Part shown: piece after piece, positions 1-64,000 of the stretch | Layout of the letters: each line of letters begins with the position of its first letter | Numbering within the stretch: the stretch's first letter is position 1 | Made by a program: the position numbers and the translations under genes | The notes under the pieces: generated by a model | The model's database searches: none | Told to the model about the DNA's origin: nothing | What the model saw: the letters and a program-made list of their open reading frames with translations, nothing else | NCBI GenBank assembly: GCA_030141605.1 | Contig: JAQGDQ010000258.1 | Location: forward strand, 124,001 to 188,000 | Length of the DNA stretch: 64,000 bases | From: Tubiluchus corallicola | Taxonomy: Eukaryota > Animalia > Priapulida | Direction of reading: 5' to 3'

Positions 1-523
1 ATTATACTTGTAACAAAGAAATGATATAACTATTTGAAAATCATACTAATTGTAATTGGAATCTGGAAATAAGACTAGGTTTACCTGTTATAGCTGTAAA
101 AACCAAAATCTAGTCAAACATAATTAATACTTGAAACTACAACTGTAATAGTAACCTTTGCATATTTCAACATGTATGTATTTTGCGATATGTAAATAAA
201 CTCGGTTGCTAACATTTATGTAAACATGACTGTGCCCTACAAATAGAGGGCTTTTTGGATTGTGCATTTGTACTACGTATTTTCTGAATAAACAAGGATT
301 ATAATAATAATACATCCCCAGTTATAGTTTTTGCACAAAATAATTGAAAAATGCAAATAAAACATTTCGTCTTCCTGTTTTTCAAAATGTCATGATACAG
401 CAAAAGTTTGAAACTTTAAAGAAAACTACGCAATTTTTTGTTCATTGTATGAAAAATTGTTTGATACATTATTTTCCCTTATAAGCTGCATAGTAAAGCC
501 TGGGTGCTTTTGAACACACTTAC

Positions 524-683
524 AATGTGTAACACCAGCTAGAGTTTGGTAAAACGTTGGCATCTCACTATCATTTGTCAACAAAACAGGAGACTGCTCC
601 TGCAAGAGCCATCTGGTCACAGCCGTGGCATCGCGATGAGCATGAAGCCACTGACGAAAATCATCGTAAGCAACCTTTTCACC
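524..683 (-). CDS. USP32: USP32 coding exon 5 (160 nt)
   Basis: ttttag| GEKVAYDDFRQWLHAHRDATAVTRWLLQEQSPVLLTNDSEMPTFYQTLAGVTH |gtaagt. Confidence 0.93.
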
Positions 684-3600
684 CTAAAAAAATTAATTAA
701 TAATTTGTAAAATCATAATTTTTAATTGCTTTAGGTCTGGTGGACAAAAATGTATGTAAATTAATGAGATACTAATGAATTTACTCTAACATCCCAACTT
801 TATCGGATACCTAAAAACATGATCTAGAAAAAAATTAAGACTTTCACAGCTCTGCATTTAAAAGGTAAGTTTTGCAAATAATTGGGCATAATCATACCTC
901 CATAAAGCAATTGGCAACAGCTTCTGGAATGTAGCCTCCCTCGCTCGCTTGGATCAATCTCACCATGTCAACTTTGGTCACGTGAGTACCAGCCTCATTA
1001 GCATATAAGCCATAAATAACTGTAAACAGAAAATGATAGTAAGACACAGTTGAAGCCATCTAACAAAAATAAACAAGGTGGCTATGAAAATTGAAAAGAA
1101 ATGTATCCATACACAAAAAGAATTCTGCAATATAGAAAATGGGGTGATAACTAATTATCGTTAACACTCTGAAAAAGGTTAAAAAACATTAACACTTAAA
1201 AAAAATTTACATGTAAAAACATTTGGTAAGTTACTTCAACTAGAATCTGAAATTTCAAACTGCAAACTATAAAACAGTACAGACTTTAGTCAAAACCACA
1301 GACTAATTTTGACTTGGATATTTTAATTTCAGAAGATTTCTTGAATTTTTTGAAATAATGTGCAAGACGATTTTAAATAAATTCAGCATTGTCTGCATTA
1401 GACTAGGTGCATTTTAACAAGATCTCTGCTTAAAGATGATGTAATGATGTTCAGTGCTGCATCTTGGCATAGAATTTATTAAGTCTGATTAAACGTGAAT
1501 TAATACACAAACTAAAATTTGTGAGTTTATCCATGAACTGATTAATGTTTGAAATCTTATCAAAGTTTCACTAGTGTTAAAATTGTACAGACTGTAAAGA
1601 CTTTGAAAAATATTTGGTTGAATACATAAACACAGTGACAAAGAGGATAAATGGATTTGAGTACATTAAACATTATGAAAAAGTAGCGCAAAGGCAAATA
1701 AAGTGGTTAATCATGATAGCAAGTCAGTTCTAATAGGGGACAAAATCAGACAGTATAAAAGTTTTGTAACTGCATCTTTTCCAAAACTATGGCTTCCATG
1801 CTGGGACACCCACTTAAAAACACAATAAAACATGTCAACTAAGGTTGTAATGATACACCTAGGTCACGATACAATACATATCTTGACACTAACCTCACGA
1901 TACGACACGTATCACAATACAACTGGGGGAGTTAGCATTTGCATGTTTTATAAAAGACTAGATGAAGCCGTTGATAATAAATGCTAGACATATTTTATCA
2001 ATCAACAGTTTTAACATTATTAAATGTTAAAATGACTCGACTAACTGTTTGATTGTTATTTATTACTTGTTTAATGTGTAGGCTATTGTTTGCATTGTAA
2101 GCCACCCGAAAACAAAACTTATAAATACTTTACATTTATAAGTTGCTTGTGCATTTCCCGATTCACTTTTGCCATTTCAGAAGCTTATATGCAAACAACA
2201 TAAATTAGTCTACCACAGCTTAAACACCTGCATTTTCAACCCCTTTGGTTGCTAGCAGTGCTTGTGCCAAGTCAACTACTGTTCAGGCACTGATTGATAG
2301 GTATCTACAGTACACTCTACAGCTGCAGTTTGAATTACCTCAAATCGTTTTTATCAGCACACAGTGCTAATTTGTTAAACCTCATGATTATCACCATACA
2401 GATGCACTTTGGCAATATATATATTGTGATAAAATATATTATGATGCATCGATGTATGGTTACATGCAAAATCTTAACCAATTAGCACCAGGTGTTATTA
2501 AAACTTACATCTCATTTTTTCTTCCTGAAAGCCATTAGTTAGCAAAACTAGTCCACAAAGTAAATCTTTAAATCCCAGGCCACGACTTGTGCCTCCAAAT
2601 GCAATATACAAATGCTGAAAAGTACCAGCAGATCAGTGATATAGTACATAATCAATAGCAGGAAATATTTCATGAAGCTGTTTGTGCATAAGTGTGTACT
2701 GATCAGAAAAGTACATATTAGGAATCCAGTAACAATTATTGTTTTTTGACAAAATAGTAGCGCATAAAAAACAAAATAAGGTTATAGTAGCTAAAGCACA
2801 TGTTTTGGATGTCATACAAAATAGAGAATATAATTTCGCTTACATATTATTGATATTGCCTATGATGCTATATAGTTACATGCTGCACTTAACACAGTAT
2901 ACAAAAGTGTTCAGGTTTTGTGAAGTATAATACTACAATAAATTCAATACTACTTGCACAAAAATTACACGTGGTTTCAATAGGCAATAGGCATGTTTAG
3001 CATCTTATCGAAATAACTGTTAAAAATCATATACATACAAAAGCTTGCTGTAATGTCATTGCGTTGATAAAAAGTCCTTAGAAAACAATCAACAAAAGTT
3101 TAAACTGTCTCAAAAACAATGAAAAGTAATTTTATTCAGGAAGTAAGAAAGCTGACTCTTAATTAGCTTGATATCAAAATCTAGGAACAATAAATTCTGC
3201 TAAAATATTTATTGTTATCTAGGACAATCCTCTAAAATGAGGAGCCTTAGCAGCATTTGTTTCTGTGTTCATTCTCCTTTATTAACACAAACAGTTGGAC
3301 ATTTAATTAGCCCAAAAAAGCTTTTCTGGTAGTCACCCATTTATTTACTAAAATTCATTAGTATTGCTTAACTTTACAGCGAATTTCAGTCTGGTGGCCA
3401 CTTTAGGAGTGCACCGAAAGCACTTTTTCATCAACAGAAACAAAGACGATGTTCTCATGCTTGTGTGCTACCAAACTGAAGCTGAACTGAATGATCGGTT
3501 ATGCTGCGGAACCGAATTCCGAATAAAATATCGAGTTAAACTGCAATACCGAACGAAGCTGAACATAATTTGCTTGTAATTACAATTGAAAAGAATTATA

Positions 3601-6600
3601 AGCTTTACAGTGTTTTACTGATTTAAATAAGTGGTGATTGTTGAGCAGCATAAAATTGTTCTGATTACTAAATCTGTGTTTGTACTTCATGGTTTATGTT
3701 ACGTAGTTAAGTATCAAGTATTTTAAAAGCAACTCAAATTGTCTCAACAGTTGTTGAAACTATTCAGTATAATCAACAAAAGACAGTATTTAAGCAAAGC
3801 TGCAATAGTATAATTGTTTACTAGCTCGAGTTCTCATTGATTCGTTTAGTTGTATATAACCAAATACAGCGCCGCTACGCTAATGCACACTGACACGATT
3901 TGTGTACATCACATCGCATTCTTCCGAGTTTTCACACAGAAACAGAAAGCAAAATGTCGGCTATCACGAGTTTTCTCGGATAAATTCTTATAAGCACTAT
4001 GGGGGAAATATTCGGTATGTTTAATATGATTTTCACTGAATGTGACAATAATTAAAAAAGTAACTTCGGCATACCAAAGGCTCACCGAAACATTAGTGAT
4101 TACAAACAAACTTTACTGGAACAAAACGTTATACTGATATTCTGGGAAAAAATTCAGTGATCCAAATATTCGGTGCATGCCTAGACTACCTGGTTATTTT
4201 TTTTGTCCATTTACATTAAGGTTCCTACATCTATCAAACATTTACAGTAATGAATGGAAGTGAATGAAAATGACTAAATGAAGCATGCGATATCAACTGA
4301 TGAACAACTCAGATAGCATCAGCCACTCATTTCTAATGGGAATGGGATGCTATCTAAAAACTACTAACAATGATTACTACACTACAATGCTATAACAGTC
4401 AATGAAATAAAAATAAAATTAGAATTAAATAATGTAAATGCTTTGTGCCCCACTTAACTTTTTTTACTGTTTGTTAAACTGAAATCAAGACTGCATAACA
4501 TTATTTACATAAAATCCTCAAATTTTTTCCAAGCTTACCTCAGCCAGCTTTGGAGGCACGCCATCACCTAACACTTCCTTAATAAAAGTCTGCTGTGTCA
4601 TGAAACCGGAAAGTGTTGATGCGCGTTTAAATGCATCTTGTAATCTTTTAAACTCCGCGGCTGATACTAAAAGTATAACAAAAATAAGTGAAAGAAAAAC
4701 ACTTTGCTAATAAAAAAGTAAGGTTAGTAATAAGAACAAGATACTTGCATAAGGTATCATATTTTCCTGTTTATTTGACACATAGCAAAAATTTCTCTAC
4801 TCAAATCATCTGCTAAATTACTTCTGAAAAATTAAACAAATAAATTTATTACTTTGGCAAATGACAAAAGAAAGGCTTTTTAAAATTTCTTCCATATCAG
4901 GCAGTCGTTATGACTCTGTAACAGACTTCATTAGACTTAAATTGGTTAAAAGGAGCGCACAGAGAGTCAAGTATTTAAATGGATAACAATAACAACAACA
5001 GCAACAGCAACAATGACAACAGTAGCAACAGCAGCACCAACAGTAGAAGCAGCAACGACGACAACACCACCACCAACAACTACAAAAACAATATATATTT
5101 CAAACATATTTACATTACATATGCATTATGCAGCTATGTACAATTGTGCATCAAAGTAATGACACAGTTGAAAGCTAAATGCCAATGTGAAAAAAGTCAC
5201 ACAGTCATAAAGTTTGTAGACTGCCTTATATAATAAATATTACAAAAATTTATTAGCTACTGGTAGGCAGTATCATTAGTTTTGAAGATAACAATGTTTG
5301 TAAAGTAAATCAAGTTGTACCCATTAAGATATTAAATTAAATAAACTAATCAAATTAAAATCACAAAATGTGTATCATGTATGTAATAAAGCTAAAAACT
5401 TAATTTACTACGCTTAACTACTCTAAACCTTCATCTTTATCCTAATTAAAGCCTTCATAATAGCTATTGCATTGTATGAAATACATATCTCCAAATCGAT
5501 ATGATGCATACATATATACAGGGTAGTGTTCAAGTACATAAGAAAACTATTGCCAAGCTCAAATTAATGCAGTTCAAAGTTTACAAGGTAATGTTGTACA
5601 ATGTAGATTACCACTTGTGCAATCAGTTATATGAGCATGTTCTATATACATAGGCCTTAGAAATGTCAATAATTTAGCAATACCTGTAAATGTCACACAA
5701 GTTTCCAAGATGTTTTATCTTTCTAGGGCTACTATTAGCCTACAATTAAACGACACATTAGGTTAGTTAGTTAGGCAATTTTAATTTTTCAATATGCCTA
5801 CCTTATAAATACCTAGGTAACATCCATAGTTTTAAAACTTGATACAACTTTAATCACAAATCAAGACAAAAACAGTTTTAAATTAATTAATGTATTTATA
5901 TTTACTGCTATTCCTTCTTAGCTGCGAATATAAGGTTAAAATTTGTCCACAATTGCAAAACAATTTGTTTAGAACACTTGCTTAAGCGTTATTGCTATCT
6001 CTTATATTAATATTTTTGGTATGTTATATATATATATATATAATTTTCGAGGCTACAGCCCGGACGACGGCACCATTTGCGGCGATCTATATATCAAACG
6101 AAAGGTCTCGATCTAGTGTCTTCTCATTGATGGTTTATTTTTCGAATCGGGCCCACCGGGAGGAACGGGGGGCGAAAAACCTCCAAACATGGCCCTTTTT
6201 CGGCCGTTTTTTTGCAAAAGTTGTACGGCTGAGATGTAGAGAACGGGAACGGGCCGAGGGGAGTACTGGGTATGGATAGGTAGCCCGTTCAGCGGTGGGT
6301 GTAGTAGGCATATTTAGAATTCCCGAGAGGGCCAGGGCGCCACGCAACGGGCATTTTCCCGGAACCAACTCGCGATTTTTTCGAATTATTTATTATTTTA
6401 TTTAAAAATTCAATATGCCAATAATTTGTCAGCATGTTATAGGTACAGATTAGGATAAAACAGGAGAAGCATACTATAACCAAAAAATGTCTATACAAAA
6501 GCAACTTCTGAAAGATCTCTCACTTAGTAAATTCCAGCAAAACTAATAAAGGTTTAGACATATGCAGGAAAAGTCATGCAGTAATCAATATTTGCATCTA

Positions 6601-9337
6601 AACCTGAACCTAGCTTCCCATAATCGACATCACTATTGGCCACTATATTACCGTGCTATAGGAAGAATTTCAAAGCAATGTAAATTGATTGATCAGATTC
6701 TTACGTTAACAAGATAAAAAAATGTAAAATTTCACAATGCATTTGTGGCACTTGATGTGCTCTAACTTTTAATTAATTTCTTAGAAAATTTCAAAACAAC
6801 TAAGTGCTTAGTATACTTGAGTGCTTGCAAAGATGAAGCTTCATATTTTCTCTTATTTTGCCAGCCAATTGATTTAATGCACATTATTTTAACACCTGCT
6901 GACATTGAATCCTAATGTTCATTTCCTTCTATAACACTGCTGACTAAGTAGTAACGTATCTGAGAGTATGTATGTTGCTTTAATATCAAGAATGTACGAT
7001 ACATTAAGTAAAAAAAGTAGTTGCTTAAAGTGCCAAGCTAAAGAAGTTCAATTTCAACATACAGTTGACTCTCGTTAAACCGGATCCCGTTAGCCCGGAT
7101 ATCGGATAAGACGGACGTCATCCGTGGTAAAGGAAACTGACCGATTTCCGTCCGAGCCCAAGCGCTAAACACAACACGGCCTACCAACTGTACAATAATT
7201 TCTTTATCCTCACAGGTTAACTATTTTAAAGTAATATACAGTATAGTATATAGTGCAATGTATATAGGCCTTATTAAGGTGATTATTCCTGTATAATATA
7301 GACTATATATAGGCACATCGGATAAATCGGACAATCGGCTAAACCGGACCACCCATCCCCCCAATTAGTCCGGTTTAACGAGGGTAGACTGTATTAATAA
7401 TACTGACTTCACACAGACTGTTTCAGAAAGTAGTACAGCTGGCTCTTAATCAATGAAGAATTAGGCCTATACAAGTAATACTAATAGATGCCCAAAATAT
7501 TAGGTGTACTTGTGCCCAAAATCAGAATCAGAAAGTAGTAAAGCATAATAAAATTGGAAACTTAGGCCTACCTTGTGTTTAATGAAATTACATAATTATT
7601 GCTACCCAGCCTCCATCTAACTGCTACTGCCATCATCCATCACAAAAGCTGGCTAAATAGTGTACTGATAAAGTAAGTTGGTTCATTTAAAACACTGAAA
7701 TACTGGCTATATATACAGTCTAACCTCGTTATCTCGCCCCTGTCTGTTTAGGGCAAATTTTTGGCGAGAGGCGAGTATGGCGAGATAACGGGAATATAAC
7801 GAAGTTAGTCTATATGTATATACATACTGTACATAATAGTTGATTAACATAGTGTTCCTCTATGTACATATAAAATATATTTCGCATTATGATACCAATC
7901 AACATTAAATCAGAAATGAAAAAATGTCATAAAAATAATCTTAGAATGTTACTTTTTTATTTAAAAAACCTTTTTTGAGTATACACTTAAATGCAATAAA
8001 CTTAGCAAAAGATTTAGAAATGTTCACAAATGAGTTACTGACGACTGAAATAATTCAGAAGAGACGACTGTTTCATTGATGATACATGCAAGCAGTCAAC
8101 ACGACGTTTAATCAAACACAATCCTTGAATATCGTCGCTTGTGACTCTGTCAGACTGTTCAAAGTATCGCATCAGTGTGTCGACAGCTGCTGCTGACTGG
8201 TCATTCGATACATGAGATGCGCCATGAGACACTTCTCCGGCTAACAGTGTCACCAAATTCCGCACTAAATACAGTAGCAATTTCCTGCTGTGTCTTTGAA
8301 GAATTATCCGTATGATAAATACAAATTTCCTTTTTTTGTTCAGGATTAAGACAAAACAGTTTTCGCTTCAGAGACATCATGTAAAGTTGCTCACACTTTG
8401 TGGAAACTCAAACTTAAACGCAGCTTTGGTGTTATAGAAGGATATCGGTGACGCTTTAGTTTCTCTGCGCATTAACCAACCACAGCACTCCTAATCTAAT
8501 CCTGGTGAGACACACACTAGATTAACTATGTCTGTCTATCGAGTACAGCAGCATTGTCTACATACCGCGGTTATATTGATCGACACGCGGTATATGTATT
8601 GATCGATTCACCTCTGAGTTTGTCTGTTTGGCGACATAACAAATATAGTTTACATAAGCACTCATCCTAGCATGACGTGGCGAGGGCGAGAAGCGAGGGT
8701 GGCGACTTAACGAGGTAAATATCAAAGCAGGAAATCCGTCCTGGTACTTTCTATGGCGAGAGACGAGTTTGGCGGCATAACGAGGGGCGAGATAACGAGG
8801 TTAGACTGCATACTGCACCTTGTCTAGTGTCTTGTAAACGGTACTACGATAAGCATTATTTCAAAATTTCGAATGCTAAATTATTTCTTCAACTCTTTAA
8901 TCTGTAATAATTTTAGCAACAAACCATTTCTAGCAAAACTGTATCTACTTATTATTCACACTAAGTCTCCATTTCTATAAAACTACTAGTTTATCTGTAC
9001 TTTGCTTTATACTTTAGTGTAAAAATGGTTAGATGATTATTGTTATATGGAACAAACGAAATTTTGAAAATCTTCAAATCTATATTCCTGGCTGAGCTGA
9101 TATTTGAACTAATTACTTTGTAACTGAAATCTTCAATATTTTATATTTTTGTGCTATATTGTACTGTATGTAACTTCTACAGACTCGTTATGACCTTTTG
9201 GAAGTAAACCAAACTAAAACAGTAAAGCTGTCTTGTTGTGACGTACTAAATAGACACATAGTGCAATTTTTTAACTTACCACGCTTAACTGCGTCATCAT
9301 AAGAAATGCAAGAAAGTTTGGAATCTTTGCCTCCCAT
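524..9337 (-). CDS. USP32: Ubiquitin carboxyl-terminal hydrolase 32, N-terminal (EF-hand) region, coding exons 1-5; gene continues beyond the left edge
   Basis: Exons 9280-9337, 4539-4666, 2509-2614, 898-1019, 524-683, all GT-AG and phase-compatible; spliced translation MGGKDSKLSCISYDDAVKRVSAAEFKRLQDAFKR...EVLGDGVPPKLAE...FGGTSRGL...NDSEMPTFYQTLAGVTH matches the USP32 N-terminus as I recall it (human MGAKESR...EVLGDGVPPKVAE...PTFYQTLAGVTH). Confidence 0.95.
898..1019 (-). CDS. USP32: USP32 coding exon 4 (122 nt)
   Basis: ttacag| (F)IYGLYANEAGTHVTKVDMVRLIQASEGGYIPEAVANCFME |gtatga. Confidence 0.9.
1840..2467. mobile_element. Decayed non-autonomous DNA transposon (hAT-like)
   Basis: Left end taaggttgtaatgatac with repeated cgatac/caatac submotifs; right end ...gcatcgatgtatggttacatgc is a loose inverted match. 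Ends approximate. Confidence 0.35.
2509..2614 (-). CDS. USP32: USP32 coding exon 3 (106 nt)
   Basis: tttcag| HLYIAFGGTSRGLGFKDLLCGLVLLTNGFQEEKMR |gtaagt. Confidence 0.93.
3404..4183. mobile_element. Non-autonomous hAT-like element
   Basis: Imperfect TIRs taggagtgcaccgaa / ttcggtgcatgccta; subterminal ccgaa/ttcgg repeats; degenerate 8-bp flanks ggccactt / gactacct (5/8). Confidence 0.6.
4539..4666 (-). CDS. USP32: USP32 coding exon 2 (128 nt)
   Basis: ttttag| (V)SAAEFKRLQDAFKRASTLSGFMTQQTFIKEVLGDGVPPKLAE |gtaagc. Confidence 0.93.
4984..5090 (+). repeat. Imperfect (AAC/AGC)n trinucleotide repeat
   Basis: aacaataacaacaacagcaacagcaacaat... read directly. Confidence 0.85.
6025..6380. mobile_element. 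GC-rich interspersed-repeat fragment, Helitron-like
   Basis: Abrupt GC/CpG-rich block after a (TA)n run within an AT-rich intron; family call is impressionistic, no terminal CTAG found. Confidence 0.3.
7062..7391. mobile_element. MITE, Tc1/mariner-pogo (Tigger) type
   Basis: TIRs CAGTTGACTCTCGTTAAACCGGA / TCCGGTTTAACGAGGGTAGACTG, TA on both flanks (7060-61, 7392-93). Confidence 0.88.
7716..8808 (-). mobile_element. Internally deleted pogo/Tigger DNA transposon
   Basis: Perfect 25-bp TIR CAGTCTAACCTCGTTATCTCGCCCC; TA left, CA right; minus-strand remnants MMSLKRKLFCLNPEQKKEICIYH...TQQEIATVFSAEFGDTVSRRSVS (CENP-B-type HTH-like, from 8380) and C-terminal KQSSLLNYF (ORF 8035-8280); no DDE core. 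Confidence 0.9.
9280..9337 (-). CDS. USP32: USP32 coding exon 1 (58 nt)
   Basis: ATG at 9337; MGGKDSKLSCISYDDAVKR then G|gtaagt donor. Confidence 0.93.
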
Positions 9338-9414
9338 CTTTTGGAAATTTATCAAGTTACTTAACGGGCAAATTACTAAAATCCAGCAGAATTTTTAAGA
9401 AACTCATAGTGTAA

Positions 9415-9460
9415 GTCGCCATTATTGTCACGTGACTCTGTTGACCACATCCGGGCTATA
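9415..9460 (-). promoter_or_regulatory. USP32 proximal promoter motifs
   Basis: Palindromic E-box GTCACGTGAC at 9427-9436 and YY1-like AATAATGGCG on the minus strand, about 80-100 nt upstream of the ATG. Confidence 0.5.
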
Positions 9461-9879
9461 GTGCAGCCCAGAAAGTAGTCAAAACGTGTCGTTTCAAGAT
9501 TACTGGGCATGAGCAACGTACTCCCAAGTCGAAACGAAACAAGATTATTTATGGCCTTTTGAAGCCTAGTTTAATACAACGATTCATGGTTGAGCTCATC
9601 CATTTATTTGTTATGAATTATTTATTATTTTCTTTCCTTATTCAACCTTTTTTCTGTCGGGCACTTGACAAGTGATAAGCAGTAAACCGGAATTTCTACT
9701 TATTATATTGGTATATGTGACAGTACCGGAATCTAGCTAATTATTAGCAACAGTTGTTTAGGATAAGATCATGGCAGATAGTTTTTGTACAATGCAACAT
9801 CTTGTTGACTGATAACATAGTGTTTCATAATATTGCAATTTTCATGTGTAAAACTAATAGCAAATTATTATCCAAGTTC

Positions 9880-10080
9880 TTGAAAAATCCTGTCAAACTG
9901 AATGCAAGATTTCATAATACACGATTTAATTAATACTTTCTTCCATATGTCCGTACGACTGCTGCTAAGCATTTCATTTCCTTTACTGGGCCATTAATTT
10001 GGAACTATCTACGTAATCATATAAAATCAGAACATAGTATTTATAAATCTAAAAAAAGCCTCAATCTCTTTGTTATGGAC
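9880..10080 (+). mobile_element. 3' fragment of a CR1/L2-clade LINE ORF2
   Basis: Translates to HNTR...LPYVRTTAAKHFISFTGPLIWNYLRNHIKSEHSIYKSKKS, the typical ORF2 C-terminal signature. Confidence 0.6.
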
Positions 10081-10699
10081 CATAATCCAAATATTTATAA
10101 TCTGTAATGTTTCATTTCACACTCAAAGAAGAACAAGAGTGGACTATACTCCATAACAAGAAGAAGTAAAAGAAACTTTGTAGGTGGGTGGACATAATCT
10201 GACTCCTCTCACCATTTTCAGTTGTATTTGCCTTGCTGATTTATTTACATTTATTACATTCTTAGGTCATGTGAATCTAATTTTTTACGTTTTTATTTTA
10301 TTTCTCTCACTTTTGTATTATATTTTTGATATCCTTTCGCTTTTCATACTCCTTTTCTTCACATTAACCACCCTTTATTTTTGCATCTATGCTTTTCTTT
10401 CTATTTGCCATATTGGGCCTGACAAGTTTTCTTTTTGGACAGGTGGTATAATTAGCCACTTTCGAATGTATTATATAATTTGAATCTGAATTTTTGAAAA
10501 ATTGGCAAAGATGCCTATGAGATAATTTCTACAGGTAGTCCTTTTTGGGTTTTTTATTTTGAAAATTATCCATCTCGTGTTGTTGGGATTTACAAATAAC
10601 TGATTTATGACAAACCAGCAAATTTTGAAGTAGGTAGGAGTAAATAGTATAAACCGCTTACTGTATTTATTCATTCACAATATTTTGCCAAAATTCTTG

Positions 10700-11650
10700 T
10701 CTTCATGAGGTCAGTAAACCTTGCCATTCCCATTCCTTTACTGTTGCTTGATATTCAAACATTCAAAGTTGCGTTTTGTCTCTTCTACATATTTTGTTAT
10801 GTACTCCTTAATTTTGTCTTTTAATGTTGTCAGTTCGCCTTTCAATGTCACTGTGGGTTTAAAGGTGGCTTTTATATTGTACTTCCGAGACATACTTCCT
10901 ATCCTGTGACTTGTGCCATGCACATGTGAGAATGTGGATGAGTTGTCCATCTCTTCTGATCTTGATCTTCGGCTGTTGTAGCATTTTGTAAGCTATTTCT
11001 TCCCTTTACTGCATCTCTCTTTCTATCTGTTTAGTCAAACCTCAGTGGGATATCCGTTTGCCTCTAATGCTGTCCGAATCGTCTTTTCCTCACCAAGTTT
11101 TGCCCTTTTTGAAGAAGGGATAGTTTGTGCTCCATGTAGTAATGTGCTTGCAGCTTTCTTGTGTATGATGTCTTGTGCACTTCTGACTGGAAGTCCAAAC
11201 AGCATTCCGTATGCGTTTGTTTTCTCTAGACAGGTACAGATAGCTTGATGAGTATCTTTTTTATTATGAGATCCAGGGAGGGTAATTATGATTATTGATC
11301 ATATTTTCTTCAGTAAATTTGATATTCAGGTTTACACTGCTTCAGGAAGGCACCAAAATCGTTTACTTTCAGGATAGACAACTTGTTGTTAATCACATAT
11401 CTCCGAATGTGTTAACAGCAATTTATTCAATAGTCTCCATTGCGATGATTGCCACAGTTACTGAGAATGGCATCAGTGGTGATCCCATTGCGGTTCCATG
11501 TATGTAGTGACACAAAGGGTATTCAAGTTCGTCAACATAACTTAAAGCTTACAAAGCGGCACGTTCGACTCACACAGACTCACAGTTACCTTTGTAGTTG
11601 TTTTTATACAAAATTACAATTGTGTGGAATTCTCTGCCATTTGTAGTAGT
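10700..11650 (-). mobile_element. Decayed Penelope-like retroelement (RT plus GIY-YIG remnant)
   Basis: Minus-strand HGTAMGSP...VAIIAMETIE near 11430-11500, and HVHGTSHRIGSMSRKYNIKATFKP...KYVEETKRNF (ORF 10738-10950); many stops and frameshifts. Confidence 0.75.
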
Positions 11651-13689
11651 AAATGAGACATGTGTATCGTGTCAACATCTATAATCATAAAAACATTAGA
11701 GAAACATAGTTTATCTATATAAGCAGCATAAGGCGTGGTAATAGTAGTTTTAGTAGTTTATATATTAAACTATTATATATATATATATATATATAATAAT
11801 AATAATCTTTATTTGCGATAAAAAAAAATCGATATTCATAACTGTAAAAGCATAAAAGAACGTCGCAGCATGAGAATAAAAATTCACACAACTGTTAAAG
11901 GCAAATGCGTCCATTGCAAACTAAGAACTACTGTGCCAAAAATTGAAAACAAAATATACATTATACTGTTACACGCAAATTATAATAGACTATATACAAC
12001 ATATACATACAATTTAAAATGGACGTGGGTAAATAAAATTTGCGGATGAATATATATTATGGTTTACGTATGTAGGGTTATCCAGAAATGCTACAGGAAA
12101 GCTGTACAGAAAGGTCGTTTCACAGATATGTAATTTAATTTACTTTATTTGAACATCTGACAACATTACAGTGTGCTGGAACAACTAGCGGCCTAATTGC
12201 AAATATATCGATTTTTCCTTTTGTCTTTTTTGACAAATGAAGTCGTTTTGCAAAAAACTGCTTATTTTCAAGAAGTCTCCAGAGTTAGTGTTCACAGCAT
12301 AGCAATTAAAATCAAAATGATTGGTTACAGTGAATAAAAACAAGAAATCTTTACATGTAATTACAGTCAGCAATGACTTAGAATAAGAAATGTAGCAATA
12401 GTTCAAGACACGCTCATTAGAATATAAGCGAAATTTTGCTAAAGTATACAGGGCACGGAGATCGTCATCCAAACAATAATAATAGTCGCTATATTTTTCT
12501 GTTTTTATATTAAGTTGTTTGGCGTATCTTTAGAAGTTTTTTGAAGTAATTCTATGTAACGGAGTTAAGATAAAATAACACAGTTAGTGAAGTGTGCTAC
12601 AAAAAGTCATCTACCTAAGGCAAATTTGGAAACCTCAACTAAGTTTGGATAACTTCTTCCGGTAGTACATTCTACGAGGATGTACGGTTATCCTTTGGAG
12701 TTTGTGAAGTGTTTAGCATAGAATTATAATTTGTTAATCACAGTCAATAGCGCCAAAGACGTCTTAAATATTTTTGTTCTGTACTGTAACAGCGATCCTT
12801 TGCTACAAAGGAAAAGAAATAGAAAAAATGTCTCCTATCCTGACTAATTAGAAACGTTGTCACATGACACAAATCATAACAAATATTTTGCATGTAAATA
12901 GCGATTTTTTGGAAGGTAGATGCAGAACCTGGTATGCTTCTTATATTTTGTTAGGAAATATTTGCCAAGTGTTTTCCTGTGCATTAAACATGTATTTTAT
13001 TTTACTATTAATCATGCTTAACTTTTGTCGATCCGCTGTGTGTGTTCGAAAATACTGTAGTTATAAAATGTAACGTTCGTATGGCGTACCGTTTGCTCTT
13101 GATTTATAATTTATAGTTGGCTGTTATTATGATAGGGGCGCGACTGTAACTGAAATTACTAACCTCTTATCTTCATAGTGCAATATATTTGAGTTTATAG
13201 TTAGGGCAGAGGTGTTTTATATAGAGTATTTGCGAAGAAGACTGGTGTATTTAATCCCGTTACTCTATTTATAGAAGAAGGCGCTTCTGCAGAAGTGATT
13301 TTAAAGCCGTGTTTGCTTCTTGTTTTGACAGACGTGATGTCTTTGGTAGACGGTTCGCAGGTTCCTGGGATCGTTGTTGAATACACGGAAGGTATTTTTA
13401 TTTATACTAGTTGATAACTGCTACAGTTTCTACATATCTGTAACTACTATGCATAAGATTCGTTCAGTAGGCTGCATGGACATTACAAAGTATTAGTTAC
13501 ACATTTTTTATGTTCATTATATATATGCTGGTATTTGACTGGTACCTATTTTATTGTACTGATCGTTGGCTGCATACTACTATTTTTTAGATTTAATATA
13601 CTACTCCTCTTTAGAAATTATTTAACTGTCAATTATAAATCTATACTAAGATCACAGGCCAAGATAATTCTTATCGAGAAGTATATACA

Positions 13690-14590
13690 TTTTAGAAAAA
13701 CTGTTTTGGTACAACGAATCGTAACATGTGATTCAATTCCAGTTATAGTAAGGCAAAATTTAATAGGAAAATTACACAACATAACATGAGACAATCAGAA
13801 GGAGGCCAACTTTTAAGACCAAAACCAAGAACAGACTATAGAAAAGCAAGACTACAGTATTCTGGAGCACTATTGTACAATAATGTCAATGCTAATCTTA
13901 GATTGAAATCGTCAGAAGCACAGCTTAAAACTGTTTACTACAAATACTTTTAAATTAGTCATATATATAGTGCGTTTAATTTAGATAACCATTATAAATT
14001 TTAGATGGACTTCAGATTTTTTATTAGGATCATATTTGCGTTTTAGAAGGCTACAAATTTGATCTGTTGTGCTTTTAAGTAACCATTATAGATTTTAGAT
14101 TATTTTTAGTTTTTGTTTTTTGGTTTATATAATACAGTGTTTTAGCTTTACTGGTCTTATCTAAAATTTTTATACATAATCATCGCTAATCTTTTGTGCT
14201 TTGATTTTTCTTGTCTACTCATTATCTTTTAATTTTACGATTTTCACTAGTTGGATTTTACATTGTTTTGTAATTCACATAATAATTCATAACTACTACT
14301 AGTTTACATATATTAATAACGTCCGTAGCTTTTATCCTTTCGTTTCATTTACATTTTCTTAATTGACAACTAGTTGTTTGTGATATTAGTCAATGATTTA
14401 CACCACAGTTAAGTTTTAACTTGCGCTTTTATTATTATTTTCTGTACATAATGTTAGTTTAATGTATAGTAATCTGCAGTATTTTTAATAGCTTCTATGC
14501 ATTTTATTTTTTGTGATTTTTTACTTATACTAACACTTGGACCATAATGGAAATAACATGTATGTATCATGTTTTTATGTATCCAAGAGA
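13690..14590 (+). mobile_element. 3' fragment and tail of a CR1/L2-like LINE
   Basis: Degenerate ORF2 end (...YSGALLYNNVNANLR...) followed by T-rich tail and cttggaccataatggaaataa...atccaag terminal motif. Confidence 0.4.
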
Positions 14591-14739
14591 AAATTAATTT
14601 CTATTATTTTGTATGCAACTAATATGAAGATTATTATTAGTCACTTACAGCCAGTATTAGTCACGACACGAGAAGGTTGCAAACACATTTAACTGGGAAT
14701 TCTTTACTTTGACTTATGTGACTAATCACCACAGTGAAA

Positions 14740-16731
14740 TTGACTGAATTCGTAGAAAGGTGGAACTGTTTAAACGAGTGTATCCAGAACTACGCCAGTA
14801 TGGCATATGTCGAGTTAAAGTGTTTTTACCCTGTTTATATGGATCTACTCTTGCAAATGGGTTCATATTATATGTAAACGTAGTGTTATATATAATAACT
14901 TTTCTGTGCCAACGGCCTAGCTAGCCAGGAGTCTCAATCGCTGGCAATCGCTATGTTGTTCCTTTGCTCATTATCGACAATGACCGTAGGCACAGTATAA
15001 TTAGGGATGTCTAAAGTTTTTTGTATTAGACTTAACGTACACATTTAATGTAATAATGTTGTAATTTAGTCATATTGTAATTTCTTTTCTCTTAGTTAAC
15101 ACGTAGAACTAAAACGTAGGTCTCGTATAATAGACCAGTAAACTTTTATTATTAAGCATGTACTTATTACTCTTGTTTCGTTGTCATTGTAAATATTATC
15201 ATTGTAAAAATGTAATATTCATCAATAATTATGTGCATGTTGGTACGGGGGCGAAATGCCATTTATTTTCGACTCCCCTCTACATTGTGAAGGTTCGATC
15301 CATTACGAAGCCATTGCATATCAGAATTGCAAAGCAGCTATAAGTAGCTGGTATGAAATAGTCTCATCTGTTCAGTCCGCAGACGGACAGGTGCGTTTAC
15401 CACCTAAGTACCTGTTCCATAGTCATGATCAGCATGAGGAATGCAGGAAAAGATTCTGGCTAGTTTTCATCTTAATTTTCTGTTTATATTTCTTCTCTGT
15501 TTTCGCATCTACAGCATTTGTCTGCAACATGGTTTGGCTGATCCAGATTTGAACCCTGGACCTCTTGACCGCCTCCGCAACAATATTTTAATTACTTGTT
15601 TTATTTGCACAGAGATGGTTTTGCAAAATCTTACTTTGTTTGTAGCCCATCCAGACGTTAAGTATTGAAATTTTTCGTATAGAAGCATCGGAATAGAAGC
15701 ATGGTAAACCAATAAATTTCAACTAGTTTACAAAACGTATTTCAGCGAAGATGTTTAGTACCATGTACGTGCAGAATATACAAACTGAAAACATTTATCA
15801 TACTCTAGGACCCGAAGAAGACGTTGACTTTGTTCCATTCAAGTTTGTCATCTACAACAAAGGTTTCAATTTGCGAGCGTGGACGTGTTATTTCACAGAA
15901 GACAAATTCATAGAAAATTACGATTTTCAACACAAGCCCGATTTTATCTCCAAAACATTTTGGAGCCTCATATTAAAGGTAAATTTGGAAGAGGGCAAGA
16001 GGTACATAATATGTAAAATTTGATGTGATTTGCATTATCTTATCAAGGAGTATCATAATAACATCGTGGAGTAAAATAAGATAATTGTTCTATACTTTAC
16101 AGCAAAACTACTATTAAAATTGGTTTCACTTTTTGCAACAAAGATTATAAACTGACAAAAGTTACCAGCTATTGCCATAACCCTAATCATGATTTTTCTG
16201 CTTGTAAATTCGCACAATTAAAAAAGCACAATTAAAAAATCGTCAATTTGAATCGCGACTTTGGTGATTGATTTAAATGATTCTTGTGTCTTGCTTGTGT
16301 TGTTAGAACATGCGTCCTGTGCATGTGTCTCTTGCATAAGTCATAATGGTATGTACAGTTTCATGATGCGTTTTGCAAGCATACGTCAACTCATGCAATG
16401 GACGTGAGCAAAGATTGCACCGTGTGAACAGGACATAAGGAAAGACCCAAATGACCCTTTATAAATACTATCGTAGTGTATCAGTGTTTTGATTCAAAGC
16501 AAAGAAACGATGTTACTTTTTTAATTGATTATTTTTCTGTTACTAAATTAGCGGGGAATATAGCCTTTAGACTTACTTTTGTATCATTTGTTTCAGTCAC
16601 ATAGCTGGTTAGAAGGTGAAGGAGCATGGAGACAAGAATTTGATTTCGTCAGGGAAAGGGACGGGAAGTGGACGGCAATTACTCGATGGGTGGATCCGGA
16701 GGGACACTGCCGGCTTATAAGAATCACCTGA
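14740..16731 (+). pseudogene. Candidate decayed FABP/iLBP-like paralogue
   Basis: Exon-like blocks: 14740- LTEFVERWNCLNECIQNY (exon-1-like, no ATG); 15746-15978 open frame with phase1/phase0 ends; 16597-16716 SHSWLEGEGAWRQEFDFVRERDGKWTAITRWVDPEGHCRL followed by ataaga where gtaaga would be expected. Confidence 0.35.
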
Positions 16732-19662
16732 TTATAATTTAAGAGGAACTTTTGCCAGGCGTCCCTTAAACTTGTATTCTGCAGTGATGTATACTTGTGA
16801 CAAAACGTCCCAGTGAGTCTGACTATGTAGTTTGTAAAGTAATGAAAGATGATATTTTCGCAGCAGAGCTGTGGCTGCTATAAAAGACTACGCGGAAACG
16901 TTCGTGTATTGCTTACTATTGCTCAAAATCCACTGTGGTGTTGCACAATAGGACCCAATTATAATCTTGTATATACATGTAATTACACAAGGTGATGATA
17001 ATCGCATGTCTTTCTTTGTATATGCTACAATTTACTTTTTGAAATTTTGTTGTAAGCTTGCTTTATTTAGCCGACTTTTGTTTCATTACAAAACATATTA
17101 ATTCTTAACAACATTTCAAAATAGTGGTGTTGAATAAAAAAATCACAATTAAAAAAACAAAGGAAAAGAAAGATCGGGCACAACGTTTCAAACTACGATT
17201 GTAGTTCTTCAGGTGAACAAAAAAGGATGAAAAAAGAGAAAAAAATCACAAGGATTCGCTACAACAAATTTTTCTGGGAGTTCTTTGTTTATATTATTAA
17301 TACATAAAAAAGGATATCAGACTCTAAAGGATACGGGCACGTAGAAAAGCACAGAAATACAGCAGACAAAAACTCGTGTGAGAAACACAGAAGTATAAAA
17401 TCACTGACGACGGTCACAGCTTTAAATTCAACAGAGAAGTCTAACAAGGACCATAACTTATATACAACAAAACAGTTATCAAACCACTTAAGTACAAGAT
17501 CAACAGAATGCAACTCGTGGATTTAGAAGTGAATGACAAAAGAACAACAAAAGACCAATTAATCAGAAGAAAGGGTGATACCAATACAAACTACCTATGG
17601 AGTTGGCTGGGTTATTTGCAAAAGCAAAACAGATGATTAATCAGAAGAAACGGGTGAAAATAACAATAAGCAGAAGATTAAAACCCCATTGTAATAATTT
17701 AACAAGTTTTTTTTCAAAAAGTTGAACATACTGTTAAAATTTAAGACGTCTGTTTAATAATACAAAGACTACGCTAGCGAAGTCGGGCAATATTGTTACT
17801 TCAAGTAAAGAAGTAGTAGATTGATAGATTCGGCTATAGTATTTTAATTAAGGGTGTCAAGAGCAGTATTCTAGTTGACCCAGGAAAATTAGAAATTTAA
17901 TATTGAAGAATATAGTTACGTGCCTCTTTATCGCTGCAGAGACCACAAATTTTGCAGGCTTTCTGAATAATATTGTACATGTTCGTTCAGTTATATTTTC
18001 ATGCAACGAAAATGATTGAAAATATTTTTAATCCATACATTTTTTACGCATAACGTATCAGTATTATTTTTGTTACACCCTGACAGACAATTGCAGATTT
18101 ACAAAACATCAGTTATAGATGAACTATTAGGTATTTTAAGCTAAGCATGGTCAAACTTTTAAGGTAAAGACACGTTTGACAAAATGATTTTCCTAAAATT
18201 TAAATACGCCATCCAAAAGGAAAGCGTCTCCACAAATATGTGTTCTGATTGTGCTATGTGACGTACAGTGCACCAATGATATATGAACCATCGACCAAAT
18301 CGAAGTTACACGCATTTTTGTTTCTTGCTTCCAAATTAAAAGTTCCTCTAAATTATGTTATTAGAATATAAGCACACCGCTGCATTTTGAAGTAAAGATC
18401 CTTTTCCGAAGGTGCCAAGTCATCGATTTTACTTATTTATTGACCGAAACTGGAATCGACACTGAGGCACATAACCATTACAGGCCTACACGCAACGCAT
18501 TTATATTCTTAGAGAGTGTATGTCAACTGGTTTCTTTGGAGATGTAATAGAAAGCTGCACAGTGAACTAAAGTGAAAAACAAAGGCCATATTAGTCCAGT
18601 TCCTTATACATTTTCGTTAAATTTTTTGGAGATTTGCAAAACTATATATTTTTGGAATCGTTAAAAAATGAAAAGATAACTTTTATGCAAAGGTAGATCC
18701 TTAGCTTTCCTAAAATATATAGGATATCTAATCTCCAAAAATTCTGAACAAGCCTTATGATCAGTACATTGCGTACTAGACTATATATGCTACACAGTTG
18801 CTTCAACTTTTCAAAGTTTCTAAGCAGCAGAGAATATTCGTAATTAATGTTTTTGTATTTAGATAACACTTCATAATAGTCCTTATTTTCTTGGTACGGT
18901 AAAGTTTGTAGTGCCTAGTACACTAAATTTTGATTTCGGCAATGAATAATGGATTAATCACGACTAAAGAGGATTTTTTATAGATGTTTAACTCAGTTTT
19001 TTCTTCAATCAAATGGCGATTCCCTTATGTAAAACGTCTCTTCCACTCTTTAGATGTAGACGCCCGATGCAGTTGGGACCACTGAGCATAGGCGAATTAT
19101 TATTTTTTTTAAAACCATAATTTTTCTCTGTCATAACACTTTCTTTTGTTCCTCTGACGAAGCACTTATGGTACATTTTAGGCTGCCGTACGAGCAGGTA
19201 TGTTTTTAGTCCGTTTTAATCGGCAATTGATGAAAAAACATTCAGTCTAGAACCGTGGACGTCAATTCCGACCAAGGCTTCAAAACAGACAAAATTTACA
19301 AAAACTTGACATTTTCTTGACAATACACTATGAAATACAGTACTGATTTAAAGGTGTACTGGAACAGTATAATTAGTGTAAAACAGAACTACACAACTAA
19401 AATGTTCTCAGTCTAGAAAAATAAATGTAGGATATTCTTGCGAAATCAATATTTCACAAACCATCTTTTGCACATTGACTGGCCATCTCCTAGCGGCATG
19501 CTCTAAAACACAAAAAAAAACATGATCAGATAAAGTTGCCATGGTTTCGTCTTTACAGTTTTGACTAGAATTCTCTCATTGTTACTTAACTTGGAGGTTT
19601 TGCTCCACAATTTTACTTTTTTCATTATTATGGTAACCGAATTGCTTATATTTTAGATCTTT

Positions 19663-22600
19663 TTAAGATTTTTTTGACCGAAAGAAACATTTAGTAACTG
19701 AACTGAATTTTAAAAGTGACGCTGAAAAGTGGCGCAGACAAATCAAACGTTCTGCAAAATGCTGCTTAAAAACTAGACGATAATGACATTTCGCAAGCCG
19801 CAAGGTCTAATAGAATATGAAATTCTTTGTCACCATTATCATCAATATCAATGTCATCATGATTGTCATGAAACAAGAATAATTATAATGGCTTTGTCAG
19901 AGATCTCTTGGTTGTTTTAGCAATAGAAAATTATGACAGTATCTTAGAGGAAAGTTACTCTTGATTTACCTTTGCCCACTGTTTACATGTACTGTACTTT
20001 GTAGCCAATTTCGTAGCTCTTAAAATATTTAATGGCCTGATTTTAGTAAATAATGAAAAATTATTCATTTGAAGTGAAGTGATACTGCGCATTTCAAGTT
20101 ACAATAGATGTTTTATTCAGCTCCGCTATCTGTTAAGCAGGTGTAAGCAGAGACTGTAGTATAAGTCTCTCGTACATAGATTTAAATGACGTCCATACCT
20201 GCGTGAAACTCGTTTTAGACTGATCGGATCGAATCGGACCTAATCTGATCTGATCCGATCCCATCCCATCCCATCCAATCCAATCCAATCCAATCCAATC
20301 CAATCCAATCCAATCCAATCCAATCCAATCCAATCCAATCTAATCTAATCTAATCCCATCCATCCAATACAATGTAATTTGTGCTACATCTTTATAAACA
20401 GGACTGCAGGCTACAACATTATTCATAAAGAACACACTAACTCTACAGTAACTACCTATATTTACCAGGATTAACGTGTCGTCATCTTCTATTTCATGTG
20501 TATATTCTTCCGTTAAATTATCACACTCGAGTTCTACCACAGTCAGCACCAGTATCCCATTTTGAATTTTATAAGTATTCTAAAATGCCGCAAATAATAT
20601 AATTGTAGTAACTTTTTATACATTCTTAACTTCTTTTTGTTGTACTGCTATGTGAGTGTGCAAAACTATGAAGGCATATTATGCATTATTATCCTACTAG
20701 TACATTGGAATTAGTAGCTATAATAATTATTTCACACTTTTCATTTAAAATTTGACTGCTAATTTCGTTCAAAAACATACAAAAAAGAGTAAAGACACTA
20801 TTTATTTATTCAAGCGAATTCAGATCTCGGAAAATAATCTTATTTTCACTTTCAATTGACTGGTCTTACGATTTATTTACTACATGTCTAGAATTAAATT
20901 TTCCTAGAAAGTTCGACATATGACAATTTTAAGATTGCAGTACACTTCAGGTCATAAGCTTCTAGCTTCTAGTGTATATATATATGGCAGTTGTGCGTAC
21001 AGCATTGGAATTATATAATATAATATAATATATTTTTATATAGATATATATTCTATATATATATTTCTATATATATATATATATATACATATATACTCAT
21101 ACTCAAATACTCATATATCTTTCATCGCATATCATTATGCAATGCATTGACAATAGATTACATTGGCAGTATAATGGTAACAATATAAATAACATAATTT
21201 TATAATGTATGCCTCCCACAGATTTTTGTCAAAAAATATTAAGTGTTTTAAAGTGTACGTCTGTTCGCTTCGCAAATCTTTTACTCTGGCAGAAGTGGTT
21301 ACGGTTACAATCATTACGGCAAATCACTTTGATTTCTGACGATGATGATGATGATATGCAGTTATTAAAATAAATTTGGTAAATCTTACTGTTATCTTCT
21401 GTCCCATTGCACTTCGGGTATCTACAGTTTTCCCCAGTTCAAATTTGACATTGTGAAATGTCTGGAAAACGGCATAAACACGGATGTGGTAGGTACCTTC
21501 ACCTGTATCTTGTATGTCCATGTAAGTGGTGGTTGCCTTTGATGCGTATCTAAGGAATGGCAATACTTCTGCAGAACATGTAAAGGGTACAGTATTAGGA
21601 TATGTAATTTAACGGTAAACGCAGAGTCAATTTCAAGAAAATATGTTAAAGCATCACAAAAGCAGTTTTATGTCACTAACAATGGACTGCACAGTACACC
21701 TAAGAGTGATGTCGGGCTATAAACCAAGAAAGAGCTTAAACTGCGTGAAATTTTGATGAAAACAAGTACATCATTATATTAGACTTCAAAACAGGGTAGT
21801 GTAGCAAGATAAACTAGATATCTTAGGCCTGTAGGTAAATAGGTCTGAATCAAAGTTAGTGGAGCAACCATGACAGATTTTGGCAATTTGGGTGCCACGT
21901 GACCTATTTAAGCAACAAAATCCTGTGAAAGTGAAACATAGTAACTTCTGATGACTTGTTAATTATTTATAATCTTCATATTAATGTTAATATTAATGAT
22001 GCCACAATAAATTAAATTTTGAAACAAAATTTTAAAACAGGAAATGTGAAAAGTTGTAACACAGTAGGATTTGAACCAAGACCTTCTGCTTAGAAGGTAG
22101 ATGACTTATATCAATGATCAATGTGAATGATCAACACAACACCACGGCATGCACTCAATGGTGAATGACCACTACGGTAAGTGCACAATGGAACACCACG
22201 ACGCACACTCGCCGAATGATTACTACAACACCGTAGCGTTAACACACCACTGCATCATACAACAAAAGATTGCCAAGGGTCACTTCATGAATTGAAGTGA
22301 ATTCTTAAAGCACTATAGTTCGTGAATTTTCATTTTTTGGATACTGTAATGTGTAAGTAAACCACTTGTCTGTTCTTTATCCTACACAGAATATTTTGGT
22401 AAAGAACTCCATTACAAAAAAATAGAATACAAAAAGGAAGAGATTTTTTTACACGGAGCACCTTAAATTGTATACATAATTTTTCCATACTAGTTCATGG
22501 TATGTAATGACCATTATGGAAATGAAGTTATACGCGCACATTTTGCACAGATATACAGAAAAAAATGTACAAAATCTATTTTCACACTCACGAATTATAC

Positions 22601-22677
22601 GAACTTTTGTATTCCAGCCATTCGTCGAAGTTTTCATTTTTCGTATTTTGCCAATTTCCTATGTATCTTTCCATCAT
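19663..22677 (-). CDS. Divergent intracellular lipid-binding protein (FABP/CRBP family), 4 exons, about 169 aa
   Basis: Exons 22605-22677 (73 nt, MMERYIGNWQNTKNENFDEWLEYK), 21390-21568 (179 nt, ...VKFELGKTVDTRSAMGQKIT), 20466-20579 (114 nt, NTYKIQNGILVL...THEIEDDDTLIL), 19663-19806 (TLRLAKCHYRLVFKQ...stop). GxW and ENFDE motifs, FxLG motif and intron phases 1/0/0 match the family's 4-exon layout. Exon 4 is the least certain. Confidence 0.85.
20221..20368 (+). repeat. (CCAAT)n pentanucleotide microsatellite with degenerate flanks
   Basis: Pure ccaat run at about 20273-20340; lies in FABP intron 3. Confidence 0.95.
22059..22110 (-). mobile_element. tRNA-derived SINE-like fragment
   Basis: Minus strand ...tctaccttctaagcagaaggtcttGGTTCAAATCCtactgtg: B box and anticodon-like arm, no complete cloverleaf. 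Confidence 0.45.
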
Positions 22678-25600
22678 TGATGTGAATTAAGTAGGTATAA
22701 GCAACTAAAGTTATGTATCAAAGTAATCGGTACTTCAAGTTTATAACGTAAAAAGCACGACGACCAAAATATAAAATTAATGTAAAATTCCATTAAACAA
22801 CCGTGCTAGCTGCGACTTTAACCGGTGTTTTACAAGAACTTTTGCACACAAAATGGGTGATAATAGCTGATCCTGTAACTTTGTTACAACGTTAACGCAC
22901 AACAGCGAGCATGCAAATTAATTTTAATAAATCACAAACTGCCAATATGCTTTTACTCAATGCAAATTTTACTTTTTGTTAATTTCATAACAAATTTTAA
23001 TTAACATCGAATACTGCCTACCCTTGGTAAAAATCAGATCATCCCCACCCTGAAAAGTTGTTAGTTCATCTAACAAGTCGTGACTGAGCATTGATAAGAA
23101 AGTGCATCCGCACGTTGCTCGGGCTTTCCCAAAGACGCTCCCAAGATGTACGTAGAACGTAGACGTACGTACGTACGGTGCGCTGGGAACCTCTCTGGAT
23201 TTTCCTAAATTACTATCTGTATTATAGGCTTATATTGGCAATAAGTTAAAGTTATTAGGTACTACCTAATTTACCTGTTTTGATTTTGTTTACCATTTGA
23301 GTTTTGTGTATTAAAACCATATATTCATATGTTGTCAACACATTCAGAACGTTACTGGCCGCGAACTGTGCAAATTTTTTTCACATCAAGTAAAGGGCAA
23401 ATAAAGCTTTATTCTGCGTAGAACTTGACTGAGGAAAGAGCGCCAGAAATGATGAAGAATAAGATCCTGACCTGAATAAAACTTGTGATACATAAACCCA
23501 AATTATATACCACAGAAATATACATAATCAATTAGGCAGATTAAGTGGCGAAGTAGAAAAATTAAAACAAGGCGTTACAAGTACAATTAAGTGAAGTTTA
23601 CTCAAAAAATTGAAAGTGACAACACGAACACAGCCTTATGTTAAACCACTAACTTCACGCAGGAGCAACATAAAAACACTTGTACAATAAAAGGGAAATT
23701 AAACACACAAAATGTTTAAACATACACAAAGGATCGTTATAAAACACACCTAATAGCTAGAAGTACAGACTGAGACCACTAAAAAGATACTAAGCGTGCA
23801 GCTGTTTAAGAAAGATGTAAGTAATTGCGAGGGTATCATAGATAGCATATCATCAACTAAAAAAACTGTGCAGTTTTAAAACATTAGAATAAAAAGTTAA
23901 AAACGACTGTTGGTAACATAGTTGAAGTAGATTAAACAGAGTTAACTATACTCAAAGACAATCTCTGACATAAAGAAGTAGAATACAATTATTAATACAC
24001 TTGCTTAGTGGAATGAACTGTTGAAAGGCTCTGGCACTGAATGGGTAGTTCTCGAGAATTTGTGACTTGTTATTTCGTTTCATTTGCGACCAAGAGAGGG
24101 CAATGTAAGCACGAAGTTCGTCGAACCGATTTCAACCGAGATTTTACGAGACAACAACAATAACAAAAGCTGCCAACTAACAGAGAATTTTTATTCGATA
24201 TCCTTAAATTAATGTGAAATATTTCTCTTTCATCGATGCAGTCACGCAAGAGAAGGTATTATAACATTACTTACACTAAAATTAAATGTCTGTGAATTTG
24301 AAGCGGAAGTTTATGCAATGTGTTTTGTGCAACGGTTTGAGTAAAAAGTGAAAATCAAAATGGTTAAAGCACTAGCTCAGCTGTAAACACTAGATAAGCA
24401 TTGAATCAGAAATAATGTTGGAGCTAAATTATTATTATTATTACCGGGGAACAGCAATAACTTTGACTCTGACTTTTGCTAAGCACCTCTACGCAGCATA
24501 GAAATCTAAATAAGAATATTTCATCCAAAGAAATAAGGACCTAGATGGTAACTATGCACTATCAGTCCTTTCTCAAATGCCTTTTGAAAATGTCGACTGA
24601 TGAAGTATTGATGATTGATGATGGAAGACGAGTAACAAATTGCACAAGACTGGAAACGTTTTCTCAAGTTTTTAAGTTCGCTGTAGCCAGTAGCACTAAC
24701 TCACTGCCTTCTGCTGCAGGTGCATATGACATATAAGTTTAGAAGTACTATTAGACCTTTTAGGTAGGCTATTAGTACTGACATCTTTGTTAGTTTAGAA
24801 AATTAATTTAATTTTGCTAAATGCAAAAGCTGGATAGATTCATATACCCGGCGCGAGGCTCTGAAATTTCCATATATCTTCTCATAAACGTTGTAAGTGC
24901 TCAAAATGTTAAACGACTATATAGGATCAGTAAAACTATATAACTCAGTAATGTCATTAGGGAAGCTTGTGAAATCACACTTTAGCCTAGCGAGAAATTT
25001 TGAAGAAAATTTTTTGTTAACTGGTTTGTTATTCAGCTTCTGATAGTGTTATCATATTATATAAAATTTATTTGTGTTTGGCTTACATTTTGTGTCATTG
25101 ATTATGGTAGGTACATCAAGATATGTGTATAGTTCAGCTTGACTACATTTTAGCTGTATGACTTAGCACATTGAAATAATTATTTCATTAACAGGTCTTG
25201 TTAATATTTAAACTGAAATTACTTCTTTCTTTTTTGAGCACTGTTAGTATTTAACTTCCTCTGTTCACACTCATTTGTCTTTGTTATAGCTTATATATTG
25301 TCAACTGTTATCATTGATGGCTGTAAGAACTTCTGCAAACTTGTGACTTGTTTCGTGGGCCTCATCTAAATCGGCCTCTAATTAACCTCTCTAAACTATT
25401 CCTGCTATTTGAAAAACATTAATAAAATTATAATTCACAAGTCTTTCCCTGTTTTAAGATAAACAGGTTCTGAGATTGTTCAATAATTGTGCAAGCAAAG
25501 GTGGGAAATTATAAATATTTAGAATGATATTGCAGGAGGATTAGAGATGAAGAAGGTTTTTGCAATTTCGTGTTCATAAATTTCATTTGAGATAAATCTC

Positions 25601-26599
25601 AAATGAAATTTATATATGTAAATATACGTTTATAAATATATATATATATATATATACGTTCCCAGTTTATGTTTCCAAATGTATTTAGTGAAGAGTATTT
25701 AGTGTATTTAGTTTACTTACTATTTGTATCTGCAGTTCGAGTTTACTGTAGTCGAGTTCTGGTCATTCCAGTCTGAGTTCTTAAAAAGTGTTCAAATTCT
25801 ACATCTACTGGTAGAGAAATATTCTCCTATTATAATAACATGCTGTCACAGATCTAGGTTTCTTTTGGAGATATCAGATTTCTGCACTTATTTTCCAGTA
25901 TGGCCTTTTGACGTTGTTCGCCCAGTTGCTGCATGCATTTTATTTCTTAACAAAGAACTGACCTATGGTACTGGGTTTAATGATGATTTGGAGAGTATAT
26001 CGAGTGTGATGAATAAGATTAGCTCCTAAACTTCACGCTTTAAACTGGAACAACAAATGTTTTCTAAATAAATGAGGACATTTTAGCCCTACTTGTTTTA
26101 AATAAGGGTTTACAGATATTTTTTAATTGTTAAGCATTTGTACGTAGGAAAATTGTACAACTTAGATCTTGTAACTTTGCACTGTACTATTGTGCAGGTC
26201 TGAGTCTTATCATGTATAACTGCCAGTGCTAAATACAATTTGGTATATTGTTTTGGCAGGATTCAGTCAGGTAACAGTTTATAAATGTTGACTATCAGCT
26301 GTGAAGGCACTGAAATGCATATACATTTACGTAATAGCATAATTCTCTGATGAAAATGCTCTGAGTCTGAGACGTCTGCTCTTGTTTGTTTTTCACTGCT
26401 TTGCTTTGTAATCTCAAATTATTAGTTGTTTATTCATATAAAATATTATGCAGCAGTGATTTTTAGTATAGATAATTAAAGGCAATGAATAATAATTTTT
26501 GTTAGAAATATAAAAAAAGTGATGAAATCCATACATATCATCATACTTTTTACATGTAGTAACTGTTGTTTATACATTCACAAAATGCTTTTCTAACTT

Positions 26600-27200
26600 C
26601 TCGTTTCACATTAAAATTAATAAGCAAACAGCGCAGTTATACTTTATTCTTAAATCAACATCTGAATCATTCATAAAATACAACATTTTGGGTATAACAA
26701 GTAATTCAACATCTTGAATTTTTCTTAAGAAGCCAAGTTTTTGATTTGCTGTCATGGTGCCACAATAGAATATAAATAGTTTTGCATGTTCTCTGTTAAG
26801 TCTAATATTTTTTTGTATGCACAATTCCACCTTATTTGCATCTCTAGTAGAAATGCCACCAATTTCACACTCATACAACAAAATGGGGATATAATAATAA
26901 CTAATTAGTGTTTTTGCCATTATTGGGTTGCATTTGGTACTCAAAGACCCAAAATATTTACCGTTCAATCTTGTCATGTCAACTGCAAAGTCTTTACCAG
27001 TTTTTATATCGAGTCCCAAAACTCTCAAATATTTCACACTATGTTTCCCAAATGCTGGGCCAGCTGCAGTTCCCTGCAAGACTTAGAACAGACTTGTAAC
27101 TTTTCCTAGACTTGAGCACAAAAATGAAATGTAACTGCTTGTCTATAGCCTAAGGGCATGTGGTCCAGGGTTTTTTAATCCAGTAGTCCAGAATACAGTA
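26600..27200 (-). mobile_element. Decayed non-LTR retrotransposon RT C-terminal fragment
   Basis: ORF 26606-27079 has VKYLRVLGL and YYYIPILLYECE, resembling the KYLG and P-L-YG-E motifs of LINE ORF2. Confidence 0.45.
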
Positions 27201-29131
27201 CTTTCAACTTTACACTTTACTTTGGTCGCAAATCTGCACATGACTACTTCGAATTATCTACAAAAACTTTAGATTTTCTGACGCTCAATAACTGCAGCTT
27301 ACTTTAGATGCTACAAGCGATGTGTTTTGGAGCTTTTTATACCCACTATGTGGCGTTTTAGATTGTACTTAGTTATCCATTTTTACATTCAGCCAGCAGG
27401 TGAAGGACAAAGGGTAACAGGTTACAGTAGCCCAGATTCCAGGCAAACTGATGTTGAAACTATTTCTAGAATGATAAAATTGCTGGAGTCGCTTCCTAAA
27501 CAAAGAGCTGTCATTTGCCCATGCAGTACAGTGACAGTGCTGACACAATAGACTTTTTTTTGTGTTGAGCTATTTTGCCTTTTTTACACCATAACGATTG
27601 CAGATTCAGATGGTACAATAATAACTTCTTCTTGTTCATTAACATTTGATTTCATATTAGTCAGCGTCACTTAGTTTCAGTTTCACCAGATAATACAAAA
27701 ATTTCATGTCATGTCACGCATCAAATTAGTCAGGGTTCTCAAATCTTCATTAATTTTGTTTAAGGTACATTAATTTGGACGTTAGACCTAATGTGTTGCA
27801 CAGCAAACAAGAAAGTGCATTTTTGACACTAAATTCCACAATATGAAGTTTGTTTTATGAAAACCAATCAATTTTATGAAATTTATTTATGGTGTTTCTA
27901 GAACGTGGTAGTTCTAATCAGATGTGTGAAAGATTTATAAAATCGTATTTAGAGTTAAAACAGTTCATTCTTGCTTACAAAGAACTTCATATTTTGTACA
28001 CATTCTATATACAGCTTGTTCTCTTTGGATGGTATTTTCGTTCTGTCAGCCAAATCCAGTTTCAAAGCAATTTTATTTTGTCGCGTCAAATCGAAGTCGA
28101 TGCATTGAAAAACAAGTCAAGTGTCACATCATTTTAGTTCATGGAATGAGTGACTATGTACAGACGTGACAACTCAAAACCGAGTCAGCAGCTTTTTTTG
28201 CAGTCAGTTTGATGATTTCTGTACGCCATGAGTAGTACTGTTCACTACATTTGCACTATCTAGCGTAGTACCTTTTCTTTGTGTCTTTTTCGGTTTAACA
28301 TGGTGGGTTTAGAAACTCGCATTGACTTTCTCTTTGTTGTCAGCTGCCAGGCTAGTTTGCCCACTGATCAGCTGATTGTACCCTATAACGTACGTACATT
28401 GCCAGGTCACTTGTAAAGCAGCTGCGGGCAGGTTGTGCTGTAACTCAGGATACTATGACAAGTTCCTTTGTGTTCTGGATACCGTGTACGTGACATGCTG
28501 TATAGGATATTTTGTTCCTATTAATGTAAGATTTATGCTACAATTGCATTATTATGTTACATGTTTTCCCGGATAGATCCCGTGTCCATCCTGTTTGACA
28601 AGGTTTAATTGAATAAGTATATCATTGGGTATACGGTAATCATTTGTGTTATTTGCAGTGGTGAAGTTTTCTATATTCACATTTTGCAAGGAATTTTAAT
28701 TTGTCTGTACACGTTAAATGGTAATTTCAGTTTTGTGTTGTTGTCAATAAACCATGTTGCTTTTCTTTGCTAAACCTTTAGAAATCCAGTGGTTAGTGAT
28801 TAACATTTCTAAAGAGCACACGTATATTTGATTTCATACTGCAGTGTAGTGTATATATTAATTAATGACGACAGTTTTGGTTGTGTTAGGTTATATCTAA
28901 GTTGATCTATTTGTCTTCTACGTCACTTGCAAGACTAAGGCCAACTTTAAAACATAAATCAGTTGTATTTTCACAGTACTATTTTCAGCGTTATTTCGTG
29001 GTTTGTTCAACTTTGTTGTGTGTTTACACGTCATTGAAAAGATCTCATTATAAGGGGGAATTTGGTGGTGAATCTTGTTACAGTTTAGTCAATGATTCTA
29101 TATTTAATCAACACAGGATTTTATTTTACAG

Positions 29132-29450
29132 GTTGCTACCTTCAAGCTGGTTGCAGATTATTGACATCTGAGGTTGCTGAGCTAGTTACGTGTTTGCTTG
29201 GCTTATCAACATTTAGTAACCGAGGATTTAGCCAGTTAGGGCGGTGCTAGGATAACAAGTCATTACCATTATTATCGTCAAGGTAACCCCAGTGTGCGCC
29301 AGCCACTGAGCTGGCAGGATAACAACCATAGGCCAGCAACTTGCTTGTTGGACATCACCTCATCACTGCCTGCCACCCTTCAACACCTGGGATCAACCGG
29401 CAGAGTTAGACACACGTGCTAATGGTGTCAAGATGGTAAAAACATTCCAG
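29132..29450 (+). other. YPEL: YPEL exon carrying the 5' leader, candidate non-AUG start (29328) and AUG (29433)
   Basis: Acceptor ttattttacag| at 29131; donor CAG|gtatga at 29450; upstream non-coding exon(s) not located. Confidence 0.7.
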
Positions 29451-32400
29451 GTATGAACAACGTTTTCCCCTTTTTCCTTTAGCTTGCTACTCAGGATCTT
29501 AATTGGACTTAAAGAATGTGATATTTAGGATTTAAAATCTATTACAATATCTTATTGATTGTTTTGTCGTATCTTAAAAACAATTTTAACAAATAAAAAA
29601 TCATTAAAGTTCTATAATTATTGTGTGGTTCAACCATCAGGTAGTAAAAAATATCAGATATTTTGATGACAAATTGCACTGTGTTAGTGTCTATATGTCA
29701 ACTTTTGAATGATCAAATTGCTGTAATACTATGGTACTGCAAAACTTTATTAAAATATTTAGTTAAATCCATCAACGTAATAAAATGTGCTCGAATATGT
29801 TAAGTCTGTTTATCATTTCTGCATTAAAACATAATGGATGGGTTAAATGATTACTGAAATAGAAGACTGCAATTCATACAAACATAAGTCATGAGCTTCT
29901 GATTGATTCTGGAAGTAGTTGTAGCCTTTGCAGTTCAATATTAATTTATTATGTTTACTGTTATTAATTGTGCTCCACAGTTTGGAATCACAGCTGTGAA
30001 TTCTATGCCTATATTCTGCATATGATTTCCTGGACTTCTAGAAATACGTACAGTAAATTTTCCAATGTTGAAAGAAATCAAAGTTTTTTTGTTGAATAAT
30101 AGTTAGTGTAGTTGCTTGTAATGCGGAAGATTTGAATCTAATGCCCAGTGAGAAAGCAAATCACAACCAAGTCTCATTTATTAACGTCTTAATGCACCTC
30201 GTTATAATGCCTAACTCCCTTTTGAAGTTTCGAGCAAGCTAAACATTGTGTTTTTATGCCAGAATTTGTGATGCTCTTGCATTTCAAAATGCACTAATAT
30301 CTTAATTTTATATATTATTTTTTAACGAAATCATATGTGGCTGGTTTTAAGTTGCCAGTACATATACTAAGTGAAATAATTTATATGACATCAGAACAAG
30401 GTTAATTTATGTAGATGCACAAAACTGATTTTTAATCACTTTGTGATTTTTGTACAGCTGTTTTGAGTAAGGAGGAGGCCATTTTGTATTATGGTTTTGT
30501 TTTTTGAAGTGTTACAACTAAAAGTGACTGTAGGGAAAGTTCTTTTTGCACCATGTTCACACTGCTTTTTACAGGTGATACATAAAGCTATATTTATGGG
30601 TCTGTTTCTCTGTTCAATAAATTTAGCGCTGGTTTAGCCACATGGCATGAAGCCAATTTAATCTTGCTGTTTCATTTTTAGTAGGCAATTCATTAGGTGC
30701 AGGATGAAGCCATTTTAGTGATGGCTTTTTATTGTTATTTCAGGCATACCTACCAAACTGTCATCGCACTTACTCATGTGTGCACTGCCGGGCACATCTA
30801 GCTAATCATGATGAGCTCATATCTAAGGTAAGTGTCTAGTTACCTATGTCGTAGTCATCATTCTCCGTTTCTCTGCACTTTTAGAGCTTCTGTGTTATGA
30901 CGAAGCTGCTGTAATCTATCTTATTATTGATTGAATGGTGGTCAGTTGCTTACTGCAGTAGAAATCCTGGATACGTCTACTGAAAAAATCGCAGGCTGGA
31001 TTTCTTCTCGGAGTTTCTTTGTATATCACGAGGTAGTTTTTCGTATACAGCTGTTAAATCTCTTATATTTTCTGCATTATTTAGCTGTTTATGCTGTTGG
31101 CGTTTGACAATGAGTCGTTATACCTTACTGCTTAAGTCCTAAGCGGATAGCACTGCATCTCTAGCAGTCACTTCTAATTCAGTCAGAATCTATTTACTAC
31201 AGAAATCCTTATTGCTTTAGTTTATTGCCTTGAAGGCCACTCATGGGAGATTACTATCTGTCGATGCTTAGAAGCTTGCTAAATTAAATTAATTTTCTTT
31301 ATGGAAATGTAGGTTAAATGAAAGTTAGGACCTTATGACTGAGTTCGGGATGATTTAGTTTCAGATATTTGTTGGATGCCCTTTTGCATTATAATTTTTA
31401 ACATAGTTTTGTTATTTAATGTAATATTTGTAGCCTGTAGAGATACCTTTGCATGAAATAGTTCAAAACTTAAATGGTTAGGTTTTATGTTTGTGGTATA
31501 ATATCATAATCATCTAGGACTTTCAATGGGTTCTATTCTGCCTAAAATCTGACAAAAAACCTGATACATATGCCAGCACATTCACCAAACACCTCTTATC
31601 TTTTCGTTTTTGAGAATTATTTATAAAATATCAGTGAATTTTCATTGGCTTTAGTTAAAGCACAGCCCCTGGTCTAATTTTCTAATTTGATTTAATTTAA
31701 CTATTATTAGGCAGAAATCTTGCTTGAATAATAAACAGTATAACCAATGATAAATTTAATTTTATAAGTGATAACTTTAATTTTTGCTTCATATCATTTG
31801 TCAGAACTTAAACTATAATTCATGTTATCAAGAACTGAGTTCAACTGATTGAACAATAATATTTTGATTGGTTGTTATTGAGCATTTATTTAGTAACTAA
31901 TAGCAGTAGCAATTAATGCAATGCGATTACTAGCGAAGTGTCACTATACAAATTAATTTGTGTATTATGCTTCATAACTGTAATGTGCTGTTTTGTGACT
32001 CATTTTGCAAAGATAAGATCATAAATTGCTGATATGGTTACTTCAGAGAAATTTACAGCCCAAATTGCTTTTTATAAATAAATAAATTATATATATGTTT
32101 GAAAGGATGTCAGATGCTCTCTAGTAATGCAGATTGTTAGATGACTAGCGAAATTAGAATGCAAGCTGGGTGATTGATCAATAGAGATAAGTCCATATGG
32201 CTTCATTTGATACATCTAGCTATAGCTTAGCTCATTACTTTCTTTGGTTGGCTTCAGTTTTGGTGTGTTTGAATCTGCCAGGTCAAAAGCGTTATTATGG
32301 ATTTTCCTGATTGATGCTGTAACAGCAAAGTGGTAGTTGCAGTCCAGTATCTACTGGCTCGGCCATGTGAGGCGAAACTGCAGTGGAATATTTTAACCCT

Positions 32401-34641
32401 ATTGATGACAGAGATAGTAGTTCTTTCCACTGTATGAAATTGTTGATTTGAGTCAGAGGTGAATCACTGATTACTAAGTAGATCGTTGAACATCAATGAC
32501 AGTTATATATGAGATTCCTTGCAGCTTGCATTATTTACTTTGCAATATCGGCACTACTGCTGTCCATAGTTACCAATAATAAACCATAGTTTGTTGTACT
32601 GAATTGTGTTTGGATAAGCGCTCGCATGAGAAACTGTAAGTTCCTACTTGTTTGTAGCATACTGAAGACTATTTTGGTGAATTCATAGTCTTACAACCCA
32701 GTTCAAGTTATGAAGCTTATTTCTATTAATTAAATAGTTTTATAGTAAAGTACAAGAACTTTATTTAATAACATATTGTAAAATTTGTAATGTCGTCAAG
32801 CAATTTTATGTAACACTATACAAAGAGGCTGTAGATAATGGTTCACTGTTAATTAATTAAACTACAGGAATTAAATTCCCAAACATTTTGTTAGGCTGCC
32901 CACTAAGTGCCTATGTGTAAATTAAAAGTATGTTATTTTTATAAAGTTCGAATGAATTTTGCTTTCTTATATGTTACTGTTTATTGGATTCACCCGCTAA
33001 AGTAGTTTGCTTGGGTGGTAACTCATGATAAGAGGGAAGATACAAATTTTTTAGAAAATAGAATTTAAGAGTTTCTCACAAAGTTAGTGGCAAAACACAA
33101 ATGCTGGTATCCTGTTAATTAAATATTTACCGGTTTTTAATAATTGCAGAACATACAAATCTTTATTCTGATTGTGAGTATAATTTGTGCATTTTTTTCA
33201 GTCTTTCCAAGGAAGTCAAGGCCGAGCCTACTTATTCAACTCAGTGTAAGTGTTTTACTTTTGTTGTACACGGCTTTTACTTTTTCATTTTGCTTCTCTA
33301 CTTCTATGGTTTTGATGTCCCCACGGCATTGCTGTGCAGATTGCTAGATGCTGTTTCTTCATAAAAAGGTAGCTTTGAAAATGTGTGTCTTTGTAATGTA
33401 TATTAGTAGATGTATTATGTATAGATGCGTAAAATTGTTGTTTATATAATATGCATAAGACAAGTTATGATGCTTGTTCAGAGATGCTTTTAACAGAGTC
33501 TTGTTTCTTTATTACAGTGTAAACGTAGGTTGTGGACCAGCTGAGGAACGAGTCCTGCTTACGGGTCTCCATGCTGTAGCAGACATATTTTGTGAATGCT
33601 GCAAAACAACACTGGGCTGGAAATACGTATGTGTAAACTTAGCATTACTGTATTGTAAATTTTGCAATATGAACTCTTGTTTGTGATAATGCTATTTACT
33701 TAGGTTTGTACACAGATACATGATGTCAAATATTTTTGTGCCATTACACGGAAATTTATTTTGATCTTGGTGTTTGCTTATTGATAACAGAAACAGTGTT
33801 TTTACGTTGAGGTCAAGTTATGTACGAAGCAAACATTTCCTTGTTCTAGCTAAATGAGTCACTTGTACTACCATGTTTAGCATGTTCTTTGAAAGAAATA
33901 TGGGTGTTCTAAAGTTTAGTGCTAAAATTAACTTATGTAGTAATTTCGTGCCTAACAAAATATTACACAGAAAGTATGTGCATTATTGGTGGGTGGATAG
34001 CAATAGCAGCAGTTTACAAGCAGGTTAGATGATAAATGGGAGTTGATGGCATGCGATGAACATAAATATTGGCCAAGCTAAAAATTCGTTTGGTTTGTGT
34101 TTAAAATACTAAATTACTTACCATTGAATAACTATCACTGTGTTTTGCTTTAACTTAAAACGTCCTTAGAGAAACTGTCACATAAACAATGGAATTGTAA
34201 TTTTCTCTTATAATTCTTGTTGAGAAAGTTCAGTTTGCACTGGAAGACTAGAACAAGGCTTAATCTGTTTTAATTTGATTGGTCATTTTGTTTGAGTGTA
34301 CTTTCAAACTTGTTGGGTCACCATCATTCAGTTTTTTGATGGTCACACAGTATTGTATTGAAGTCATGTAAGAGAGATGATGATATAACTAAAACTAGAA
34401 ATCATTAACAAATAAGTAAATGAGAAAAGAACCAAACTGGAATCTCCTCCTTGTCTCAGATGGCTTTGCCTCATGCTTTCTGTTTGTGGAAGCTGCCTAG
34501 AATTAAAGTTTATATGCTTTTTTGCAGGAGCATGCATTCGAGTCATCTCAGAAATACAAGGAGGGAAAATACATCATTGAGCTGGCTCACATGATTAAAG
34601 AGAATGGGTGGGATAATGATGAACGGCAGCATTCTCCCTGA
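29433..34641 (+). CDS. YPEL: Protein yippee-like (YPEL1-4 group), 122 aa from the AUG
   Basis: Exons 29433-29450, 30744-30827, 33202-33245, 33518-33626, 34528-34641; [113 protein letters not shown]...; two CxxC zinc pairs; all GT-AG. Confidence 0.97.
30744..30827 (+). CDS. YPEL: YPEL coding exon 2
   Basis: tttcag| [28 protein letters not shown] |gtaagt. Confidence 0.96.
33202..33245 (+). CDS. YPEL: YPEL coding exon 3
   Basis: tttcag| [14 protein letters not shown](V) |gtaagt. Confidence 0.96.
33518..33626 (+). CDS. YPEL: YPEL coding exon 4
   Basis: ttacag| [36 protein letters not shown] |gtatgt. Confidence 0.96.
34528..34641 (+). CDS. YPEL: YPEL last coding exon
   Basis: ttgcag| [37 protein letters not shown] stop. 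Confidence 0.96.
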
Positions 34642-37600
34642 CAAATATTCTCTAAAAAATTTTGTTTCCTGCATAAGTGTGCACTTCTTTGCGGGTGTGC
34701 CTTTATTACGTGCTAATATAACTTGCAGATAAACTTTGGGACTATAAAATGCCTGAATTGAACTTTTATCAGTTGCTAAATGTTACTGTTGGGCAATGCA
34801 CTACATGAGAAACATGGTGGATGTGACATTGTGTCTGATTATCATATTAAGATTGTGGATTGAGACAGAACTCATTCTGTTTTATCAGTATCAAATGAGG
34901 AATATTGTGCTTCTTAGTGACATGAAACTTGTGTTTACATTTGACTGTGTGGGTGCTAAAGATAAATGGAGTTTTGGAGACTTCTTGGAAAATACACAGC
35001 ACAAGGAAGGGGTGATCAGTATAAGAAAAGATGGCGTGACAGTTGATAGCAAAACCACCGAACTTGCCTTGCTTTTTCCCACTTTTGCCTTTTCAAACGA
35101 ATGCATATTTACATTAAAAACTACTCAAGCTTATAGAAGTTTTACCTAATTAAGCCCTAAAGTTGACTTGTTTTTGATTATTAAAGCATATGAAGGTTTA
35201 CAATATTTTCGACACACGTTGCTAAAATTGCGTGAATTCGGTGGTTTTGCTACTTATCACGTTTGGAAGAGTGCTATTTTGGTATATACGCAGCGTAATA
35301 TACGTGTACAGTACTTATTTAGACATTGTAAATATTATTGATCTATGTTGTGCCGGTCGCTTTTGTTTTGTGGTCAGTAAGTTGTTTTTATTTATAAATA
35401 GTGATAAGTGCGGAGTGGCAAATTGTGATGCTTCATCTCACGACAGTTATTAAAATTACTACATGCACTCTTGTTCTTTTTGGTGCATTTAGATTGTTCA
35501 CAGTTCTTGCATTACAGTTTGATGGTAAACTTTTACAATAATTGTAAATGAAGCAGTGCATCTCACAGAGAAATTGTAAGACATTCTGGATGATTGTTGT
35601 GTTTAAGTAGCATTTAGTAACACAAAATTTACAGTTTGTTTGTTAAAAACCAAATAAAAGCTGAAAGGTACTATCTATTTTTTTAATGTTTAAATAGTCC
35701 AATATAGTCCAAGTTGTGAAAGATCATAGCTTTTCTGAAATACTGCTGTTTGTCTTTGCAAAATCTGGTTTAATTAGCTTTTTTAATTCATTTAAATTCT
35801 TGTGCCATAGCTTACATGTAGAAAATGTCAATTAAGAGTAAGTGAGAATTGATCACAGTTTGCCTTTGTTCTTCACTAATGCATTTCTTGTACATAAAAT
35901 TTGCAGAACATACACTTTTTAATCAACATAAGTGTAAATGTGAATGACCTTTTGACCTGAATTTGTTTGACAAATTGATGTCATACACGTATTTTAATTT
36001 CTGAAAGGCACACTGCCTAGCCCTACACCCAGTTTGTATGAAAAAAGTTTATTTTCACTTTTAACCATTGGTATTGACCAGAGTTATCCAAAGAACTTAA
36101 GATATGCAAGAGTGACCTTCATGGACATTTGCTTGCTATGTAACATGAACTGCAAATTTAAAACGAATTATACTAATTTTTTGTTCCATTGCAGTTTCTG
36201 ATGGCCGGACATCAGCTATTACATTTGAGTTAGCATGGTTCTCTTGCTTTGAAGAGGTTAAAAATTTTGTGTTCAATGGTTTGTGTTCAAGTCAGTTTAC
36301 ATTTTGACTTTTAATCTTCAAGAATGATATATAATGCACCTTTGCTTTCGCGTTTTCAGTTATATTGTAATTGTACTAATGTATTCTACTGGTCTGTAAG
36401 TCTAGTCACATTTACACCATGATTTGCTATTTTGTTATTATTAGTGATAAGTTTTGTGTTGGTTCAGTGGTCTAAGGTAACCAGCAAAATTATATGTAGC
36501 TACCATACCAAATTTGTTAGCAGCTTTCAACTAGATGTTAGAAGACTGCATTTCTTCAAGTTAAGTCTTATTATGGATTCCGTTGATTTCATGGCTAGTT
36601 TAAAACTGTTCCTTTAATTACTTGTTATTGTGCTCTTCTATAAATTTAATGCATTTGTATTATTGCACTGGAAGCGGTTTTCTTTTAATAATTACTCAAC
36701 ATGTTACTGTATGTTACTGATGTTCATGGGTTTACTTCTTTTTGATTGCTTACTCTATATAGCTTGTGTCATAAATTCTTATAATCTGATTGCAGTGCTG
36801 TTGTTCTCTATTTTAACATTTAAGCAATACTTCATTTCTAAGCATATATTACTACATATTAGAGTATGTAAGCATAGTCGATAGTGTGTTGATAACAACG
36901 TTTTTTGTGTTCACATTAGTGATACATACTGGGGAGAACAAGTACTGATTTAAGTGTTTCAAAGTTGTATGAAATGAAATTTTAATGAAAAATGGTAGTA
37001 ATAGAAGTAAGCAAAAGCAAAGATTTAATGTTCTCATTTTATGTGACCAATAAAAGAACATTAAAGAAATATTAGAACATGATGAAAAAAGTGAGTAAGT
37101 TTTAATAGGTTGGTATCCCAGCAGGAAATCTGCTTCAAAAATGACTTGTCTTTGCAAAACAATATTTATATGTAAATGTAAATCAATTCTTTAACTGATA
37201 GATAGCATGAAGTATGATCGTGTTTGAAAGGGAGACGCGTTTATTTTTGTTTTTGCTTATATGCCTTTTTCTACTTTTTCACTGTTTTTCCTAAAGCACT
37301 TCAGTCATTTCACAAAATTCAGAGAAAGCTTTCTTGGATTTTACCAATTTTTATCAATAATGTAGACATTGAACAGCCTTGGGTCGAATTTAACAAGTTG
37401 GTATTTTTTATTATTCTTGATAAGGTGATAAGGATACATATGAGCACACAGTGTTTTCCTATGTATGAATATGCATGAAACGTCAAATTAGTACTGTATC
37501 ATACAGCTTTGAGGACACATGTTTTTTTCTTTTTGAGGTTTAAAAGGATCTCGTACTGTTTATGTAATGCAGCGATGCAATGCATTGTAATCTACCACTG

Positions 37601-38249
37601 TATATAATACAGAAAATTTTAGAATATAATGCTTGTTTTCAGTATGTGTGTGTTATTATATTGTGTTTGTTACATTACTACTATGGTTGAATGATTATGG
37701 CACAAGTACCTAGCTAACTGCCTAGGATACACCTGAGAACCTCTAAGCCGAAACAGTGAACTAGTAGAGGTTTGTTAGCCATGTGTGTACACATTCCACC
37801 ATTAAAGACAGACCAGAAGCTATGTTTTAAACAATTCCCTTTACGTTGACTAAAAAGTGTGACAATATAAAGAAGAAAAACAAGCCAATACATTTAGTAA
37901 GTAAATTTTCTATCTTGTACATTCGAAGTTCTACGCCGTTTTCAGCTGCTTTGCTAAGTATGCTCTAGACTAGGTGTAAATGGATTATAAAACATAGCGT
38001 GTGTTAATCGATAGTCCTTTGAAGGCCAATTTCGCAACATTTTCTCTCTTTGGAGACAGCTCGTCTACACGTTCGGAAAGGTGTTTTACAGAGTAATAAG
38101 TTAAAAAAGAAGGCTGTGCTTATGGATGTCCTTTTTCTGTGTGTAACAATCCACATGTTTGAAGAAACCACTCAGTGATGCGTAAAAATCTTGTAGTTTT
38201 CTCACTAGATAGCACCACATGACCAATTTTTATTTAGCGTTAAACAGCT

Positions 38250-62759
<24,510 letters not shown>

Positions 62760-63109
62760 AAATGTTAAATTAACCTTATCTTATTTAACACTGTTTCTTG
62801 TAATTTGTGTTTATTTTTCATTTCAGTCCATTTCTGCACGATATTGTCGACATTGACAGTGCACTTGGTGCTTCGTACGTAGTTGTGTATACAGTAGGTT
62901 TAAGTATATAAACATAGATTGTTGAGCAAAGTCATTCCATGATGTAAGGTAATTGGTAATTGAATAGAAAACTAAATGTGACTGTTGCATAGAGTCGTAC
63001 TGTGTGAAAAACAGATGACAATTTGGAGATGAGTTGCAGGCTTCTCTAATATCGTACCATGAAGAGTTAAATCATTTCACTCATTGAAATAATAACAATG
63101 ATAATGATA

Positions 63110-63640
63110 ATTTATTTGTAAAGTGCATAATCGACAATTATTGCCATCAGATGCACTATAAAACAGGTCTACAATAAGAATGACTGCAATAACATTCAAC
63201 CATACAATAAAAATTCACTAGGCAACTAATTATACGATATAGTAAAAAATAGGCTTTAAGACTTGGCACTTTTTAAGCGTTACTGTAAAAATATAGGTTT
63301 TAAGACTTATTTTAAAATGGTTAAAATTAATAATAGAAGCTAAAATAACACAAGCTAAAAGGAAGTTTATTGCATTCACGTGGAGCTGCACTGGCAAAAG
63401 CACACTCACTGTACTGAACTCTAATTCTTTGACGATCAGTGACTGCTAGTGTAACAAATTTAGGCCTGTTCTACCAGTATGTTGAATTAACGTGTATGGA
63501 GTTGTTTTACCCGTTTCTTTGCCAGTATCGAATGGGTATAAAGGGTTTTAAAAATAAAGTATTGTTCCTGCTACATCTACATTAGTGTTGTATTGACATG
63601 GTACATTTTATTTGTTTTCATTATATTTTGATATATTCAT
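63110..63640 (-). mobile_element. 3' fragment of an L2-like LINE
   Basis: Minus strand ECAFASAAPRECNKLP...FKISLKT resembles the RAFS-AAP-LWN-LP...FK-LKT ORF2 end, followed by aaataaat and a short (att)n tail. Confidence 0.55.
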
Positions 63641-64000
63641 TCAGAAACAAAGAACTAACTTTTTTGGATATCATTGTTGGCTAATGTATAAGACCTACTG
63701 TATTCGAACTGTATCTTTTCATAATATGTTTACATTTGTGTATAGTTCCTATTCAGTTGTTCTGAAATTAGGTTTTGCCAGCTAAATATTGTTAATGCAA
63801 ATGTCTGTATATGTGGTTGATTTAGAAATAATCTTAGTTCACGATGGTAGATTTTCATAACTTATTGACCATGAGCATTATCCCCCATCAGCTGAAGAGT
63901 AGTTTGATGGTCAGTGAAACTTTGCATTTTATGAGCACCTACAATCTGTTGTCTACAATAGATGTGGCATAAGACTAGTGATTGCTACATAGAAACTTGA

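Follow-up and report, generated by a model that had tools for sequence, protein, structure and literature searches.

The locus considered here raises the question whether a Yippee-like (YPEL) gene of the priapulid Tubiluchus corallicola is translated from a near-cognate codon upstream of its canonical AUG as well as from that AUG, and whether the N-terminal extension added in this way would carry a lipid anchor. The window (the whole stretch of DNA analysed, 64,000 nucleotides of contig JAQGDQ010000258.1, positions 124,001 to 188,000, assembly GCA_030141605.1) was AT-rich and intron-rich animal genomic DNA, and its plus strand carried a YPEL1-4-type gene with five coding exons and a 122-aa product. 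The parts of the gene were as follows, in window positions:

29132..29450, plus strand: predicted leader exon, which holds the extension plus codons 1-6 (MVKTFQ), its 5′ boundary inferred
29433..29435, plus strand: canonical AUG with A at −3 and G at +4, start of the 122-aa short form, read from the sequence
30744..30827, plus strand: YPEL coding exon 2, with the first CxxC
33202..33245, plus strand: YPEL coding exon 3
33518..33626, plus strand: YPEL coding exon 4, with the second CxxC; 1223 homologues found by search
34528..34641, plus strand: last YPEL coding exon, ending at TGA 34639-34641

Judged by both CxxC motifs and a YPEL1-4-type core, the gene belongs to the YPEL1-4 (Yippee-like) subfamily; residues 1-85 gave up to about 84-88 identities with stored yippee-like proteins, and those homologues of exon 4 that bore names were mostly yippee-like. 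Pfam searches with single exons, which are too short, returned 0 hits; the homologous locus L024 (see below) passed PF03226. The leader exon ended at 29450 (donor CAG/GTATGA), the acceptor placed at 29131 scored 2.4 bits (95th percentile among local AGs), and GC content was 42–58% in 50-nt bins from 29150 to 29449 vs 18–38% in the flanks. A public contig of run X1, possibly from the same sample, spanned 29325-29631 with 0 differences; this run contained no splice joint and read like low-depth DNA. Run X2 aligned to the YPEL 3′ UTR only, and the part concerned (34730-35133, plus strand) was less than 90% identical to the X2 contig and may be a conserved UTR element. The intron at 29451-30743, directly after MVKTFQ, was absent from 43 of the 43 recognisable YPEL matches listed in the scan described below, a count from which intron-bearing matches would be missing since they would escape the recognition test used. 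A possible cryptic donor (AAG/GTAACC, 29280-29288, plus strand) lay in the leader exon, 5′ of the TGA and ATA given next.

Upstream of the canonical AUG, the leader exon contained the following elements:

29307..29309, plus strand: in-frame TGA, read from the sequence, which brackets the extension and blocks an in-frame upstream AUG within the exon
29319..29321, plus strand: second in-frame ATA (A at −3, A at +4), read from the sequence, a weaker possible start that would give (M)TTIGQQ..., without Gly2
29328..29330, plus strand: candidate AUA initiation codon, the sole near-cognate of the open frame with A at −3 and G at +4
29328..29432, plus strand: 35-codon N-terminal extension with Gly2, Cys7, Trp8 and Cys14, translation predicted
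29422..29439, plus strand: out-of-frame 5-codon ORF overlapping the main AUG, its own AUG with C at −3 and G at +4, its TAA at 29437-29439

A preliminary description of this DNA had proposed an AUA-initiated extension, and its reading of the letters was accurate: the frame is open back to the TGA at 29307, which is in frame with AUG 29433 and followed by 41 open codons; the ATA reads acaaccATAg, with A at −3 and G at +4; the 35 added residues are (M)GQQLACW...ANGVK; and no ATG occurs from 29132 to 29421, the first of the exon being that at 29422. The out-of-frame AUG 29422 and the second ATA 29319 had been missing from it. ATA 29328 is in frame with AUG 29433 and lies 7 codons 3′ of the in-frame TGA. 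Of the Ivanov criteria, those that concern the layout are found at this gene: an in-frame near-cognate in a favourable context, the lack of an in-frame AUG upstream of it in the exon, and a bracketing stop. No stable hairpin was found 3′ of the AUA (z +0.31 and +1.37).

The rate at which chance gives such a pattern was estimated from 20,000 dinucleotide-shuffled copies of 29132-29432. Of these copies, 12.8% had an open frame of 41 codons or more, 4.9% had a near-cognate (A at −3, G at +4) located 20 or more codons upstream, 1.8% had such a near-cognate together with a Cys in residues 2-10, and 0.28% had a vertebrate-like set (30-40 codons, Ala or Gly at position 2, Cys). Under a looser rule (R at −3) the figure for the near-cognate with Cys was 3.3%. 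These criteria were set after the window and the vertebrate cases had been viewed, and because they were chosen with both in view, the pattern of the window is by itself suggestive only, giving modest support for an AUA start.

The same segment could be coding but read from an AUG in an upstream exon, by way of an acceptor after the TGA (e.g. the AG at 29331, which would split the Gly codon). Decapod gene models suggest such a route, with a conserved Cys-rich stretch after alternative N-termini, one of which is a conserved Met-started peptide, and AG dinucleotides are present near the ATA at 29310, 29317, 29331 and 29336. These four, however, had only 2-3 T in the tract and scored −8.8 to −11.9, less than any of the ten true acceptors of the window (−6.1 to 7.7, 9-15 T), and GC content climbs from about 29150 with no break at 29331. 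All eight AGs between the TGA and the AUG scored −5.4 to −15.6, with 2-5 T in positions −22 to −3. With no usable acceptor in this interval, the frame could hardly be opened from an AUG in an upstream exon; such an origin appears unlikely on these scores, and the route as a whole is taken to be very improbable.

Non-AUG extensions are known from vertebrate members of the subfamily. According to Ivanov et al. (2011; PMC3105428), YPEL1, YPEL2 and YPEL4 are among ten extensions with a non-AUG start conserved in all vertebrates examined, and the human tails in the mRNAs given there begin with ACG followed by Ala, with A at −3, G at +4 and a Cys among the first residues. The YPEL2 extension is backed by Ribo-seq in the accessible part of 10.1101/2022.05.02.490320, where the YPEL1 extension appears without coverage and without a positive PhyloCSF score. 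The tail described here resembles these in its subfamily, in a near-cognate start with A at −3 and G at +4, in a small residue 2, in an early Cys and in length (35 codons; 33 codons in stored vertebrate YPEL2 and 35 in stored YPEL1 proteins), and leaky scanning to the downstream AUG is expected in both. It differs in using AUA and not ACG, in Gly2 in place of Ala2, in the lack of significant peptide similarity, in the out-of-frame AUG that overlaps the main start, and in its invertebrate host, the account in PMC3105428, as far as accessible, being concerned with vertebrates. Human YPEL3 isoform 2 has 38 extra N-terminal residues, ascribed in the accessible text of 10.1101/2023.07.31.551286 to alternative splicing in exon 1; it likewise forms a long and short pair that differs by a tail of about 35-38 residues, with 157 aa in the long form as predicted for the present gene, but here a candidate near-cognate start stands in place of splicing.

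Other invertebrates were covered by a motif scan of metagenome contigs, which gave at least 118 stretches, of which at least 43 were true YPEL and at least 11 spliced. Among the matches listed, nine distinct spliced YPEL transcripts were kept, L094 and L105 being left out as kin of L021 and L024, and each was scored for a near-cognate (R at −3, G at +4) located 20 or more codons upstream and a Cys in the first ten residues, a criterion fixed after the loci had been viewed. The pattern was present in three of these nine, with 0.28 expected from per-locus shuffles (P = 0.002); the start codons were CUG (L024, and also its kin L105), AUU (L103) and AUC or AUU (L046). The remaining six of the nine listed, including the fly-like L036, were without it, and two leaders were shorter than 300 nt. 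The fly YPEL coding sequence is a single exon according to the accessible text of PMC7286299.

In the Daphnia-like pair L024/L105, the 57 AUG-free codons from the CUG to the first AUG had a dS of 0.72 and a dN of 0.08 (ratio 0.11, Fisher P = 2e-7), and in-frame stops were located 13 and 6 codons 5′ of the CUG. The AUG-free CUG extension of this pair is under purifying selection at the protein level. Its tail and core start matched Daphnia magna YPEL (E = 8e-14), the database models of which begin at internal Met codons. An apparent match of Daphnia sinensis to the L024 start region was not significant (P = 0.51), and the long form of L024 gave no usable AlphaFold model (mean pLDDT 42).

Cys-rich extensions were also seen in predicted YPEL proteins of hemipterans, locusts, beetles, a mayfly, copepods and malacostracans; most of these have an annotated AUG start, and Cys was absent from the nematode YPEL tails seen. 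The AUG-started arthropod tails (hemipterans, Schistocerca, beetles, Calanus, decapods) are like the present one in having a Cys near the N-terminus before a MVKTFQ-type core, and differ from it in their annotated AUG starts, in mostly lacking Gly2 and in belonging to unvalidated gene models. The preliminary description had called near-cognate initiation an ancient YPEL feature and had pointed to invertebrate leaders as the place to look for a conserved near-cognate codon followed by Gly and Cys. The feature does extend outside vertebrates, on the dN/dS of L024/L105 and the three listed transcripts; its distribution is patchy only, with the six listed transcripts lacking it and many arthropods having AUG-started predicted tails. 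As to the residues, an early Cys follows the near-cognate in those three, and of the three L046 alone has Gly2.

Two further features of the nucleotide sequence were recorded at these loci. The first 21 codons after the CUG (L024:207-270, and L105) had few synonymous changes (pS 0.08 vs 0.59 in the core), and CACGTG occurred within 300 nt 5′ of the AUG in 22 of the 43 YPEL matches listed, many of them near-duplicates, as well as at 29413 in the window.

In shuffle tests the extension peptide had no significant similarity to the vertebrate tails (P 0.33-0.95), L024 (P = 0.31), L103 (P = 0.95) or L046 (P = 0.07). The score summed over 18 tails gave P = 0.24 against shuffles and P = 0.02 against window peptides. 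Two of 36 tests gave nominal matches, one to thrips that was chosen after an initial inspection (local P = 0.001) and one to shrimp (P = 0.004, anchored at the start). A start-anchored W21/P24 match to vertebrate YPEL2 was not significant (P = 0.11). Because peptide similarity is not significant, homology of the extension rests on position and architecture. A word-based protein search with the extension gave no match, in a weak test that also missed proteins sharing KMVKTFQ words; phmmer against 1.84 billion representatives gave 4 matches, each of them multi-stretch and, in the parts shown, unlike YPEL; an Atlas search gave no usable match; and a scan of viral contigs gave 4 matches, about the chance level. 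Blastn and tblastn of the leader against 122 loci recovered the search motif or short words only, and no close relative of T. corallicola was found by word search, phmmer or leader blastn/tblastn.

These results bear on the simplest alternative, that the segment is an ordinary 5′ UTR in which AUA, Gly and Cys stand by chance and the 122-aa form alone is made. Chance rates as high as those above for the 41-codon frame and for the start with Cys would be compatible with this, as would the dissimilarity to vertebrate tails and the six extension-less transcripts among the nine listed; against it stand the enrichment of the pattern in the listed YPEL transcripts, the selection on the L024/L105 extension, and the match in length and context to the vertebrate tails. 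An ordinary 5′ UTR is considered unlikely. When a prior of 1 to 3 in 9 was roughly updated with a false-positive rate of 3%, the AUA start came out at a high probability, and this estimate was lowered because the criteria were post hoc and the transcript ends are predicted; after this correction, AUA 29328 is still probably present in the mature mRNA and used as a start. The extension would then be a likely invertebrate variant of the known vertebrate mechanism.

As to the lipid anchor, Src-family and G-alpha N-termini are dually acylated, with a Met-Gly start and a nearby Cys, and the long form of HCK is CUG-started. An acylation site would be expected to appear as an early Cys with hydrophobic or aromatic neighbours, and palmitoylated tails have no strict consensus. 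The predicted tail is like the Src-family/G-alpha type and the HCK long form in Met-Gly and a nearby Cys; it is unlike the Src-family/G-alpha type in having Ala and not Ser or Thr at position 6, no basic patch and a Gly2 that is not conserved in YPEL, and its acylation is only predicted. HCK is listed among non-AUG genes in the accessible part of 10.1101/2022.05.02.490320.

Myristoylation of Gly2, as suggested in the preliminary description, fits the peptide, G-Q-Q-L-A-C matching a PROSITE-type pattern (Gly2, with permitted residues at positions 3, 6 and 7), but the same pattern was matched by 383 of 2096 (18%) random Gly-started window peptides, and Gly2 is not conserved, being mostly Ala: it was found only here and in L046, with Ala2 in human YPEL1/2/4, L024/L105 and L103. 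Of 422 stored proteins, 299 had a KTFQ-type motif and 204 of these had at least 25 aa before it; only 6 of the 204 began with MG, a count that uses predicted starts, in which non-AUG starts would be invisible. What recurs in many otherwise unrelated tails, though not in all, is a Cys near the N-terminus, often with hydrophobic or aromatic neighbours. Since this early Cys, the shared element of the tails, recurs and Gly2 does not, S-acylation appears the better candidate for a conserved function, and myristoylation here would be at most a lineage-specific addition. If the tail is translated, it may quite possibly direct localisation, with S-acylation of Cys7 and Cys14 as the likeliest means; that Gly2 myristoylation assists, in this lineage only, is doubtful.

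A tail translated from the AUA could also act without lipid: for example, it could simply be flexible, serve as an N-degron, add a Cys/His contact with metal or a partner, or mainly tune short-form output. Gly2 is not conserved, and an unmodified N-terminal Gly can act as a degron in the accessible text of PMC13082882; the tails vary widely in sequence and length; and the literature searched, at title level, contained no direct study pairing YPEL with myristoyl or palmitoyl terms. The recurrence of an early Cys near hydrophobic or aromatic residues across unrelated tails speaks against a lipid-free role, which is considered possible but less likely than not.

The explanation preferred here is leaky scanning, in which a Cys-tailed long form started at the AUA is made alongside the short form. 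A minority of scanning ribosomes would initiate at AUA 29328, giving a 157-aa YPEL with a 35-residue Cys-bearing tail, and most would leak past to AUG 29433 and make the 122-aa form; AUG 29422 would divert some ribosomes at the expense of the short form and thereby shift the long-to-short ratio upwards. The tail would serve as a localisation tag, most probably via S-acylation of Cys7/Cys14. Taken as a whole, this explanation is judged somewhat probable. A broader conjecture, offered tentatively and on balance improbable, is that a Cys-tipped near-cognate long YPEL is at least as old as the vertebrate-arthropod ancestor, that the weak start was kept while its codon was swapped (ACG, CUG, AUU/AUC, AUA and some AUG), and that start-codon stringency would toggle soluble vs lipid-anchored YPEL, a switch missed by standard cDNA studies.

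To our knowledge, non-AUG extensions conserved beyond vertebrates have rarely been described, and the largely open-access literature searched contained no paper on an invertebrate non-AUG YPEL extension or on YPEL acylation. YPEL function is still poorly defined, according to published abstracts. In the accessible text of 10.1101/2023.07.31.551286, a YPEL2 interaction study, protein lengths are AUG-started and cDNAs N-terminally tagged; such lengths and tags would miss or mask a YPEL tail of this kind. A long form that proved real and lipid-anchored would be an overlooked proteoform in human cells and Daphnia, and many invertebrate gene models would then be truncated.

Other genes were also seen in the window. 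Minus-strand exon-like frames at 429-683 and 21327-21608 gave no Pfam hit; the first resembles USP32 and the second a filamin-type repeat. An ERK-type MAPK gene (38250 to at least 60360, plus strand) has the same orientation as YPEL and begins about 3.6 kb beyond its stop codon. The mouse database model P0284 fuses MAPK1 to YPEL1, which fits YPEL-MAPK linkage; the corresponding human neighbourhoods are presumably YPEL1-MAPK1 and YPEL3-MAPK3. Intron 1 of the MAPK gene contained a fragmented BEL/Pao-type LTR retrotransposon with many short frames (39500-44110, minus strand), in which Peptidase_A17 and DUF1759 scored above the Pfam cut-offs and the integrase was weak. The MAPK activation-segment exon was present in two tandem copies (57419-57548 and 58838-58970, plus strand) of the same phase, both with donor GTATCC; the copy at 58838-58970 is canonical, and that at 57419-57548 is diverged and one residue shorter, with TEY kept. 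The two copies are candidate mutually exclusive exons, which would give two ERK activation loops.
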